Of a stretch of 64,000 nucleotides of DNA, positions 1-64,000 are shown piece by piece. Source of the DNA: Undibacterium sp. (GTDB lineage: Bacteria; Pseudomonadota; Gammaproteobacteria; Burkholderiales; Burkholderiaceae_D); the NCBI RefSeq assembly GCF_043726505.1, contig NZ_JAYSKH010000265.1. The stretch is one strand, 5' to 3'. The position numbers and the translations under genes were made by a program. The notes beneath the pieces are model-generated. The model saw only the letters and a program-made list of their open reading frames with translations, did not search any database and had not been told where the DNA came from. How positions within the stretch are numbered: the first letter of the stretch is position 1; each line of letters starts with the position of its first letter.

Positions 1-511
1 CCATGCCGCACAACAAGGGCCAGACAATCGCTGCATGGTCGCCGGCAGCCACGCCCAACCGTGTATGGCCGTCGATAATGCGCGCCGACTTTGCGGCAAT
101 GGAAATATCCGCCAGCAAACCAGCAACCAGGCCAGCACCGACGGCCGGCCCATGCATCGCGGAAACGATGGGCTTGCTGCAGTTGATGACGTTGTAGACC
201 AGATCCTTGGCTTCTTTCCACACACGGGTGCGCACGGCAAAGTCGCTGGCCATGTCCTCTACCAGCGACAGGTCACCGCCAGCGGAAAAACCCCTGCCCT
301 CGCCACGGATGACGGCTACCCGCACCTGAGGGTCTTCATCCACGGTGCGCCAGATATCGGCCAGTTCGCGGTGCAAGTGCTGGTCTGCGGTGGACAGCTT
401 GCCGTTGGCCGATTGCGCAGCCCCCATGACAATCTCAAGTATGCCGCCGGGATGCAGCTCCAGTTGCAGCGACTGGTATTTGTCATACAGCGAAGGTGGC
501 GCGACGGACAT
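1..511 (-). CDS. Enoyl-CoA hydratase/isomerase (crotonase family), C-terminus runs off the window edge
   Basis: Not in the ORF track. Manual minus-strand translation from ATG at 511: [17 protein letters not shown]...[17 protein letters not shown]...[17 protein letters not shown]...GVAAGD, with the crotonase oxyanion-hole motifs FSAGGDL and GPAVGAG. The frame is open to position 2. Confidence 0.88.
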
Positions 512-584
512 GATGAACTCCTGCTGAAAATAAATAGAGGGCGGATGCGGCAACCCTGCGCCTTTAGAGACGTTGCTGATACGG

Positions 585-1880
585 CTACTGCGGCCTCTGC
601 ATCTTGCATGAGCTCGGCAGGGCCGTCAATGCAGCATCGAAATAGCGCTCGGTCTTGAAGCCGTAACCACTGCCTTCATTATCAAAGCGCACACTGCCGC
701 CATCGCGCTTTTGCATGACGGACACATACAGCGGCTGTATCAGCTGGTGGTCTGCCGCGCGCATGCTGGCGCGGTAAAAGCTGTTGCTGAACTGCGCGCC
801 TTCCATTGCCCTGGAAACTGCTGCGGCTTCAGTGCTGCCGGCTTTTTCTATCGCTGCCGCCAGCATGTTAATCATCACATGCATGCGCATGTGCACGTAA
901 TCATCCTTGGGGTCCGGGTACCGTTGGCGGAAGCGGCTGTAGAACGCATCACTGTCGGCGCCGCCAGCATTCGGATGCCATTCAGCCACCGCCCTGACCC
1001 GCCCTATGCCCGCATTCCCTATTGCTGCCGGCGCACCCAGCGCATTGGCATAGAAGGTATAGAACTTGGTATTCATACCGGCATCCCTGGCTGCCTTGAT
1101 CAGCAGCGTCAGATCATTACCCCAGTTGCCGGTGATGACGGTATCTGCGCCACTGGCCTTGATCTTGGCCGCATAAGGTGAAAAATCCTTGATCCTGCCT
1201 ATCGGATGCAACTCATCGCCGACGATGGCAATGTCGGGCCGTTTTGCCGCCAGCATGCTGCGCGCCGATTTGGCAACCTGGCGGCCGAAGGTGTAATCCT
1301 GGCCTATTAGATACACGCGCTTGGCCTGGCTGTCATCCTTGATGACTTCGGTCAATGCATTCATGCGCATGTTGGCATCGGCATCAAAACGGAAATGCCA
1401 GAAGCTGCATCTGTCATTGGTCAGGCTGGGGTCGACCGCCGCGTAGTTCAGGAACAGTACGCGGTTGTCGGGCGCGCGCTGGTTGTGCTTGTTGATCGCC
1501 TCGACCAGCGCCAGCGCTACCGCCGAGCTGTTACCCTGTACGACAAACGGAATGTGCTGGTCGGTCACGCGCTGGAATTCAATCAACGACTCTTCCACGC
1601 CCTGCTTGTTGTCAAAGGTGGCAAGCGCCAGCGGATGTTTTCCATCCGGCAATTTTATGCCGCCGCGTGCATTGACGCCTTCTATGGCCAGTTGCAGATT
1701 GCGGACCACGGCCTGGCCCGCATTGGTGAATGAACCGGACAGCCCGTCTATCATTGCGATGCGGATAGGTGTAAGCGTAGTTGCCGGAGCGGAAGTTGTG
1801 GCCGCATTTGCTGCCGACGCCCCCGACAGCAATGCGGCGGACAGTATGACAATTGAGACGACAGTTGCTACTCTAAACAT
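585..1880 (-). CDS. Branched-chain amino acid-type ABC transporter substrate-binding protein (LivJ/K-like, orphan)
   Basis: Signal peptide, then [17 protein letters not shown]...[34 protein letters not shown]. Start moved to ATG 1880. Confidence 0.85.
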
Positions 1881-2023
1881 GGATTTGCCTGCTGAATGCC
1901 ATAAAACAGCCATTTTACATGCCGCAGGAAAAGTAAAGGCAAGGGCGCACGCCGTCTGCCGCCTACAGCAAGTTACGCTTTACTGTCATCGCAGCGGTGT
2001 GCAAGAACGTTTACACTAGCATC

Positions 2024-3160
2024 ATGACCAGTATCGCATTGCCAATGAACAAACAAACAGGCCGCCCCCCGCGGCGCTGGGCGTTGCCGCTCATCGCAAC
2101 TGTGCTGCTGCATATCGTTGTGCTGTATTGGGCAGATGAAAAGATCAACCTGCCCCGGCCGAAGGAGCAAATTGAAAGAACGGTGGAAATCAGCCTGGTG
2201 CCCAAACCAGCCGATCCTCCCCAAGTTAAGCCCCAGCAGACGCCGCCTGTTGAAGCAGTAAAACCACGGCCCCGCCCCTTGCCTCGGCTAGTCGCCAGTC
2301 CAGACTTCTCTTCAGCGCTGACTGCGTCGGATGAACCTTCGGAATCCGCGATGGCGGCAGCCGAAGCCGCACCTGCGGAGATCGCTCAGCCGGTTACGCC
2401 GCCGCCCGACCTGGTATCAGGCATGCCGGAAGTGCCGGTTGCACCTGTGGTTCCAGCGGCAGACAAACCCGCCAAAGACCAGAACCCTCATTATGCGGTG
2501 AGCCCGCCGGCATCCGCCCGGCTGATGCTGGAGCTGAGCAATACCAAACCGGGCCAGCCCAATCCTTATTTGGGCGAAGGCGAGATCAACTGGGAAAACA
2601 GCAACGGCAGATACCGGATGACGATGAAGGCCGGGCTCAAGGTGCTGTTCGCTTCCGTCAACCTGCTCAGCATGCGCAGCGAAGGGCTGATAGATGCCAA
2701 CGGCATCGCGCCTGTCACCAGCAGCGAAACACGCCGCGGCCGCTCGGAAACGGCCACGCATTTCAACCGGGAAGCAAAAACCATCACCTTTTCCGCGTCC
2801 ACCAAGAGCATGGCGCTGAACGATGGCGCGCAGGATAAAAACACAATCATCATGCAGCTGGCAGGCATAGGCAATGCCGATCCCAAGCAGATGCAGCCTG
2901 GCAAAGAGTTTGCCATCCAGGTCGGGGAAGACCGGGAGGCGACAGTATTCCAGTTCATCGTACAAGGGCAAGAAACCATTACTACCAAGCTGGGCACACT
3001 GCATACCTGGCATCTGGTGCGCCCACCTCGCCCTGGCTCTTACAATTCCAGGCTTGATGTGTGGCTTGCGCCGGAGCTGCAATGGTATCCTGTGCAGATA
3101 CGCAATACAGAAACCAGCGGCGCCGTCACCACACAGACCGTGGTCAAAATCACGCAATAA
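2024..3160 (+). CDS. DUF3108-like protein with N-terminal membrane anchor and Pro-rich linker
   Basis: TM segment (LPLIATVLLHIVVLYW), Pro/Ala-rich stretch, C-terminal domain ending RLDVWLAPELQWYPVQIR. Paralogous to the next gene. Confidence 0.7.
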   Translation: MTSIALPMNKQTGRPPRRWALPLIATVLLHIVVLYWADEKINLPRPKEQIERTVEISLVPKPADPPQVKPQQTPPVEAVKPRPRPLPRLVASPDFSSALTASDEPSESAMAAAEAAPAEIAQPVTPPPDLVSGMPEVPVAPVVPAADKPAKDQNPHYAVSPPASARLMLELSNTKPGQPNPYLGEGEINWENSNGRYRMTMKAGLKVLFASVNLLSMRSEGLIDANGIAPVTSSETRRGRSETATHFNREAKTITFSASTKSMALNDGAQDKNTIIMQLAGIGNADPKQMQPGKEFAIQVGEDREATVFQFIVQGQETITTKLGTLHTWHLVRPPRPGSYNSRLDVWLAPELQWYPVQIRNTETSGAVTTQTVVKITQ

Positions 3161-3180
3161 TATCTTCAGGAACATCCAGC

Positions 3181-3948
3181 ATGCGTCATAGCAGCAATAA
3201 AAAGGGCAGGCATCTCTGCGTCATCTCCGCCTTCTTCACGGGCGCACTCCTGTCGTTGGCCGCCCACGCTGACAGCGGCGGCAATGCCTATAATCTGCCG
3301 CCATCGGCGGATTTGCAGTACGCAATCAAGGCCAGGCAGAGCGGCATACCATTTTCAGGCGATGCAAGCGTCAAATGGCGGGTCAGCGGCTCGGTGGGCA
3401 GCCAGAAGTACAGCGTAGTCACCGAAACCCGCGCACCTATCTTCGGCAAGGTACTGGATGCCAGCAGCACCGGGGTTATCGACAGCTATGGGCTAGGACC
3501 AGAAAAATTCGTCGAAAAGCGTTTCCGCAAATCTGAAACAACCACCAGTTTCGACCGCGCTGCCAAACAAATCAGCTTTTCCGAATCGGCAGAAAAATAT
3601 GTGATCAAGGGCGGTGAGCAAGACCGCACCAGCGCTGTGTGGCAGCTAGTCGCACTAGCGCGCGCAGCAGGCGACAAATTCAAGCCGGGTTCCGAATGGC
3701 ATTTCCTGACTGCCGGGCGGCGCGATGCCGACCCGTGGTCCTTCAAGGTGATTGCGCAGGAGACCCTGCCCACCGCATTCGGCGAGCTGGCCACGCTGCA
3801 CGTCGTCAAGGCACCGCCGCCGGACTCCAAGGATCAGCAGCTGGACCTGTGGCTGGCGCCATCGCTGGAATGGTATCCTGTGCGCCTGAAATTTGAAGAT
3901 GCGGATGGTGACTTTGTGGACCAGACGATCAGCAATATCAAGAAATAA
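3181..3948 (+). CDS. DUF3108-like secreted protein
   Basis: Signal peptide (...LLSLAAHA). C-terminal QLDLWLAPSLEWYPVRLKF matches the upstream paralog. Start moved to ATG 3181. Confidence 0.72.
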   Translation: MRHSSNKKGRHLCVISAFFTGALLSLAAHADSGGNAYNLPPSADLQYAIKARQSGIPFSGDASVKWRVSGSVGSQKYSVVTETRAPIFGKVLDASSTGVIDSYGLGPEKFVEKRFRKSETTTSFDRAAKQISFSESAEKYVIKGGEQDRTSAVWQLVALARAAGDKFKPGSEWHFLTAGRRDADPWSFKVIAQETLPTAFGELATLHVVKAPPPDSKDQQLDLWLAPSLEWYPVRLKFEDADGDFVDQTISNIKK

Positions 3949-3997
3949 TAATCCGGCCTAAATAATTCAGCATCACACCTACCCAATACCTATCTAT

Positions 3998-4729
3998 ATG
4001 AGCACATCTACTGACAGCGCCCTGGTCCTCTTCAGCGGGGGCCAGGATTCCACCACCTGCCTGGCCTGGGCCTTGTCCCGCTATAGCCGCGTCGAGACCA
4101 TAGGTTTCGACTATGGCCAGCGCCATGCGATAGAACTGACGGTACGGCCCACCTTGCTGGAGAAAATGCGCGGTTTCTCGGCAGACTGGCAACAGAAACT
4201 GGGTGAAGACCACATGATAGATCTGTCGCTGATCTCCCAGCTATCACACACCGCAATGACCGAGGACATCGAAATCGTCATGCAGGAAAACGGCTTGCCA
4301 AATACCTTCGTGCCGGGCCGCAACCTGATGTTCATGATGACGGCAGCCACGTTGGCCTACCGGCGCGGCATCAACGTGCTGGTCGGCGGCATGTGCGAAA
4401 CCGATTTTTCCGGCTATCCGGATTGCCGCGACGATACGATGAAGGCCTTGCAGGTTGCCTTGAACCTGGGCATGGCAACCCGCCTAAAAGTGGAAACGCC
4501 GCTGATGTGGATAGACAAATCGCAGACCTGGGAACTGGCACAGGATCTGGGCGGCGAGGCTCTGGTAGACCTGATCCGCGCCGATACCCATACCTGCTAC
4601 CTCGGCGAGCGCGGCCAGTTGCACGACTGGGGCCACGGCTGCGGCACCTGCCCTGCCTGCGAACTGAGAGCGCGCGGCTACCATCAGTTTGTGGCGAAGA
4701 AAAGCAATAACAAGGTCGCCAAGGAATAA
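3998..4729 (+). CDS. queC: 7-cyano-7-deazaguanine synthase
   Basis: [10 protein letters not shown]-loop, [25 protein letters not shown] zinc motif. Confidence 0.96.
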
Positions 4730-4751
4730 TACAGCCTGTTGCAATGGCGAT

Positions 4752-4792
4752 AAAAAGCCGGGACATGCATAGGCATGTCCCGGCTTTTTTTA
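4752..4792. terminator. Bidirectional intrinsic terminator
   Basis: AAAAAGCCGGGACATGC-ATAG-GCATGTCCCGGCTTTTTTT between the convergent queC and SBP genes. Confidence 0.9.
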
Positions 4793-4843
4793 TGCGGCTA
4801 GGCTGCTGATACGGCAAACCTGCCTATGTGGCAAACCTTCAGT

Positions 4844-5995
4844 TTAGCGCGTGACGGTAATCAGCTCACGCTTGCCGCTCTTGTACGTATATAAGGTCAA
4901 CGTGCCGTCGCGGATATCGCCGTGCTCGTCAAACGCGATATTGCCGGTAATGCCCTTGTACTGGATGCTGGCCAGCGCCGGCAGGTATTTGGCAGGTTCA
5001 GATGATCCCGCTTTCTGCATTGCGGCTACTACCGTCATCACGGCGTCGTAGGCATACGGCGCGTTCAGCACTACAGGGTGGCCGAACTTTTTGCTGAAGT
5101 CGGTTTTGAATTTTTCCAACCCACCTTTCATGCCCTCCTCCACGCCGCCGGCTTCCGCGCAGACAATCTTGCCTTCACCCAGCGCCTCGCCAGCCAGTTT
5201 TGCCAGGTCGGTCGAGCAGATGCCGTCGCCTCCCATGAATTTGGCTTCTATGCCCAGCTGCTGCATCTGGCGCAGCATAGGGCCGCCTACCGCATCCATG
5301 CCGCCGAAGAAAATCAGGTCAGGCTTTTTGCCCTTGATTGTCGTCAGGATGGAGTTGAAATCGGTAGCCTTGTCTGTTGTGTACTGGCGCGGCAGCATCA
5401 ATACGCCTTTTGATTTTCCGGTCGCACCCTTGATGAACTCATCAGCAACGCCCTGTCCGTACGAAGTGCGGTCATCGATGACGGCAATCGTCTTCGCCTG
5501 CGTTACCTGCACTGCATAGCGGCCCAGCGTACCGCCCAGCTGGCCGTCATTGGCGACCACGCGGAACGCCGTATTAAAACCCTGCTGCGTATATTTAGGA
5601 TTGGTGGCAGAAGGAGATATCTGCGGGATGCCGGCGATATTGTAAATTTTAGATGCCGGTATCGTGGTACCCGAATTCATGTGGCCGATGACGGCGTTGA
5701 CCTTGGCGTCCACCAGTTTTTGCGCCGCTGTCGTCGCCTGCTTGGGATCGCTGCCATCGTCTTCCGCTACCAGTTCAAACTTTGCCTTCTTGCCACCTAT
5801 CGAGATATTTTTCGCATTCAGTTCATCGATAGCCATGCGGGCGCCGTCTTCGGTATCCTTGCCCATGTGGGCGGATGGCCCGGACAACGGGCTGACATGG
5901 CCTATCTTGACCAGAAGATCTTCGGCAAACGCACTTCCCTGCCATGCCAGCATGATGGAAGCGACGATGGGTAAAACGCAGATTTTGGCATTCAT
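4844..5995 (-). CDS. Branched-chain amino acid ABC transporter substrate-binding protein (BraC/LivK-like)
   Basis: Signal peptide; KIGHVSPLSGPSAHMG, EDDGSDP, GHMNSG, SPSATNP, DDRTSYGQG. Confidence 0.92.
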   Translation of the reverse strand: MNAKICVLPIVASIMLAWQGSAFAEDLLVKIGHVSPLSGPSAHMGKDTEDGARMAIDELNAKNISIGGKKAKFELVAEDDGSDPKQATTAAQKLVDAKVNAVIGHMNSGTTIPASKIYNIAGIPQISPSATNPKYTQQGFNTAFRVVANDGQLGGTLGRYAVQVTQAKTIAVIDDRTSYGQGVADEFIKGATGKSKGVLMLPRQYTTDKATDFNSILTTIKGKKPDLIFFGGMDAVGGPMLRQMQQLGIEAKFMGGDGICSTDLAKLAGEALGEGKIVCAEAGGVEEGMKGGLEKFKTDFSKKFGHPVVLNAPYAYDAVMTVVAAMQKAGSSEPAKYLPALASIQYKGITGNIAFDEHGDIRDGTLTLYTYKSGKRELITVTR

Positions 5996-6173
5996 GGTTC
6001 TCTCGGTCCTGGTATATTATTAAAATGGAAAGCCGCCGCGGCGGGTACGATAGTCTGCATTTACCCAAGGAAAATGCAGAACTTCGGAGTCCATTTTTCT
6101 ACCAAGCCTTAAACCGCACAAACCATGTTTTCTATACAGATGCATTAGAAAATCTAATACCGGACTTACAGCA

Positions 6174-7169
6174 TCAGCTTACCAGTCTGGCCATCGCCGC
6201 CAGCATGGCATCTCTTTCCAATTCAAACTGCCGGCACTCTTCGCCTATCCATTCGGTAAACGCCTGCACCGCGCGGCTATTCCTGGCATTGCTATTCACG
6301 ACCAGGCCGTAGGCCGCGCTCGCGCACGTGGCTAGCGACACCGCCGGCAACAGCTTCTCAGATGCCAGCTCATCGTGGATCAGCGAAGTGCGCGCCATGG
6401 CGATTCCCTCTCCGTGCACGGCAGCATTGATCGCCAGCTGCGCCAGATTGTACTGGTGCCCGTGTGCGCCAAATTTCTCCACCGCACCCAACTTGTCCTG
6501 CGTCGCAATACGCAGCCACTCACTCCATTCCGCGCACGGTGCAGCGCCTTCCCACGGCGCATCGTCATGCAGCAGGCTTAGCTTCTGAAAATCCGCAGCC
6601 TGCTGCACCGGCTGCGCTTGCTGCAGGAAAGCGCTGCTGGCCACCGGCAGCAGGTATTCCTTCATCAGCGGAGTAACGTTCTGCTCCCGCTTATCGTGTA
6701 ATTGTTCATAAAGCACCAGTACATCAACGCCTTCCAGGTTCATCCTGGATGTGCTCATGCCAAACAGTTCCCCGCGCAGCTTGATCTCTATCTGCGGGTA
6801 CAGCCTGCTGAAACGGCTCAGCCTCGGCATCAGCCACATCATTGAAAAAGACGGCGACGAACGTATTACCAACGTTTCAGAAGCGGCGCTGGGCTGGATT
6901 GCCTGCATCACCGTCTCTATCTCCGTCAGTGCCAGATGCACGACACGGAACAGGCGTTCGCCCTCCGGCGTCAGCGCTAGCCCGCGCGCTAGGCGGCTGA
7001 ACAGCCGGACGCCCAGTTGCTCTTCCAGTCCCTTGATCTGCTGGCTGACGGCGCCCTGTGTAACATGCAGTTCTTCGGCGGCGCGGGTGAAACTGCAGTT
7101 CCTTGCTGCCGCTTCAAAATACTGGATGGCATGCAGGATCAGCGGTGTAACGATCTGGTTGTGCGGCAT
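6174..7169 (-). CDS. LysR family transcriptional regulator (GcvA-like)
   Basis: FEAAARNCSFTRAAEELHVTQGAVSQQIKGLEEQLG HTH; WLMPRL; LLHDD. Confidence 0.92.
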   Translation of the reverse strand: MPHNQIVTPLILHAIQYFEAAARNCSFTRAAEELHVTQGAVSQQIKGLEEQLGVRLFSRLARGLALTPEGERLFRVVHLALTEIETVMQAIQPSAASETLVIRSSPSFSMMWLMPRLSRFSRLYPQIEIKLRGELFGMSTSRMNLEGVDVLVLYEQLHDKREQNVTPLMKEYLLPVASSAFLQQAQPVQQAADFQKLSLLHDDAPWEGAAPCAEWSEWLRIATQDKLGAVEKFGAHGHQYNLAQLAINAAVHGEGIAMARTSLIHDELASEKLLPAVSLATCASAAYGLVVNSNARNSRAVQAFTEWIGEECRQFELERDAMLAAMARLVS

Positions 7170-7237
7170 GATGGCTTCCCGGAAGAGCGTTAGCTGGATG
7201 GAATATCTATCGCCTTATTTTGCACCCACCGCCACAC

Positions 7238-7252
7238 ATTAGCAAATCTAAT
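7238..7252. promoter_or_regulatory. Candidate LysR recognition site (T-N11-A dyad)
   Basis: ATTAG-CAAAT-CTAAT inverted repeat in the divergent spacer. CTAAT half-sites are typical of GcvA-type sites. Confidence 0.6.
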
Positions 7253-7334
7253 CACCCCATATAGAAATCATGGTTTGCCCGCCCGCTATCGCCGGGCAAA
7301 TAATGGCGCCTCCAATAACAGTTACCGCACAGTC

Positions 7335-8057
7335 ATGAGCAAACCCGTCATCGCCATCACGCCCGACCGGGACAACGGCGCAGAAGACATAGAAGCGCAT
7401 TTCTTCATCCGCCGCAATTATTGTTCGGCAATCGCCGACGGCGGCGGCACCGCCATCGTGCTGCCTTACCGCATGGACGCCGTCGACGACTATCTGGATC
7501 TGGCGGACGGCATCGTCCTCAGCGGCGGCATGTTCGATATCGCACCGGCACTGTACGGCGCGGCCAGCAGCCATCCCGACAAAGTCGTCCTGAAGGAAGA
7601 CCGTACCCGGTTTGAGCAGGCAGTGCTGCGCGGCGCACTGGAAAGGCGTATGCCGATACTGGGTATCTGCGGCGGCATGCAACTGATCGCCGTCGAACTG
7701 GGCGGCCAACTGCACCAGCATCTGCCTTCCGATCTGCAGGATGCCACTGAGCATAAACAGCAGGCGCCCTGCAACGAAGCGACACACCGTATCCGCATCC
7801 AACGCGGTTCTCAGCTACATCGCATCTTGGGGGCCGATGAATGCAGTATCAACAGCCTGCACCATCAGGCGGTCATCCGAGGAAACAGCCGATTTTCCGT
7901 AGGCGCTGTCGCCGACGATGGCGTCATAGAATCGATTGAGGCAAGCGAATATCCATTCTGCATAGGTGTGCAGTGGCATCCTGAATATGCCGTCAACGAC
8001 TGCGAGCGCCTTTTGTTCGCCGAGCTCGTCCGGGCCGCTGCATGCATGCGCCGCTGA
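7335..8057 (+). CDS. Gamma-glutamyl-gamma-aminobutyrate hydrolase family (PuuD-like, class I glutamine amidotransferase/peptidase C26)
   Basis: LSGGMFDI, GICGGMQ (catalytic Cys), NSLHHQA, GVQWHPE (His-x-Glu). Start moved to ATG 7335. Confidence 0.9.
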   Translation: MSKPVIAITPDRDNGAEDIEAHFFIRRNYCSAIADGGGTAIVLPYRMDAVDDYLDLADGIVLSGGMFDIAPALYGAASSHPDKVVLKEDRTRFEQAVLRGALERRMPILGICGGMQLIAVELGGQLHQHLPSDLQDATEHKQQAPCNEATHRIRIQRGSQLHRILGADECSINSLHHQAVIRGNSRFSVGAVADDGVIESIEASEYPFCIGVQWHPEYAVNDCERLLFAELVRAAACMRR

Positions 8058-8605
8058 CCGATCTTGGACGCCATCCGGCATACCGTTCCCTGTACGCCGC
8101 AGCGGCGGTACTGGAGCGTTTCATGTCGGCGCATACGCGTGAAATAGGACTCAGGCAGATCATTGCAGGCGTGCAGTTTGCAGAAGCCGATGTCAGAAAA
8201 GCCTGCCGCAGCTTAAGCATGGCCGGACTGATCATGCCCGGCAGCGCAGCCAACCGCTGGATGCTGGCAGCTGATCCGGGGAAGATTACGCTGGCCGATG
8301 TGTGGAGCGCCATTACGGCAAGCAATGCAGGCAGCAAGCCTATGCTCCAGCAAATTGCGCTTGGCGACAGCAAGACCGGCATGCTGGTCACGCAGGCGCT
8401 ACTGTCTGTCGAACAACAACTGATCGCGCACCTGTCGCGCTTTCATCTGGATACGGCAAGCCATGCGCAGACTGGTTTCCAGTATGTGAATTACCGTGCG
8501 CGCAGAAATATTCGCTTCAGCCCGCCTGTGCGAATGGCGGCCGAAACATCTGCCTTCCAAACGGAAGAAACGGCTATTATCGAAGATGCGCTGCAGCCAG
8601 CCTGA
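8042..8605 (+). CDS. Rrf2-like winged-helix protein (divergent)
   Basis: LSMAGLI...WMLAADPGKITLADVWSAI resembles the Rrf2 wing plus ITLxDV motif. The start is uncertain. Confidence 0.5.
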   Translation: MHAPLTDLGRHPAYRSLYAAAAVLERFMSAHTREIGLRQIIAGVQFAEADVRKACRSLSMAGLIMPGSAANRWMLAADPGKITLADVWSAITASNAGSKPMLQQIALGDSKTGMLVTQALLSVEQQLIAHLSRFHLDTASHAQTGFQYVNYRARRNIRFSPPVRMAAETSAFQTEETAIIEDALQPA

Positions 8606-8636
8606 TCACATATCAGCAGATCGCTATTAGAAGCTA

Positions 8637-9392
8637 CTACATCTGCCTGAACTGGTGCTGGAACGCCTGCGAAACATTCAGCCATTCGGCATCTCCGCCA
8701 AGCCGCAACACCAGGCCGCCATCGGCGCGTTGTACGGCATCGATGGCGGCAACACTGACAATGGCACTGCGTGATATTTGCCAGAATTTTTCGGCATCAA
8801 GCGATGCCATCAGCTCCTTGATTGGTGTGCGGATATGCGCTTCAAAACCAGCCGTCACCACTCTGGTATATTTCGCATCCGCGCGAAAACAGCGAACATC
8901 GTTGACATTGATGAAGCGCAGCTGGCTACCGCTGGAAGCCTGTATCCAGCTCAGGCGTTCCGGCCGATGTGGCTGGTATGGCGGATGCGCCTGCAAGCCG
9001 GACAGATCCGCCGGCCGCTGCGTCAGCCTTGCCTTGATACGCTGTATGCAAACGGCAAGACGTGCAATATCCAGCGGCTTGAGCAGGTAATCAACAGCGC
9101 CATGGTCAAAGGCATTCACCGCATATTCGTCATAGGCAGTCAGGAAGACGACATGCGTTTTTCCGGCAGCGACGCGGGCCACTTCTATGCCGGATAAGCC
9201 GGGCATGCGCACATCCAGAAAGGCAACATCGGGGTGGAGGTCGGCAATCTGTTTGGCGGCGGTGATGCCATCCGGTGCCTCTGCAACGACGTTCAGTTCC
9301 GGCCACAGCTGCTTCAACGCGTGCATCAGTTCGGCACGTAACACAAACTCGTCCTCCGCGATGATTGCGCTGGCGCGCAATGCATTCGTCAT
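8637..9392 (-). CDS. LytTR family response regulator
   Basis: Receiver domain (AEDE, FLDVRMPG, TAYDEYA, DYLLKP) plus LytTR domain (FWQISRSAIV, VSQAF). Confidence 0.93.
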   Translation of the reverse strand: MTNALRASAIIAEDEFVLRAELMHALKQLWPELNVVAEAPDGITAAKQIADLHPDVAFLDVRMPGLSGIEVARVAAGKTHVVFLTAYDEYAVNAFDHGAVDYLLKPLDIARLAVCIQRIKARLTQRPADLSGLQAHPPYQPHRPERLSWIQASSGSQLRFINVNDVRCFRADAKYTRVVTAGFEAHIRTPIKELMASLDAEKFWQISRSAIVSVAAIDAVQRADGGLVLRLGGDAEWLNVSQAFQHQFRQM

Positions 9393-10462
9393 TTCGTGCC
9401 TCCCACCGTGGCAGGCAGCATCAGGCTTGCCTTAACGCCGGATGGCTGCAATGCTTCCAGGCGCAGTTCCGCGCCAAGGCCAAACATTGCGTGCAAACGC
9501 TCCTGCAGGTTGAGCAAGCCTATGCCGCCGCCTGTTTCGCTCTGAAATCCTTGTCCGTCATCGGCAACATCCACCACCAGTCGGCCGTCAACACAGGCGG
9601 CGTGAATATGCAGGCTCCCTCCCCGCACCTGCGGCTCCAGGCCGTGCTTGATGGCATTCTCCACCAGCGTCATCACAGCCAGCGGCGGAATTGTGCAGGC
9701 CAGCGCTTCCGGCGTGGCGCTGATGTGAAAATCCAGGCGCTCCGCCATTCGCATCTTGATGATTTCCAGGAAGGCCTGCGCGCGTTGCAACTCCTGTCCT
9801 AGGCTGGTTGTATTGGTGCGAAGATCGGGCATGGCTGCCCGCAGATAAGCAATCAGATGGTTCAGCATGGATTCCGCAGCGACCGCATCCTGCCTGATCA
9901 ATGCCCGCGCGTTGGCGAGCGTGTTGTATAAAAAATGCGGTTCTATCTGGCCCTGTAATGCCGCCAGCCGAGCTTCCAATATGCGGCGCTCAGCCTGATG
10001 CCTGGCTTGCTCCTGCGCCAGCGCCAGATCGGCGCGCCGCTTCACTTCCGCATTGATTTCCTCGGGCACGTGCAGGATGGCGATGAAACCCGCCAGCACC
10101 ACGGGCAGCATCCACGCCGGATGCTGCAATTGCGAAGTAGGCCAGAACGCTTGCTGCGCAACGCACGATATGGCCACACTTATGCCCGTGACAGCGGCCA
10201 GCAGAGGCCACCGTGCCGCAGCAGATGTCAGCAGCCTCCTTTTGCGCATGCAAGCCAAAACCGTGTCGACGATACAAAAACATATGAGCAATGCGATGCA
10301 GTCCGCCATCCACGCATGCGCTTTCCCGACGTGCGATGCCGCCATCAGCAGCAGTGCTACGACAGCCGGCCATACGGGCCACCGGGCGATAGAGGGTGCC
10401 GTCCCGGCGGGCCCGCTTTCGCCGCCGGAGCGCAGTTTTTTACCAAGAAATGCCAGAATCAT
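9389..10462 (-). CDS. LytS/YehU-type sensor histidine kinase
   Basis: N-terminal TM helices; QIEPHFLYNTL H-box, TLVENAIKHG N-box, DDGQGF, GIGLLNLQERL. ATGA overlap with the LytTR gene. Confidence 0.92.
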   Translation of the reverse strand: MILAFLGKKLRSGGESGPAGTAPSIARWPVWPAVVALLLMAASHVGKAHAWMADCIALLICFCIVDTVLACMRKRRLLTSAAARWPLLAAVTGISVAISCVAQQAFWPTSQLQHPAWMLPVVLAGFIAILHVPEEINAEVKRRADLALAQEQARHQAERRILEARLAALQGQIEPHFLYNTLANARALIRQDAVAAESMLNHLIAYLRAAMPDLRTNTTSLGQELQRAQAFLEIIKMRMAERLDFHISATPEALACTIPPLAVMTLVENAIKHGLEPQVRGGSLHIHAACVDGRLVVDVADDGQGFQSETGGGIGLLNLQERLHAMFGLGAELRLEALQPSGVKASLMLPATVGGTK

Positions 10463-11082
10463 TCAACGAGACCGAGGTTGACAATGGCGGCGGCAGGCGG
10501 AGCCATCGGCACCAGGCTCGCGATGGGGCGCTTGTCCTCAATTTCTTTTTGCAGCATTTCAGGTACGACATGAAACTGGACGTTGCTGATCCAGATCTTG
10601 CCCTTCCCTCTGATACCGACACCCAGTTCAAGCTGAGTGATTTCTTTGGGGATGACCATGCCTATTTTAGATTTTTTCCAGTCCTTGCTCTTGATCCAGT
10701 CAGCACCGACCGAGTTATAGCGGGCACTACCTGCTTTGATCTCGTTGCCATTGGTGCCGCGCAGCCATACCTGTGCATAGGCCGCACCGTCCAGCGATTT
10801 GCCTTCCAATGAAAACTCCACCATCTTTCCCTGCCATGGCTTTGCATCGACTGTCTGCGTCAGGGCAACAAATTCCCCCTCTGAGCCATCTTTGCCTTCC
10901 AGATAAACACTGGTATGGCCTTCGCTTTTTTCAGATGGATCAAAACCTGTGTCGGCCTGCACCGCTGTCCTGAAGCTGGCTACCCAGCCTTTTGGAACGC
11001 CGGTTTGCGCCGCGCCCGCAAATGACAGATTCATCGCGACCGCAATTGCCAGCGCCGCCAGCAGGATCTTTCCATGTTTCAT
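10459..11082 (-). CDS. Secreted/periplasmic protein, probable galactose-binding-like beta-sandwich (function unknown)
   Basis: Sec signal peptide; PKGW...LTQTVDAKPWQGKMVEFS...AQVWLR...WKKSKIGMVIP...GKGKIWISNVQF pattern. ATGA overlap with the kinase. Confidence 0.6.
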   Translation of the reverse strand: MKHGKILLAALAIAVAMNLSFAGAAQTGVPKGWVASFRTAVQADTGFDPSEKSEGHTSVYLEGKDGSEGEFVALTQTVDAKPWQGKMVEFSLEGKSLDGAAYAQVWLRGTNGNEIKAGSARYNSVGADWIKSKDWKKSKIGMVIPKEITQLELGVGIRGKGKIWISNVQFHVVPEMLQKEIEDKRPIASLVPMAPPAAAIVNLGLVE

Positions 11083-11266
11083 CGCCGTTCCTTATATGGT
11101 TAACATTGATGCGCATGGTGCCCGCACTAGCGACCACAGGCAACAGACCTGCGACGGATGCGGTACTTTTGGGGATTGCAGCTGTACATGCTGCGATAAG
11201 CGCATCATGGTTGCCGTCGGCGCTGGACGGCCTGAAGGCCATCGCAGCGCAACTGGGGATTTGAAC

Positions 11267-12568
11267 TTACGCGGGCTTCAGACCAGCCTCGGGCGTGGCG
11301 TCACCGCGCTTGCGGTACAGCACCAGCGTGGCGATCAGGCCGCATACGGCGGCAAAGGTCATCCACAGGCCGGGTGCGGCCTTGTCCTTGGTTGCTTCAA
11401 TCAGCGCGGTCGCAATGGCGGGCGTGAATCCGCCGAAGATTGCCGTGGCCAGGCTATACGCGAGCGAGAAACCGGCCGTACGCACTTCCACCGGCATGAC
11501 TTCGGTCAGCGACACGACCATGGCGCCGTTGTAGCTGGCATACAGGAAGGACAGCCACAGTTCCACCGTCAGCATTTTGTTGAATGTGGGCAGGCTGGTC
11601 AGCCAGCTCATGGCCGGATAAGCGGTCAGGATAGTCAGCACGGTAAAGAACAGCAGGATGGGACGGCGGCCCATCTTATCGGACAGCGCACCCATGATAG
11701 GCAGCCAGATGAAATTGGAGACACCAACGCACAGCGTGACGATCAGGCTGTCAGTGGTACTGAGCTTCAGCACGCTTTTGCCGAAGGTGGGTGTGTACAC
11801 GGTGATCAGGTAGAACGACACGGTCGTCATCGCCACCAGCATCATGCCGGCAATGACCAGACCCCAGTTGTCCAGCATGGAGCGGAAAATTTCTTTTGCA
11901 TCGGGGCGGTGCTTGCGCTTCATGAATTCTTCTGTCTCTTGCAGCGAGCGGCGGATCATGAACAGCACCGGCACGATCATGCAGCCGATGAAGAAGGGCA
12001 CGCGCCAGCCCCAGTCACCTATCTGCAGCGGCGTCAGTGTTACGTTCAATGCATAACCCAGCGCTGCCGCCACGATGATGGCGACCTGCTGGCTGGCAGA
12101 CTGCCAGCTAACGTAGAAGCCTTTGTTGCCGGGCGTGGCCATTTCAGACAGGTACACCGATACACCGCCCAGTTCCACACCGGCGGAGAAGCCTTGCAGC
12201 AGCCGGCCCAGCAGCACCAGAAACGGCGCCAGGTAGCCTATTGTCGCAAACCCGGGCACAAACGCGATCAGCACGGTGCCCAGCGCCATCAGCGCCAGTG
12301 TGACGATCAGCCCGCGGCGGCGGCCTACGCGGTCCACATAGGCGCCGAGGAAGATGGCGCCCAGCGGCCGCATCAGGAAACCGGCGCCGAAGGTCATGAA
12401 GGTCAGCATCAGCGAGGCGAATTCATCGCCCGAGGGAAAGAAAGTCTTGGAAATATACTGGGCGTAAAAACCGAACAGGAAAAAATCGAACATTTCCATG
12501 AAGTTGCCGCTGGTCACGCGCAGGACGGTACCGAATTTGGACTGGCTGGATGCTGAAGTGGCTGTCAT
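11267..12568 (-). CDS. MFS tricarboxylate/H+ symporter (CitA/TcuC-like, MHS family)
   Basis: [56 protein letters not shown]; about 12 TM segments. Confidence 0.9.
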
Positions 12569-12771
12569 TATGATCTCGCATGTAGAAGGAGAAAGGCGCC
12601 TTGCTCAGGGGCTTGCCGTATATGCCCACGGCATGGCCCTGCGGGTATATGTCCGGGAGCGCCTGCAGGGGTCTGTCTGATTATATAGCAAGCAGCGCGG
12701 CAGTCTGAAGCCTTGCGCGCCGGCCCCGCACTATGTGTTGCTGAATATACTGTTTAGAGTATTTGCAGCTG

Positions 12772-13149
12772 TCAGCGCGCAGACTGGTAAGCAGCCCAGG
12801 CCACCATCGCCCACGCCAGCAGGAAGCCCAGCCCGCCCAGCGGCGTAATTGCTCCCAGCACGCGCACGCCCGACAGAGCCAGCGCGTACAGGCTGCCGCT
12901 GAACAGGACGATGCCGGCCAGCATGGCAATTCCGGCCCAACTCAGTAATGCAGGATTTAGCCGCGGCATCAGCAGCGCTATGGCGAACAGACCCAGTCCA
13001 TGCATCGCCTGATAGCTGACCGCCGTCTGCCAGACCGCCAGCATCTCTGCGCTGAGCACCTGCTTTAGTCCATGCGCGCCAAAGGCGCCGGCGCCGACGG
13101 CGATGAACATGTTGATGGCAGCGGCGATGATGATGTTGCGTTCATTCAT
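12772..13149 (-). CDS. DUF423 (YgdD-like) membrane protein
   Basis: GAFGAHGL, YQAMHG, LFSGSLY, GAITPLGG. Confidence 0.9.
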   Translation of the reverse strand: MNERNIIIAAAINMFIAVGAGAFGAHGLKQVLSAEMLAVWQTAVSYQAMHGLGLFAIALLMPRLNPALLSWAGIAMLAGIVLFSGSLYALALSGVRVLGAITPLGGLGFLLAWAMVAWAAYQSAR

Positions 13150-13239
13150 GGGATGTCCTTAAGTTGAGCGGTATTATATAGTCAGCATGCTATGTCAGCA
13201 CGGACAGGCGCTTCTGTCTCGACAAGGTGTGCGGCACGC

Positions 13240-13267
13240 AAAAAAATGGCCGACTAGGTCGGCCATT
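13240..13267 (-). terminator. Intrinsic terminator downstream of the IOR gene
   Basis: AATGGCCGAC-TAG-GTCGGCCATT hairpin followed by a U-tract on the minus strand. Confidence 0.8.
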
Positions 13268-13306
13268 CGTTTTACACCATGCAGCTATGACATCAGGCAA
13301 ACCGCA

Positions 13307-16300
13307 TCAGGCAGCTTTCTGGTCCCGCTGCTTGGTATTGAACTCCGCCAGCAGCGTTGCCTGCCTGCCCTTGGCGACATTCAGATGGCGCTCCTTCACA
13401 TGGCCGTAACCGCGGATATCTTCCGGGATACTGGCGATGGCCACTGCCTTGGACAGGTTATCCGCGTTCAGCTGAGGCAGCAGGCTGGACAGCAGCTGCT
13501 TGTACTCAACCGGCAACGCGCGTTCCATCTTGCGCTCTTCAGTGTAGCCGAAGATATCCAACATGCCGCCGCGCAGGAATTTACCCTTGGCCAGCAGGCC
13601 GAAGGCTTTCATCATCCACGGGCCGAAGGATTGTTTGATCAGGTGTCCCTTGGCATCGCGCTTGGCCAGCAAAGGCGGCGCCAGGTGGAAGTTGATCTTG
13701 TAATCGCCTTCGAACATGTCGGCAATTTTCTTCTCGAAGCTGCCGGTGGTGTACAGACGCGCGACTTCGTACTCGTCCTTGTAGGCCATCAGCTTGAACA
13801 GGTAACGTGCAGCAGCTTCGGTCAGGCGCAGCGACTTGGCGCCGTCCACGACTTTTTCTTCTGCCGCTTTGACCTGGTTGATGAAGTCCACATACTGCTT
13901 CGCGTAAGCCGCATCCTGGTAATCAGTCAGGAAGGCAGTACGCTTGGCGATGATGTCGTCCAGCGTCGGTGCGCGTTTCAGCTCGATGACTTGCGCCGGT
14001 GTGATCAGCTTCTCTACAGCAGGCAAGTCGTGCGCAGCAATCCGGCCCCAGTTAAAGGCTTTCTTGTTGAAGTCTACCGACACGCCGTTCAGTTCTATCG
14101 CGCGCATCAATACTGCTTCAGTCAACGGCACCCAGCCTTTTTGCCATGCATAACCGAGCATGAACATATTGGTGGCGATATTGTCGCCCATCAGCGCGGT
14201 GGCGATCCTGCCGGCGTCGATCAGCGATACGTGGTCGCTGCCGCAGGCGGCGCGGATGTCGCTCTCTGCGCCCGCGCCCGGGAACTGCCAGTTAGGATCC
14301 TTGACAAAAGCCGCAGTCGGCGTGCCGGTGGAATTGATTGCCGCGTAAGTACGCCCTTCACCCATGCGCGACAGTGCATCCTTGCCGGCAGTGACGATAA
14401 CGTCGCAGCCGATCACCAGATCCGCCGCGCCGGTGCCGACGCGGGTGGAATGGATGTCTTCCGGCTTGTCCGCCAGACGCACGTGAGACAGCACAGGGCC
14501 GCCTTTTTGCGCCAGACCACTCATGTCCAGCACTGAACATCCCTTGCCTGCAACGTGGGCAGCCATTGCCAGGATCTGGCCGACAGTCACCACACCGGTG
14601 CCGCCTATGCCGGTCACGAGGATGCCGAAAGGCTCCGCTGTGGACGGAATGACAGGCGTAGGCAGGTTAGCCACGTCCAGCGACGACGTCGTGCCCTCTA
14701 CCTTGGCCTTCTTCGGCTTCTTCAGGCTGCCGCCTTCTACCGTCACAAAGCTTGGGCAGAAACCGGTGACGCAGGAGAAGTCCTTGTTGCATGAAGACTG
14801 GTTAATCTGGCGCTTGCGGCCCAGTTCAGTTTCCAGCGGTTCTACCGACAGGCAGTTGGATTGCACGCTGCAATCGCCGCAGCCTTCGCAGACGGCTTCG
14901 TTGATGACGGCGCGTTTGGCTGGGTCCGGATATTCATTGCGTTTCCGGCGGCGGCGTTTTTCGCTGGCGCAGGTCTGGTCATAGATCATTGCCGATACGC
15001 CCTTGACTTCACGCAGCTCGCGCTGCACGGCATCCAGTTCGCTGCGGTGGCGTACTGTCACGCCGGGCGCCCATGCATAATCAGCCGGGTATTTGTCCGG
15101 TTCGTCGGTAACGACGATGATAGGGGTTACCCCTTCAGCGGCGATCTGGCGCGAAATCATTGCCGGGTCCAGCGGGCCGTCGAATTCCTGGCCGCCAGTC
15201 ATCGCAACCGCGTCGTTGTACAAAATTTTGTACGTGATATTGACCTTGCCGGATACCGCTGCGCGGATCGCCAGCAGGCCGGAGTGGTAGTACGTACCAT
15301 CACCCAGATTGCTGAACACGTGCTGCTCAGTCGTGAACGGCGCCTGGCCTATCCACGTCGTGCCTTCGGCGCCCATGTGCGTGAAGGTGGAAGTTTCCCT
15401 GTCCATCCACAGCACCATGTAGTGGCAGCCAATGCCGGCCAGCGCGCGGCTGCCTTCCGGTACCTTGGTCGATGTATTGTGCGGGCAGCCGGAGCAGAAA
15501 TGCGGGATGCGGTCTTTGGCCGGATCAGGCTTGCTGGACATCACCTTCAGCACCGATTCCTTGGCTTCCAGATAAGCGATGCGTTCCTTGACGCGCTGCT
15601 CTACCGGATGGCCGGCGAAATAGCGGGAGATACGCGATGCCACTGCGCGCGCGATCTGCGCAGGTGTCAGCTCATAGGTCGCGGGCAACAGCCAGTCGCC
15701 GTGACCGGCGCCCTGCAGGTTGCTCCACTCGCCGGTATCGTCAAACTTGCCGACAACGCGTGGGCGCTGGCCGTCCGGCAGGTTATACAGCTCTTCCTTG
15801 ATCTGGTATTCCAGGATCTGGCGTTTTTCTTCAACAACGAGGATTTCTTCCAGGCCTTCGGCAAACTGGTGCACGCCCTGCGATTCCAGCGGCCAGGTCA
15901 TGCCTATCTTGTACAGGCGGATGCCGACGTCATGTGCGACCTGCTCATCGATACCAAGATCGGCCAGCGCCTGGCGCGTATCCAGATAGGATTTGCCGGC
16001 GGTGACGATGCCGATGCGGGCCTTGGGGCTGTCCCAAATGATCTGGTTCAGCTTGTTGGCGCGCACATAGGCGAGTGCCGCATACCATTTATAGTTGTTC
16101 ATCCGCGCTTCCTGGTCCAGCACGGCATCCGGCATGCGAATGTTGAGGCCGTCAGGCGGCAGGATCAGGTCGGTCGGGATAACAGGTTGCACGCGGTCCG
16201 GATCGATATCGACGGCAGCGCCGGATTCAACGATGTCGGTCACGCATTTCATCGATACCCACAGGCCGGTGTAGCGGCTCATTGCAAATGCATGCAGGCC

Positions 16301-16882
16301 GTAGTCCAGGTATTCCTGCACCGATGATGGGTACAGCACCGGAATGCCGCAGGCTTTCAGGATGTGTTCGCTCTGGTGCGCAGTAGTCGATGATTTCGCT
16401 GCATGGTCGTCGCCGGCCAATACCAGCACGCCACCGTGCTTGGACGTGCCCGCCATGTTCGCATGTTTGAAGACGTCGCCGCAACGGTCAACGCCGGGGC
16501 CCTTGCCGTACCAGATGGAAAACACGCCGTCGTATTTGGCGCCGGGATACAGGTTGACCTGCTGCGTGCCCCATACGGTGGTTGCCGCCAGATCCTCATT
16601 GACGCCGGGATGGAAAGTGACGTGGTGCGCAGCCAGATGCTTCTTGGCTTTTTGCGCTGTCATGTCGACGCCGCCCAGCGGCGAACCGCGGTAGCCGGTG
16701 ATGAAGCCGCCTGTATTCAGGCCTGCTTTCACGTCATGCTGGCGCTGCAGCATTGCCAGGCGAATGATCGCCTGCGTGCCGGTCATGAAGGCGCGGCCGC
16801 GCTCCAGCGTAAATTTGTCATCCAGGGAAATCTTGTCGTCTACCAGCGGGTTATGCTGATCGACCTTGAGGGGTGCGTTCAT
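13307..16882 (-). CDS. Indolepyruvate:ferredoxin oxidoreductase family protein (fused alpha/beta)
   Basis: GYRGSPLGG, WYGKGPGVDR, FCSGCPHN, GIGCH, GDGTYYHSG (TPP), CEGCGDC ferredoxin motif, GIGGTGV, GLAQKGG. Confidence 0.95.
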   Translation of the reverse strand: MNAPLKVDQHNPLVDDKISLDDKFTLERGRAFMTGTQAIIRLAMLQRQHDVKAGLNTGGFITGYRGSPLGGVDMTAQKAKKHLAAHHVTFHPGVNEDLAATTVWGTQQVNLYPGAKYDGVFSIWYGKGPGVDRCGDVFKHANMAGTSKHGGVLVLAGDDHAAKSSTTAHQSEHILKACGIPVLYPSSVQEYLDYGLHAFAMSRYTGLWVSMKCVTDIVESGAAVDIDPDRVQPVIPTDLILPPDGLNIRMPDAVLDQEARMNNYKWYAALAYVRANKLNQIIWDSPKARIGIVTAGKSYLDTRQALADLGIDEQVAHDVGIRLYKIGMTWPLESQGVHQFAEGLEEILVVEEKRQILEYQIKEELYNLPDGQRPRVVGKFDDTGEWSNLQGAGHGDWLLPATYELTPAQIARAVASRISRYFAGHPVEQRVKERIAYLEAKESVLKVMSSKPDPAKDRIPHFCSGCPHNTSTKVPEGSRALAGIGCHYMVLWMDRETSTFTHMGAEGTTWIGQAPFTTEQHVFSNLGDGTYYHSGLLAIRAAVSGKVNITYKILYNDAVAMTGGQEFDGPLDPAMISRQIAAEGVTPIIVVTDEPDKYPADYAWAPGVTVRHRSELDAVQRELREVKGVSAMIYDQTCASEKRRRRKRNEYPDPAKRAVINEAVCEGCGDCSVQSNCLSVEPLETELGRKRQINQSSCNKDFSCVTGFCPSFVTVEGGSLKKPKKAKVEGTTSSLDVANLPTPVIPSTAEPFGILVTGIGGTGVVTVGQILAMAAHVAGKGCSVLDMSGLAQKGGPVLSHVRLADKPEDIHSTRVGTGAADLVIGCDVIVTAGKDALSRMGEGRTYAAINSTGTPTAAFVKDPNWQFPGAGAESDIRAACGSDHVSLIDAGRIATALMGDNIATNMFMLGYAWQKGWVPLTEAVLMRAIELNGVSVDFNKKAFNWGRIAAHDLPAVEKLITPAQVIELKRAPTLDDIIAKRTAFLTDYQDAAYAKQYVDFINQVKAAEEKVVDGAKSLRLTEAAARYLFKLMAYKDEYEVARLYTTGSFEKKIADMFEGDYKINFHLAPPLLAKRDAKGHLIKQSFGPWMMKAFGLLAKGKFLRGGMLDIFGYTEERKMERALPVEYKQLLSSLLPQLNADNLSKAVAIASIPEDIRGYGHVKERHLNVAKGRQATLLAEFNTKQRDQKAA

Positions 16883-17339
16883 GGGGTCTCCGTGCTTTGG
16901 TCTCGTTGCGAGGATATCGCTTCAAACAGAATCACCTTGTGGGTAATCATATATGGGATTCGCTAAGATAGTTGCACAATCGGCGCCTATTCCTGCCTCG
17001 CGAATCTCCGGCTTGTTCTATGACGGATCGCACATTAACACGCTGTACCGGCCAATTCAATGGACACTGCAACATAAAGAGACCAGTACAGCATTGCTGA
17101 CACTTCACCAAAGTGTACCGGTTAAATTGACACTAATTCTTTGGGGTAATTAGGCGAAATATCGTTTAGCGCTTCGTTTTGCCCTTCGCCTGCCCGGCCA
17201 CTCTGCCATGGGTCGCCACATTCAAATAATTCTAAATTTACAACAAATTTACCTATTACAGCAATAAAGTTTGTCCATGCCGTCCCGGTGCATGCCCGTT
17301 CGCGCCAATTGCGCAAGTGAATAAGTCTATAATGGCAAA

Positions 17340-18191
17340 ATGAAACTTAAATTCACAAAGATGCATGGCGCCGGCAATGACTTTGTCGTCATCGACGCCA
17401 TCAACCAGCAGATAGCCTTCACTCCTGAGCAGTGGAAGCAACTGGCCGACCGCCGTTTCGGCGTCGGCGCTGACCAGATTCTGGTGGTGGAGAAGCCTGA
17501 AACCGAAGGCGTGGACTTCCGCTACCGTATCTATAATGCCGACGGCGGCGAAGTCGAGCAATGCGGCAACGGCTCGCGCGCCTTTGTCCGCTTTGTGCGC
17601 GACAAGGGGCTGACAAGCAAGGATGCAATCCGGGTTGAAACCCTGTCCGGCATCATAGAGCCGCGGCTGGAGGCGGATGGCAGCGTGACCGTGGACATGG
17701 GCGCGCCCGTGCTGGAACCAGCCAAAGTGCCGTTTGACAGTAACGGGCTGGTATCCCGCACCGAAGGCCGCGATGAATTGTGGCCGCTGGACGTGAACGG
17801 CAAAACCGTATGGCTGTCGACCATTTCCATGGGCAACCCGCATGCGGTGCAGGTCGTGGAAGACACGGAAGCCTGGCCGGTACTGGCCGATGGCCCGGTG
17901 ATAGAGCATCATCCGCGTTTTGCGCGCCGCGTGAACGCCGGGTTCATGCAGATTGTAGACAAGCATCACATCCGCCTGCGCGTGTATGAGCGTGGCGCCG
18001 GCGAGACGCTGGCCTGCGGCACCGGCGCCTGTGCGGCAGCCGTGGCCGGCATACGGCGCGGCCTGCTGGAATCGCCGGTACGGGTCACAACCCACGGCGG
18101 CGAATTATCCATTGCATGGCAGGGCGAAGGCCAGCCGGTGCTGATGAGCGGGCCGGCGGTGTCGGTGTACGAAGGCGAAATCAACATTTAA
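17340..18191 (+). CDS. dapF: Diaminopimelate epimerase
   Basis: [35 protein letters not shown]. Confidence 0.97.
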
Positions 18192-18201
18192 TCTATTACT
18201 C

Positions 18202-18858
18202 ATGAATTCTAACGACATCGCGGATTACCTGACCCAACACCCCCATTTCTTTGAAGAGCACGCAGAACTGCTGTCCGCCGTCAAACTGACCAGCCCGGTA
18301 CTGGGACGCGCCATTTCGCTGCAAGAGCGGCAAATGGAAATCGTCAGGGAAAAATACAAGCTGCTGGAACTGCGCATGTCGGACCTGATGCGCGTGGCGC
18401 AGGAAAACGACGGCATCACGACCAAATTCCAGACCTGGACCCGTTCACTGCTGCTGGCCCGCAACGACGTTGACCTGCCTTACGTGCTGACACAGGGCCT
18501 GCAACAGTTCTTCGACCTGCCACACGCTACGCTGCGGCTGTGGAATACCTCGGAAGATTATTCGCATACGTGGTTCTCGCAATCGGTGACGGAAGACGTG
18601 CGCCTGTTTGCCAAAGGCCTCAACTCGCCGTTCTGCGGCAAGAACATGGATTTTGAAGCGGCGGGCTGGATAGAGTCGGAAGAACCGATACAGTCGCTGG
18701 CAATGCTGCCGTTGCGTCTGGCTCCAGGCGCTTCCACATTCGGCCTGCTGGTACTGGGTTCGCCCGATCCTGCGCGCTACACCAAGGAAATGGCCACCGA
18801 TTTCCTGTCCCGGATTGCCGATACCAGCAGCGCCGCACTAAGCTGCCTGATCGAGTAG
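18202..18858 (+). CDS. DUF484 (YigA-like) GAF-fold protein
   Basis: YLTQHPHFFEEH, ISLQERQ, FGLLVLGS..RY...M.T.FL; conserved position between dapF and xerC. Confidence 0.88.
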   Translation: MNSNDIADYLTQHPHFFEEHAELLSAVKLTSPVLGRAISLQERQMEIVREKYKLLELRMSDLMRVAQENDGITTKFQTWTRSLLLARNDVDLPYVLTQGLQQFFDLPHATLRLWNTSEDYSHTWFSQSVTEDVRLFAKGLNSPFCGKNMDFEAAGWIESEEPIQSLAMLPLRLAPGASTFGLLVLGSPDPARYTKEMATDFLSRIADTSSAALSCLIE

Positions 18859-18861
18859 CAC

Positions 18862-19785
18862 ATGGATAACGCAAGCCCGGCTGATTATCTGCAGGTCTTG
18901 CGCACGCAGCGCAATTTATCTCCGCACACGGTGTCCAGCTACCGGCTGGACCTGGAAGAACTGGCAACACTGGCGGCAGCCGCCGGCGAAACCGACCTTG
19001 CCGCCCTCAGTTATTTCCACATCCGCCGTTTTACGTCACAGTTGCATGCCGGCGGCCAGAGCCCGCGCAGCATCGCGCGCAAGCTGTCTGCGTGGCGCGG
19101 CTTTTACCGCTGGCTCGCGGAGCAGCAGCCGCTGCCCGGCAATCCCGTAGACGGCATCAAGGCGCCCAAGCGCGGCAAATCGCTGCCCAAAGCGCTGGGT
19201 GCGGACGACGCGGTACGGCTGGTGTCGCAGGCGCGCAGCGACAGCGCCACGCTGGCCGCCAACCGTGCAATGTTTGAACTGCTGTATTCCAGCGGACTGC
19301 GGGTGTCTGAACTGGTGGGGCTGGATGTTGCCAACGTGTCGGAAAAAGGCCACACCTCGCTGGGCTGGGTGAATATGGAGCAGCAGGAAGTGCTGGTCAC
19401 CGGCAAGGGCGACAAGCAGCGCATCGTGCCGGTAGGCCGCCCCGCGCTGGAAGCGATACAGGTATGGCTGGCCCTGCGCCCTACTTTACAGAAAGCGGAC
19501 CCGCACCCGCTGTTCCTGACAGAACGCGGTACCCGCATATCGGCCCGCCTGGTGCAGATGCGGCTGAAAGCGCATGCGCAGTCGCTGGACATCCCCGCCG
19601 ATGTGCATCCGCACGTATTGCGCCATTCATTCGCGTCGCATGTGCTGCAATCATCGGGCGACCTGCGCGCCGTGCAGGAAATGCTGGGCCATAGCTCCAT
19701 CGCCGCAACGCAGGTGTATACATCGCTGGATTTCCAGCATCTGTCCAAGGTCTACGACCAGGCCCATCCGCGCGCGAAGAAATAA
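18862..19785 (+). CDS. xerC: Tyrosine recombinase XerC
   Basis: YSSGLRVSEL, GKGDKQR, HPHVLRHSFASH, LGH, TQVYT; dapF-yigA-xerC synteny. Confidence 0.93.
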   Translation: MDNASPADYLQVLRTQRNLSPHTVSSYRLDLEELATLAAAAGETDLAALSYFHIRRFTSQLHAGGQSPRSIARKLSAWRGFYRWLAEQQPLPGNPVDGIKAPKRGKSLPKALGADDAVRLVSQARSDSATLAANRAMFELLYSSGLRVSELVGLDVANVSEKGHTSLGWVNMEQQEVLVTGKGDKQRIVPVGRPALEAIQVWLALRPTLQKADPHPLFLTERGTRISARLVQMRLKAHAQSLDIPADVHPHVLRHSFASHVLQSSGDLRAVQEMLGHSSIAATQVYTSLDFQHLSKVYDQAHPRAKK

Positions 19786-19823
19786 GCTGCCTGCGCTGCC
19801 CAAAACTTTCCCGAATTCAGCAT

Positions 19824-19842
19824 TTTGCAACTGAATTGCATT
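19824..19842. promoter_or_regulatory. Candidate Zur operator
   Basis: TTTGCAAC-TGA-ATTGCATT imperfect dyad just upstream of a -10-like CATAAT (19849-19854) and the zur start. Confidence 0.6.
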
Positions 19843-19898
19843 TTGATGCATAATAGGGGCTTCGCCTTCAGGCGCTTATTTATTTACTCGCCTTATCC

Positions 19899-20459
19899 AT
19901 GAAAACCAAGCTCGCCAGCACCCCGCCCGCCGATCCGCACGCCAGCCACGCAGGCCACCCCGCCCATGTCCAGCATGGCAAGGCGCTGGCAGAGAATATG
20001 CTGCGCAGTTCATCGGTACGGGCCACCGAAGCCAGGATCAATGTGCTGGCGGTGCTGCTGGACAACCGCTGCGCGCTGTCGCACCAGGAAGTGCAGGATG
20101 CCCTGCAGAGCATGGACAGGGTCACGCTGTACCGCGCGCTGGATTGCCTGACCGATGCCGGCCTGACGCACAAGATTGCCGGCGACGACCGCGTGTATCG
20201 CTACAGCACCGGCGGCGAACACGGCGAGCATGCACACGCATCCGGCACGATCCAGCACCAGCACGGCCACTTCAAATGCACGCGCTGCACGCGGGTGTTC
20301 TGCCTGGATGACGAGCATAGCGAACAGGACGCCGACCCAACACCGCCGTCGCTGAAGCAGCAGTTGCAGGCCACGCTGCACGCCACCGCCAGCCGCGGCT
20401 TCCAGAGCCACGATATAGAGCTGACCATCAAGGGCTGGTGCGCGGATTGCGCAAAGTAA
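19899..20459 (+). CDS. zur: Fur family regulator, probably Zur
   Basis: DRVTLYRAL helix, HQHGHFKCTRC and C-terminal WCADC; His-rich extensions; directly upstream of a COG0523 GTPase. Confidence 0.75.
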   Translation: MKTKLASTPPADPHASHAGHPAHVQHGKALAENMLRSSSVRATEARINVLAVLLDNRCALSHQEVQDALQSMDRVTLYRALDCLTDAGLTHKIAGDDRVYRYSTGGEHGEHAHASGTIQHQHGHFKCTRCTRVFCLDDEHSEQDADPTPPSLKQQLQATLHATASRGFQSHDIELTIKGWCADCAK

Positions 20460-20531
20460 GCAAAAACCCGCCTATACAAAAAGCACGGGCACTGAACACA
20501 TCATCATTAAGTCACTAGCAGAGATAACACC

Positions 20532-21608
20532 ATGGCATTGATCCCCACCACCATCCTGACCGGCTTCCTCGGCGCAGGTAAAACTACGCTGCTGAACCGT
20601 ATTCTGCAGGAAGACCACGGCCACAAGATTGCCGTCATCGAGAATGAATTCGGCCAGGAAAATATCGACAATGAAATCCTTGTTCAGGACAGCAATGAGC
20701 AGATCGTTGAGATGAACAATGGCTGCATCTGCTGCACGGTGCGCGGCGACCTGATCGTCGCGCTCAGCAAACTGGCCGAGCAAAAGCGCGACGGCATCCT
20801 GCACTTTGACCGCGTGATCATAGAAACCACAGGCCTGGCTAACCCCGGCCCGGTGGCGCAGACCTTCTTCGTCGATGATGAAGTGGGCATGAGCTACATG
20901 CTGGACGCGGTCGTTACCGTGGTGGATGCGCGACACGCGATGCAGCAACTGGATGAGCACGAAGAAGCGCAAAGGCAGGTGGGTTTCGCTGACAAGATAT
21001 TGCTGTCCAAGACCGACCTCGTCGACGCGTCGCAGGTGGCGGCATTACGCACGCGGCTGACACGCATCAATCCGCGCACCAGCATCGTGCCTGTTGATTT
21101 CGGCAAGGTTGCGATCGATGAAGTGCTGGACCTGCGCGGCTTCAACCTGAATGCCAAGCTGGAACTGGACCCCGACTTCCTGCTGGCGGAAGAGGAACAT
21201 GAACACGGCCATGAGCACGCGCATGAGCACAATCATGCACACGAAGACGGCCATGTGCATGATGAAAACTGCAAACATGACCATCATGACCACCACCATG
21301 CGCACCACAGCGACGACATCGCCGCCTTCGTCTTTAAAAGCCCGCGCCCTTTCGATACCGCCAAGCTGGATGAGTTCCTGGGCGGCCTGGTGCAGGTCTT
21401 TGGGCCGCGCATGTTGCGCTACAAGGGCGTGCTGCTGATGGACGGCGCCGACCGTAAGGTCATTTTCCAGGGAGTGCACCAGATCATGGGCACGGACGTG
21501 GGCGGCAAATGGGCGGATGGCGAAACCCGTGAAAGCAAGATGGTTTTTATTGGCAAAAATCTACCAAAAGATATTTTTATTGAAGGATTAAGCCAATGTT
21601 TGGTATAA
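20532..21608 (+). CDS. COG0523/CobW-family GTPase (zinc metallochaperone-like)
   Basis: GFLGAGKTT, ENEFG, GCICCT, IETTGLA, His-rich insert, RYKG, FQGVH. Confidence 0.93.
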   Translation: MALIPTTILTGFLGAGKTTLLNRILQEDHGHKIAVIENEFGQENIDNEILVQDSNEQIVEMNNGCICCTVRGDLIVALSKLAEQKRDGILHFDRVIIETTGLANPGPVAQTFFVDDEVGMSYMLDAVVTVVDARHAMQQLDEHEEAQRQVGFADKILLSKTDLVDASQVAALRTRLTRINPRTSIVPVDFGKVAIDEVLDLRGFNLNAKLELDPDFLLAEEEHEHGHEHAHEHNHAHEDGHVHDENCKHDHHDHHHAHHSDDIAAFVFKSPRPFDTAKLDEFLGGLVQVFGPRMLRYKGVLLMDGADRKVIFQGVHQIMGTDVGGKWADGETRESKMVFIGKNLPKDIFIEGLSQCLV

Positions 21609-21806
21609 ACTAGCGGGCTACTGAGAGCGGCTAAGCCGTTTTGAGCTAAATGACCGGTGTCATGCAGAGGTCATTTACTTTGTCAGTAAGGGGAGGATAA
21701 TGGCCTTGTCTGGATAGCTCTCATGGAAAATAGTAATAATGTGAAGCCATGATCGCGTCCCGGCTATTACTTGTGTGTTAACCCGTCGTATCGAAAGTTA
21801 AGCGAA

Positions 21807-22262
21807 GTGGCAACTAAATCACCTAAATCGACTGCAACAGTCAATGCGCCTGCAACTCTGCTCACCGAAGAAGAAATTCTGAAGATGGGCGAGAAGGACT
21901 ATATGAACGATGCACAACTGGCATTTTTCAAGGCCCGTTTGCAACAGCTTGAGAAGGATTTGCTTAAAAACGCCGACGAAACAACGGAACATCTGCGTGA
22001 AACAGTGCTGGTTCCTGATCCGGCCGACCGCGCCACGATCGAGGAAGAACATGCGCTGGAACTGCGTACCCGCGACCGTGAACGCAAACTGCTGAAAAAA
22101 GTACAGCAGTCCATCGCCAGTATTGATGAAGGCGATTACGGCTGGTGCGAAGAAACTGGCGAACCTATCGGTGTTCCCCGTTTGCTGGCCCGTCCGACAG
22201 CGACCCTGTCGCTGGAAGCGCAGCAAAGACGCGAGATGAAGCAAAAGCTGTACGGTGACTGA
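21807..22262 (+). CDS. dksA: RNA polymerase-binding transcription factor DksA (one-Cys, zinc-finger-less type)
   Basis: YMNDAQLAFFK, PDPADRA coiled-coil tip, YGWCEETGEPIG...LSLEAQ. GTG start at 21807 is assumed. Confidence 0.93.
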   Translation: MATKSPKSTATVNAPATLLTEEEILKMGEKDYMNDAQLAFFKARLQQLEKDLLKNADETTEHLRETVLVPDPADRATIEEEHALELRTRDRERKLLKKVQQSIASIDEGDYGWCEETGEPIGVPRLLARPTATLSLEAQQRREMKQKLYGD

Positions 22263-22294
22263 TTGCACGGCAAGCTGTGCGAAACGCTTGACAG

Positions 22295-22325
22295 AAAGCG
22301 TGCAGGCCTACTGCACGCTTTTTTT
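22295..22325 (+). terminator. Intrinsic terminator after dksA
   Basis: AAAGCGTGCAG-GCCTA-CTGCACGCTTT-TTTT. Confidence 0.88.
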
Positions 22326-22704
22326 ATGCCCAAAACTGTAACCAATCCAATTACAGATGCTGCCAGCGCGTACGGGTGCAAGCAGTACCGCGACTTGTAA
22401 ATATTTGTAAATGAGAAACAGTTTTGTGCACCGCTGATTCAGAATTAGGCCCCGAAACGGGCCCAGATTCGCAGATGAAACATCCGCATTTTCGTCTATA
22501 GTCTGTTAAATTAGCACGATACCGACAATAGTTAACGCTAATTGGGGTTTGTGCGATAGCCGAAGCCGGCACGCTTAACAATAATTGAGTGAATGGGACT
22601 ATACTTTAGTCTCGCGAATGGGCGCCTATCCGGCACCTATGGATCTTTTTTGTTCAAAGTCACAGTTAACGGTAGCACTTGCCTACCTAACGCACAGGAT
22701 TAAC

Positions 22705-24192
22705 GTGGGGATTTTTTCGCTTTTCGGTAAGAAGAACGAGCAGAAGGAAAAAACTTCCACTGCGCGGACTTCCTCTAAAAACTCGCAGCCCAAGGGGGCT
22801 GAACCCTCATCGGAAAACGCTGTCACCGACGATGCATTCGCCCAGTCCGTACTGGCGCAGAAGCACAAGGCGCGTGCTACGGAGCGCAAGATAGACGCCA
22901 TCGAATTTGAAATGTCGCGTGATATCGTCCGCTCCAAACCCGGCAGCATGCGCAATACAACCATCGGCGGCGGTCCGGTTACCCAGGCACACGCGACCAC
23001 GATCCAGGCAGCCCCTACGCCGGCTAAACCGGCAGCCAATACGTCATTGGGCCGGAAGGCTATTCCCGCCGCGCAGCTAGCGACCGATTTCCAGAGCACG
23101 ATGCCGCTGGTCGGCCCCAATACCGATTATCTGCTGGGCAGCACCGATACGCTAGGCAGGCATGACACACTGGTGGCCGCTACACTGGCGCCAACCGAAT
23201 CGGTGCCGGTGCTGGAAGAAGCCGCGATCCTGTTCGCCAGCGGACAATCCAACGTTGCCGAACAGATGCTGTCCAGCTGGATTCACCAGGATGGACTGGG
23301 ACCGGCAGCCCAGCTAGGCTGGTACATGCTGTTTGACCTGTACCAGATCACCGGCAAACAGCCAAAGTTTGAAGCGCTGTCGCTCGAATACGCAAGCAAG
23401 TTCGAAACCTCACCGCCGATATGGGTGGACTCTTCCAAACAAACTGCAGATGCCGACACCAGCAGCCATCCCGGTGATATCCCCAGTGTCTCTTTCCCCA
23501 AACAGCTGGATGGGGACATCGTCAAGCTGTTGGACAAGCTGCAGGAATTGAGCCAGAAAAGCCGCACGATCAAGCTGGAATTCGCGCGTGTCAAGCAGGT
23601 GGACCCGGCCGGTGCCGCACTGCTGCTGGCGGCCATAAAGAAGTTGAACAAGTCCGGGCACGACCTGGTGCTGGTTGGCGCGCATGAGCTGACGGTATCG
23701 CTGCGCAGCATCCTGGAAGTGGGCCGCCGCGACGAAACCGAAGCGCCATGGCTGCTGCTGCTGGAAATTTTACAACTGCTGCAGCTAGAGCAGGTGTTCG
23801 AAGAAACCAGCATCGACTACTGCATTACGTTTGAAGTATCGCCACCGTCTTTCGTCGCGCCGAAAAACAAGGTCACCACGTCCGCGCCGGAACTTGAAAT
23901 CGAAACGCCTTCCGACCGTTTCATGATGCCATCCGTCATAGAAGGCAAGACAGATGCGCTGATCGGCCAGATTACCGAGCACGCCAAACAGCACGACACT
24001 GTGCTGCTCGACTGCTCACAGCTGGAAAGAGTGGAATTCGGCGCATCGGCACAGCTGCTGAGCGGCCTGGTGCCGCTGGCCACGCAAAAAGATACGACGA
24101 TACAGTTCCACGAAGTCAATTACCTGGTAATGGCGCTATTTAACGCCATGGGCCTGAAAAACGTCGCCGCGATCTTTCCGCGTAAACGTTAA
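22705..24192 (+). CDS. Hypothetical protein: low-complexity N-terminus, TPR/FimV-like helical segment, two STAS-like domains
   Basis: GTG start (VGIFSLFGKK); VLEEAAILFASGQ...LFDLYQITG helical repeat; IKLEFARVKQVDPAGA and VLLDCSQLERVEFGASAQL STAS-like motifs. Confidence 0.7.
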   Translation: MGIFSLFGKKNEQKEKTSTARTSSKNSQPKGAEPSSENAVTDDAFAQSVLAQKHKARATERKIDAIEFEMSRDIVRSKPGSMRNTTIGGGPVTQAHATTIQAAPTPAKPAANTSLGRKAIPAAQLATDFQSTMPLVGPNTDYLLGSTDTLGRHDTLVAATLAPTESVPVLEEAAILFASGQSNVAEQMLSSWIHQDGLGPAAQLGWYMLFDLYQITGKQPKFEALSLEYASKFETSPPIWVDSSKQTADADTSSHPGDIPSVSFPKQLDGDIVKLLDKLQELSQKSRTIKLEFARVKQVDPAGAALLLAAIKKLNKSGHDLVLVGAHELTVSLRSILEVGRRDETEAPWLLLLEILQLLQLEQVFEETSIDYCITFEVSPPSFVAPKNKVTTSAPELEIETPSDRFMMPSVIEGKTDALIGQITEHAKQHDTVLLDCSQLERVEFGASAQLLSGLVPLATQKDTTIQFHEVNYLVMALFNAMGLKNVAAIFPRKR

Positions 24193-24329
24193 GCCCGGAT
24201 TAAGCCCTAAGTTTCATCCGCAACATCCCTGGCGGCCTGACACCGATACGCTGGAAACCGCCTGCCCTCGCAGGCGGCGTATGCCATCCTCTCGCGCGCT
24301 GGTATCCCCTGAGTATCCCTTGACCAGAC

Positions 24330-24358
24330 CTTGCAAACGCCAGCGCCTGCCCCCACTT
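24330..24358 (+). promoter_or_regulatory. Candidate sigma-32 (RpoH) promoter for hslVU
   Basis: CTTGCAA-N14-CCCCACTT, close to the CTTGAA-N13/14-CCCCAT consensus, upstream of a canonical heat-shock operon. Confidence 0.6.
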
Positions 24359-24515
24359 CCTTAGCACTGGTGTTTTACACCATGCAATACCGACAATAGC
24401 TTTTATCGCGCTGCTCTACCGCTTCGTCTTACACGAAGCGATATGTGTCTTTTTGACATGCAGATTGACGCAACAGCAAAGCGGAACGGCATCATCATTC
24501 AATTTTGAGGCTCTT

Positions 24516-25052
24516 ATGGAACAATTTCACGGCACTACCATCCTGTCCGTGCGGCGCGGCAACCTGGTTGCGCTAGGCGGCGACGGCCAGGTTACGCTGG
24601 GCAATATCGTCATGAAAGGCACGGCGCGCAAAGTGCGCAAGCTGTACCACAACAAAGTACTGGCAGGGTTTGCTGGCGGCACCGCTGATGCCTTCACGCT
24701 GATAGAACGCTTTGAGGCGAAGCTGGAAAAACACCAGGGCCACCTGATGCGCGCATCGGTGGAACTGGCCAAGGACTGGCGCACAGACCGCATGCTGCGC
24801 CGGCTGGAAGCGATGCTGCTGGTGGCCGACAAGGAAACCACGCTGGTCATCACCGGCAACGGTGATGTGCTGGAGCCGACAGATGGCATAGGTGCGATAG
24901 GCTCAGGCGGCACCTTTGCGCAATCCGCTGCCAAGGCCTTGCAGGAAAACACCGACCTGTCTCCGATAGAAATCGTCAAGAAGTCGCTGACGATTGCCGG
25001 CGAATTGTGCATCTACACCAATTTGTCGCACACCATAGAAACGCTGGATTAA
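24516..25052 (+). CDS. hslV: ATP-dependent protease subunit HslV
   Basis: GTTILSV (N-terminal Thr nucleophile), [23 protein letters not shown]. Confidence 0.97.
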
Positions 25053-25068
25053 GCTGGAACAACACACC

Positions 25069-26409
25069 ATGAACATGACTCCCCAAGAGATCGTCTCTGA
25101 ACTGGACAAACACGTTGTCGGCCAGGACAAGGCCAAACGCGCCGTCGCGATTGCCTTGCGCAACCGCTGGCGCCGGCAGCAGGTGGCTGAGCCCCTGCGC
25201 CATGAAATCACACCGAAAAACATCCTCATGATAGGGCCTACAGGCGTGGGCAAGACCGAGATCGCGCGCCGCCTGGCCAAGCTGGCCGATGCGCCTTTCA
25301 TCAAGATTGAAGCAACCAAATTTACCGAAGTCGGTTATGTAGGCCGCGACGTGGATACCATCATCCGCGACCTGATCGACATCGGCATCAAGCAGACCCG
25401 CGAAACAGCGACCCGCAAGGTACGCGCCCAAGCGGAAGACGCAGCGGAAGACCGCGTTCTGGATATCCTGTTGCCACAGCCGCGCGACTTTGGTTTCAAT
25501 TCAAACACAGCCGCAGCGCCGGAAGCCGACAACAACGTGACACGCCAGACCTTCCGCAAGCGTCTGCGTGAAGGCGAACTGGACGACAAGGAAATCGAGA
25601 TCGACGTTGCCGAAGCCGGCCCGCAAATGGAAATCATGGCGCCGCCCGGCATGGAAGAAATGACCGAGCAGATCAAGACCATGTTTTCCGGCATGGGCAA
25701 TGGCCGCAAGAAATCGCGCAAGCTGAAGATCAAGGATGCGATGAAGCTGCTGATCGAGGAAGAAGCCGGCAAGCTGGTCAATGAAGATGAGTTGAAGCAG
25801 AAGGCGATTGCCAATGTCGAGCAGAACGGCATCGTATTCCTGGACGAGATCGACAAGATCGCCAACCGTTCCGAGATGGGTGGTGCCGATGTGTCACGCG
25901 CCGGTGTGCAGCGGGATCTGCTGCCGCTGGTGGAAGGCACAACCGTCAACACCAAGTACGGCATGATCAAGACCGACCACATCCTGTTCATCGCATCGGG
26001 CGCTTTCCATCTGGCCAAGCCCTCCGATCTGATACCGGAACTGCAGGGCCGCTTCCCTATCCGGGTGGAACTGGAGTCATTGTCGATTGCCGACTTTGAA
26101 CGCATCCTGACCAGCACCGATGCCTGCCTGACCAAGCAGTACGAAGCCCTGCTGGCCACCGAAGACGTGAAAGTGGATTTCTCCAAGGATGGCGTAGAAC
26201 GCCTCGCGGGTATTGCGTATTCCGTCAATGAAACCACGGAAAACATCGGCGCCCGCCGCCTGTACACGGTGATGGAAAAATTGCTGGAAGAAGTGTCTTT
26301 CGATGCGCATCAGAAGAGCGGCCAGACCATCGTTATCGATGCAGCCTACGTGGAAGAAAAGCTGGGTGCGCTGTCGGTCAATGAAGACCTGTCGCGCTAT
26401 GTGCTGTAA
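25069..26409 (+). CDS. hslU: ATP-dependent protease ATPase subunit HslU
   Basis: [45 protein letters not shown]. Confidence 0.97.
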
Positions 26410-26438
26410 CTACTGTTGTAACTGCTGCTGTAACTAGC
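26403..26438 (+). repeat. Three 12-bp tandem units spanning the hslU stop codon
   Basis: GCTGTAACTACT GTTGTAACTGCT GCTGTAACTAGC. Confidence 0.8.
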
Positions 26439-26457
26439 TGCACAACTGAAGTAGAAT

Positions 26458-26497
26458 AAAAAGCCCGGCATGCTTGATCAGCATGCCGGGCTTTTTT
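26458..26497. terminator. Bidirectional intrinsic terminator after hslU
   Basis: AAAAAGCCCGGCATGCT-TGATC-AGCATGCCGGGCTTTTTT. Confidence 0.9.
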
Positions 26498-26511
26498 ACT
26501 GGAGGATCTTC

Positions 26512-26697
26512 ATGGCAAACAAAACGCTGGGCACCCGCCAGAAGCTGAGTTTCCGCATTGAGCCGGCACAGTCCAAACCGCGCAATCCGGTGGCTATAGC
26601 CGCCAAGCAGCGGGCGGCGGGGCCGCATAAAAAGACCGCGTCGGCAGTCAGACAGGCGCAGAAGCTGGCCGTCAAAAAGGGCGATACCGAGCCTTAG
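26512..26697 (+). CDS. Small basic hypothetical protein (61 aa)
   Basis: GGAGG RBS at 26501-26505, ATG 26512; MANKTLGTRQKLSFRIEPAQSKPRNPVAIAAKQRAAGPHKK...; fills the gap with no competing gene. Confidence 0.7.
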   Translation: MANKTLGTRQKLSFRIEPAQSKPRNPVAIAAKQRAAGPHKKTASAVRQAQKLAVKKGDTEP

Positions 26698-26732
26698 TCG
26701 GGTCTTAGCCGAAGCTTGGCTCAACTGTTAAT

Positions 26733-27737
26733 TCAGTTCAGCTCCTGCTTCGCATCGCGCGCCAGCAGGCGCCCTATCATCTGCTGTACCGGCACATCAT
26801 CAAACAGCACGCCTGCCACTGCATCGGCAATCGGCATTTCCACCTTCAGCTTGGCCGCCAGCGCCCTGACCGCCTGCGCGCAGCGCACGCCTTCGGCCAC
26901 ATGGCCCAACTCCGCGACGATCACCGGCAGCGACTTGCCCTGCGCCAGCGCAAGCCCAACCTTACGATTGCGCGACAGGTCGCCGGTGCAGGTCAGGATC
27001 AGGTCGCCGACACCGGTCAGGCCCATCAGCGTTTCCACGCGGCCGCCCAATACCGAACTCAGGCGGCTGATTTCCGCCAGGCCGCGCGTGATCAGCGCAG
27101 CGCGTGCATTCAGGCCCAGGCCCAAACCGTCGGCAATGCCGGTCGCAATGGCGAGGATGTTCTTGACCGCGCCGCCCACTTCCACGCCGACGAGGTCATC
27201 GCTGGAATACACACGCAGCGCATTGCCGTGTGCGGCGCTGACTACCTGCCGGCACAGCTCAGCGGATGACGACGCAATCGTCAGCGCGCATGGCATGCCT
27301 TTAGCGACTTCCTGTGCAAACGAAGGGCCGGACAGCGCGCCGGCGGCAATGCCACCGCCGTCTCCCAGCACCTGCTGCACGACCTGGTGCGGCAGCAGCA
27401 TGCTGCCCTCTTCAAATCCCTTGCACAGCCAGACGACACGCTTGGGCGCATACGGCAGGCATTGCTGCAACGCCGGGCGCAAACCCGCCACCGACGTCGC
27501 CAGGATCAGCAGATCAGCCGGATCGGCAACGTGTTTCAGTGCCACATCGAAGTCCGCCGTCACCTGCAAACCGGCCGGCAGAGTAAAGCCGGGCAGGTAG
27601 GTATTATTGTCGCGCGTTTCCGCCATCTGCTGCATCAGCGCAGTGTTGCGGCCCCACAGCAGCATGTCATTGCGCGCCGCCAGCGACATCGCCAGCGCGG
27701 TGCCCCAGGCGCCCGCGCCCAAAATGGTGATTTTCAT
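26733..27737 (-). CDS. gpsA: NAD(P)H-dependent glycerol-3-phosphate dehydrogenase
   Basis: GAGAWGTAL, LSGPSFA, GGAVKN, GDLILTCTGDLSRN. Confidence 0.96.
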   Translation of the reverse strand: MKITILGAGAWGTALAMSLAARNDMLLWGRNTALMQQMAETRDNNTYLPGFTLPAGLQVTADFDVALKHVADPADLLILATSVAGLRPALQQCLPYAPKRVVWLCKGFEEGSMLLPHQVVQQVLGDGGGIAAGALSGPSFAQEVAKGMPCALTIASSSAELCRQVVSAAHGNALRVYSSDDLVGVEVGGAVKNILAIATGIADGLGLGLNARAALITRGLAEISRLSSVLGGRVETLMGLTGVGDLILTCTGDLSRNRKVGLALAQGKSLPVIVAELGHVAEGVRCAQAVRALAAKLKVEMPIADAVAGVLFDDVPVQQMIGRLLARDAKQELN

Positions 27738-27793
27738 TGTGTATTAACCTCGCATGCCATCGCAGCGGTCTCTCTTGCAAGCGTGATCGATAT

Positions 27794-27828
27794 AAAAAAA
27801 GGACAGCAGGCTATCCCGTTGTCCTTTT
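27794..27828 (-). terminator. Intrinsic terminator downstream of the SH3 gene
   Basis: AAAAGGACAGC...GTTGTCCTTTT hairpin with a U-tract on the minus strand. Confidence 0.7.
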
Positions 27829-27880
27829 GATGGCAGCCCCGAAGGCTTTCATCGTGCGGCAGCGTCTTTAGAAATGAGTC

Positions 27881-28327
27881 TTATACGCCCCAGACTTCGG
27901 ATGCCTTGATGTAGCCCAGCTGCCCATCCTTGTGCTTGACCTTCAGCCAGCCGCTGGCGGCAGGCTCTGCCAGCTCCAGCAATACGTTCTTGTCGGCGCT
28001 GAATACGACGGCAGCGGCATCATCCGCCGTGGCGCGTACTTTGGCGTTGGCGACGCGCACGACCACATTGCGGCGCGCCAGCAGTTCCTTGGATTCTACC
28101 CAGCTCAGGTCGCCAGCCATGTCGCGCACCTTGCTCCAGGTGCCGTAGGTCAGGATCACTTCCACCGGCATGCCGCGTGGCGCGACATACAGCTTGCCGC
28201 CCTTGCTGGAAGGAGCGTCATACAGGATCACAGGCGAAGCGCCTATCGATTTGAATTCCAGCGCATAGGCGGCACCCGTCAGCAGGCTGAGGCCAGCCAG
28301 CAAAGGCAAAAGCAGAAAACGACGCAT
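27881..28327 (-). CDS. Secreted tandem bacterial SH3-domain protein
   Basis: Signal peptide MRRFLLLPLLAG...AYA; two SH3b-like repeats (GMPVEV...WSKVRD; WLKVKHKDGQLGYI). Confidence 0.85.
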   Translation of the reverse strand: MRRFLLLPLLAGLSLLTGAAYALEFKSIGASPVILYDAPSSKGGKLYVAPRGMPVEVILTYGTWSKVRDMAGDLSWVESKELLARRNVVVRVANAKVRATADDAAAVVFSADKNVLLELAEPAASGWLKVKHKDGQLGYIKASEVWGV

Positions 28328-28475
28328 ATCACGCATAAAATCAGAACTCCTAAGGAAACCGGCTGAAACGCAGGCAAGTACCCGGCTACAGCCACAGCCA
28401 CGATCCGCAGCAGCCGAACCCGGCAACGGTTTTACCCGTTCAGGTCCGGCGGCAATCTTCAGGCCATTGGTGCTA

Positions 28476-28967
28476 CTAGTGTGTTGTCGTGCCTTCAGGA
28501 GCGGCGCCATCTACCGGCAATGCTGCCTGTTGCTCGGCCAGGTTTTGCAGGCGCTGAGCATAGAAGGCTTCAAAATTGATTTCAGCCAGATGCACAGGCG
28601 GGAAACCAGCACGGGTGATCGCATCGGCGATATTAGCGCGCAGATAAGGGTAGACGATGTTAGGGCAGCCGATGCCGAGCAGCGGATCCAGCTGGTCGGC
28701 CGGAATGTTGCGCGCTTCGAATATACCAGCCTGTTTGCCTTCTACCAGGAAAGCGACCTTGTCTTTGACCTTGGCCGTTACAGTAATGGTAACGGTGGAT
28801 TCAACGATGCCATCGGCCAGTTGTTCTGCGCCCACGTCTACTGCAACTTCTATGCTTGGCGCCTCTTGTTCCAGGAAGATGCCTGGGGAATTAGGCTGTT
28901 CAAGCGACAAATCTTTCAGATAAACGCGTTGAATTTGAAATACGGGCTGCAGATTTTCGTCAGACAT
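28476..28967 (-). CDS. secB: Protein-export chaperone SecB
   Basis: [37 protein letters not shown]. Confidence 0.97.
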
Positions 28968-29156
28968 GTGAGGCTTTCTAAGATACTAAAAGATTAATAA
29001 TGAACAGCGAGGGGACAAAACGGCTGCATTGGCAGCTTCGGCTATTTTGCCCCGATTCCGTCCGGATGCCTGCTGCGGACAGGCACCTCCCGGACTCGTG
29101 TAAGCCCGCAACTCGCTATTCTAACAAGCACAACCCTAAAACAGCAATCAGCGCAA

Positions 29157-29420
29157 TCAGGCTTGCTGTAATAAAGGATCGAGCTTGCCAGCCCTGTCCA
29201 GCGCGGACAGGTCATCAAAGCCACCTACATGGGTTTCCCCTATGTAAATCTGCGGCACGGTGCGACGCCCGGTCTTCTGCATCATGTTTTCCCTGATGGC
29301 AGGATCGAGGTCCACACGTATCTTTTCGATATTATCGACGCCCTTGGACTTCAACAGGCGTTCCGCCATGACGCAATAGGGGCAAACGGCGGTGCTATAC
29401 ATTACTACGTGGGATGTCAT
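29157..29420 (-). CDS. grxC: Glutaredoxin 3
   Basis: CPYC, TVPQIYIG, GGFDDL; rhodanese-grxC-secB synteny. Confidence 0.95.
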   Translation of the reverse strand: MTSHVVMYSTAVCPYCVMAERLLKSKGVDNIEKIRVDLDPAIRENMMQKTGRRTVPQIYIGETHVGGFDDLSALDRAGKLDPLLQQA

Positions 29421-29476
29421 GATTTCCTCCAGCTTATCGCTACGTATTTATTACAGCGCCTATTATCCCGCATTCC

Positions 29477-29887
29477 TCACTTTACCGTCGGCAAGCCCTG
29501 TGCTGTCCAGGCTGACTGGCCGCCTTCGAGGCTGAAAGCCTGTTCGAAGCCGGCATTTTTCAATATTGACAGCGCGCTGGCCGAGCGTATGCCGCGGTCA
29601 CAAACGACGATAGTGGTCGCATTTTTTGATTTTTCGATTTCCTTGATGCGGTTCGGCAATTCAGCCAGAGGGATATTTTTAGCGTTCTGCAGATGGCCGG
29701 AAGCGAATTCCTCTGCATTACGCACATCCAGCACCAGGGTTTTGCCCTGATTCATGAACTGCGTAGCTTGCAGTGAGGAAACTTTGGCGCCCCGCCTTTG
29801 CAGTACGGGCACCAGCAAAGCGATGCCGGAAGCGATGATCAGGGCCAGCAACAGCAGGTTAAAAAGGTTGTCAGTAAAGAATTTCAC
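29477..29887 (-). CDS. Membrane-anchored rhodanese-like protein (YibN-like)
   Basis: N-terminal TM, DVRNAEEFASGHL, CDRGIRS, LEGG..AW; GTG start at 29887. Confidence 0.9.
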   Translation of the reverse strand: MKFFTDNLFNLLLLALIIASGIALLVPVLQRRGAKVSSLQATQFMNQGKTLVLDVRNAEEFASGHLQNAKNIPLAELPNRIKEIEKSKNATTIVVCDRGIRSASALSILKNAGFEQAFSLEGGQSAWTAQGLPTVK

Positions 29888-30027
29888 AGGATTCCAATGG
29901 GTATAAATGGTTTTAGGTAACCCTATCATTATAAAATAGAAGGGAAGGCTGTAGCCTATCTTCTCATTTCCTGCTATCAACCCTGTTATCGACCCTATCA
30001 ACCCTTACTGTCTCCCCTATTTCCACC

Positions 30028-30774
30028 ATGTATAAAATCGTTTTAATGCGCCATGGCGAATCAACCTGGAACCTGGACAACCGCTTTACCGGCTGGACCG
30101 ACGTTGACCTGACCGAAAAAGGCGCAGCAGAAGCCCGCCAGGCCGGCAAACTGCTGAAGGAAGCCGGCCTCAGCTTCGACCTCGCCTATACCTCCGTATT
30201 AAAACGCGCGATCCGCACGCTGTGGATCACCATGGATGAAATGGACATGATGTGGCTGCCCGTCATCAATGACTGGCGCCTGAACGAGCGCCACTACGGC
30301 GCGCTGCAGGGACTGAACAAGGCTGAAACCGCTGCCCAGTATGGCGACGACCAGGTGCTGGTATGGCGCCGCAGCTATGACACGCCACCCAATCCGCTAG
30401 CCGAAAACGACCCGCGCACGTCATTTGCCGACCCGCGCTATTCCGGCCTGCAACGCTCACAGATCCCGCTGACAGAATGCCTGAAAGACACCGTGGAACG
30501 TGTGATGCCGGCCTGGGAAGACAGCATTGCGCCTGCCATCCGCGCCGGCAAGCGCATCATCATCTCCGCGCACGGCAACAGCCTGCGCGCACTGATCAAG
30601 ATGTTGGACGGCATCAGCGATGCGGACATCGTCAGCCTGAACATCCCCAATGGCCAGCCGCTGGTGTATGAGCTGGATGCCGACCTGAAACCGATCAGGC
30701 ACTACTACCTGGGCGACCAGTCAGCGATTGAAGCTGCGCTGAAAGCCGTCGCCAGCCAGGGAAAGGCCAAGTAA
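30028..30774 (+). CDS. gpmA: 2,3-bisphosphoglycerate-dependent phosphoglycerate mutase
   Basis: [27 protein letters not shown]. Confidence 0.97.
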
Positions 30775-30800
30775 TCGTTGCTGACGCGCCCACTTTCGCA

Positions 30801-32207
30801 ATGCTTTTGATGAAGCAGCGGCAAGGTCGCCCGTTGCGCCTGTTACGCCTATTGCGTCCGTCGCATCTGCTGTTGCCGGTCTGCGCCCTGCTGCTATGGG
30901 CCAGTCTCCCCGGTGACGTGCAGGCTGCCAGCACCCGCGCAGCGCAAAAGACCGCAGCCGAGGCGGAACGCGCCGAACTGCGGCAAAAGCTGAATGCGCT
31001 GAAAAACGATATCAGCAAGACCGAGACCGCCAAGGACCAGGCCAGCGATGCGCTGGCCTCTTCCGAACAGGCAATCTCGGAGGCTAACCGCTCGCTGCGC
31101 GATCTGCAGGCCGAACAAGGTGATACCCAGGCCAAACTGAGCAAACTAACGGAAGAGCAGAGCCGGCTGCAGCTGCAGGTGGAAACCCAGAAGAAACAAC
31201 TGTCCGAATTCCTGCGCCGCCAGTACATGCGTGGCAGCAGCGACCGTATCAAACTGCTATTGTCAGGTGACAACCCCAACCGCATCAACCGTGACCTGCA
31301 ATACATGGGTTATGTGTCGCAAACCCAGGCCAAGATGATAGACAGCCTGCACGCGAGCCTGCAGGCCGTGACCAAGAACACAGAGGAAGCGCAGGACGCC
31401 AAGGAAGAGCTGGATGAAATAGCGCAGGAAGAACGCCAGCACAAGACCTCGCTGGAAACCGAGAAGAAACGCCGCGCCACACTGCTGGCGCAACTGGCAG
31501 ACAAGCTGCACAACCAGAAAAAACAGGCCGACGACCTGCAAAAGGATGAGCAGCGGCTGGGCACGCTGGTCACGCGGCTGAATAAATTAATAGAAGAGCA
31601 AATCAAGGCCGAGCAGGCCCGCGCCGCGCTGGCGGAAAAACAGCGCCAGGAAAAAATAGCGCAGCAAAAGGCCGCGCGGGAAAAAGCACTGGCCAACCAG
31701 GGCAAGAAACCCGGCAAGGCGCCCAACCCGGCAGATGCGATAGACGCTGACGAGCCGCCGGCAAAACCGATTGCCAGGAATGAGCTGACGCCGGTGCCGG
31801 GCACCAATAACGGCGAGTTCAGCCGGCTGAAGGGCCAGCTGAGGCTACCCGTCAAGGGTGAGCTGGTCGCGCGTTTCGGCAGCCGCCGCGCCGATGGCCC
31901 CAGCTGGAAAGGCCTGTTCATCCGTGCCGCCGAAGGAGCCGAGGTAAAGGCCATCGCTACCGGCAAGGTCGTGTTTGCGCAATGGCTGAAAGGCTTTGGC
32001 AACATGATCATCGTCGACCACGGCAGCGAATACATTAGTATTTATGGCAATAACCAGGCGGTGCTGAAACATGTCGGCGACATTGTAAAGACCGGCGATA
32101 CAATTGCCAGTGCAGGTAATAGCGGCGGCAATGAAGAATCGGGTTTATACTTTGAAATAAGGTATAGGGGCCAGGTCCAGGACCCAATGACTTGGGTAGG
32201 AAAATAG
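30801..32207 (+). CDS. envC: Murein hydrolase activator EnvC
   Basis: Signal/TM, long coiled coil, C-terminal LytM domain with degenerate zinc ligands (WKGLFI, IYGNNQ, LYFEIR). Confidence 0.88.
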   Translation: MLLMKQRQGRPLRLLRLLRPSHLLLPVCALLLWASLPGDVQAASTRAAQKTAAEAERAELRQKLNALKNDISKTETAKDQASDALASSEQAISEANRSLRDLQAEQGDTQAKLSKLTEEQSRLQLQVETQKKQLSEFLRRQYMRGSSDRIKLLLSGDNPNRINRDLQYMGYVSQTQAKMIDSLHASLQAVTKNTEEAQDAKEELDEIAQEERQHKTSLETEKKRRATLLAQLADKLHNQKKQADDLQKDEQRLGTLVTRLNKLIEEQIKAEQARAALAEKQRQEKIAQQKAAREKALANQGKKPGKAPNPADAIDADEPPAKPIARNELTPVPGTNNGEFSRLKGQLRLPVKGELVARFGSRRADGPSWKGLFIRAAEGAEVKAIATGKVVFAQWLKGFGNMIIVDHGSEYISIYGNNQAVLKHVGDIVKTGDTIASAGNSGGNEESGLYFEIRYRGQVQDPMTWVGK

Positions 32208-32306
32208 CAATCAAGGTAGCAATCGCCGATGAGCGCTGCACAAAAAGCGACTAAGAAGACCGCTCAATCAATTTCACATATCGGCAATATCGGAATCAGG
32301 TGACAC

Positions 32307-33800
32307 ATGGGTAAGCGACTGAAGAATATAGGCTTGATCAGCCTGGGCATGGTAGCCGGCGTGGCTGCATCGATGCAGTTTTCCGCGATGGCGCAAAAGA
32401 GCACGACCGCGCCGCTGCCGGTGGAAGAACTGCGCCAACTGGCCGACGTATTCGGCCTGATCAAATCCGATTATGTCGAGCCGGTGGAAGACAACAAGCT
32501 GCTGACCGAAGCGATTTCCGGCATGGTGGCATCGCTGGACCCACATTCTGCCTATCTAGACAAGAAATCTTTCAAGGAACTGCGGGAAGGCACGCAGGGC
32601 AAGTTTGTCGGCCTGGGTATAGAAGTCGGCATGGAAGACGGCTACGTCAAGATCATCTCCCCCATTGAAGATTCCCCCGCCTACCGCGCCAACCTGAAAC
32701 CGGGCGACCTGATTACACGCCTGGATTCCACGCCCGTCAAAGGCCTGTCGCTGGATGACGCCGTCAAGAAAATGCGCGGCGAACCGAACACCAAGATCAC
32801 GCTGACCATCGCGCGCAAGAATGAAGACAAGCCCATCGTCGTGACCATCGTGCGCGAAACCATCAAGGTGCAGAGCGTCAAGGCCAAGATGATAGAACCC
32901 GGTTATGCATGGCTGCGCATCTCGCAATTCCAGGAGCCGACGGTAGAAGACATGGCCAAGAAGATTGAGGGCCTGTATGCACAGGACCCGAACATCAAGG
33001 GTCTGGTGCTGGATCTGAGGAATGACCCGGGCGGCGTGCTGCCGGGCGCCATCGGCGTGTCTGCGGCTTTCTTGCCGAAGGATGTGCCGGTCGTGTCCAC
33101 CAATGGCCAGTTGCCGGACTCGAAGGCAATCTTCTACGCCAAGCGTGAATTCTATGCATCGCGCGCAGTCGGCGATCCGCTGTCCAAGCTGCCTGCCGCA
33201 GTAAAAAATGTGCCGATGGTTGTACTGGTCAATACCGGTTCCGCATCCGCATCTGAAATCGTTGCGGGTGCGCTGCAGGACTACAAACGCGCCACCATCA
33301 TCGGCACGCAGAGTTTCGGCAAAGGCTCGGTACAGACGATACGCCAGATCTCCGCCGATACCGCCGTCAAGCTGACCACGGCGCGCTACTACACGCCGAA
33401 TGGCCGCTCCATCCAGGCCAAGGGCATCGTGCCTGACCTGAACGTGGAAGAAACCGCGGATGGCGACGGCTTCAATGTACTGCGCACACGCGAATCGGAT
33501 CTGCAAAAGCATCTGGTCAACGATACCGACAAAAACGCCGAAGCCGGCAAAGGCAAGGTCATTGACGAGCTGGAAGAAGAAAACCGCCTGGTAGCACTGG
33601 CCAAGAAAGCCAAGCCGCTGGAATATGGCACCAAGGACGACTACCAGCTGGCACAGGCGCTGAATCACCTGAAGGGCTTGCCGGTCAAAACCACGGTCGC
33701 CAAGATCGAAGACAAGGAAGAAGGCAAGGAAAGCAAGTCCGATTCCAAGCCGGATACTGTGAAACCTGAGACGGTCAAGCCAGAAGTAAAAAAGAAATAA
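32307..33800 (+). CDS. ctpA: Carboxy-terminal processing protease (S41A)
   Basis: LDPHS, GLGIEV PDZ, LDLRNDPGG, SASASEIVAGALQD, SFGKGSVQ. Confidence 0.94.
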   Translation: MGKRLKNIGLISLGMVAGVAASMQFSAMAQKSTTAPLPVEELRQLADVFGLIKSDYVEPVEDNKLLTEAISGMVASLDPHSAYLDKKSFKELREGTQGKFVGLGIEVGMEDGYVKIISPIEDSPAYRANLKPGDLITRLDSTPVKGLSLDDAVKKMRGEPNTKITLTIARKNEDKPIVVTIVRETIKVQSVKAKMIEPGYAWLRISQFQEPTVEDMAKKIEGLYAQDPNIKGLVLDLRNDPGGVLPGAIGVSAAFLPKDVPVVSTNGQLPDSKAIFYAKREFYASRAVGDPLSKLPAAVKNVPMVVLVNTGSASASEIVAGALQDYKRATIIGTQSFGKGSVQTIRQISADTAVKLTTARYYTPNGRSIQAKGIVPDLNVEETADGDGFNVLRTRESDLQKHLVNDTDKNAEAGKGKVIDELEEENRLVALAKKAKPLEYGTKDDYQLAQALNHLKGLPVKTTVAKIEDKEEGKESKSDSKPDTVKPETVKPEVKKK

Positions 33801-33821
33801 GCCCGCTGCTGTGAGCAGGCG

Positions 33822-33849
33822 AAACGTCCGGCCAAGGCTGGACGTTTTT
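33822..33849 (+). terminator. Intrinsic terminator after ctpA
   Basis: AAACGTCCGGCC-AA-GGCTGGACGTTT-TT. Confidence 0.82.
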
Positions 33850-34016
33850 ATTTCCGCTTGCTGAATTTCGACGTCCGGCGACAGCCTGACAAAGGCGCGC
33901 AGCTGTATCCGTTGCCATGCAGGCCAACTGTATCCGCACTGCCCGGCTCTAAGGTCTTATCATCAGCAATTCTGCCCTATGACCATCTGTATTATTGCTC
34001 TGAAGGAGACCAAGCC

Positions 34017-34682
34017 ATGACCGGAAATACCCTGCTTACCGCGGATCTGCTGTTCGCTTACTCGGCCTACTTCGTTGGCACCGCCAGCCCCGGGCCGAGT
34101 AATCTCGCCATCATGTCGGTGGCGACCAGCGCCGGGCGCAAGGCTGCTTTTGTATTTGCCGCCGGCGTCATGTCAGGGTCGTTTTTCTGGGCCATGCTGG
34201 CAACGCTGGGCTTATCCACGGCACTGCTGATGGTGGAAAATTTCATCGTCACGGTCAAGCTGCTGGGCGGCCTGTACCTGCTGTGGCTGGCTTTTAAATC
34301 CGGCCGCTCTGCGCTGAAGGCGAACAAGGCTGCGGCCCCTGCTGATTCGCTGCCGCAATCTTACCGGCAGCTGTACGTACGCGGCGCGCTGCTGCACCTG
34401 ACTAACCCCAAGGCCATCCTCGTATGGATGTCCGTGGTAGCGCTGGCCTCTCCGATCTCTCCAATAAGCGGTAACGATGGCCAGCATGCAGTGCCACACC
34501 ACATGCTGGCCGTCGTTGCTGGCTGCCTGGGCATAGGCACGGTCGTGTTCGGCAGCTATGCCGCGCTGTTTTCAACGGCAGTGGCGCGCCGGCTGTATCT
34601 GCAGCTGAGGCGCTGGCTGGACGGCTTCCTCGCCATCGTATTTGCGCTAGCCGGCTACCGGCTGCTAAGCTCACGTACTTAG
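34017..34682 (+). CDS. LysE/RhtB family amino acid exporter
   Basis: SPGPSN, GGLYLLWLAF, LTNPKAIL. Confidence 0.92.
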   Translation: MTGNTLLTADLLFAYSAYFVGTASPGPSNLAIMSVATSAGRKAAFVFAAGVMSGSFFWAMLATLGLSTALLMVENFIVTVKLLGGLYLLWLAFKSGRSALKANKAAAPADSLPQSYRQLYVRGALLHLTNPKAILVWMSVVALASPISPISGNDGQHAVPHHMLAVVAGCLGIGTVVFGSYAALFSTAVARRLYLQLRRWLDGFLAIVFALAGYRLLSSRT

Positions 34683-34735
34683 GACGTGAACAGGCTAAGA
34701 TAGAGCCTGTTTTTTCAGTAATTCAAGACAACGGT

Positions 34736-35506
34736 TTGACGATGGACGACCAAAAACTACTGCGCTATTCACGCCATATCCTGCTGGAGCAGATAGGCAT
34801 AGAAGGCCAGCAAAAAATTTCCAGCTCCCATGCGCTGATCATCGGCGCGGGCGGCCTTGGCTCGCCTGCGGCAATGTACCTGGCCGGCGCCGGCGTAGGC
34901 ACGCTGACACTGGTAGACGACGACGTGGTTGACCTGACCAACCTGCAGAGACAGATACTGCACACGACCGAGCGCGTAGGACAGGCCAAGGTTGATTCCG
35001 GCAAGCAGGCGCTGAACCAGCTCAACCCGGACGTACACGTGCACGCTCTGAAGGAACGCGCGCAAGCAGCGCGGCTGGATGAGCTGGTGCAGACCGCCGA
35101 CGTCGTACTCGATTGCAGCGACAACTTTGCCACGCGGCACGCCGTCAACCTCGCCTGCGTCAGGCTGAAAAAACCGCTGGTGTCGGGAGCCGCCATTTCT
35201 TTCGACGGCCAGATCAGTGTCTTCGACAGCCGCGATCCGGCATCGCCGTGCTACGCGTGTCTGTTCCCGCCCGATCAGCAGTTTGAAGAAGTGCTGTGTT
35301 CGACGATGGGCGTGTTTGCGCCGCTGGTCGGCATCATAGGCACGATGCAGGCAGCCGAAGCGTTAAAGCTGTTGATGGGGCTGGGCAGGACGCTGGCGGG
35401 ACGGCTGCTGCTGCTGGACGCCCAGAACATGGAATGGACGCAAATCGGCGTCGCGCGCAATGCGGCTTGCCCGGTATGCGGTCACGAGCATACAGAAATC
35501 AGGTAA
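34736..35506 (+). CDS. HesA/MoeB/ThiF family adenylyltransferase
   Basis: RYSRHILL, GAGGLG, NLQRQ, DCSDNF, CYAC and CPVC zinc motifs. The ATG at 34741 lies in another frame; the in-frame ATG is at 34742. Confidence 0.93.
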   Translation: MTMDDQKLLRYSRHILLEQIGIEGQQKISSSHALIIGAGGLGSPAAMYLAGAGVGTLTLVDDDVVDLTNLQRQILHTTERVGQAKVDSGKQALNQLNPDVHVHALKERAQAARLDELVQTADVVLDCSDNFATRHAVNLACVRLKKPLVSGAAISFDGQISVFDSRDPASPCYACLFPPDQQFEEVLCSTMGVFAPLVGIIGTMQAAEALKLLMGLGRTLAGRLLLLDAQNMEWTQIGVARNAACPVCGHEHTEIR

Positions 35507-35619
35507 CCAGGAAACAACACGCTATTCACCAAAGCCTGGCCAGCCTGTACAATCGTAGTGACAAAAAGAAATAGAATTTGGGCAATAAAACCGATATCTA
35601 CACTCTCGTTCACTGATGA

Positions 35620-35835
35620 ATGGACCAAGACCGCATGATTCCCAGCGATATAGAAAACGACCTGTTCGCATTCCTGATCTGCGCGATTGTCGTCAGCGGC
35701 GGTGTACTGGGCATACTGCTGTTTCGCGTCAAGGAAAAGCGGCGCGCCAGCAGGGAAAGACGCCGCTACCGGCTGGCAGTGAGGGAAGACCGCCGGCGCG
35801 CGGAAGAAGACCGCCGCAAGGCACCCGGCGGCTAA
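35620..35835 (+). CDS. Small single-pass membrane protein with Arg-rich tail (hypothetical)
   Basis: LFAFLICAIVVSGGVLGILLF TM followed by KEKRRASRERRRYR...; occupies an otherwise empty gap. Confidence 0.6.
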   Translation: MDQDRMIPSDIENDLFAFLICAIVVSGGVLGILLFRVKEKRRASRERRRYRLAVREDRRRAEEDRRKAPGG

Positions 35836-35874
35836 CCGAGCCCGTCTCTTAATGTTAATCTTACTCTTACATCG

Positions 35875-36621
35875 CTACGCCGTTTTCTTGGCCAGCCCCA
35901 GGTAAGTATCAATCACGCGCTGGTCATGCGCCAGTTCATCCGCAGGCCCCTGCAAGGCCAGTTCTCCGGTTTCCAGCACATAGGCATAATCCGCCACCTG
36001 CAATGCCGCCCGTGCATTCTGCTCCACCAGCAAGATCGCCACGCCGGTCTGTTTCAGGCGCTGGATGATGTGGAAGATTTCCTTAACGATCAACGGCGCT
36101 AGCCCCAGGCTGGGCTCATCCAGCATCAGTAGCTGCGGCTTGGCCATCAGCGCGCGGCCCAGCGCCAGCATCTGCCGCTCGCCGCCGGACAAAGTGCCGG
36201 CTTCCTGGCCGCGGCGCTCTTTCAGACGCGGAAACAGTTCATACACGACCTGCAACTGGTCGGCATAATTTTTCTCGCCGGCCTGGTAGCGGCGGTAGCT
36301 GCCCAGCATCAGGTTGTCTTCCACACGCATGCTGGAAAACAGCTCACGCTTTTCCGGCACCAGGCACATGCCACAGGCGACGCGCTTTTCTATCGCCATG
36401 CCACTCAGTTCCTGCCCATCCAATAAGACCTTTCCCTGGATGGCGCCGCTGGCCGGCAGCGCTCCGGCAATGGCATTAAGCATCGTCGATTTGCCGGCGC
36501 CGTTAGGACCGATCACGGTAACGATCTGGCCAACGCCGACCTGGATGCTGGCCTTGTGCAAGGCTTCTACCTTGCCGTAGAAGACTTGTAGGTCGCTGAC
36601 TTGAAGTAAAGGTGTCGTCAT
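35875..36621 (-). CDS. ABC transporter ATP-binding protein (LivF-like)
   Basis: [23 protein letters not shown]. Confidence 0.94.
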
Positions 36622-36646
36622 TGTATTTTTTCCGAATTGCCGAGGC

Positions 36647-38452
36647 TTAATCGATGCCGCCGAGGTAGGCTTCCAGCACTGCCGGGTTCTGCTGCACTTG
36701 CTGCGGCAGGCCTTCTGCGATCTTGGTGCCGAATTCCATGACCACCAGATGGTCGGTCAGATTCATCACGAAGTCCATGTCATGCTCAACCAGCAGCACG
36801 CTCATGCCTTCTGCCTTCAGCTTGTTCAGCAGGCTTGCCAGTTCCTGTTTCTCTTTGTAGCGCAAACCCGCGGCAGGTTCATCCAGCAGCAGCAGGCTGG
36901 GGTCGCAGCACAGCGCGCGTGCAATTTCCAGGATGCGTTGCTGGCCCAGCGCCAGGCTGCCGGCTTCTTCATGCAGCATATTGCCCAGGCCAACACGCTC
37001 TAGCTGGCGCTTTGCTTCCAGCAGCAAGGAATCTTCTATCTTCTGGTTGCGGCACAGCACGCTGGAAATGACCTCGCTGATGTCGCCATGCTTGGCGCGC
37101 AGATGGGCGCCTATGGCCACGTTTTCCAGCACACTCATTGTCGGCAGCAGCCGCACATGCTGAAAAGTCCGCCCTATGCCCAGCTTGACGATCTCACGCG
37201 AAGGCAGGCCGCTGATGGGCTGCAGGCTGCCATCGCGCAGGAAGCGTATCGCCCCGGAAGTCAGCGGCAGCACGCCGGTGACAAGATTGAACATCGTTGA
37301 CTTGCCAGCGCCGTTGGGGCCGATTAGCCCTACGATCTGGCCTGCACCGACCTGGAACTGCATGTCGTTGACGGCCACCAGTCCGCCAAACTGCTTGCGT
37401 GCCTGCGCTACTTCCAGGATTACCTTGCCGCTGGCCGGTTTTTCGCGGTGCGGCAGCGGCTGCGCATTATCCGGCACTACGATTTTGCGCGGTGCGGGCA
37501 ACCAGCCTGCAAACAGTTTTGTCAGGTAAGGCCACACGCCATCCCTGGCCCTTTGCAGCAGCAGTATCAGCAGGATACCGAATACGATGATTTCAAAATT
37601 GCCGTTAGCGCCGAGCAGCGCCGGCAAGATGGATTGCAATTTATCTTTCAGCAGTGTCAGCAGCGCCGACCCCAGCAGCGCGCCCCATACATGGCCGGCA
37701 CCGCCCACCACCGCCATGAACAGGTATTCGATACCGGCATTCAGGCCAAAAGGCGTAGGGTTCACCGCGCGCTGCAAATGCGCGTAAAGCCAGCCGGATA
37801 CGCTGGCCAGCATCGCCGCGATAATGAAGATGATCACTTTCATGCGCGCCGTATTAACGCCCATCGCTTCAGCCATCACACCGCCGCCGCGCAGCGCGCG
37901 GATTGCGCGGCCAGGACGGGATTGCAGCAGGTTTTGCACGGCAATCACGGCCAGCAGCAGGATCAGCCAGATCAGCCCATACATGCGGCGGCCGCTGTCC
38001 AGCTTGAAGCCAAAGACATCCACCGGCGGAATGCCGTTCAGACCATCATACTTGCCTAAAAATTCCAGGTTGCCGAACAGGAAAAACAGCGACAGCCCCC
38101 AGGCAATCGTGCCCAACGGCAGATAGTGTCCGGACAGCCGCATCGTGATGACGCCAATCGCATAAGCAGCCAGCATAGTCAGCGCCAGGCCGGCCAGCAG
38201 GCCCAGCCATGGCGACACCCCGAAGCTGGTGGACAGGTAGGCGGTGGAATACGCGCCAAGGCCGACAAAGGCCGCCTGGCCGAAAGAAGTCAGGCCGCCG
38301 ACGCCGGTCAGCAGCACCAGGCCCAGCGCGACAATCGCATACAGGCCTATGTAGTTGGCCAGCGTGATCCAGAATTCAGGCGTAGGCAGCAGCGGCAGCA
38401 AGATGACGGCTGCCAAAAAAATCAGGTAAATACGGTTGATGCCTTGCTTCAT
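36647..38452 (-). CDS. Fused ABC permease + ATPase (LivM-LivG)
   Basis: N-terminal BPD_transp_2 TM domain; C-terminal [23 protein letters not shown]. Confidence 0.93.
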
Positions 38453-39507
38453 TACTCTTCATCCTCATCGCTATGCTTGCTGCTGAGCGAACGCCACAGC
38501 AAGACCGGAATAATCAGCGTAAATACGATCACCTCCTTGTAGGCGCTGGCCCAGAACGACGAGTACGATTCCAGCAAACCGACCAGGATCGCGCCGGCAG
38601 CCGCTACAGGATAACTGACCAGGCCGCCGACGATGGCGCCGACAAAACCCTTCAGGCCGATCAGGAAACCGCCGTCGTAATACACGGTCGTCAGCGGTGC
38701 AATCAGCACACCGCAGAACGCGCCCATCGCTGCCGCCAGCGTAAAGGCCAGGCGGCCCGCCTGCGTGGTGCCGATACCGACCAGCTGCGCGCCCAAGCGG
38801 TTCACCGCCGTCGCCCGCAAGGCCTTGCCGGACAGCGTGCGTTCAAAATAGAAATACAGGCCGGCGATCAGCGCGGCCGACACGCCGATGATCACCAGGC
38901 TCTGGCCGGAAATGGACATCGCACCCAGTTCAAAACGCGCGTCGGAAAACGGCGTCGTGCGTGAACCTTCGGCGCCGAACATCACCAGCCCTATGCCGGT
39001 CAGCGCATAATGAACGCCGACCGAGACAATCAGCAGCACCAGCGTGCTGGCTTCGGCCAGCGGCTGATAGGCGAGCCGGTAAATCATCGGCCCCATCGGG
39101 ATCACGGTCACCAGCGCCAACACCACCTGCGCATACAGCGGCCAGTTCTGCACCGGCAGGTTGTGCGTGGCAAACCACAGGCCCGCAGGCAGCACCAGGA
39201 ACTTCAGCGCGGAGATACCGGCTTCAGCGCCAAAGCGCGCACTGCGCTGCTTGGCACGCAGCATGGAAACTATTTCCTGCACAAAGCTGAGCGCGCCCAG
39301 CGCGACCAGCAGCGTGATCGAATGCGGGAATTTGCCGGACTGTATCGCCGCCAGCGTCAGCGCGCCGAAAGCGACAAACTCACCCTGCGGTATAAAAATA
39401 ACGCGGGTAACTGAAAACACCAGCACCAGCGCCAGCGCCAGCAGCGCATAGATCGCTCCACTGGTAATGCCGTCCTGGGCCAGGATGGCGGCAATTGATA
39501 AATCCAT
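38452..39507 (-). CDS. ABC transporter permease (LivH-like)
   Basis: [39 protein letters not shown]. Confidence 0.93.
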
Positions 39508-39554
39508 ACTTTAGCGTCCTGTCCTGCAATATCGTTGCATGGTGTTGAATATGA

Positions 39555-39608
39555 CTGATGTAACTGATGTGGTTGATGTAACTGATGAAGCTGATGAAGC
39601 TGATGAAG
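39555..39608. repeat. Six degenerate 9-bp tandem units
   Basis: CTGATGTAA CTGATGTGG TTGATGTAA CTGATGAAG CTGATGAAG CTGATGAAG. Confidence 0.9.
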
Positions 39609-39654
39609 CTGAGCGAGCGGGATAAAACCAGATTGAACAAGCGAGCAACCGCTT

Positions 39655-39681
39655 AAAAAAGGGGAGCCATCGCTCCCCCTT
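39655..39681 (-). terminator. Intra-operon terminator after the substrate-binding protein gene
   Basis: AAAAAAGGGGAGC-CATC-GCTCCCCCTT. Confidence 0.8.
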
Positions 39682-39709
39682 CTTGATCTTGTCAGCAACA
39701 AAGATGCGA

Positions 39710-40873
39710 TCAGTTCGCCTTGCCCAGCAGTTTCCATTTGCCGTTGACGATTTCCACCATCACGCGAGAACGCTGGTCCAGACCCAGATGGTCGGTAGCG
39801 CTCATGTTGACGATACCGTGCGAAGTCGGCAGGTTAGTGATGTTTTCCAGCGCGGTACGCAGCGCGGCACGGAATTCCTTGGTGCCGGGCTCGCCTTTTT
39901 TCAGCGCAACGGGAATCGCTGCTTCCAGCAACAGGCCGGAATCCCACGCGTGGCCGCCGAAAGTGGAAATGGAGCCGGCGCCGTAGGCTTTTTCATACGC
40001 AGCCAGATAACGCATCGACGATTTCTTGACCGGGTTGTCGGCAGGCAGCTGTTCTGCGACCAGCAATGGGCCGGCTGGCAGGAAAGTGCCTTCGCAGTCT
40101 TTGCCGCATACGCGCAGGAAGTCATTATTGGCAATGCCATGGGTCTGATAGATCTTGCCCTTGTAGCCGCGCTCTTTCAGCGTTTTTTGCGGCAGCGCAG
40201 CAGGCGTGCCGGAACCGGCGATCAGCACCGCATCCGGATTGGACGACATGATCTTCAGGATCTGGCCGGTAACCGATGTATCGGTGCGGGCAAAACGCTC
40301 ATTGGCCACAATCTTCAGCTTGCGCACATCGGCCAGCTTGGAAAATTCCTTGTACCAGCCTTCGCCGTATGCATCGTTAAAGCCAATGAAGGCAATCGTC
40401 TTGATGCCGGCATCGCTCATGTGACCGGTAATGGCAGTCGCCATGTGGGAATCGTTCTGCGGTGTCTTGAATACCCAGAAACGCTTGGAATCGACAGGCA
40501 ATACAATTGTAGAAGATGCCGCCATCGAAATCATCGGCACTTCATTCTCGGCAGCAACATCAATCATCGCCAGCGAATTCGGTGTGACGGTAGAGCCGAT
40601 CAGCGCATCGATCTTGTCTTCGGCGATCATCTTGCGCGCGTTCTTTACCGCTGTCGTGGTATCAGACGCATCATCGAGAACGATGTATTCGACTTTCTTG
40701 CCGGCGATTTCCTTGGGCAGCAGCGCAAAGGTGTTTTTCTCTGGAATGCCCAGCGAGGCAGCGGGGCCGGTGGCGGATACGTTAACGCCTATCTTGATCT
40801 GGGCCGACGCATTTGACGCCATCACCAGGGATAGCAGCGCAGGTAGCAAAGCGAACACAAACTTCTTCTTCAT
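39710..40873 (-). CDS. ABC substrate-binding protein, aromatic-acid-binding type (RPA1789/CouP-like)
   Basis: TGPAASLGIPE, LDDASD, ERFARTDTSVTGQ, GTPAALPQKTLKERGY..IYQTHG, GLDQRSR; motif pattern recalled from R. palustris CouP-like proteins. Confidence 0.8.
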   Translation of the reverse strand: MKKKFVFALLPALLSLVMASNASAQIKIGVNVSATGPAASLGIPEKNTFALLPKEIAGKKVEYIVLDDASDTTTAVKNARKMIAEDKIDALIGSTVTPNSLAMIDVAAENEVPMISMAASSTIVLPVDSKRFWVFKTPQNDSHMATAITGHMSDAGIKTIAFIGFNDAYGEGWYKEFSKLADVRKLKIVANERFARTDTSVTGQILKIMSSNPDAVLIAGSGTPAALPQKTLKERGYKGKIYQTHGIANNDFLRVCGKDCEGTFLPAGPLLVAEQLPADNPVKKSSMRYLAAYEKAYGAGSISTFGGHAWDSGLLLEAAIPVALKKGEPGTKEFRAALRTALENITNLPTSHGIVNMSATDHLGLDQRSRVMVEIVNGKWKLLGKAN

Positions 40874-40913
40874 CGATGTCTCCTCGTTTTTGAATATTGT
40901 TATTGTGCATTTT

Positions 40914-40929
40914 CCGACCGCTTGGTCGG
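40914..40929. promoter_or_regulatory. Perfect 6-4-6 inverted repeat, candidate TetR-type operator
   Basis: CCGACC-GCTT-GGTCGG, 41 bp upstream of the SBP start. Confidence 0.55.
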
Positions 40930-41230
40930 TTAATTACCCAAGTGTAGCCTTTCCTACCGGATGACACAACTGGAGGCCGAATTTTTGCCGCCATTTTGCA
41001 CAGCAAGCCAAATTACCGGACAGACATAGTGCGCTGAATACAGATATCCAGGCTATCCGACATATTTTGCATATTCTTAAAAAATTTTGTTCTATGCTGT
41101 AAGTTATCCTGAATTGGCCCGACAGATGCATAAGTCGATGCAGCAGGATATAGAAGAAGAGATCCACTGCAGCGCACTTATGACGCATGTCCATCCGAAG
41201 AGCCACACTTTTACATCACTGGAGAATACA

Positions 41231-41494
41231 ATGAAACAAGCTATCCAAACTGGCGCAATGATCGCCATCGCCGCAGCTACAATGGCCCTGTCTGGCGCTT
41301 CCTTCGCTGCCGACAGCGCTGCCAGCACAGCCAAAGTACACTGCTCCGGCATCAACAGCTGCAAAGGCACAGCAGAATGCAAAACTGCAGAAAACGCCTG
41401 CAAAGGTCAAAATTCCTGCAAAGGCCATGGTTTTGTCAGCACCACAGCAGCAGAATGCAAAGCACAAAACGGCAAAGTCATCGACGCCAAGTAA
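41231..41494 (+). CDS. bufA: Bufferin-type RiPP precursor (BufA2-like): Sec signal plus 6-Cys core
   Basis: GGAGA RBS; signal ...ASFA; core VHCSGINSCKGTAECKTAENACKGQNSCKGHGF...AECK with repeated CKG motifs; directly upstream of DUF692. Confidence 0.85.
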   Translation: MKQAIQTGAMIAIAAATMALSGASFAADSAASTAKVHCSGINSCKGTAECKTAENACKGQNSCKGHGFVSTTAAECKAQNGKVIDAK

Positions 41495-41577
41495 TATTTA
41501 CCCGGTAGCACTTTCTTCTGTTAGTCGGACTATGCATAGGCCCCCTCAGGCATAGGCTGATCGGAGAAACGGCATTC

Positions 41578-41611
41578 GGTGCGCCGGCGTCATTGCCGGC
41601 GCACCTTTTTT
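41578..41611 (+). terminator. Intrinsic terminator between precursor and MNIO gene
   Basis: GGTGCGCCGGC-GTCATT-GCCGGCGCACC-TTTTTT. Confidence 0.88.
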
Positions 41612-41632
41612 CATTTAGGCGAACATTTCCGC

Positions 41633-42502
41633 ATGCATACTATGACTGCTCCCGCTGCTTCACCCGGTTTCGGCCTTGGCCTGCGCACCGCGCATTACCA
41701 TGAAATCCTGGCGCAACAGCAGCCCGTGGACTGGTTTGAAATTCTGTCGGAAAACTATATGGTGCCGGGCGGCAAACCGCTGGCAATGCTGGACAGCATA
41801 AGGCAGGACTACCCGATGGTCATGCATGGCGTATCCATGTCGATAGGTACGCCGGAAGGCCCGGACGAAAGCTATCTGCACGACCTGAAAAAACTGATGC
41901 AGCGCGTGCAGCCGCTATGGGTATCGGACCACTTGTGCTGGACCGGCGTGCACGGCAAGAATATGCACGACCTGCTTCCACTGCCGTACACCGAAGAAAC
42001 GGTGAAGCTGGTCGCGGCCAACGTCCGCCGCGTGCAAGATTACCTGGAGCGCCCGCTGGTGCTGGAAAACGTCTCCAGCTATCTGTCCTTCAACAGTGAC
42101 AGCATGCCGGAATGGGAGTTCGTCACGGCGGTGGCGGAAGAATCCGACAGCCTGATCCTGCTGGACGTGAACAATATCTACGTCAGCAGCTTCAACCACG
42201 GTTTTGATCCGCTGACCTATCTCGAAGGCATACCGCAGGGACGGGTACAGCAGATCCATCTGGCCGGGCACAGCCATCATGGCACACACATTATTGATAC
42301 GCATGATCACCCGGTGGTTGACCCAGTGTGGCAGCTGTATGCTGCCGCATTGCGCCGTTTCGGCCAGGTCGCCAGTATGATAGAACGCGACGACAATATT
42401 CCGCCATTGGCGGAGCTTGTTACCGAACTGGGCGTTGCGCGTACTATCGCTGCCGGCGTACTTGCAGAACAGCAGGCACAGCACACGGAGGCGTACGCAT
42501 GA
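41633..42502 (+). CDS. bufB: DUF692 multinuclear non-heme iron-dependent oxidative enzyme (MNIO, BufB-like)
   Basis: [58 protein letters not shown]. Start is 41633 or 41642. Confidence 0.93.
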
Positions 42503-43305
42503 GCGTTCCGGCCAACAATACGCAGCAGCTACAGGACAAGTTTCAGCAATACGTGATGGGCACGGATACTGCACATGCGACCCAGCCCGCCATACTAGGT
42601 GATATCAGGGAACAATTCGGCCTGCCCGCCAAAGACCGGCTGGCAATTTATTATGACGCCTACCGGCTGCGCATACGCGATGCGCTGGCCGATGCCTTTG
42701 GCAATACGCACGGCTATCTGGGCGACGATATGTTCTACGCATTCTGCTACGACTATATCGACACCCATCCTTCGCAGCTGCGCAACCTGCGCTGGTACGG
42801 CGCACACTTCCCAGCCTTCCTGGCGGAGCGGCTGCCGGCCCACCCTGTCGTTGCAGAACTGGCGGCATTTGAATGGACACTGGGCCTGGCCTTTGACGCT
42901 GAGGACCAGCCTGTGCTGGCGCTGGAGGAGCTGCGCGCATTGGCGCCGGAAGACTGGGAAGGACTGGGTTTTGAATGCCACCCCTCCCTGCATTTCCTCG
43001 ATATGCAATGGAACGCGGTCGCAATCTGGCTCGCATTGAGCGAAGAGCAGGAACCTCCCGCTGCGGAACAAGGGACGAGTACGTCGTGGCTGGTATGGCG
43101 CAAGGATTTGCAGGCGCATTTCCGTTCGCTGGCGGATGAAGAACGCGATGCCTTGCGCGGACTCAATGCGGGCAGTAGCTTTTCCGACGTGTGCGCGATG
43201 GCGGCAGATACTAATCCTGAGATCACGCCGCAGATTGCAGGCTGGCTGCAAACCTGGCTCAACAATGAAATGCTGAGTCGCTTACGGCGGCAAAGCGCAG
43301 CCTAG
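42499..43305 (+). CDS. bufC: DUF2063 MNIO partner protein (BufC/HvfC-like)
   Basis: [32 protein letters not shown]; ATGA overlap with DUF692. Confidence 0.88.
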
Positions 43306-43366
43306 GCTTCTTGTTCCTCCTTCTTGCTCCTTCTTCTTGTTTGGCCTTCTTTTTGCGCCTGCCTGC

Positions 43367-45283
43367 TTACCGCGGCAGGCCGCCGAAAATCACTTCCACG
43401 TCGAACGCACCGCGCAGCGCATTGCATAGCATCACGCGATCTGCGTTGCGCAAATCTTCCAGCGTCGCCTGCTCTTCGCTCAGCCGGAATACCGGGTCGT
43501 CCATCAGCACGCTGCGCATCACGCCCGGCAACACACCATCTGACAACGGTGGCGTGGTCCAGCGTCCGTCTTTTTGCAGCAGCACATTGGTGCGCCCGCC
43601 TTCGGTCAGATAGCCGTGTTCATTGAAGAACAGCATATCGAAAGCACCCTGCTTTTCTGCGTCGCGCCATGCGCTGTCATAGCGGTGGCGCACCGTGGTT
43701 TTGTGGCGCAGGAAGAGATCGCTGCCGGTAGTGTTATCCGCCGCCAGCAGCACGCTGATTTTATTTTGCAGCGGCTGCAGCATGGCGCTGGTGACATCAA
43801 TGTCACCAGCAGCCTGCAACGCCAGCCGCACGCGGTAGGCGCCTTCGCCTGCCAGCCCAACGCGCAGTTGTTCCAGCCTGTTGCGAATTGCATCTTCATC
43901 AAAGGCAAACCCAAAATACACGGCCGACGCGTGCAAACGCTGCAAATGCCGTTCCAGGTAGCGGCAGCCGTCCTGCTGCGTTGCCTGCATGGTCTCGAAC
44001 AGGCTGAATTGTGCAGGCAGCCCAGTCAGGAAGCCTGCCTTTAGCCGGCACTCGGCATATTCATCGGCAGCTACGCTGTCATAGACGATACCGGCACCCA
44101 CGCCCAGCACGCCGCGGCGAATATCCGCCGCTTTGGCGGCATCGGATGCAGGCGGCTGCAGGTGCAGCGTGCGTATCGGCACCGACAGGCAAAAATCGCC
44201 TATGCTGCGGCCTTCCACAGGCGGATCGAACCAGCCTATGCCGCCGGTATATAAACCACGCGGCTCACTCTCCAGTTCACGGATGATCTGCATCGTCCTG
44301 CGCTTGGGCGCGCCGGTAATGGAGCCGCAGGGATAGAGAGCGGACAGGATCGCATGCAGACCCAGCTCCGGCTTCAGCTCTGCTTGCACTGTAGACGTCA
44401 TCTGCAGCACGCTGGAAAAGCGCGTGACATCGAACAGGCGCGGCACGCGTACGCTGCCGGTTTTTGCGATGCAGCCCAGATCGTTTCTCAGCAGATCCAC
44501 GATCATCAGGTTTTCTGCGCGGTTCTTGGCATCTGCAGCAAGCGCGGTAGACCGGCGAAGGTCTTCTTGCGCATCACCACTGGCGGCAGCGGTACCTTTC
44601 ATTGGCCGGGCGGTCAGCATGCCGGCGGCATGCTGGACAAACAGCTCGGGCGATAGCGACAGCACAGCCTCGCCGCCCGGCAATACGATCAGCGCACCAT
44701 ACGGCACCGGCTGGCGCTGGCGCAGCCGCCGGTACAGCGCCTGCGGTGATCCGTAAGCATCAAAATGCAGGCGGTATGTATAGTTGACCTGGTAGGTGTC
44801 GCCAGCAGCGATATAGGCCTGCACCTGTGCAATGGCTGCTGTGAAAGCGGCTGCATCGACGCTAGGGCGCACGCCGGCAATCCCGGCGACTTCGTTACCG
44901 CTATTGGCTTCAGCCTGCGCATCCAGCCAGGCCTGCACTTGTGCCGCCGTCATCTGCTCGCAACGGGCAAACAACAGCATTCTGGATGGCTGCTCGACCA
45001 GTGTGCCGGCGGCATCATTGAAGGGCACTGCATGCAGGCGCGCACCGGTGTCGTACGACAGCAGCGCCACCGCATAGGCGCCTTGCTGTACTGCCGCCTG
45101 TGTTTGCACCAGCATGTTTTCCCACGAGGCGGCATCACTGCATTCCAGCATATGGGTCAACTGCGTGTACAGGCGGGATGTCGCAGAGGAAGCTTCGGAC
45201 TGTGCATCGTCCAGCAAGGCAAAACAATCCACTGAATGACGGGAACCTGAAGAGGAAATGAGTAGGGCAGACGATGAAGGCAC
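43367..45283 (-). CDS. pabB: Aminodeoxychorismate synthase component I fused to class IV aminotransferase/ADC lyase (PabB-PabC)
   Basis: YQVNYT, SPELF, PMKGT, KNRAENLMIVDLLRNDL, GSITGAPK; C-terminal RHKTT, EGGRTN, LPGVMR. Confidence 0.9.
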   Translation of the reverse strand: MPSSSALLISSSGSRHSVDCFALLDDAQSEASSATSRLYTQLTHMLECSDAASWENMLVQTQAAVQQGAYAVALLSYDTGARLHAVPFNDAAGTLVEQPSRMLLFARCEQMTAAQVQAWLDAQAEANSGNEVAGIAGVRPSVDAAAFTAAIAQVQAYIAAGDTYQVNYTYRLHFDAYGSPQALYRRLRQRQPVPYGALIVLPGGEAVLSLSPELFVQHAAGMLTARPMKGTAAASGDAQEDLRRSTALAADAKNRAENLMIVDLLRNDLGCIAKTGSVRVPRLFDVTRFSSVLQMTSTVQAELKPELGLHAILSALYPCGSITGAPKRRTMQIIRELESEPRGLYTGGIGWFDPPVEGRSIGDFCLSVPIRTLHLQPPASDAAKAADIRRGVLGVGAGIVYDSVAADEYAECRLKAGFLTGLPAQFSLFETMQATQQDGCRYLERHLQRLHASAVYFGFAFDEDAIRNRLEQLRVGLAGEGAYRVRLALQAAGDIDVTSAMLQPLQNKISVLLAADNTTGSDLFLRHKTTVRHRYDSAWRDAEKQGAFDMLFFNEHGYLTEGGRTNVLLQKDGRWTTPPLSDGVLPGVMRSVLMDDPVFRLSEEQATLEDLRNADRVMLCNALRGAFDVEVIFGGLPR

Positions 45284-45311
45284 GATAAGCGGAGCGTCAG
45301 TACGGAAATCA

Positions 45312-45339
45312 GATCGGTGGTCGGATCGGTGGTCGGATC
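45312..45339. repeat. 12-bp tandem duplication in a divergent promoter region
   Basis: GATCGGTGGTCG GATCGGTGGTCG GATC. Confidence 0.85.
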
Positions 45340-45509
45340 AGGAATCAAATGCGAATGCCGTGCAGTGTAACCGCAGAAGACCCGCACTGCACGGCGGGAT
45401 TGTCAACTACCGCGCAGGCAATGTGGCGCGCGGAGGATTAAATGCCGGGGCAAACTTTCACATCTGCCAATATTCATTGATAATGGCGACACCATTCGAT
45501 GAGGACTAC

Positions 45510-46784
45510 ATGCAAAGGCTTGCGCCCAATTTGCCGCTGGCAAGGAAGTTTTTAAGCTACAACTTTACCGCCATCGCAGCCAGCCTGCTGGCGACACTGG
45601 CTTGCCTGCTGGCGATTACTTTTTTTATTGCCGAGCGGCATGTACGCAGCGAAGCCATTTCAGAAGCAGGCATGCTGGCTGCCAGTCTGGCGCCCGCAGT
45701 TTCCATCCTGGATGCGCCGGCAGCCCGTAACCAGATATCCCAATTCAGCAGCCGCCCCGGCCTGCTGTCTGTCAGCGTCTACGATGCGGGCGGACGCTTT
45801 TTTGTCAGCTGGAGCGTGCTGAGCCAGTTCAACGGCGCCGCCGATGCCGGCATGCCGGCTATGGACAAATCCGTGCATACCCGCTGGAGCATCAGCCAGT
45901 TGAGCGTGACCGCCCCCATCCAGATGGATGACGGCAGCATCGGCAGGCTGCAGATGCATACCAGCATCGTGTCCGTTTACGTAGAGCTGCTGGGCTTACT
46001 GCTGTCCGGCCTGCTGCTGAGCGCCATCGCCGCACTATTTGCCTGCTACTGGCTGACCCGGCGGCAGATAGATGCGCTGGAGCCCCTGCATGAACTGGTA
46101 ACAGTATCAGATCAGGTAGTGACGCTGAACGACTACAGCATGCGCATCTGGAATGATGGCGAACATGAATTTGCGCCGCTGATCCAGCATTTCAACCAGA
46201 TGCTGGCGCGTATCGATACCTGGGAATCCAGCGAGGACGTGGCCATCCGCCGGCAGCGTGAGGAAGAACAAAGGATAGATATCCTGGATAACCACGACAG
46301 CCTGACACGGCTGCCGAACCGCCACTATTTCCATCGCGTGCTGGTGCATCACATCGATGAGGCAATGCAGACCGGCGAGCTTGCCGCGCTGATGTTCATC
46401 GACATCGACAACTTCAAATCCATCAATGACGAGTTCGGCTATGAGGCAGGCGACCTTGTGCTGACGACGATCGCTGGCCGGCTGGCGGCGACGTTGCGCG
46501 GCACCGATACGCTATGCCGCATAGGAGGAGACGAGTTTGCAGCGATACTGCCGCAGGTAGGCAGCGTGCAGCTGGCTGAATCGCTGGCGGAGCGGCTGCT
46601 GGCCGTGATACGGCAACCCATTCCGCTATATGGCCAGAAACTGGCCGTCAGCGCCAGCATAGGTCTGACGTGTGCGCCACTGCATGCGCAGGAGCAGAGG
46701 CAGCTGCTGCGCAACGGCGATCTTGCACTGGCAACCGCCAAGGCAGCGGGCAAGGACAGCTACTACACGCATACCACCGCATAA
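45510..46784 (+). CDS. Membrane diguanylate cyclase (periplasmic sensor-HAMP-GGDEF)
   Basis: Two TM segments, HAMP-like linker, HDSLTRLPNR, FIDIDNFK, RGTD I-site five residues before an intact GGDEF. GAGGA RBS before ATG 45510; ATG 45483 is an alternative. Confidence 0.9.
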   Translation: MQRLAPNLPLARKFLSYNFTAIAASLLATLACLLAITFFIAERHVRSEAISEAGMLAASLAPAVSILDAPAARNQISQFSSRPGLLSVSVYDAGGRFFVSWSVLSQFNGAADAGMPAMDKSVHTRWSISQLSVTAPIQMDDGSIGRLQMHTSIVSVYVELLGLLLSGLLLSAIAALFACYWLTRRQIDALEPLHELVTVSDQVVTLNDYSMRIWNDGEHEFAPLIQHFNQMLARIDTWESSEDVAIRRQREEEQRIDILDNHDSLTRLPNRHYFHRVLVHHIDEAMQTGELAALMFIDIDNFKSINDEFGYEAGDLVLTTIAGRLAATLRGTDTLCRIGGDEFAAILPQVGSVQLAESLAERLLAVIRQPIPLYGQKLAVSASIGLTCAPLHAQEQRQLLRNGDLALATAKAAGKDSYYTHTTA

Positions 46785-46823
46785 GGCAGGCAGTACGTCA
46801 GCCCAGAAGTAACTTCAGCAGTA

Positions 46824-47399
46824 TCAACGCAACAGCAGCGCCACCTGCAACGCACCGAACTCGGTCGGCAGTTGCTTGAAACCTGTTTTGGCATAACGGT
46901 GCCAGCGGCCGACAATAAAGCTGGACAGCATGCTGGCGCGGCCGGCTACTTCGGATTCCACTGCTTTACCCTGCGTCACCGCCAGCCTCAGCGCCTGCTT
47001 GAACGCGAGCTCCAGCCTTTCGACAAACTGGTTCATGCGCACTTGCAGGCGTTCGTCTTCATTGACCAGCGCATCGCCTATCATCACCTTGGTCATGCCG
47101 GGATTGCGCTCTGAAAAATTCAGCAGCATCAGCGCGATGGCCTGCGCCTGCATCAGTCCGTCTTCATGTTGCGCACTGATGTGATTGATCAGGCCGAATA
47201 CCGAGCCCTCAATAAACTCGATCAGGCCCTCGAACATTTGCGCCTTGCTGGCGAAATGGCGGTACAGCGCAGCCTCCGAAACCTCGATCTTTGCCGCCAG
47301 CGCCGCCGTGGTGATTTTTTCACCCTTGGGGTTTTCCAGCATTGCGGCCAGCGTCTGGAGGATCTGCAGCTTGCGTTCGCCCGGTTTAGAGGTTGCCAT
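46824..47399 (-). CDS. slmA: Nucleoid occlusion factor SlmA (TetR family)
   Basis: KPGERKLQILQ, ITTAALAA..VSEAALYRHFASKAQMFEGLIEFIE, NPGMT; argB-HAD-slmA synteny. Confidence 0.92.
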   Translation of the reverse strand: MATSKPGERKLQILQTLAAMLENPKGEKITTAALAAKIEVSEAALYRHFASKAQMFEGLIEFIEGSVFGLINHISAQHEDGLMQAQAIALMLLNFSERNPGMTKVMIGDALVNEDERLQVRMNQFVERLELAFKQALRLAVTQGKAVESEVAGRASMLSSFIVGRWHRYAKTGFKQLPTEFGALQVALLLR

Positions 47400-47493
47400 G
47401 TTTATTTTTTTGAATAATAGATGCGATGTACTGCCGGTGTACTCCCGTGTACCACATGCAGCCGGTTGCCGGCTCCCGCACCGGGTCCGGCAG

Positions 47494-48198
47494 CTAGCTC
47501 CAGCGGCGGCCGGGTAGTTGTTGTACAGATTTTACTGTTACATCTATGCAAGCGGCAGATTTTTTTGACCTGCCCGGCCTGGGCGGCCGCGGCAGGTACT
47601 GCGTCACCAGCACGGTGCGCATGCCCATTTGCTTGGCCGCCCGCAGGTTGGCTACGGTATCTTCCACCAGTACGCAGCGGCCGGCAGCCACGCCCAGCCT
47701 GGCCAGCAGCTTGCGCAGGTAGCCTCGTGATGGCTTGGGGCTCAGCCGGCGGTGCACGCGCATGTCTTCAATGGGGATATGTTCGGCAAAGTGGCGATGC
47801 AGGCCAATGTGGCGCACAACATCGCGCGCGTACTTGCGCGGCGCATTGGTCAGCAATATCTTGCGGCCCGGCAGCCGGCGGAACAAGCCGCCCAACCCTC
47901 GTTCAGCCCGTATCATGGCCGGCAGGTCTGGAAAGCTATGCGCCTCGTGTAGGAAATCGTCGGCGTCGACGCTATGGTGCTTGATGAGCCCCATCAGCGT
48001 CGCGCCATAGCGTTGCCAGTAAAGCAGCCGGGCAGCATCTACCGTCGCCGCATCCGCCGGGTTGACGCCATCCCCCAGTACCCTGGCCATGTACGCATTC
48101 ATATTGACGTTTACCGCCGGAAAAATGGCGTGCGACGCGTTATGCAGCGTATTGTCGAGGTCAAACAGCCAGACCGGGCCGGAACGCTTGGATTTCAT
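47494..48198 (-). CDS. Pyrimidine 5'-nucleotidase-like HAD hydrolase
   Basis: WLFDLDNTLH, LLTNAP, PKP, LVEDTVANL. Confidence 0.88.
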   Translation of the reverse strand: MKSKRSGPVWLFDLDNTLHNASHAIFPAVNVNMNAYMARVLGDGVNPADAATVDAARLLYWQRYGATLMGLIKHHSVDADDFLHEAHSFPDLPAMIRAERGLGGLFRRLPGRKILLTNAPRKYARDVVRHIGLHRHFAEHIPIEDMRVHRRLSPKPSRGYLRKLLARLGVAAGRCVLVEDTVANLRAAKQMGMRTVLVTQYLPRPPRPGRSKKSAACIDVTVKSVQQLPGRRWS

Positions 48199-48259
48199 CG
48201 GAGTATGGAGTGCGGCAGCACGGCAACACAAGCTGCCGATGCTGCCAGATAGACAAAGC

Positions 48260-49183
48260 CTAGTGGCTGCGTATCATCGTGCCGAACGCTTGTTCGGTCA
48301 GTACTTCCAGCAGCAGCGAATGTTCGATGCGGCCGTCGATAATGTGCACTGTGTTGACACCCGATTTGGCGGCATCCAGCGCCGACGAGATTTTTGGCAG
48401 CATGCCGCCGGAAATGGTGCCGTCGGCAAACATCTCGTCAATCTCGCGCGCCGACAGATCCGTGACCAGATTACCCTGCTTGTCCAGCACGCCGGGGATG
48501 TTGGTCATCATGATCAGTTTTTCAGCTTTCAGGATCTCGGCGATCTTGCCGGCGACCACGTCAGCGTTGATGTTATACGCCTGGCCGTCGTCACCGAAGC
48601 CGATAGGCGAGATGATGGGAATGAAGGCATCATCCTGCAGCGCCTTGACAACCGCCGGGTTGATCGCGTCGATCTCGCCGACGAAGCCGATATCGAGGAA
48701 GTTGCCAGGATTTTCGCGGTCGGGCATCTTCAGCTTGCGCGCGCGGATCAGGCCGCCGTCCTTGCCGGTCAGGCCCACTGCCTGGCCGCCGTAATGGTTG
48801 ATCAGCATGACGATATCCTGCTGCACTTCACCGCCCAAGACCCATTCCACCACTTCCATGGTTTCTTCGTCGGTAATACGCATGCCCTGCACAAAAGTGC
48901 CCTGCTTACCCACTTTTTTCAGTGCATTGTCGATTTGCGGGCCGCCGCCGTGCACGACCACAGGGTTCATGCCGACCAGTTTCAGCAAAATCACATCGCG
49001 CGCAAAACCGTGTTTCAGCCGTTCTTCGGTCATTGCGTTGCCGCCGTATTTGACGACGATGGTTTTTCCGTGAAATTTACGGATATACGGCAGCGCTTCA
49101 GCTAGAATCTCTGCCTTGATCTCGGGAGCAACGGAAGCCAGTTTGTCTATCGGCGCCGTTTCGGTATCGGTTGCATTGCTCAT
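48260..49183 (-). CDS. argB: Acetylglutamate kinase
   Basis: [34 protein letters not shown]. Confidence 0.97.
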
Positions 49184-49319
49184 AAGGTATCCTGATGTCC
49201 TGATTAAGGGTCTTCTTGAAGGTCTTTAATTCAATTTTCAGGATTTTACAGGGAAACAGCGCAAGTTTCTTTGCCCGACACAGGTATTTCAGGCCGCAAA
49301 CTTTCAATAATTTGCTCAA

Positions 49320-49889
49320 ATGACATCTAGCGAAACACTTTACTTGCAACTGGAGGCGATGCGCCCCGCGCTGTTGCGCTTTGCCCTGCTGCAATTACGC
49401 AACGACACACTTGCCGAAGACGCCGTGCAGGATGCATTGCTGGCAATTCTGGAAAAACCGGACAATTTTGCCGGCCAGTCTTCATTGCGGACTTATGTCA
49501 TAGGCATCCTGAAATACAAAATCATCGATTGCCTACGCGCCTCAAGCAAGGAAAAACAGTTGCAGACCGAAGATGATGAATCCGAGGCCGACCTGATCGA
49601 CAGCCTGTTTTCCGCCGACGGCCATACCAACGAAATGCCAAGGGCCTGGGGCGACCCGGATGCGACGCTGGAACAGAAGGATTTTTTCCGTGTCATGGAG
49701 GTATGCCTGGAAAAGTTGCCGGCCAAGACTGCGCGGGTTTTCTTGATGCGCGAGTGGCTGGATTTGGATACCGAAGAAATTTGTAAGGAATTGCAGCTGA
49801 CTACGTCTAACGTATGGGTAGTTCTGTACCGCGCACGCTTGCGGCTGCGGGAATGCCTGGATTTGAACTGGTTCGGCAAACAAGCCTAA
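49320..49889 (+). CDS. ECF sigma-70 factor (TIGR02943-like)
   Basis: AEDAVQDALL, SSLRTYVIGILKYKIID, VFLMREWL, EEICKEL..TTSNVWVVLYRARLRLRECL. Confidence 0.9.
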   Translation: MTSSETLYLQLEAMRPALLRFALLQLRNDTLAEDAVQDALLAILEKPDNFAGQSSLRTYVIGILKYKIIDCLRASSKEKQLQTEDDESEADLIDSLFSADGHTNEMPRAWGDPDATLEQKDFFRVMEVCLEKLPAKTARVFLMREWLDLDTEEICKELQLTTSNVWVVLYRARLRLRECLDLNWFGKQA

Positions 49890-49911
49890 TGATATAAATT
49901 GCAGGAAATAT

Positions 49912-50115
49912 ATGCTGATTCGACTCACATGCAAGGAAGCACACCAGATAGTCTCCGAGGGCCTGGACCGGGACCTCGGCGTATTCGTGCGCACACGGCT
50001 GCGCCTGCACCTCAGCGTGTGCGACGCTTGTACCAATTTTAACGGACAGATGCAGACCATACGCCAGGCGATGCAGAAAATGAAATTTGAAGATCCGTTT
50101 TCGCCGGAACCCTAA
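49912..50115 (+). CDS. Soluble zinc-finger anti-sigma factor (zf-HC2/ZAS)
   Basis: TCKEA...HLSVCDAC (HxxxCxxC); 67 aa, no TM; follows the ECF sigma. Confidence 0.9.
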   Translation: MLIRLTCKEAHQIVSEGLDRDLGVFVRTRLRLHLSVCDACTNFNGQMQTIRQAMQKMKFEDPFSPEP

Positions 50116-50151
50116 GCTGGAACCCTACGGCCGGAGCCTTAATACCGCACC

Positions 50152-50373
50152 ATGAGTACTTGTCCGCGCTGCAACGCGCAATTTACCTGCTGCATGGCAG
50201 GCCAGACCGGCAAGGATTGCTGGTGCGGCGCCATGCCCAGACTCAGCCTGGCAGACTTGCCAGCTACCCGTATCGCTATCCCGCAGGACGCCAGCTGCTA
50301 CTGCCCTGACTGCCTGCGCGCATGGAAGGCGGAGCGGGACGCCGCCGCGCAAAACTCCACCCAAAATCCATAA
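50152..50373 (+). CDS. Cysteine-rich CWC family protein
   Basis: CPRC...CC...CWC...CYCPDC; 9 Cys in 73 aa. Confidence 0.85.
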   Translation: MSTCPRCNAQFTCCMAGQTGKDCWCGAMPRLSLADLPATRIAIPQDASCYCPDCLRAWKAERDAAAQNSTQNP

Positions 50374-50525
50374 CAAAATGTCGTAAGTCAGGCCTGCACG
50401 GCCAAGCCGGGGCAACGACTGCCCATTTCAGTTACCATAGGCACGTTTACATAAAATAATATCCATTCCGCCGCTGCGGTGAGACGCGCCTGACAGGACA
50501 TGGATACACACCACCGGAAGCAAGC

Positions 50526-51227
50526 ATGCCTACCAACCTGACTCCAGTCGATACGCCCATCCCTATTTCCCAACGCATACGCGAACGCATACAGGCGAAA
50601 AAAACGCGCTTCCATGCAAACGACAATATCGCGCAATTCATCGAGCCGGGCGAACTGGACCAGTTGCTGGACGAAGTGGAACAAAAACTGAAGGGCGTGC
50701 TGCAAAGCCTCGTCATCGATACCGACAGCGACCACAATACGCAGGACACTGGCCGCCGGGTCGCCAAGATGTTCATCAATGAGGTGTTCAAGGGCCGTTA
50801 TGTGCCGATGCCGGCCGTCACCGAATTCCCAAATGCGTCACGCCTGAACGAACTGATGATCATCGGCCCTATCACGGTACGCAGCGCCTGCTCGCACCAC
50901 CTGTGCCCAATTATCGGCAAGGTATGGATAGGCGTGATGCCGAATGAGCACTCAAACCTGATCGGCCTGTCCAAATATGCGCGCATCGCCGAGTGGATCA
51001 TGAGCCGGCCGCAGATACAGGAAGAGGCGGTCGTGCAGCTGGCTGACACGCTGCAGGAAAAGATGCACCCGGATGGCCTGGCCGTCGTCATGGAAGCGGA
51101 CCATTTCTGCATGCACTGGCGCGGCGTGAAAGACATGGACGCCAAGATGATCAACAGCGTAATGCACGGCTCCTTCCTCAAGGATCCGAACCTGCGCCGC
51201 GAATTCCTGGCGCTGATCAAGCGCTAG
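50526..51227 (+). CDS. folE: GTP cyclohydrolase I (zinc-dependent FolE type)
   Basis: DTGRRVAKMF, SACSHHLCP, GLSKYAR, RPQIQE, HFCMHWRGV. Confidence 0.95.
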   Translation: MPTNLTPVDTPIPISQRIRERIQAKKTRFHANDNIAQFIEPGELDQLLDEVEQKLKGVLQSLVIDTDSDHNTQDTGRRVAKMFINEVFKGRYVPMPAVTEFPNASRLNELMIIGPITVRSACSHHLCPIIGKVWIGVMPNEHSNLIGLSKYARIAEWIMSRPQIQEEAVVQLADTLQEKMHPDGLAVVMEADHFCMHWRGVKDMDAKMINSVMHGSFLKDPNLRREFLALIKR

Positions 51228-51306
51228 CCTGCGCCTGTCGGTATAGGTTTACACGCGACAATGCAAAGCAGTACGATCCAGTAAAAAACAATGCGAGGAG
51301 AGCAAC

Positions 51307-51732
51307 ATGCTAGTCAGATTACTTTACGCCAGCCGTGCCGCAGACAAGAAGCTCTGCGACGTGATCGCCGACATCATGCAGCAGTCGCGCACGCATAACC
51401 CGAAGAACGGCATCACCGGCATACTGTGCCATAGTGACAGTGTGTTCATGCAGGTACTGGAAGGCGGGCGTGACGCCGTCAATACGCTGTATGCGCAGAT
51501 ACTGAAGGATCAGCGCCATACCGACGTGATACTGCTGCACTATGAAGAAATCATGGAGCGGCGCTACAGCGGCTGGACCATGGGCCAGGCCAACCTGGGC
51601 AAGATTAATCCATCCATTCTGCTGAAGTATTCCGACCTGCCTGAGCTGAACCCGCATGCGATGTCGGGCAAGATGTCGCTGGCGCTGGTGGAAGAGCTGA
51701 TCGCCACCGCGTCCATCGTCGGACGGACTTGA
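51307..51732 (+). CDS. Stand-alone BLUF blue-light photoreceptor
   Basis: LLYAS (Tyr), SRTHNPKNGITGIL (Asn), FMQVLEG (Gln), DQRH, WTMG (Trp/Met); no output domain. Confidence 0.93.
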   Translation: MLVRLLYASRAADKKLCDVIADIMQQSRTHNPKNGITGILCHSDSVFMQVLEGGRDAVNTLYAQILKDQRHTDVILLHYEEIMERRYSGWTMGQANLGKINPSILLKYSDLPELNPHAMSGKMSLALVEELIATASIVGRT

Positions 51733-52664
51733 CCCGCCCCTCGCTGGCATCGCAGCTCGATAGCTATCTGGCCCGCAAGACACTGGCCGGGCGGGCGCAA
51801 GCCGCACTCAGCGCGGAATCGCTAGCCTACCTGGATACCCCGCAGGGCCGTCTGCGCCTGTTCGACAGCGGAGAGAATACCGGGCACCCAAGACCCTGTG
51901 TGATCTTTACACCAGATGGGCCGAATGTCATCGAACATTACTGGCCGCTATTCCAGCTGTTGCAAGACGACTTCCGCATCGTTTGCTTTGATATGCCCGG
52001 CTTTGGTTTTTCCATGCCTGCCGCCTCTTACCAGCATAGCCTGGACCAGGGCGCGCAAACCGTGCTGGATGTAATGGACGGGCTGAATGTTCCGGTTGCG
52101 ACACTGGCGTTCAGCTGCGCCAACGGCCTGTATGCGATGCAGGCCGCCCGTAAGGCGCCACAGCGCATCCTCAGTCTGTTCCTCGCGCAAACCCCTTCGC
52201 TGGCAGCCATGCATGCGTGGACAGGCCGCATGATACCGTGGCCACTACGGGTGCCGGTGCTGGGCCAATCGCTGGCCTGGGTGCTCAGGAAAAAACTTGC
52301 GCATGGCTGGTACCATAGTGCACTGCCTAAAGACACGGACAAGGAGCCGTTCCGCCAGATTGCAGGCCATGCATTTGCGACAGGCGGCTGTTTTTGCCTG
52401 GCCGGTGTGGTACAGGGCCTAGTGAAGGAAAGTCCGGATGCGATGCATGCCATCAGCACACCCTGCACGATGCTGTGGGGCGGCCTCGACAGGTCACACC
52501 GGCAGACCGTGCCGGAATCATTGCTGGACCACGTACCGCATGCAGAGATCATCCGCTTCGATGATTGCGGACATTTTCCGGAAGTCGAACAGCCTGAACG
52601 CTATGCGCAGCTGTTGAAGGCGCATGTGGATAAACTATCAGGGAACGCAGTCATCGCTGGCTAG
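51729..52664 (+). CDS. Alpha/beta-fold hydrolase with atypical nucleophile elbow
   Basis: FDMPGFGFS, AFSCANG in place of GxSxG, LWGGLD, CGHFPEVEQP; TTG start overlapping the BLUF stop. Confidence 0.82.
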   Translation: MTRPSLASQLDSYLARKTLAGRAQAALSAESLAYLDTPQGRLRLFDSGENTGHPRPCVIFTPDGPNVIEHYWPLFQLLQDDFRIVCFDMPGFGFSMPAASYQHSLDQGAQTVLDVMDGLNVPVATLAFSCANGLYAMQAARKAPQRILSLFLAQTPSLAAMHAWTGRMIPWPLRVPVLGQSLAWVLRKKLAHGWYHSALPKDTDKEPFRQIAGHAFATGGCFCLAGVVQGLVKESPDAMHAISTPCTMLWGGLDRSHRQTVPESLLDHVPHAEIIRFDDCGHFPEVEQPERYAQLLKAHVDKLSGNAVIAG

Positions 52665-52684
52665 CGATGGCTAACTCTTCGCGC

Positions 52685-53173
52685 TCAGTGCGCCAGCTTC
52701 TTTTTTGCAGTATCGATCGCATCATCCAGATACGCGCCATAAAAATCTTCCAGCAAGGCGCCGACGATGGGTGGCGCCAGTGCATTGCCCTGTGCATCGA
52801 GAAATAGTACGGTAGGGGCAGCTTTGACCGCATACGCCGCCGCCAGTTGCCGCTGGCTGACAGGCTTGCCATCAAAACCGCTGATGATGGTTTCGCTATC
52901 GATATACACCTGCCGCACGATGGCTCCCTGCTTGCTTAGCGGCACCAGTTGCTGGCGTCGCACCTGTTCGCAATATGGGCAATCCGGCAGGCTGACGATC
53001 AGGATCAGCGGCATGCCCTGCTTGGCGGCGGCCATGGCTTCCTGCCGCAGATCAGTCGCAGCGGGTAGCGGTGTTTCCTTTGCCATCGCTGACATGGCCG
53101 GCATCACCCACATCAGGCACAGCGCCGCCAGCAGTAGCCACTCTGTTTGCCAGTGTGTGCGCCGACTCAACAT
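52685..53173 (-). CDS. Periplasmic thioredoxin-like protein (SoxW-like)
   Basis: Signal peptide, CPYC, TPTV-like APTVLF; last gene of the sox operon. Confidence 0.8.
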   Translation of the reverse strand: MLSRRTHWQTEWLLLAALCLMWVMPAMSAMAKETPLPAATDLRQEAMAAAKQGMPLILIVSLPDCPYCEQVRRQQLVPLSKQGAIVRQVYIDSETIISGFDGKPVSQRQLAAAYAVKAAPTVLFLDAQGNALAPPIVGALLEDFYGAYLDDAIDTAKKKLAH

Positions 53174-53175
53174 GC

Positions 53176-54915
53176 TCAGTTCCCCTGACCAGGCGCGATG
53201 CCGGGGTTGCCACGCGCGCCCTTGATCTTAGGCTGGTTCAGCGTGCGCGTGCCGACCTGCTTCTGCGACTTCAGGTAACGCGCCATAACGTCCCATATCG
53301 GTTCGCCGCTGGCGCCTTCGGCCACCGGCGCCCAGCCGGCAACCTTGTATTGCTTGCCCGCCTCTATCGCCTTGCCGGCCAGCCGCATGTCGCTGATGCG
53401 CCCGCCCATCGTCGCCACCGGATCTATCGTATATTGCAGGCCGCCCACGCGTACCATATCGCCGCCCTGCTGGTAATACGGATCGGGATTAAACAGATTG
53501 TCGGCCACGTCTTCCAGGATGGTCTTGATAGTGTCGCCGCTCATCATCGTCACCGTTGTATACGGATAGGTGATCGCAGTCTGGTCCATCAGGTGTTCCA
53601 TCGTGATGGTCTGGCCGGGCAGCAACGATGTGCCCCAGCGGAAGCCCGGCGAGAATGCGATCTCGGCATTTTTCTCGGCCATCAGGCCATCCAGGATCAA
53701 CTGGTCAAAGCTGCCGTTGAAATTACCGCGCCGGTACAACAGGCCTTCGCTGACGGCCAGTTCTTCCGCCAGTTGTGGCGCATATGGCGCGCGCAGTTTC
53801 GTAATCAGCGCCTGCATGTCGTGGTCGGCCGGCAGCATATTGGCAAACACCGGCAGCAGCTTGTAGCGGAAATCGCTGACCTTGCCGTGCACGACATCAA
53901 AATCCAGCACACCGAGGAATTTGCCGTTGGAGCCGGCATTGGTCACCAGCGTCTTGCCGCCGCCATTGCCCACAATGACGGGGGCAGGCACACCGTCATG
54001 CGTATGCCCGCCCAGAATGGCGTCAATGCCGGTAACGCGGCCTGCCATCTTCACATCCACATCCATGCCGTTGTGGCTGAGTACAACCACCACCTGAGCA
54101 CCCTTGGCGCGCGCGTCGTTGACAGTGGCCTGCATTTCTTTTTCCTGGATACCGAAGGTCCAGTCGGCGACCAAATAACGCGGGTTGGCAATCGGGGTAT
54201 ACGGGAAGGCCTGGCCTATGATGGCCACCGGCACACCGTTGAGCTGTTTGATCACATAGGGCGTAAATACCGGATCGCCAAAATCGTTGGTCTTGACGTT
54301 CTGTGCGACAAAATCGATCTTGCCGGCCAGATCCTTGGCGATAATTTCTTGTACCCGCTTATCGCCCAGCGTAAATTCCCAGTGGGCCGTCATCACGTCC
54401 ACACCCAGCAGCTTGCAGGCTTCGACCATGTCCTGGCCTTTGGTCCACAGCGCGGTGGCAGAACCCTGCCAGCTGTCGCCGCCGTCCAGCAGCAGCGCTT
54501 GCGGCCTGCCGGCTCGCAGCTGTTTGACCAGCGTGCTTAGATGGGCGAATCCGCCAACCTTGCCGTAAGTTTTTGCTGCCTGCGCAAAATCCAGATAGGT
54601 GAACGCATGCGCATCGACGCTGCCGGGCCGTATGCCGTAAGCCTTCAGCAGCGCCTCGCCAACCAGATGCGGTGGCTTGCCGAACTGGCCACCCAGACCC
54701 AGATTGACATCAGGTTCACGGAAGTACAGTGGGTTAAGCTGCGCGTGGCAGTCGGTGAAATGCAGCAGATGCACGTTGCCGAAAGACGGCAATCGGTACA
54801 TGCCGCCGTCAGCGGCGTCGGCTGCGTCAGCGCCGGCCGCGGATGCATACCTGGCCAAAGGCAAGCCGGCAGCAGCGCCTGCTGCCAGCATCTGTAAAAA
54901 TTCTCGCCTGTACAT
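53176..54915 (-). CDS. soxB: Thiosulfohydrolase SoxB
   Basis: Tat signal RREFLQ; HFTDCHAQL, GGDSWQG, HWEF, LSHNG, GGHTHD. Confidence 0.96.
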   Translation of the reverse strand: MYRREFLQMLAAGAAAGLPLARYASAAGADAADAADGGMYRLPSFGNVHLLHFTDCHAQLNPLYFREPDVNLGLGGQFGKPPHLVGEALLKAYGIRPGSVDAHAFTYLDFAQAAKTYGKVGGFAHLSTLVKQLRAGRPQALLLDGGDSWQGSATALWTKGQDMVEACKLLGVDVMTAHWEFTLGDKRVQEIIAKDLAGKIDFVAQNVKTNDFGDPVFTPYVIKQLNGVPVAIIGQAFPYTPIANPRYLVADWTFGIQEKEMQATVNDARAKGAQVVVVLSHNGMDVDVKMAGRVTGIDAILGGHTHDGVPAPVIVGNGGGKTLVTNAGSNGKFLGVLDFDVVHGKVSDFRYKLLPVFANMLPADHDMQALITKLRAPYAPQLAEELAVSEGLLYRRGNFNGSFDQLILDGLMAEKNAEIAFSPGFRWGTSLLPGQTITMEHLMDQTAITYPYTTVTMMSGDTIKTILEDVADNLFNPDPYYQQGGDMVRVGGLQYTIDPVATMGGRISDMRLAGKAIEAGKQYKVAGWAPVAEGASGEPIWDVMARYLKSQKQVGTRTLNQPKIKGARGNPGIAPGQGN

Positions 54916-54952
54916 GGCTGCTCCGGAGGAAGGGAAGGAACCCGCTCTACCT

Positions 54953-55606
54953 TTATTGGTTCACTGGCGATTTTGGATCAAGCAGCAATGCAACCAGGTC
55001 CATGATTTGGGCCTGCGTCAGTATCTTCTGATGGCCAAAGCGCGGCATGTTGGAGCATGCCGAAAATGCCTGCGCGTTATAAATCTTCTTGTACGTGTAT
55101 TCGGCTATTTCCTTACCCTGCCCACGCAGCTTGCCGTAGTTGTACAGCGAAGGGCCGATATTGCCATAGGAAATTTCCTGAGGTGCAATCTGGTGGCACG
55201 CATAACAATTGCCGCCGCCGACATCGCCAGCCTTGTCGCTGAAGGTCAGGCCGCGCCCGTTCTGTGCAATCTTCTCGCCTTCCTTCCAGTTACCGGCAGG
55301 CTGGCCCGCCGCAGGCATGACGATGGCAGATAACTGCGCCTTCTCTATTTTGTCAGCAATGTCCTTCGGTACTTCCTTGCCTGCGTATTCGGTGCAGATG
55401 CGTTGCAGCTCATCTTGCGTCAGCCTGTCGATGGAGGCAATGCCGCTGGTCACGAAAGAAGCCTTCATCGATTCCTGCGCCAGCCTGGCAGCTTCCGCAT
55501 TCGACATGGTACCCCCCGTACTGCCCATACCGGCGCAACCAGCCAAAGCAGCCACTGCTGCGATCAGCACGGCGCCTGCCATTGATATATTTTTCTTGTT
55601 CATCAT
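54953..55606 (-). CDS. soxX: SoxX cytochrome c
   Basis: GGNCYACH, GNIGPSL, CSNMPRFG. Confidence 0.94.
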   Translation of the reverse strand: MMNKKNISMAGAVLIAAVAALAGCAGMGSTGGTMSNAEAARLAQESMKASFVTSGIASIDRLTQDELQRICTEYAGKEVPKDIADKIEKAQLSAIVMPAAGQPAGNWKEGEKIAQNGRGLTFSDKAGDVGGGNCYACHQIAPQEISYGNIGPSLYNYGKLRGQGKEIAEYTYKKIYNAQAFSACSNMPRFGHQKILTQAQIMDLVALLLDPKSPVNQ

Positions 55607-55621
55607 GATCTCGCTTCCGGC

Positions 55622-56437
55622 TTAACGTTTGAGAGCGGGCGCATTATAGGTCGCGCCTTCGGCATTCTTTGCCAGGAACATCGTCAACGCAGTAATCGCA
55701 TCGGACGTGTACAGAGGCTCGGGGAAGCGCTGCTGGCGGAAACAGTCGTTCAGCCTGTGCTGCATCGTGCGCACCTCACCCTGCGACACACGGTAAGCAG
55801 GCCACGTCGCATACGCTTCGCGCGCATCCTTGGCGTTGGTCAGATCAGGCAGATACTGCAGCCGTATACGCTTGTCCGGCGCGCCATGGCAGGTCGCGCA
55901 GGAAAAATCGTAAGGACCGGCACGGTAATAAAAAATCTGCTGCCCTATCGCATAGGCTTCTTTCTCCTTGGGATGCGACAGCGGCGTTGCCATCTTCATG
56001 CCGCGCGACTGCTCGGTAATATAAGCTGCCAGCGCCTCCATGTCCGAAGGTTTTCCGGGCGATGAGAAAGGATTTTTCTTCGCATCCGCTACGCTCATGC
56101 CCTGCAGGCTCATCATGCAAGTCACTAGCCGCGACTCCAGATCCTGCACCATCCTGGTGTCGTCAAAGTAACGCGGCAGTTTGACGTAGGCGCCTGCCAC
56201 CACGCCCGGGCCAACGCCGAGATCACATTTCTCCAGGCTGACCTTGTTCGGGCCACGCGGCGTTTTCCACAGCGCTTCACCCTTCATTTCGGATAGCTCG
56301 GCTGGATTGTCGCCGGCTAACATGTCGCGGTATTTGGCCAGCGGATCATCCTTGCCCTGCTGCGCGCACGCAAACTGCGCGGTGGACGACATCACCAGCA
56401 TCGCCATCGCCAGGATCAGCCTGTTGATCGTTTTCAT
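55622..56437 (-). CDS. soxA: SoxA (monoheme type)
   Basis: Single CATCH motif; N-terminal Cys pair (SLEKC, LVTCM); RLNDCFRQQR active-site Cys. Confidence 0.94.
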   Translation of the reverse strand: MKTINRLILAMAMLVMSSTAQFACAQQGKDDPLAKYRDMLAGDNPAELSEMKGEALWKTPRGPNKVSLEKCDLGVGPGVVAGAYVKLPRYFDDTRMVQDLESRLVTCMMSLQGMSVADAKKNPFSSPGKPSDMEALAAYITEQSRGMKMATPLSHPKEKEAYAIGQQIFYYRAGPYDFSCATCHGAPDKRIRLQYLPDLTNAKDAREAYATWPAYRVSQGEVRTMQHRLNDCFRQQRFPEPLYTSDAITALTMFLAKNAEGATYNAPALKR

Positions 56438-56510
56438 TTTATCTCCGTCATCTCACTGCCTGCCGTGCCTGAACCTGCATCTTTGCACGGCATGGAAAAC
56501 CGCATCGTCT

Positions 56511-56822
56511 TCAGATGACGGTGCCTTCGTCGTGCCGCTTGTCGCCATGGTTATCGACCCAGTCGACGATGATCTTGTCGCCTTTTTCCGCTCCCTTGAA
56601 ACGGAAGGACAGCAAAGGATTTTTGGAAATGGACGTGCCGAACTGGGCCGTGAATACTTCCTTATCCTTATGCTTGAACGACACGTTCTGGATAAACCAT
56701 GCCGGCACGATCTTGCCGCTGCCGTCCTTGCGCTGGCCGGTTTCCATCTCGTGGCTCATCAATACCTTGACTTCGGTGACGCCTGCTTTTTCTGTTGCGC
56801 GTATGCGCATCGGGTCTGCCAT
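56511..56822 (-). CDS. soxZ: SoxZ
   Basis: MADPMRIRA, HEMETGQRKD, ISKNP, WVDNHG. Confidence 0.95.
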   Translation of the reverse strand: MADPMRIRATEKAGVTEVKVLMSHEMETGQRKDGSGKIVPAWFIQNVSFKHKDKEVFTAQFGTSISKNPLLSFRFKGAEKGDKIIVDWVDNHGDKRHDEGTVI

Positions 56823-56923
56823 GCTGCTCTCCTGAATAATTGTCATCTACGTGCTGCCGTCTTCAAATCTGTCTGGCGTCTGCCATGCGCGGGAATCCGC
56901 GCGGCAAGCCCATCATCAGCTTG

Positions 56924-57391
56924 TTAGCCGCCGCAGCCGCCCAGCGTTACCTTGATTTCTTTGGTAGCGACAAACCATTTGCCGTCGGCTTTGACCAGCG
57001 CATGCACGTTCGACGTCTGCGCCATCTTGACGCGCGTCGCTACGTAAGGCTCAGTGCCAGCCGGTATCGCAAACGTGCCAGACAACGCCGCCGGGTTTTT
57101 TTCGACGACGATAGCCATCTGCTGCACATTCGGCAGCGTCGACGAAATCGCGATAGGCACGACCGCGCCGTTTTCGGCGATATCCGGCGCATCAATCACC
57201 ACCGCTGTAGAGGCGCTGGCATTGCTGCCGCCCAGCGCTTTTACCGTATCAGGCAGGTTCTTGGCATCGAATGCGGACTTGTTCCAGTCCTGCGCCTGCG
57301 CCCAGGCTTCGCCCGGCTTGATCAGCCCGGCAGCAACAGCCAGGCCCATGATGCTGGCGATGCGCAATGCATCGCGACGGTTTTGTTCCAT
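56924..57391 (-). CDS. soxY: SoxY sulfur-carrier
   Basis: Tat signal RRDAL; APDIAENGAVVP; C-terminal VTLGGCGG swinging arm. Confidence 0.97.
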   Translation of the reverse strand: MEQNRRDALRIASIMGLAVAAGLIKPGEAWAQAQDWNKSAFDAKNLPDTVKALGGSNASASTAVVIDAPDIAENGAVVPIAISSTLPNVQQMAIVVEKNPAALSGTFAIPAGTEPYVATRVKMAQTSNVHALVKADGKWFVATKEIKVTLGGCGG

Positions 57392-57491
57392 TGACGTCTC
57401 TCCTGTTTAGACTAGTCTATTTTAATAGTTTTTCAGCCGAATTTATTATTTCCATGGAAACAAGTCCCAGCATCCGGTTTTTTCCGGCTTT

Positions 57492-58586
57492 TTACTGGGC
57501 ACCGCCCATGATCCATTTGACAATGATTTTGATGTCCGCGTCAGGCACCTGCGTATTTGCGGGCATCGGCACGCTGCCCCAGACGCCCTGCCCGCCGGCT
57601 TTTATCTTGGCACTGAGCGTGTTTTCAACGCCAGATACACCGGCATATTTTTTCTGCACGTCACGGAAAGCCGGGCCGACGATTTTGTTGCTGACGCCAT
57701 GGCAAGCCATGCACGCATATTTTTTCGCCAGCGACGCGGCATCAATCACAGGCGCAGCGGTTGTTTCCGCAACAGCCAGAATGGTCTTGCCCTTCAGCGC
57801 TTCGGTCGGCGCGGCGGCCAGCGTATCAACGCCACGCACCGGGCCTATCAGGCGGTTTTGTTCGGCGATGTCGCCATGTGCATTGCGCGCGTAGTCCGGC
57901 AGGCGGGATGAAATGCTGACCGTTGCAACGCAATCCTTCATGCAGGCGACATTTTTTACGTCAGGCTTGCCTTTGACGTCCCACATGCCGTGCCGGGTTT
58001 GCAGGCCGTTGCGGTTAGGCAACCGCTTTTGGACATCCGCAATATTGCTATTGCTGAGCACATAGTCATCCGGCACCACCTCGGCCATGTTCAGGATATA
58101 GGCAGTCACCGCATAGACTTCATCGGTCGTCAGCGATTTGGGGGCATTCCATGGCATGGCGCGGTTGATATAGTCCCACAGCGTCGACACCTGGGATAGT
58201 TTCATCATCGTCGTACGCTGCGGTTGCGTATTGCCGGACAGCGCGGCCACGCGGCCTGTTTCAATGTCTTGCTTTGTGGTGCCACCGATGATGGGGGTGA
58301 ATACCTGATTAGATTCGCCGAAGCTGCCATGGCACATTGCGCATTTGCCTTCCCACACCAGCATGCCTTTTCCCACGCTGCCGGAGCCGGGCGGCAAACC
58401 CTTGAAGTCCGGACGCACGTCAATATCCCAAGCCGCAATCTCTTTGGCTGTTGCGGTGCGGCCTACACCGGGATAACTGTCTGCTGCCGATGCCGGCACC
58501 GAGGCTGCGTTCAGCAACAACAGGGAAAGCGCAGCACGGGCTAGCCGTTGCGCAACAACGCGGCCTGCCTTAGGAAACATGGACAT
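57492..58586 (-). CDS. soxD: SoxD diheme cytochrome c
   Basis: WDIDVRPD, CAMCH, MPWNAP, second heme CMACH; start overlaps the soxC end. Confidence 0.93.
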   Translation of the reverse strand: MSMFPKAGRVVAQRLARAALSLLLLNAASVPASAADSYPGVGRTATAKEIAAWDIDVRPDFKGLPPGSGSVGKGMLVWEGKCAMCHGSFGESNQVFTPIIGGTTKQDIETGRVAALSGNTQPQRTTMMKLSQVSTLWDYINRAMPWNAPKSLTTDEVYAVTAYILNMAEVVPDDYVLSNSNIADVQKRLPNRNGLQTRHGMWDVKGKPDVKNVACMKDCVATVSISSRLPDYARNAHGDIAEQNRLIGPVRGVDTLAAAPTEALKGKTILAVAETTAAPVIDAASLAKKYACMACHGVSNKIVGPAFRDVQKKYAGVSGVENTLSAKIKAGGQGVWGSVPMPANTQVPDADIKIIVKWIMGGAQ

Positions 58587-59937
58587 TGCCCACCTCTCCG
58601 GTTTCTGCCACCTGCCACGACTGTATCGCGTTGTTGTGATAAATCGATTTGGCGCCGCGCACCTCTCGCAGTTGCCGCATCTGTGGCTGTACGTAACCCG
58701 TTTCATCGATTGCCCGCGATTGCAGTATCGCCGGGCCGCCGTTCCATACCCAGTCAATATTGAAACGGGTCAGGCATTTGCTGAGCACCGGCGTTTCCAG
58801 TCTGGCGCTGCGCCAGTTTTTGCCGCCATCCACGGACACATCGACGCGCTTGACCTTTCCGCGCCCCGACCACGCAATGCCGGAAATATTGAAATAACCC
58901 TTGTCGATCATTTGCTGCCCGCCGGACGGCGTCGTGATGACGGATTTGCACTCCTGTATCGACGTATATTGCCGGTGCGTGCCGTCCGGCATCAGGTCTA
59001 TATAATGGACCGTCTCGTCCTTGGTCGCATACGGCATGTCACCGACTTCTATCCTGCGCAGCCACTTGACCCACGATACGCCCTGCACGCCGGGCACCAC
59101 CAGACGCAGCGGGTAGCCGTTTTCCGGACGCAGCATTTCTCCGTTCATGCCATAGGCCACAATGACATCATCCATTGCCCTTTCCAGCGAAATGGTGCGC
59201 GTCATTGAGGAACCGTCCGCCCCTTCGGCCAGGATGAAACGCGCGCGCTTCTTGTCCATGCCGCAGGCATCCAGTATTGTTGACAAAGGCACGCCGGTAA
59301 ATTCACAGCAGCTCAGCATGCCGTGCGTGTATTGCACGGTGGGCACGGCGACGTTGCCCCACTCCATGCCGGTATTGGCGCCGCATTCAATGAAGTGCAT
59401 GCGCGACACCGACGGCAGCCGCATGATGTCATCCATCGTGAATACACTGGGATTCTTGACCAGGCCGTTGACCATCAGCCGGTGCTGCTGCGGGTCTATG
59501 TCATGCCAGCCTTGGTGATGGCGCTCGAAATGCAGGCCGTTGGCGGTAATGATGCCAAACATGCCCTGCAGCGGGCAGAACGATACCGATGCAGCGCCGA
59601 CGCGCGTCAGCCCCGGGCTTTCTCGCCTTAACAGGTTTTTTTCATATTTGGAGGGCTGGCCATAGGGATTGGTGGCGACAGGCAAACCCAGGGTTTTGGA
59701 ATGCTCCGGCAGATTAAGGATGGCCGGATCACCTTCAAAGACATCTTCCGCGCGGACTGTTCCAGCCTTCAGTGCAGCCGTAGCACCTACCGTACCCAAG
59801 GTCGCGGCAAAGCTTTTGCGCAGGAACAGGCGGCGTTGCTCATTCAAGCCCTGCGACGTGATTTCCTGGATCAGTTGCTGGTCCAGGAAGTTTTCGGGCG
59901 CCTTTTGCAAACGTCCTGGCGATTTATGCTGGGTCAT
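58570..59937 (-). CDS. soxC: SoxC sulfane dehydrogenase molybdoprotein
   Basis: Tat signal RRLFL; HFERHH, FIECGAN, GYPLRLVVPG, KWLRRI, YHNNAIQSW. Confidence 0.96.
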   Translation of the reverse strand: MTQHKSPGRLQKAPENFLDQQLIQEITSQGLNEQRRLFLRKSFAATLGTVGATAALKAGTVRAEDVFEGDPAILNLPEHSKTLGLPVATNPYGQPSKYEKNLLRRESPGLTRVGAASVSFCPLQGMFGIITANGLHFERHHQGWHDIDPQQHRLMVNGLVKNPSVFTMDDIMRLPSVSRMHFIECGANTGMEWGNVAVPTVQYTHGMLSCCEFTGVPLSTILDACGMDKKRARFILAEGADGSSMTRTISLERAMDDVIVAYGMNGEMLRPENGYPLRLVVPGVQGVSWVKWLRRIEVGDMPYATKDETVHYIDLMPDGTHRQYTSIQECKSVITTPSGGQQMIDKGYFNISGIAWSGRGKVKRVDVSVDGGKNWRSARLETPVLSKCLTRFNIDWVWNGGPAILQSRAIDETGYVQPQMRQLREVRGAKSIYHNNAIQSWQVAETGEVGNVHVS

Positions 59938-60034
59938 CTTGTCCGTCTCTGCACACTATTGAACTAGCAATGCAGACAGACCGGCGCTGGATACCTGGAT
60001 CCGGATGGATTCAGGTAAACGCCCTGCAATGCTG

Positions 60035-60379
60035 CTACCCCAAAGGCATGAAGTCCCTGACTGCGCGCCTGGAAATATTCTGCTCTTCCATGCTGCTGGC
60101 AATCTGTGTGCACACCGACCGGCAGAGTTCAACACAGGCTTCGTCGGAAATGACGTAGTACACCATATTGCCTTCCTTACGGCGGCCCAGGACTCCGGCT
60201 CGGTACATCGTATTCAAATGGCGGGATACGTTGGCTTGTGTGGATTCGACAGACGTGACAACGTCCGTTACCGACTTTTCGCCATCGCACAGCGCATGCA
60301 GTATCTTGAGCCTGGTAGGCTCGGACAGCAGCGCAAAATAGCCCGACACTTTTTCAAACAGCTGGTTCAGTTCATTCAT
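60035..60379 (-). CDS. soxR: ArsR/SmtB family repressor (SoxR-like)
   Basis: LSEPTRLKIL, SQANVS-like TQANVSRHL, RRKEGNMVYY; four Cys; directly upstream of soxC. Confidence 0.8.
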   Translation of the reverse strand: MNELNQLFEKVSGYFALLSEPTRLKILHALCDGEKSVTDVVTSVESTQANVSRHLNTMYRAGVLGRRKEGNMVYYVISDEACVELCRSVCTQIASSMEEQNISRRAVRDFMPLG

Positions 60380-60391
60380 TCTTACTCCTTC

Positions 60392-60419
60392 AACTATATG
60401 CTCAATCAAGCATATAGTT
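60392..60419. promoter_or_regulatory. Perfect 11-6-11 inverted repeat, candidate SoxR operator
   Basis: AACTATATGCT-CAATCA-AGCATATAGTT immediately upstream of the soxR RBS. Confidence 0.75.
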
Positions 60420-60459
60420 ATATGTATTATCAATTATTGAAATAAATACGCAAGACATT

Positions 60460-60503
60460 TTGATCTTGCAGCGCAGCAGAATGCAGTTGCATCGCAAGAT
60501 CAA
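60460..60503. terminator. Inverted repeat downstream of fccB (possible terminator or RNA hairpin)
   Basis: TTGATCTTGC...GCAAGATCAA. Confidence 0.45.
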
Positions 60504-60508
60504 TCCGT

Positions 60509-61789
60509 TCAAGCCAGCATGTCCGCCCAGATATTGTGCGCCCAGCTCTCCGCGTATTTTGTCTCTGCTTCGTTGGCAGCAGAAGACAGGCCGCCGGCGC
60601 CATGCACGCTGAGGAAAGTTTTTTGCTCCGCGCTATAGGCATGCACCGAGGCGATATGCACGACCTCTTTTTCCGACACATAGCTGTAACAGGTGTTATT
60701 GAGCATCGGCGCCTGGTTGGGCGTGTCGCCGTTCAGCAAATCGATCACCGCGGCAGCGCATACTTTTGCGTGCTGGTTCGCCATGTGGCCGGACTTGGGC
60801 ATCAGCGGCGCGACCTGGATGGCATCGCCGAGTATGTGGATATTCTTTGCCTGCGTCGATTCAAATGTCAGAAAATCGACTTCGCACCAGCGCTTGTTCA
60901 TGTTGGCGACACCTGCCTGCACAGCGATGGCGCCTGCGCGCTGCGGCGGAATCACGTTGACGACATTACCCTGCACCTTGTCGCCAAAATCGGAGATGAC
61001 GGTATTGGCAGCGGCGTCGATGTCAGCAGTAGTAAATTTCGGCGAATATTCGACGATACCCTTGTACTGCTCCGCCCAGGCTTTCTTGAATAGCGGCCCC
61101 TTGGACAACACGTCATCGTTCGCGTCCAGGATTAGTACTTTGGATTTCTTTTTATGGCGGGCAAAATAGGCCGCCACCTGGCACGCGCGCTCATACGGGC
61201 CTGGCGGGCAGCGGAACGGGGCGGGAGGAATGGAAATGACAAAGCTGCCGCCATCCGGCATTGCTTCCAGCTGCTTGCGCAAAGTCAGCGTCTGCGGCCC
61301 GGCCTTCCATGCATGCATGATTTTTTGCTGCGCTTCCGGCGTGTTCATGCCGGGTAGCTGGTCCCACAGAAAATCCACGCCGGGGCTTAGGATCAGCCTG
61401 TCATACTCCAGTGTGCGGCCGCTGGCCAGCTTCAGCGTGCGGCGTTCCTTGTCCACATACTGCGCGTAGTCACGGACCAGTTTCACGCCATGCCGCTGCA
61501 CCAGATTATCGTAGCTGAGCGTGATATCGGACATCTGGCGGAAACCTGCGAGCACCAGATTGGACACGGGACAGGAGACAAACTGTGCATCCGGCTCCAC
61601 CAAGGTAACCTCAATTTTTCCTTCGCCCCACAGGCGCAGGTATTTGGCGGCAGTAGCACCGCCGTAACCGCCGCCCACGACTACTACCCTCGCCTGCGGT
61701 TTTGATTGCGCGCGCACCAGCGGGCTGCCCAACAATGCGCCGGCAGGTATTGCACTGGCCAGCACCCGCATGAATTGACGGCGTTTCAT
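60509..61789 (-). CDS. fccB: Flavocytochrome c sulfide dehydrogenase flavoprotein subunit (FccB/SoxF)
   Basis: Tat signal KRRQFM; GGGYGGATAA, SCPVSN, RCPPGPYERA, PKSGHMAN, NTCYS. Confidence 0.93.
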   Translation of the reverse strand: MKRRQFMRVLASAIPAGALLGSPLVRAQSKPQARVVVVGGGYGGATAAKYLRLWGEGKIEVTLVEPDAQFVSCPVSNLVLAGFRQMSDITLSYDNLVQRHGVKLVRDYAQYVDKERRTLKLASGRTLEYDRLILSPGVDFLWDQLPGMNTPEAQQKIMHAWKAGPQTLTLRKQLEAMPDGGSFVISIPPAPFRCPPGPYERACQVAAYFARHKKKSKVLILDANDDVLSKGPLFKKAWAEQYKGIVEYSPKFTTADIDAAANTVISDFGDKVQGNVVNVIPPQRAGAIAVQAGVANMNKRWCEVDFLTFESTQAKNIHILGDAIQVAPLMPKSGHMANQHAKVCAAAVIDLLNGDTPNQAPMLNNTCYSYVSEKEVVHIASVHAYSAEQKTFLSVHGAGGLSSAANEAETKYAESWAHNIWADMLA

Positions 61790-62124
61790 TTCGCACCTCC
61801 GGCCGGTTCCACTTTCAGGCCGGAAAAATAAGCGGCGATCAGCGCCACCTGTTCATCCGTATACCCCTTGGCCAGTTGCTGCATCAGCGTCGAAGGACGG
61901 GAACCGGATTTGAAGGCCTGCATGCTGGCAATGATGGCGGCGCTGGATTGCCCGGCCAGTGGCGGCAGGCTATTGCCCACGACAACTCCGGCGGTACCGT
62001 GACACCCGGCGCAACTGGCGGCCAGGCGCTGGGCTGCTTTGTGATTATCCGTATTGGTGTCTGCTCCGTGCGCTACCACAGGCAGCGCGCAGCCGAACAG
62101 CATCCATGCAATCAATCTGGCCAT
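61786..62124 (-). CDS. fccA: Flavocytochrome c cytochrome subunit (monoheme)
   Basis: Signal peptide, CAGCH, MQQLAKGY; overlaps the fccB start. Confidence 0.88.
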   Translation of the reverse strand: MARLIAWMLFGCALPVVAHGADTNTDNHKAAQRLAASCAGCHGTAGVVVGNSLPPLAGQSSAAIIASMQAFKSGSRPSTLMQQLAKGYTDEQVALIAAYFSGLKVEPAGGAK

Positions 62125-62151
62125 GGGGCCTCCTTATATTTTTTAATCACT

Positions 62152-64000
62152 TCAAGCTGCGCCGTAAGCCCAGTGATGCTGCGTGTAGGTCGCCGCCACG
62201 GCATCCGGCACCGGGCTATCGATCGCGGCACAAGTGCAGCGTATCAGGTCTGCCGTCTGCACGTTCATCGCCGGGCCGGCGGCGGCCAGCAGCATGCGCA
62301 CCAAAAAAGGCTTGGCCAACGGCGCGAGCTGATTGAGCTTGTCCAGCGCCTGCTTGACGGCGGCAAAATCCAGCGTAGCCACCGTCAGCATATCTTTGTC
62401 GCCGATCACCAGCTCCGGCATGGCAACCGCGCCGCGTACGAACGCCTGCCCCGGAGAACCTGTCTGCCCTGCCGCGAAAGCAGCGAGCGACAGCAATAGT
62501 ATAGTCTCAGCCCGCAACTCCGTCAGATGACGGTACTTTACGCCCGATGCTCGTGCGGACCGGGTGCTGAGACGCCGGCTGAGCACGGTCTGCAATACGA
62601 ATTCGGCCAGCGTCGTTCTCTGGTCGGCGACGATCAACTGGTCCGCGACCGACAGCAGGCTGATGCGCTGCGCGTCGGACAGCAGATATAGCGCAGGCAT
62701 TGCCAGATCCAGCAGCGGCAGGCGGGCGCTGAGCGGCAGTTTCTCAATAGCCTCCCACATCAGAGTCGCCAGCGCGCACTGCGGCTGGGCGCTGCGGTTG
62801 AGTATGGCCAGTTGTTCCGCATAAGCTTGCGGGTCTGACTTATCCAGCAACAGCGCGTACACGAGTGCGCCTGCGCCCAGAGGCTCACGCGCGGCACTCA
62901 TTAATTGGGCATCCAGCCCGTGGGGTCGCAGCGCGCCCTCTGCAGGAACGTGAACATGCGCGTTCGCCGCAAGCGGCATGATGCCGGACGCGGCCAGCGC
63001 CTTTGCTTTCATCGCCCGCGCCAGGTCTATATTCCTGAAGCCGAAACCGTACATGCCCTCCGGCAGCGGTGCGGTATCCTGCACTTCATAAATTTCGTCG
63101 GCATTCAGGAAATCCATATGCCGGCCATAGACGCGGCGCAGCCTTTCTTCTAGCGGCGGGTGGGTAGCAAACAGGCCGGACAGCAGGCTGGGCCGGGCTG
63201 CGCCGAGAAACAGATGAGACAATTGCTCGGCCTTGGGGCTGTCTATGCGTGAACCGCAGTCGTTGATGCGGCCAAGGCCGCCTATCTTGCGCAGCGCGCC
63301 GCCGATGCCGTCCGGGTTACGCGTGAACTGTAAGGAACTGGCATCGGCGAGGAACTCGCGCTGGCGCGATACGGCGGATTTGATCAGCCGGCCGAAAAAG
63401 ATGCCGACGTAACCGACAACAAAAAACACCGCGCCCACCGCCAGCAGCACCAGTTGCAACGGCGGCCCCTTGTCGTTGCTGCTGCGCGATGAGCCCAGCC
63501 GCGAACCCCAGTACATCAGCTCCTGTCCGAAACCTGCCAGCATCTGTATGCCGAACAGCACGCCAATCAGCTTGACGTTCATCCGCATATCGCCGTTCAT
63601 GATATGGCTGAATTCATGCCCGACAACGCCTTGCAATTCGTCCCGCGTCAGCCGTACCAGCGCACCGCGCGTGACTGCGACTACCGCTTCATTCTGATGG
63701 TAGCCGGCGGCAAAGGCATTGATCGCCTCTTCCTTGTCCAGCACGTAGACGCGGGGGCAGGCAATACCGGAAGCCAACGCCATTTCCTCCACCACATTCA
63801 GCAGCCGGCGCTCCTGCAAATCCTTGGAGGACGGCATCACCAGGCGGCCACCGGCCATCTGCGCGACGGCGTCGCCGCCGCTGCCCAGCCGCACTGTTTC
63901 CAGCAAGGTGCCGCCGCCGACAAACAACAAGGTCAATAAGGTATTGGTCAGGAAAAATCCGTGCGGATACGGACGCTCCGGCGACAGCGAGCCGCCATGC
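62152..64000 (-). CDS. M48 family membrane metallopeptidase (HtpX-like with C-terminal extension), N-terminus beyond the window
   Basis: INAFAAG, GHEFSH (HExxH), SRQREFLADA, THPPLEERL. The frame stays open from the track start (63936) to the window edge. Confidence 0.9.
   Translation of the reverse strand, partial: HGGSLSPERPYPHGFFLTNTLLTLLFVGGGTLLETVRLGSGGDAVAQMAGGRLVMPSSKDLQERRLLNVVEEMALASGIACPRVYVLDKEEAINAFAAGYHQNEAVVAVTRGALVRLTRDELQGVVGHEFSHIMNGDMRMNVKLIGVLFGIQMLAGFGQELMYWGSRLGSSRSSNDKGPPLQLVLLAVGAVFFVVGYVGIFFGRLIKSAVSRQREFLADASSLQFTRNPDGIGGALRKIGGLGRINDCGSRIDSPKAEQLSHLFLGAARPSLLSGLFATHPPLEERLRRVYGRHMDFLNADEIYEVQDTAPLPEGMYGFGFRNIDLARAMKAKALAASGIMPLAANAHVHVPAEGALRPHGLDAQLMSAAREPLGAGALVYALLLDKSDPQAYAEQLAILNRSAQPQCALATLMWEAIEKLPLSARLPLLDLAMPALYLLSDAQRISLLSVADQLIVADQRTTLAEFVLQTVLSRRLSTRSARASGVKYRHLTELRAETILLLSLAAFAAGQTGSPGQAFVRGAVAMPELVIGDKDMLTVATLDFAAVKQALDKLNQLAPLAKPFLVRMLLAAAGPAMNVQTADLIRCTCAAIDSPVPDAVAATYTQHHWAYGAA

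Follow-up and report, generated by a model that had tools for sequence, protein, structure and literature searches.

A Probable Buf2-Type Bufferin Operon, bufA2-bufB-bufC, in Undibacterium sp.

Results

Gene Content and Layout of the Locus

We analyzed a 64-kb stretch of DNA (hereafter, the window) that contains a candidate RiPP locus with the following features.

41099..41123, plus strand: predicted ECF (sigma-F-like) promoter, GTAAG (-35)-N16-CGAC (-10), a conserved upstream block
41231..41494, plus strand: bufA2, 87-aa precursor, stop codon at 41492-41494; identified by NCBIfam model and alignment
41578..41613, plus strand: terminator-like hairpin followed by TTTTTT, between bufA2 and bufB; found by consensus scan
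41633..42502, plus strand: bufB, MNIO (DUF692) maturase, 289 aa; PF05114, NF050167
42499..43305, plus strand: bufC, DUF2063 partner (PME type 1), 268 aa; PF09836
43367-45283, minus strand: pabB-pabC fusion (Chorismate_bind and Aminotran_4); profile matches

A previous sequence-only reading had described an 87-aa six-Cys precursor, a DUF692 enzyme, an ATGA-coupled DUF2063 protein, and a convergent pabB-pabC gene, and each of these features is present at the coordinates it gave. The start codon of bufC overlaps the stop codon of bufB at ATGA (42499-42502), through which bufC is predicted to be translationally coupled to bufB. Of the 80 loci fetched, 65 have the A-B-C order on one strand, and in 29 of these bufB and bufC overlap by the same 4 nt. 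The pabB-pabC gene converges on bufC with a stop-to-stop gap of 61 nt. The profile searches proposed in the earlier reading placed the precursor above the BufA2 cut-off and assigned the DUF692 protein to PF05114 and its partner to PF09836. Because the curated family models were passed by wide margins, the locus lies far beyond chance.

Clustering of ORFs of at least 90 aa across the A-B-C loci revealed no recurrent gene 3′ of bufC beyond close relatives. Synteny with Undibacterium is not conserved, and pabBC lies near the cluster in L014 and L017 only. An exact-protein look-up for wider context returned a single 3.5-kb contig, and an Rfam scan of the 64-kb window identified no RNA family. We also considered a horizontal-transfer island; the base composition of the locus is unremarkable.

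The Precursor Is a BufA2 Family Member

The N-terminus of the precursor reads MKQAIQTGAMIAIAAATMALSGASFA, followed after the predicted signal-peptide cut by ADSAAS... By inspection, residues 1-26 (41231-41308) have the n-h-c layout of a signal peptide, with K2, hydrophobic residues 8-22, and S-F-A ahead of A27. A hydrophobic N-terminus is common to BufA2 homologues, some of which carry a lipobox instead (alignment A1). The predicted core comprises 61 aa (residues 27-87; 41309-41491) with six Cys residues (C38, C44, C50, C57, C63, and C76) and three CKG motifs. The Sec-exported precursor described earlier, with a six-Cys core and NSCKG, NACKG, and NSCKG motifs, was found as claimed, with the signal peptide judged by inspection.

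The precursor scores 98.9 bits against the NCBIfam BufA2 equivalog NF050166 (cut-off 60), matching profile positions 1-78 of 79. Across 26 diverse homologues (alignment A1), the six Cys residues, the three CKG motifs, and an HGF motif do not vary, and six Cys residues are reported in 90% of Buf2 precursors (PMC12452194). In this alignment, the six-Cys core and CKG motifs read as hallmarks of the family, not oddities of the window locus. A Pfam search gave no match of the precursor to PF10048 (Buf1, DUF2282) at E ≤ 0.01, EGKCG repeats of the oxazolin type are absent from the precursor, and a PDB sequence search returned no match for BufA2 or BufC. The BufA2 family comprises at least 1193 homologous clusters, and the locus is an ordinary member of this described and very widespread family.

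BufB and BufC Match Bufferin Maturation Enzymes

BufB matches PF05114 (MbnB_TglH_ChrH) with E = 1.6e-111 and scores 380.8 bits against NCBIfam NF050167 (MNIO_BufB), for which the cut-off is 310. It falls below the cut-offs of the rival NCBIfam models HvfB (269 bits, cut-off 360), ApyH, MbnB (61.5 bits, cut-off 325), and ChrH. Because the BufB equivalog cut-off is passed and those of the rival MNIO models are not, placement in a non-bufferin clade, the outcome that would have counted against the earlier reading, is not indicated.

The metal ligands of the DUF692 protein, previously described as intact, are so: all nine iron ligands of BufB (H65, H100, E145, D178, N181, H209, D222, H224, and E251) align with those of MbnB (His54, His90, Glu133, Asp163, Asn166, His192, Asp208, His210, and Glu239; reference residues from PMC9060507), and they are kept in 68-69 of 69 related enzymes. 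The catalytic Asp (D253) is present within ERDDN, which spans residues 251-255, and is itself conserved. The next residue, D254, is shared by 66 of 69 BufA2-linked enzymes. The published determinant of the Cys-Lys group contrasts BufB2-Asp251 with FonB-Phe250 (PMC13097082), and D254 of BufB matches this substrate determinant, with the catalytic Asp followed by Asp instead of Phe. The closest solved structure to BufB is 3BWW (E = 7e-44).

BufC matches PF09836 (DUF2063) over residues 10-108, its N-terminal part, with 66.7 bits (cut-off 27.2). A Buf2 partner would also be expected to carry an RRE-like domain at its C-terminus, on which the PDB sequence search with BufC gave no hit. Its match to the HvfC model is weak (36 bits) and below the cut-off of 142. 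With a BufA2 precursor, a BufB MNIO, and a DUF2063 partner, the original assignment to a bufferin-type RiPP locus is borne out.

Lack of DoxX Is the Usual Condition in BufA2 Loci

The absence of a DoxX gene next to bufC, as noted previously, extends to the whole 64-kb window, in which jackhmmer, started from two DoxX proteins verified with Pfam, matched no ORF and the best tblastn E-value for DoxX was 0.78. A membrane-ORF filter retained LysE and DUF423 (both Pfam-confirmed) as the only small multi-TM ORFs. The sequence-only reading took this absence as the mark of a reduced or split variant whose product is uncharacterised, on the premise that bufferin loci usually include DoxX and an ECF sigma/anti-sigma pair. 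That premise is typical of Buf1, not Buf2: sigma/NrsF genes are reported in Buf1 and not in Buf2 clusters (PMC12452194), and the founding C. vibrioides buf2 operon (CCNA_02999-03001) is without a bufD1-like gene (PMC11626156). Because DoxX is absent from the founding buf2 operon and, within 8 kb, from 57 of the 65 related A-B-C loci (∼88%), it is no membership criterion for Buf2.

A reduced or split bufferin would require DoxX, and perhaps the sigma/anti-sigma pair, to be functional elsewhere in the genome and the product to differ from described bufferins. Consistent with such a reading, the window, which set the scope of our search, is devoid of DoxX, and a minority of BufA2 loci do have the gene, either within the operon (L048, L051, and L056) or divergent beside sigF-nrsF (L036, L045, L066, L068, and L071). 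However, neither the prevalence of DoxX nor the precursor favors it. Across MNIO loci as a whole, just 40% come with DoxX (PMC12452194, supplement), and DoxX is dispensable for modification and function even in Buf1 (PMC11626156). The precursor is a textbook BufA2 and not a divergent one. The founding buf2 product, for its part, has been characterized experimentally and has a 61-residue, six-Cys core as in the window (PMC11626156). We consider a reduced or split system quite improbable, and the variant with an uncharacterised product proposed in the earlier reading is not supported.

A Putative ECF Promoter Precedes bufA2

The bufA2 ATG is preceded, at a distance of 108 nt, by a GTAAG-N16-CGAC motif that corresponds to a conserved block in the aligned upstream regions of Oxalobacteraceae relatives. 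This is its sole match in the 64-kb window, where 0.6 would be expected by chance, so that the single occurrence is not significant alone. Support for the promoter comes instead from recurrence across loci: of 79 loci, 31 carry GTAA[GC]-N15-17-CGA[ACT] within the 400 nt before bufA2, versus ∼1.4 expected (chance rate, 0.018 per 430 nt). In C. crescentus, sigma-F recognizes GTAACC-N16-CGAA and directs transcription of CC2907-06-05, that is, buf2ABC (PMC3511200). We infer that GTAAG-N16-CGAC may function as an ECF promoter of bufA2. In related loci, the same motif precedes a gene for a thioredoxin-like DUF1223 protein and gnd-zwf.

The window contains no sigF-nrsF pair. An ECF sigma factor (49320-49889) and a 66-aa anti-sigma factor of the zinc-finger type (HxxxCxxC) are encoded at 49320-50114, 6 kb downstream of the locus, and a 41%-identical pair directly adjoins bufC in Methylobacter (L008). 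We examined this sigma factor as the bufA2 regulator, and the link is unproven because the GTAAG-N16-CGAC motif is missing upstream of the sigma gene both in the window and in L008. A tentative and rather doubtful proposal is that an undescribed ECF regulon of small size, marked by tGTAAG(G/T)-N15/16-CGACt, unites beta- and gammaproteobacterial Buf2 operons with DUF1223 and, in Methylobacter, gnd-zwf, and that the regulator here might be the ECF/zinc-finger pair at 49320-50114 and not SigF-NrsF.

A Terminator-Like Hairpin and RNA Contigs at the Locus

The hairpin between bufA2 and bufB has a 12-bp stem with 10 G-C pairs and a 4-nt loop, and the predicted fold of the intergenic RNA has an energy of −53.4 kcal/mol (z = −3.6). 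A cruder scan of 69 related loci detected comparable hairpins in 16. The hairpin is probably a leaky attenuator. RNA contigs from two metatranscriptomes cover bufA2; these are assembled environmental contigs from a near-identical strain and are neither strand-resolved nor quantitative. One (41143-41625, one mismatch) reaches from the promoter to the terminator and leaves the flanking genes uncovered, and a second (41598-41747) runs on into bufB.

The RNA also bears on the possibility of a remnant that is silent or decaying and has no function. No regulator adjoins it, and its neighbors are unrelated housekeeping genes (a liv-type ABC transporter and pabBC), as might be expected of a remnant. 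Nevertheless, none of the three ORFs is disrupted, no catalytic or ligand residue has been lost, the base composition is normal, a 97.7%-identical relative retains the locus, and both metatranscriptomes contain bufA2 RNA. A functionless remnant is extremely improbable.

Discussion

Proposed Pathway

We conclude that the locus is very probably a complete, canonical Buf2-type operon, bufA2-bufB-bufC, or a "Cys-Lys" captophorin under the more recent naming. The pathway below follows the founding buf2ABC, in which four central Cys residues each lose 4 Da, CysI and CysVI form a disulfide, the product absorbs at 305 nm, and expression is induced by copper (PMC11626156); modification, the number of modified Cys residues, the disulfide, and metal binding are all assigned here by homology.

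Under metal or oxidative stress, a sigma-F-type ECF sigma factor encoded elsewhere would probably start transcription at GTAAG-N16-CGAC. The strong but leaky hairpin after bufA2 may then leave more precursor mRNA than enzyme mRNA, a disparity toward which the RNA contigs point weakly. A BufB-BufC complex would act on the precursor in the cytoplasm, with BufC recognizing the substrate and BufB holding the multi-iron center. C44, C50, C57, and C63 would each be converted to a 5-thiooxazole by a four-electron oxidation, as in C. vibrioides Buf2 (−16 Da, ∼305 nm), and the modification of several Cys residues suggested previously is, by the same homology, probable. Asp254, beside the catalytic Asp253, is likely to contact the Lys after each of these Cys residues, as judged from published modeling and mutagenesis. 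Sec export would be followed by removal of the signal peptide after A26 and, by homology, formation of a C38-C76 disulfide. The folded 61-residue peptide could then sequester periplasmic copper. This proposed mechanism would need no DoxX.

Physiological Metal

The physiological metal of the window locus is uncertain. The Caulobacter sigma-F regulon also answers to chromate and cadmium, and buf mutants have no Cr or Cd phenotype (PMC3511200). The same thiooxazole chemistry could serve mainly to handle another soft metal (Au, Cd, Hg, or Ag) or to counter periplasmic oxidative or chlorine stress instead of buffering copper. Several observations are in keeping with such a role: chromate, dichromate, and cadmium each raise expression of the sigma-F regulon, of which CC2907-05 is part (PMC3511200); Azospira SigF/NrsF answers to hypochlorite (PMC4436054); published discussion ties bufferin-type clusters to gold and mercury (PMC12452194); the promoter motif is shared with the DUF1223 gene and gnd-zwf in related loci; and a cation-efflux gene lies between bufA2 and bufB in L042. 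In opposition, Cu induces bufA2 in Caulobacter but Fe, Zn, and Mn do not, and buf2 aids growth in the presence of copper (PMC11626156). In addition, the characterized relatives all bind copper (PMC13097082). On balance, we regard a main role other than copper buffering as unlikely.

Implications

The correct annotation of bufA2-bufB-bufC is a BufA2-family periplasmic metallophore, an MNIO bufferin maturase, and a DUF2063 partner. The locus merits no flag as an unusual variant and has little import beyond annotation. Two by-products of the analysis are the quantitation of DoxX absence, at ∼88% of sampled BufA2 clusters, and an ECF-type promoter signature with a precursor-proximal terminator, which could guide work on Buf2 regulation outside Alphaproteobacteria.

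Comparison with Known Systems

The closest counterpart is C. vibrioides buf2ABC (CCNA_03001-02999 = CC2907-CC2905; bufferin 2), which has the A-B-C order of the window and likewise lacks both DoxX and a neighboring sigma/anti-sigma pair. The two share a Sec signal peptide, a 61-residue core, six Cys residues with Cys-Lys motifs, and an MNIO with Asp after the catalytic Asp. Caulobacter was absent from the matches listed, and Buf2 membership is judged here from the NCBIfam equivalog and from what has been published on Caulobacter buf2. The buf2 promoter, GTAACC-N16-CGAA, is of the ECF type, and GTAAG-N16-CGAC in the window is a variant of it. The window differs in its host, an Oxalobacteraceae-like betaproteobacterium from a metagenome, and in having a strong hairpin terminator between A and B.

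C. vibrioides buf1ABCD with sigF-nrsF (bufferin 1, DUF2282) and Cupriavidus gig share with the window type the MNIO and DUF2063 pair, export of the precursor by Sec, modification to thiooxazoles, and the sequestering of copper. In Buf1, the precursor contains four Cys residues and belongs to PF10048, whereas the window precursor has six and no PF10048 match. Buf1 loci commonly have DoxX and sigma/NrsF genes, and the window has neither DoxX nor sigF-nrsF.

In the Lys-Cys captophorins, namely oxazolin (hvfABC and DoxX, H. influenzae), fontiphorin, and gonophorin, an MNIO-PME1 pair puts 5-thiooxazoles on an exported Cys-rich peptide, as in the Buf2 type. Their substrates contain EGKCG repeats with Lys before Cys, in contrast to the CKG motifs of the window precursor, which has no EGKCG. 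In the MNIO of this group, to which 3BWW belongs, the catalytic Asp is followed by Phe (3BWW, ERDFN), whereas in the window BufB it is followed by a second Asp (ERDDN). Methanobactin MbnABC has the same MNIO fold and iron ligands and also turns Cys into a heterocycle that binds copper, but differs in its oxazolone/thioamide product, its leader peptide in place of a Sec signal, and its partner protein, MbnC.

Gene Content and Family Assignment

The buf operon and the other features of the window discussed here are as follows.

36647-40873, minus strand: liv-type ABC transporter and its binding protein, upstream of the buf operon
41099-41123, plus strand: predicted ECF-type promoter
41231-41494, plus strand: bufA2, 87-aa precursor
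41633-42502, plus strand: bufB, 289 aa; PF05114 (MbnB_TglH_ChrH), E = 1.6e-111 (Pfam)
42499-43305, plus strand: bufC, 268 aa; PF09836 (DUF2063), 66.7 bits (Pfam)
43367-45283, minus strand: pabB-pabC fusion, 638 aa; Chorismate_bind and Aminotran_4 (Pfam)
49320-49889, plus strand: ECF sigma factor, 6 kb from the buf operon
49914-50114, plus strand: 66-aa soluble zinc-finger anti-sigma factor with LHLSVCDAC (HxxxCxxC)
50152-50373: small Cys-rich CWC protein
50526-51227, plus strand: GTP cyclohydrolase I
51307-51732: BLUF photoreceptor

At its N-terminus the bufA2 product is organized like a Sec signal peptide, with Lys2, hydrophobic residues from 8 to 22, and Ser-Phe-Ala ahead of Ala27. The 61-residue core that follows has six Cys (C38, C44, C50, C57, C63, and C76), three of which lie within NSCKG, NACKG, and NSCKG motifs. 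A 138-nt spacer leads to bufB, whose TGA overlaps the bufC ATG as ATGA, and the convergent pabB-pabC gene ends 61 bases past bufC. The sequence-only reading had described a 6-Cys precursor, a DUF692 gene, a coupled DUF2063 gene, and convergent pabB-pabC; because gene coordinates and Pfam assignments agree, every one of these elements is correct to the base.

Our family call rests on the curated equivalog models of NCBIfam. The precursor matches "BufA2 family periplasmic bufferin-type metallophore" over its full length (98.9 bits, cut-off 60), and the enzyme scores 380.8 bits against BufB, "MNIO family bufferin maturase" (cut-off 310), while remaining below the cut-offs for HvfB (269 vs 360), ApyH, MbnB, and ChrH. 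The assignment of DUF692 to a non-bufferin MNIO clade, named beforehand as grounds for rejecting a bufferin locus, does not apply, because the BufB model is passed and the four others are failed. Gene content and curated-model membership are direct observations, and these models settle the family assignment of precursor and enzyme. NCBI's current family models would give the locus its name automatically.

A large protein collection contains at least 1193 clusters homologous to the precursor, and among the matches listed the nearest named homologues come from Undibacterium, Telluria, and other Burkholderiales. Across 26 diverse aligned precursors, the six Cys, three CKG motifs, VHC, HGF, and a TAEN stretch vary little or not at all; the 6-Cys core and repeated CKG are a family signature and not special to this locus. 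Many close homologues (P0004, P0006, P0007, and others) are ~150 aa long; they probably represent the duplicated form with 12 Cys, to which 10% of Buf2 precursors are reported to belong.

Operon Layout and DoxX

An iterative search seeded with two Pfam-confirmed DoxX proteins from fetched loci found no DoxX in the 64-kb window; the lack of an adjacent DoxX gene had been noted from the sequence. The earlier interpretation, a reduced or split variant missing its usual DoxX and ECF sigma/anti-sigma companions, assumed a gene set that is typical of Buf1 and not of Buf2 loci. The founding buf2 operon of Caulobacter vibrioides (CCNA_02999-03001) "lacks a bufD1-like gene", bufD1 being the DoxX-type gene of buf1, and DoxX is dispensable both for Buf1 modification and for the copper phenotype (PMC11626156). 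Sigma and NrsF genes are reported in Buf1 clusters and not in Buf2 clusters, the precursor has six Cys in 90% of Buf2 cases, and only 40% of all MNIO loci have DoxX (PMC12452194 and its supplement).

We scanned one genome per species, obtaining at least 564 confirmed BufA2 loci, and analyzed the best 80 of these with flanks of up to 8 kb. In this sample, 65 of the 80 loci carry A-B-C on the same strand, a directly observed conserved layout, and the iterative search placed DoxX in only 9/80. DoxX is absent from the fetched DNA of 57 of the 65 A-B-C loci, is absent in 45 of the 52 whose flanks reach 2 kb or more on each side, and lies inside the operon in only 3/65; among the genes that follow bufC in the A-B-C loci, no family is shared beyond close relatives. 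Because the founding operon lacks DoxX, Buf1 modification does not need it, and 57/65 A-B-C loci are without it in the fetched DNA, the "reduced or split" description is unsupported, and A-B-C without DoxX is the standard Buf2 layout.

Other arrangements occur among the fetched loci (L numbers). An orphan bufA2, with bufB and bufC absent nearby, was seen in 11 of the best 80. A cation-efflux (CDF) gene lies between bufA2 and bufB in a Methyloversatilis MAG (L042 7503-8201, plus strand), and DoxX lies between bufB and bufC in a Cellvibrionaceae MAG (L056 9221-9673, plus strand), both unusual layouts. In Sphingomonas and Steroidobacteraceae, sigF-nrsF immediately precedes bufA2 and runs in the same direction (L018 188-1542; L036 966-2788; L045 6686-7923; L066 4846-6161; all plus). 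A divergent DoxX often lies upstream of the pair (L036, L045, L066, and also L071, where nrsF is ~2.6 kb from bufA2). The layouts of L018, L036, L045, and L066 temper the published claim that Buf2 clusters have no sigma/NrsF genes.

Catalytic Residues and Enzyme Subtype

The iron ligands of MbnB are His54, His90, Glu133, Asp163, Asn166, His192, Asp208, His210, and Glu239 (PMC9060507). HMMER alignments with solved MNIOs give H65, H100, E145, D178, N181, H209, D222, H224, and E251 as their counterparts in BufB. The window enzyme has all nine, and they are conserved in 68-69 of 69 BufA2-linked enzymes, in keeping with the intact DUF692 metal ligands noted earlier; the intact catalytic residues are likewise observed directly. 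Cys-Lys MNIOs have Asp directly after the catalytic Asp, where Lys-Cys enzymes have Phe, as in BufB2-Asp251 and FonB-Phe250 (PMC13097082). The corresponding motif is ERDDN (D253, D254) in the window enzyme and ERDFN in 3BWW, a Lys-Cys enzyme; D254 is kept in 66/69 relatives. Judged by the ERDDN motif, the conservation of D254, and the published Asp/Phe rule, the enzyme fits its Cys-Lys substrate.

Promoter Motif and Candidate Regulators

When the window and six Oxalobacteraceae relatives are aligned over the region 5' of bufA2, one conserved block stands out, (t)GTAAG(T/G)-about 16 nt-CGAC(t/a)GA, which in the window lies at 41099-41123 and is the predicted promoter. The 400 nt preceding bufA2 contain GTAA[GC]-N15-17-CGA[ACT] in 31/79 loci (from the best 80 of at least 564), against ~1.4 expected at a background of 0.018 per 430 nt; within the window alone, one match vs 0.6 expected is not significant. 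The classical form, GTAAC-N16-CGAA, is found in alphaproteobacterial and sigF-nrsF-linked loci and GTAAG...CGAC in beta- and gammaproteobacterial loci, where the form upstream of bufA2 is tGTAAG(G/T)-N15/16-CGACt (the window; L002-L011, L014, L015, L028, L030, L031, L034, L040, L044, L057, L073, L075, L081). In C. crescentus, the experimentally defined sigma-F site, GTAACC-N16-CGAA, drives CC2907-CC2906-CC2905, which is buf2ABC, and sigF-nrsF adjoins buf1 (PMC3511200). Because the window motif, itself directly observed, resembles this site, the operon is probably under a distant ECF sigma factor, as in Caulobacter.

The sigma/anti-sigma pair at 49320-50114 does not belong to the NrsF type, nor was the GTAAG motif found upstream of it. 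In Methylobacter svalbardensis (L008), bufC is followed directly by a 41%-identical sigma factor (4360-4932) with an 80-aa ZAS anti-sigma (4111-4353), both on the minus strand. The window pair may have a regulatory connection to bufA2.

In Methylophilaceae, a DUF1223 gene convergent to bufC (L007 10152-11057, minus strand; homologues in L009, L028, and L031) encodes a secreted, thioredoxin-like protein with a CSSC motif. GTAAG-N16-CGAC also precedes this gene, suggesting co-regulation with the bufA2 operon, and precedes gnd-zwf in L008 (6365-6389).

Intergenic Hairpin and RNA

The bufA2-bufB gap contains a terminator-like hairpin with a GC-rich stem of 12 bp and a T6 run behind it (41578-41613), and the fold of the RNA from this gap has z = -3.6; a cruder scan found comparable hairpins in 16/69 loci. 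Leaky terminators near the precursor gene are a common route in RiPP operons to more precursor than enzyme. In a freshwater-sediment metatranscriptome, a 483-nt contig spans 41143-41625 with one mismatch, starting ~20 nt past the -10 element and stopping just beyond the T-run, and a second, thinner contig (41598-41747) extends into bufB; the genes flanking the operon are uncovered in these contigs. A groundwater metatranscriptome covers 41227-41409. The hairpin and the presence of this RNA in nature are observed directly. These contigs (sequencing runs X4 and X18) are evidence of expression and agree with the predicted transcript unit; because they are assembled and come from a near-identical strain, their ends are not proof of the unit's ends.

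Genomic Surroundings

Base composition is ordinary across the locus, and no Rfam family is present in the window. Downstream of the operon lie pabBC, a CHASE8-GGDEF protein, a TetR-like gene, a HAD hydrolase, and an amino-acid kinase. The pabB-pabC fusion (aminodeoxychorismate synthase and lyase) and GTP cyclohydrolase I, both of folate synthesis, are <7 kb apart. Between the stop codons of the convergent genes bufC and pabBC, in a gap of 61 nt, lies a CT-rich 13-nt tandem repeat, CTTCTTGTTCCTC (43306-43360, about 2.7 copies), with one extra unit in a 97.7%-identical relative (run X3). A 9/18-nt repeat, CTGATGAAG (39555-39612, about 6.4 copies), is intergenic between the liv-type permease and binding-protein genes.

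Proposed Maturation and Comparison with Caulobacter buf2

By homology, BufB-BufC would act in the cytoplasm, oxidizing C44, C50, C57, and C63 to 5-thiooxazoles. The modified peptide would then be exported by Sec with cleavage after A26, C38 and C76 would form a disulfide, and the mature peptide would sequester periplasmic copper. The reduced Caulobacter buf2 product shows -16 Da, made up of -4 Da on each of the four central Cys. Its CysI and CysVI are unmodified and probably disulfide-bonded, and it absorbs at 305 nm; its precursor has a 61-residue core and six Cys, the same as the window precursor (PMC11626156). The locus is a real and ordinary member of the Buf2/Cys-Lys captophorin family, with the A-B-C architecture of the founding example.

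Follow-up and report, generated by a model that had tools for sequence, protein, structure and literature searches.

A folE-BLUF gene pair linking a predicted blue-light sensor to GTP cyclohydrolase I, and its place behind an ECF sigma operon in Undibacterium

Judging by its gene neighbourhoods, the pair formed by a GTP cyclohydrolase I gene (folE) and a gene for a short BLUF blue-light sensor is a self-contained light-and-pterin module that is widespread in Burkholderiales. FolE adjoins BLUF in all of the more than 100 loci examined, across at least nine unrelated neighbourhoods, and no published description of the pairing was found in the literature. The pairing suggests light control of pterin/folate synthesis. 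In Undibacterium (Oxalobacteraceae), the pair lies behind genes for an ECF-type sigma factor, a zinc-type anti-sigma factor and a Cys-rich CWC protein, and in the 64,000-nucleotide stretch of DNA analysed here (the window) it is followed by a hydrolase gene. This run of six genes is a composite of three layers with different distributions, put together in three evolutionary steps; the explanation as a whole, in which BLUF would act on FolE, seems to us about as likely as not. The features of the run are the following.

49320-49889, + strand: ECF-type sigma factor, 189 aa, sigma2 and sigma4 only (layer 1)
49912-50115, + strand: minimal zinc-type anti-sigma factor, 67 aa, without sensor domain (layer 1)
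50152-50373, + strand: Cys-rich CWC protein, 73 aa, 9 Cys (layer 1)
50408-50440, + strand: bipartite element 5' of folE, candidate promoter or operator, from sequence conservation
50526-51227, + strand: GTP cyclohydrolase I, FolE type IA, 233 aa (layer 2)
51307-51732, + strand: short PixD-like BLUF blue-light sensor, 141 aa, effector-less (layer 2)
51729-52664, + strand: alpha/beta-fold hydrolase, 311 aa from a TTG start (layer 3)

ORF calling placed six genes on the + strand at 49320-52664, with spacers of 22, 36, 152 and 79 nt and a final 4-nt overlap, exactly as an earlier sequence-only reading had described them. The identities that it had assigned to all six genes were borne out by Pfam and NCBIfam domain matches. 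It had also seen no convincing terminator inside the run, and the terminator scan agreed, returning there a single weak hairpin (50410-50424) with a 5-bp stem and a poor T tract; terminator-like sites numbered three in total, against 4.5 +/- 2.0 expected from shuffles. No Rfam family matched at E <= 1 over 48000-54000, and a riboswitch or other known RNA family in the 152-nt spacer was accordingly rejected. A search for RNA data returned no transcriptome of the organism itself; in one metatranscriptome, two short contigs were found, both within folE. Six co-oriented genes are nothing unusual per se, so the significance of the run was judged by comparison with relatives.

Gene neighbourhoods were surveyed in 80 Oxalobacteraceae loci. 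The gene identities and the BLUF-folE link of the sequence-only reading stood, but its six genes as a single conserved system did not: the six-gene order is not kept in relatives, and the three layers differ in distribution across loci. The sigma/anti-sigma pair adjoins argB in 80/80 loci, and the slmA-HAD-argB-sigma region is syntenic across Oxalobacteraceae. Genes 3' of the sigma/anti-sigma/CWC trio vary by genus (a hybrid histidine kinase in Duganella), and in this survey folE-BLUF stands behind the sigma module in Undibacterium only, where all sampled loci have the five genes from sigma to BLUF in unchanged order. The DNA behind BLUF has been rearranged: the window clade has a sox cluster there, and L085 has BON/SIS genes. 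The folE-BLUF pair would have arrived directly behind the sigma operon in the Undibacterium ancestor and then stayed. In several Undibacterium species the CWC-folE gap is 9-30 nt and the anti-sigma and CWC genes overlap by 4 nt; these gaps are too small for a terminator, which argues for coupling of the sigma operon and folE. The CWC-folE and folE-BLUF spacers grew wider in the window lineage, to 152 nt and 79 nt, respectively.

The third layer, the hydrolase, is from its distribution a recent lineage-specific addition. It occurs in four loci only, three in the survey plus L081 (the window, L002, L004 and L081), and is absent, without remnant, from L001, the nearest relative (96% identical), and from L003. 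It would have joined later in one sublineage and would lie outside the conserved mechanism. The protein matches Pfam Abhydrolase_6/1, its NCBIfam matches are weak and PcaD-like, and the solved structures related to it are those of generic esterases and of hydrolases of meta-cleavage products. The 4-nt overlap with BLUF rests on the TTG start; orthologues start at an ATG five codons downstream, and since this codon is TCG in the window the start is shifted.

The link between light sensor and folE proved far stronger than was visible from the sequence-only reading, as the pair was present in every locus examined outside it. Among BLUF-anchored metagenome loci with sufficient upstream DNA, folE lies directly 5' of BLUF in 68/68, and BLUF lies 3' of folE in all five FolE-anchored contexts (Caldimonas, Aquabacterium, Herminiimonas, Actimicrobium and Massilia B-10). 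The three BLUF-anchored genome contexts are all different, with a MerR-type regulator, a photolyase operon and GST/PNPOx; a 338-aa MerR-type regulator is encoded directly 5' of folE-BLUF in Herbaspirillum RTI4, and in Massilia TS11 the pair stands at the end of a photolyase operon. The gap between the two genes has a median of 12 nt and is <= 35 nt in 77/83. Within 4 kb of BLUF in 80 BLUF-anchored metagenome loci, no match to the sigma, anti-sigma, CWC, hydrolase, MerR or photolyase proteins was found, and the sole recurrent neighbour of folE-BLUF is DUF429 (22/86 loci). Linked LitR/MerR regulator or photolyase genes were seen in only two other genomes; tblastn with the MerR-type protein of L087 and the photolyases of L088 gave no match in the 64-kb window, where a LitR/CarH regulon is not recognizable. 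No genuine natural fusion of FolE and BLUF was found, the one candidate (P0414) looking like a frameshifted contig with garbled read-through.

The window FolE matches Pfam PF01227 (E = 3.8e-43, 147 bits, cut-off 27) and falls below the cut-off of all four NCBIfam FolE models (e.g. TIGR00063, 156.5 vs 181.6). Aligned to 4du6, it retains the Cys/His/Cys Zn ligands, the catalytic His and the substrate-binding Glu, Ser, Lys and Arg, the motifs CSHH, HFC, QIQEE, LSK and WRG being conserved; Ser replaces Glu next to the first Cys zinc ligand. The active site is largely intact, and the reaction is assumed to be that of GTP cyclohydrolase I. Relatives with at least 79% identity occur in Undibacterium, Massilia, Herminiimonas, Actimicrobium, Caldimonas and Aquabacterium, and by these comparisons the protein belongs to a Burkholderiales subfamily that adjoins BLUF in every context checked.

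The 141-aa BLUF protein gives a full-length match to Pfam PF04940 (E = 3e-30), and its best solved relative is TePixD (1x0p, E = 7e-22, query residues 2-132 against chain residues 3-137). The photocycle residues Y7, Q49, W90 and M92 are present and are invariant in the alignment of relatives. By these features it is a PixD-type short BLUF with two C-terminal helices and without an effector domain. PixD (Slr1694/Tll0078) is like the BLUF protein here in size, C-terminal helices and photocycle residues. In cyanobacterial phototaxis, PixD acts through light-dependent assembly and disassembly with PixE, a PATAN-CheY response regulator. The system described here differs in that the constant neighbour is an enzyme, FolE, and the hosts are non-phototrophic Burkholderiales.

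The most likely mechanism that we infer is a direct action of BLUF on FolE. Short BLUF proteins depend on a partner, and folE is the only gene that constantly accompanies this one; therefore, binding between the two is proposed, in which the PixD-like BLUF would bind FolE and blue light would alter GTP cyclohydrolase I activity. GTP cyclohydrolase I is a D5 decamer, and the mammalian enzyme is capped by pentameric GFRP, which tunes its activity and senses BH4 and phenylalanine. The mammalian complex (e.g. 1is7/1is8/1wpl) serves as a working analogy, as a small five-fold regulator there caps a D5 decamer of the same family, although GFRP is unrelated to BLUF, is eukaryotic and responds to BH4 and phenylalanine rather than to light. 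The pentameric rings of PixD and the D5 symmetry of the enzyme would similarly fit docking of BLUF on FolE; PixD forms a decamer of two such rings, which dissociates in light (PMC5812497). By this analogy, BLUF may be a light-switchable subunit of FolE that docks as a GFRP-like pentamer and lets blue light gate the initial step of the pterin/folate pathway, with the Undibacterium module also placed under a thiol-sensing ECF sigma factor, a proposal that we make tentatively and regard as possible rather than probable. The product of FolE would feed folate, including the methenyl-tetrahydrofolate antenna of photolyases, and other pterins.

That folE belongs to light regulons in some bacteria, as the sequence-only reading had stated, has a precedent in Pseudomonas, where a short LOV sensor and LitR are encoded beside a light-induced folM-folE-folX operon (PMC9758184). 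In that system, folE is induced 2-3 fold by light, PmSB-LOV works by partner binding, and its demonstrated partner, the class II LitR protein PmlR2, is a repressor of the LitR/MerR type (PMC9758184). In both cases, an effector-less flavin blue-light sensor is encoded beside the GTP cyclohydrolase I gene. In contrast to the arrangement here, the Pseudomonas sensor is a LOV and not a BLUF protein, is not co-transcribed tail-to-head with folE, and has no ECF sigma factor with it. Most loci here are also without a linked LitR, and folE-BLUF is a strict two-gene unit.

A transcriptional role for BLUF would follow the same logic: the sensor would be a signalling protein that sequesters a repressor or anti-sigma factor in the light, and folE would be the main output, co-transcribed with the sensor. 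PmSB-LOV/PmlR2, BluF/BluR, AppA/PpsR and PixD/PixE all work in this manner (PMC9758184; PMC5812497), and the MerR-type gene of Herbaspirillum RTI4, the photolyase operon of Massilia TS11 and the anti-sigma gene that precedes the pair in Undibacterium are in keeping with it. A possible target in Undibacterium is the zinc anti-sigma factor encoded close by, or else the CWC protein. However, a MerR, sigma or anti-sigma match within 4 kb was found in 0/80 metagenome loci, and the 64-kb window holds no LitR-like or photolyase gene; because no regulator is consistently linked, a transcriptional partner would need to be encoded elsewhere in the genome and to differ from lineage to lineage. The strict 1:1 pairing, with its short median gap, is also more typical of proteins that act together. 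We consider a transcriptional BLUF possible, with considerable doubt.

Layer 1 is a module found across the family. The sigma factor contains Pfam Sigma70_r2 (residues 12-76) and r4_2 (residues 127-176) in its 189 aa, the domain content of an ECF (group 4) sigma factor, and scores 295 bits with NCBIfam NF009173 (cut-off 255) and 251 bits with TIGR02943 (cut-off 162). Its relatives, with 71-96% identity, occupy the same position in 80/80 family loci. The anti-sigma gene begins 22 nt 3' of the sigma gene, and as the pair is kept in 80/80 loci its product is the predicted cognate partner. It matches Pfam zf-HC2 only, and NCBIfam NF052368 (61 bits, cut-off 50), and carries the ZAS motif H33-x3-C37-x2-C40 plus C7; C7, H11, H33, C37 and C40 never vary among the 80 distinct orthologues (62-101 aa). 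The anti-sigma factor appears to be cytoplasmic, as no hydrophobic stretch was seen by eye. The CWC protein matches Pfam PF14375 (Cys_rich_CWC; 29.6 bits, cut-off 24), and 60/60 orthologues share eight of its nine Cys (C4, C7, C13, C23, C25, C49, C51 and C54). Its gene, which often shares a 4-nt overlap with the anti-sigma gene, was found by regular expression in at least 65/80 loci and by tblastn in three more, which gives at least about 68. A search of PDB sequences returned no significant match for the anti-sigma or CWC proteins.

RpoE-ChrR (ECF11, singlet oxygen) and SigR-RsrA (ECF12, disulphide stress) are similar in pairing an ECF sigma factor with a cytoplasmic HxxxCxxC anti-sigma factor, and the Cys/His ligand pattern of RsrA is the one seen here (C7, H33, C37 and C40). 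Unlike them, the system here has an extra gene for the eight-Cys CWC protein, its anti-sigma factor falls below the RsrA cut-off (24 bits vs 62.5), and the C-terminal cupin sensor domain of ChrR type is absent from both the 67-aa protein and its 62-101-aa orthologues. The RpoE-ChrR regulon includes a photolyase and genes for photo-oxidative stress. Some ZAS proteins do not sense redox state. In the proposed mechanism, the ECF sigma factor would be held by this minimal RsrA-like zinc anti-sigma factor, with the CWC protein made from the same operon, and the signal for layer 1 is, we infer, most likely thiol oxidation or a metal in the cytoplasm. The sigma factor could not be placed in ECF18, whose anti-sigma factors are described as RskA-like (PMC7826278), unlike the one here. 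A supposed link between the SigR regulon and folE found no confirmation in the literature searched and was dropped.

Expression of folE-BLUF in Undibacterium would be by read-through from the sigma operon, from a conserved internal element, or by both. A 12-nt block, TTCAGTTACCAT, lies at 50427-50438 and is present 5' of folE in 25/25 distinct Undibacterium sequences, all of which also have an invariant C (at 50413 in the window, 14 nt 5' of the block) with a purine at both -15 and -16. The 25 sequences carry the same element, whereas the surrounding sequence and the frame of the element with respect to the CWC stop vary among them; in the window the element overlaps the weak hairpin at 50410-50424. 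It is a candidate internal promoter or operator of folE-BLUF. Its geometry, AAC-N17-GTT, is typical of ECF promoters, and it also fits a sigma-70-like reading, GAC-N18-TACCAT. In most Undibacterium loci, that of the window among them, a search 5' of the sigma gene did not find the element, and sigma upstream regions score above the 95th percentile of background for it in only 7/23 loci; it is likewise absent from other genera that carry the same sigma factor. The case for reading the element as a target of the ECF sigma factor is therefore weak; an unlinked regulator could use it as its operator.

Several other readings of these sites were discarded. A sigma autoregulation site holds in one subclade only (L048, L064, L066, L072 and L073), which does not include the window. 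The element does not travel with folE between genera, as it was not found 5' of folE in other genera. Also, it is not the end of CWC or of a small ORF, since frames differ and TAG becomes TTG/TTA in four loci, nor the -35 of a sigma-70-like promoter TTACCA-N17-AATAAT, the -10 of which is not conserved in other loci. A second exact copy of the element was not found in the 64-kb window. A sigma-70-like promoter 5' of BLUF (51248-51277) is not conserved, and the folE-BLUF spacer in Undibacterium (12-111 nt) is unconserved, which leaves BLUF without a conserved promoter of its own.

The junction of sigma module and folE-BLUF could instead be inherited synteny without function, the pair having landed once with its own promoter, independent of the ECF sigma factor, so that the element would be read by a housekeeping sigma factor or an unlinked regulator. 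The family-wide synteny of slmA-HAD-argB-sigma indicates that position alone can persist by descent, the element allows a sigma-70-like reading and is generally missing 5' of the sigma gene, and folE-BLUF moves among many contexts elsewhere. Yet several Undibacterium species have their CWC stop within the element or no more than about 10-30 nt from it and from folE, so that sigma-operon transcripts would enter folE unless terminated without a visible terminator, and the junction was kept although the DNA 3' of BLUF was rearranged (sox cluster; BON/SIS in L085). On this evidence, a junction without function is unlikely. One six-gene operon or regulon, in which BLUF light input and anti-sigma/CWC thiol-redox input jointly control pterin synthesis and the hydrolase is included, has in its favour the shared strand, the lack of a convincing internal terminator, the sigma-to-BLUF order kept throughout sampled Undibacterium and the hydrolase start overlapping the BLUF stop, but it is quite improbable: the hydrolase is confined to four loci and missing from the closest relative, the other surveyed Oxalobacteraceae genera have the sigma module without folE-BLUF at this locus, folE-BLUF is without the sigma module in 80/80 metagenome loci and eight genome contexts, and the internal element, being conserved, implies that folE-BLUF is controlled on its own. 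Only in Undibacterium is it plausible that redox and light signals converge.

Of the many short BLUF proteins, a minority have a known partner; the comparative genomics presented here points unambiguously to one candidate, FolE. If BLUF acts on transcription, the Undibacterium arrangement becomes a candidate light-modulated ECF sigma/zinc anti-sigma circuit. If BLUF is instead a light-switchable subunit of FolE, BLUF sensors would gain a new class of output, and FolE would be the first enzyme of folate/pterin metabolism that is regulated by light in nature. Direct control of FolE by BLUF would also make the pair a compact optogenetic tool of natural origin for switching a metabolic enzyme, and would show how non-phototrophic freshwater and soil bacteria tune their pterin/folate supply to light, possibly for supply of the photolyase antenna or for avoidance of photosensitising pterins.

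Six genes lie on the plus strand of the window between 49320 and 52664:

49320-49889, plus strand, ECF sigma factor (Sigma70_r2 and r4_2; NF009173 and TIGR02943 exceed their cut-offs)
49912-50115, plus strand, 67-aa anti-sigma factor (zf-HC2; NF052368)
50152-50373, plus strand, CWC protein with nine cysteines (Cys_rich_CWC)
50526-51227, plus strand, folE product (GTP_cyclohydroI)
51307-51732, plus strand, 141-aa BLUF protein with no domain attached (profile search)
51729-52664, plus strand, alpha/beta hydrolase (profile search)

The sequence-only reading of this run as six same-strand genes, with spacers of 22, 36, 152 and 79 nt in order and a 4-nt overlap at the last junction, agreed exactly with the ORF coordinates, and every gene identity was confirmed by profile searches. 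The absence of a convincing internal terminator was also borne out by a consensus scan of the run, which found a single weak hairpin (50410-50424) and terminator-like sites no commoner than in shuffled sequence. No family was matched in an Rfam search. The interpretation as a whole fared unevenly. The proposed link between light and pterin synthesis was strengthened and extends well beyond the window, since folE and the BLUF gene are paired across unrelated neighbourhoods, whereas the six genes did not hold together as one system. Across 80 Oxalobacteraceae and 80 metagenome loci they fall into three layers with different distributions, and this comparative evidence shows a three-layer history of the run.

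The first layer is the sigma/anti-sigma/CWC module. The window was placed in Undibacterium (Oxalobacteraceae) by sigma homologues and a genome scan, the nearest genome being that of Undibacterium sp. TJN25 (sigma identity 96%), which carries the first five genes of the run, sigma to BLUF. A divergent argB and the sigma/anti-sigma pair were present in 80/80 Oxalobacteraceae loci surveyed, and the CWC gene was found in at least 65 of the 80 with a strict Cys pattern, to which tblastn added three; its absence seems mainly confined to a Noviherbaspirillum group. The anti-sigma factors are 62-101 aa long, with C7, H11, H33, C37 and C40 invariant in 80 distinct sequences, a ligand set of the RsrA type without any sensor domain. 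Eight cysteines are invariant among CWC orthologues. The genes that follow the trio vary by genus; those in Duganella encode a hybrid histidine kinase and an HD-GYP regulator. In the argB-sigma intergenic region, the block GATTTTACAG(G/C) (window 49243-49256) is conserved throughout the 80 loci. Read on the argB strand, it is TGTAAAATC and looks like the extended -10 of the argB promoter. It was rejected as an ECF-type promoter of sigma.

The alpha/beta hydrolase is an add-on to the run. It is nearest in kind to generic esterases and meta-cleavage-product hydrolases, and its gene was found only in the window and in three other loci (L002, L004 and L081). Neither L001 (the closest relative) nor L003 has the gene or any remnant of it. 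The overlap with the BLUF gene rests on a TTG start (window 51729-51760; TTGA overlapping the BLUF stop). The orthologues begin at an ATG five codons downstream (MLAS.LD.YL; L002 8092, L004 10417, L081 3780), and because this codon is TCG in the window, only the TTG is left as a start. Convergent with the run, on the minus strand (52685-56437), lie a thioredoxin-like gene and then soxB, soxX and soxA of sulfur oxidation; the locus is bordered by these genes in L001-L004 too, but not in other members of the genus (e.g. L085).

Among the 80 Oxalobacteraceae loci, folE-BLUF follows the CWC gene only in Undibacterium, and it does so in every Undibacterium locus sampled. Outside the genus, BLUF homologues also have folE upstream, in three unrelated contexts. 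The order is MerR-type regulator, folE-BLUF, DUF2389 and an amine-oxidase-like gene in Herbaspirillum RTI4; DUF2256, photolyase, photolyase-related protein and folE-BLUF in Massilia TS11; and GST, a PNPOx-like gene and folE-BLUF in a metagenome bin. When contexts were instead anchored on FolE homologues of at least 79% identity, BLUF was directly downstream in all five looked up (Caldimonas, Aquabacterium, Herminiimonas, Actimicrobium and Massilia B-10). In metagenomes, a scan with BLUF as anchor gave 80 loci, 68 of them with enough upstream DNA, and a same-strand folE preceded BLUF in 68/68 (66 within 200 nt, two at 203 and 234 nt). No match to the sigma, anti-sigma, CWC, hydrolase, MerR-type or photolyase proteins was found near BLUF in the metagenome loci. 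Outside Undibacterium the distance from folE stop to BLUF start has a median of 12 nt and is at most 35 nt in 77/83 cases. These surveys show a strict folE-BLUF pairing. The BLUF subfamily is narrow, with about 20 representatives (50% clustering) at E <= 1e-30. A DUF429 gene is the one neighbour of the pair that recurs: in 22 of the 86 non-Undibacterium loci (L165 1878-2732 and 21 further metagenome loci) it comes immediately after BLUF.

Several individual records deserve mention. Two unrelated records have a PNPOx_N-like (FMN-binding) gene immediately before folE-BLUF (L089 5365-6186, L175 3970-4760). In the Herbaspirillum sp. RTI4 region (L087 5137-8750), the MerR-type regulator has 338 aa and a C-terminal half without domain assignment, and the arrangement may resemble LitR-type light regulons. 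In Massilia sp. B-10 (L175, CP087970) the BLUF gene is uncalled, yet detectable at 5695-6090; many genes of this assembly are split into fragments, which suggests that it is rich in frameshifts. A 268-aa sequence from the representative library (P0414), in which the C-terminal half of FolE is apparently joined to BLUF, was rejected as a true fusion, its garbled internal stretches pointing to a frameshifted contig.

Sensor and enzyme motifs are shown to be intact at the level of sequence. The BLUF protein is PixD-like, and the alignment to its best solved relatives, TePixD and SyPixD, takes in the C-terminal helices. Invariant positions include the Tyr, Gln, Trp and Met of the photocycle and the C-terminal tail ATA(S/A)I(V/I)GR. 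The zinc-binding and catalytic residues of FolE are retained, the Glu next to the first Cys ligand is replaced by Ser, and the protein scores under all NCBIfam FolE cut-offs.

A conserved element precedes folE in Undibacterium. The block TTCAGTTACCAT (window 50427-50438) is invariant in 25/25 distinct sequences, as is a C 14 nt upstream of it that is preceded by purines, mostly AA. Around it the sequence varies, as do its spacing to folE (24-90 nt) and its reading frame with respect to the CWC stop; what is conserved is the DNA itself. Its geometry fits an ECF-like promoter (AAC-N17-GTT) and equally a sigma-70-like one (GAC-N18-TACCAT). It was not found upstream of folE in other genera, and the window holds no further exact copy. 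Upstream of the sigma gene it occurs in one Undibacterium subclade only. There, a near-copy, CAATTCAGTCACCAGACTT, lies 2 nt ahead of the start codon of sigma (L064/L066/L072 7985-8003, also L048 and L073), with similarity reaching a few bases further, as if a segment of about 30 nt had been duplicated. The folE-BLUF spacer is unconserved, so BLUF appears to have no conserved promoter of its own. Several Undibacterium species are packed much more tightly than the window (anti-sigma/CWC 4-nt overlap, CWC-folE 9-30 nt, folE-BLUF 12 nt), which would make it hard for transcription of the sigma operon to stop short of folE. Two near-identical 151-nt contigs from a freshwater-sediment metatranscriptome (X19) are 97-99% identical to folE (window 50544-50823); thus, the window organism or a near-identical one transcribes folE in nature. 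No X19 contig crossed any gene junction.

A BLUF protein this short would act via a partner protein. Because FolE is its sole constant companion, the simplest model would be that BLUF controls FolE directly and in a light-dependent way. Five-fold symmetry would suit such control. GTP cyclohydrolase I decamers have D5 symmetry and are capped in mammals by pentameric GFRP. PixD assembles into two pentameric rings, which come apart in light (PMC5812497). In the main rival model, BLUF would sequester a transcription regulator; in Undibacterium this could be the neighbouring anti-sigma factor. Such sequestration has a precedent in Pseudomonas, where a short LOV protein sequesters LitR beside folE (PMC9758184), but no regulator gene is consistently linked to folE-BLUF, which makes this rival less likely. 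A photoreceptor gene adjoining folE was already known in Pseudomonas (PMC9758184), of the LOV type there and the BLUF type here; a literature search found no paper making this connection between BLUF and GTP cyclohydrolase I, folE or pterin synthesis.

Under direct control by BLUF, FolE would be a light-gated GTP cyclohydrolase. Its purpose may be to supply the methenyl-THF antenna of photolyases (compare the photolyase operon of Massilia TS11), or it may limit photosensitising pterins in light. The convergence of redox and light inputs is a possibility specific to the genus Undibacterium.
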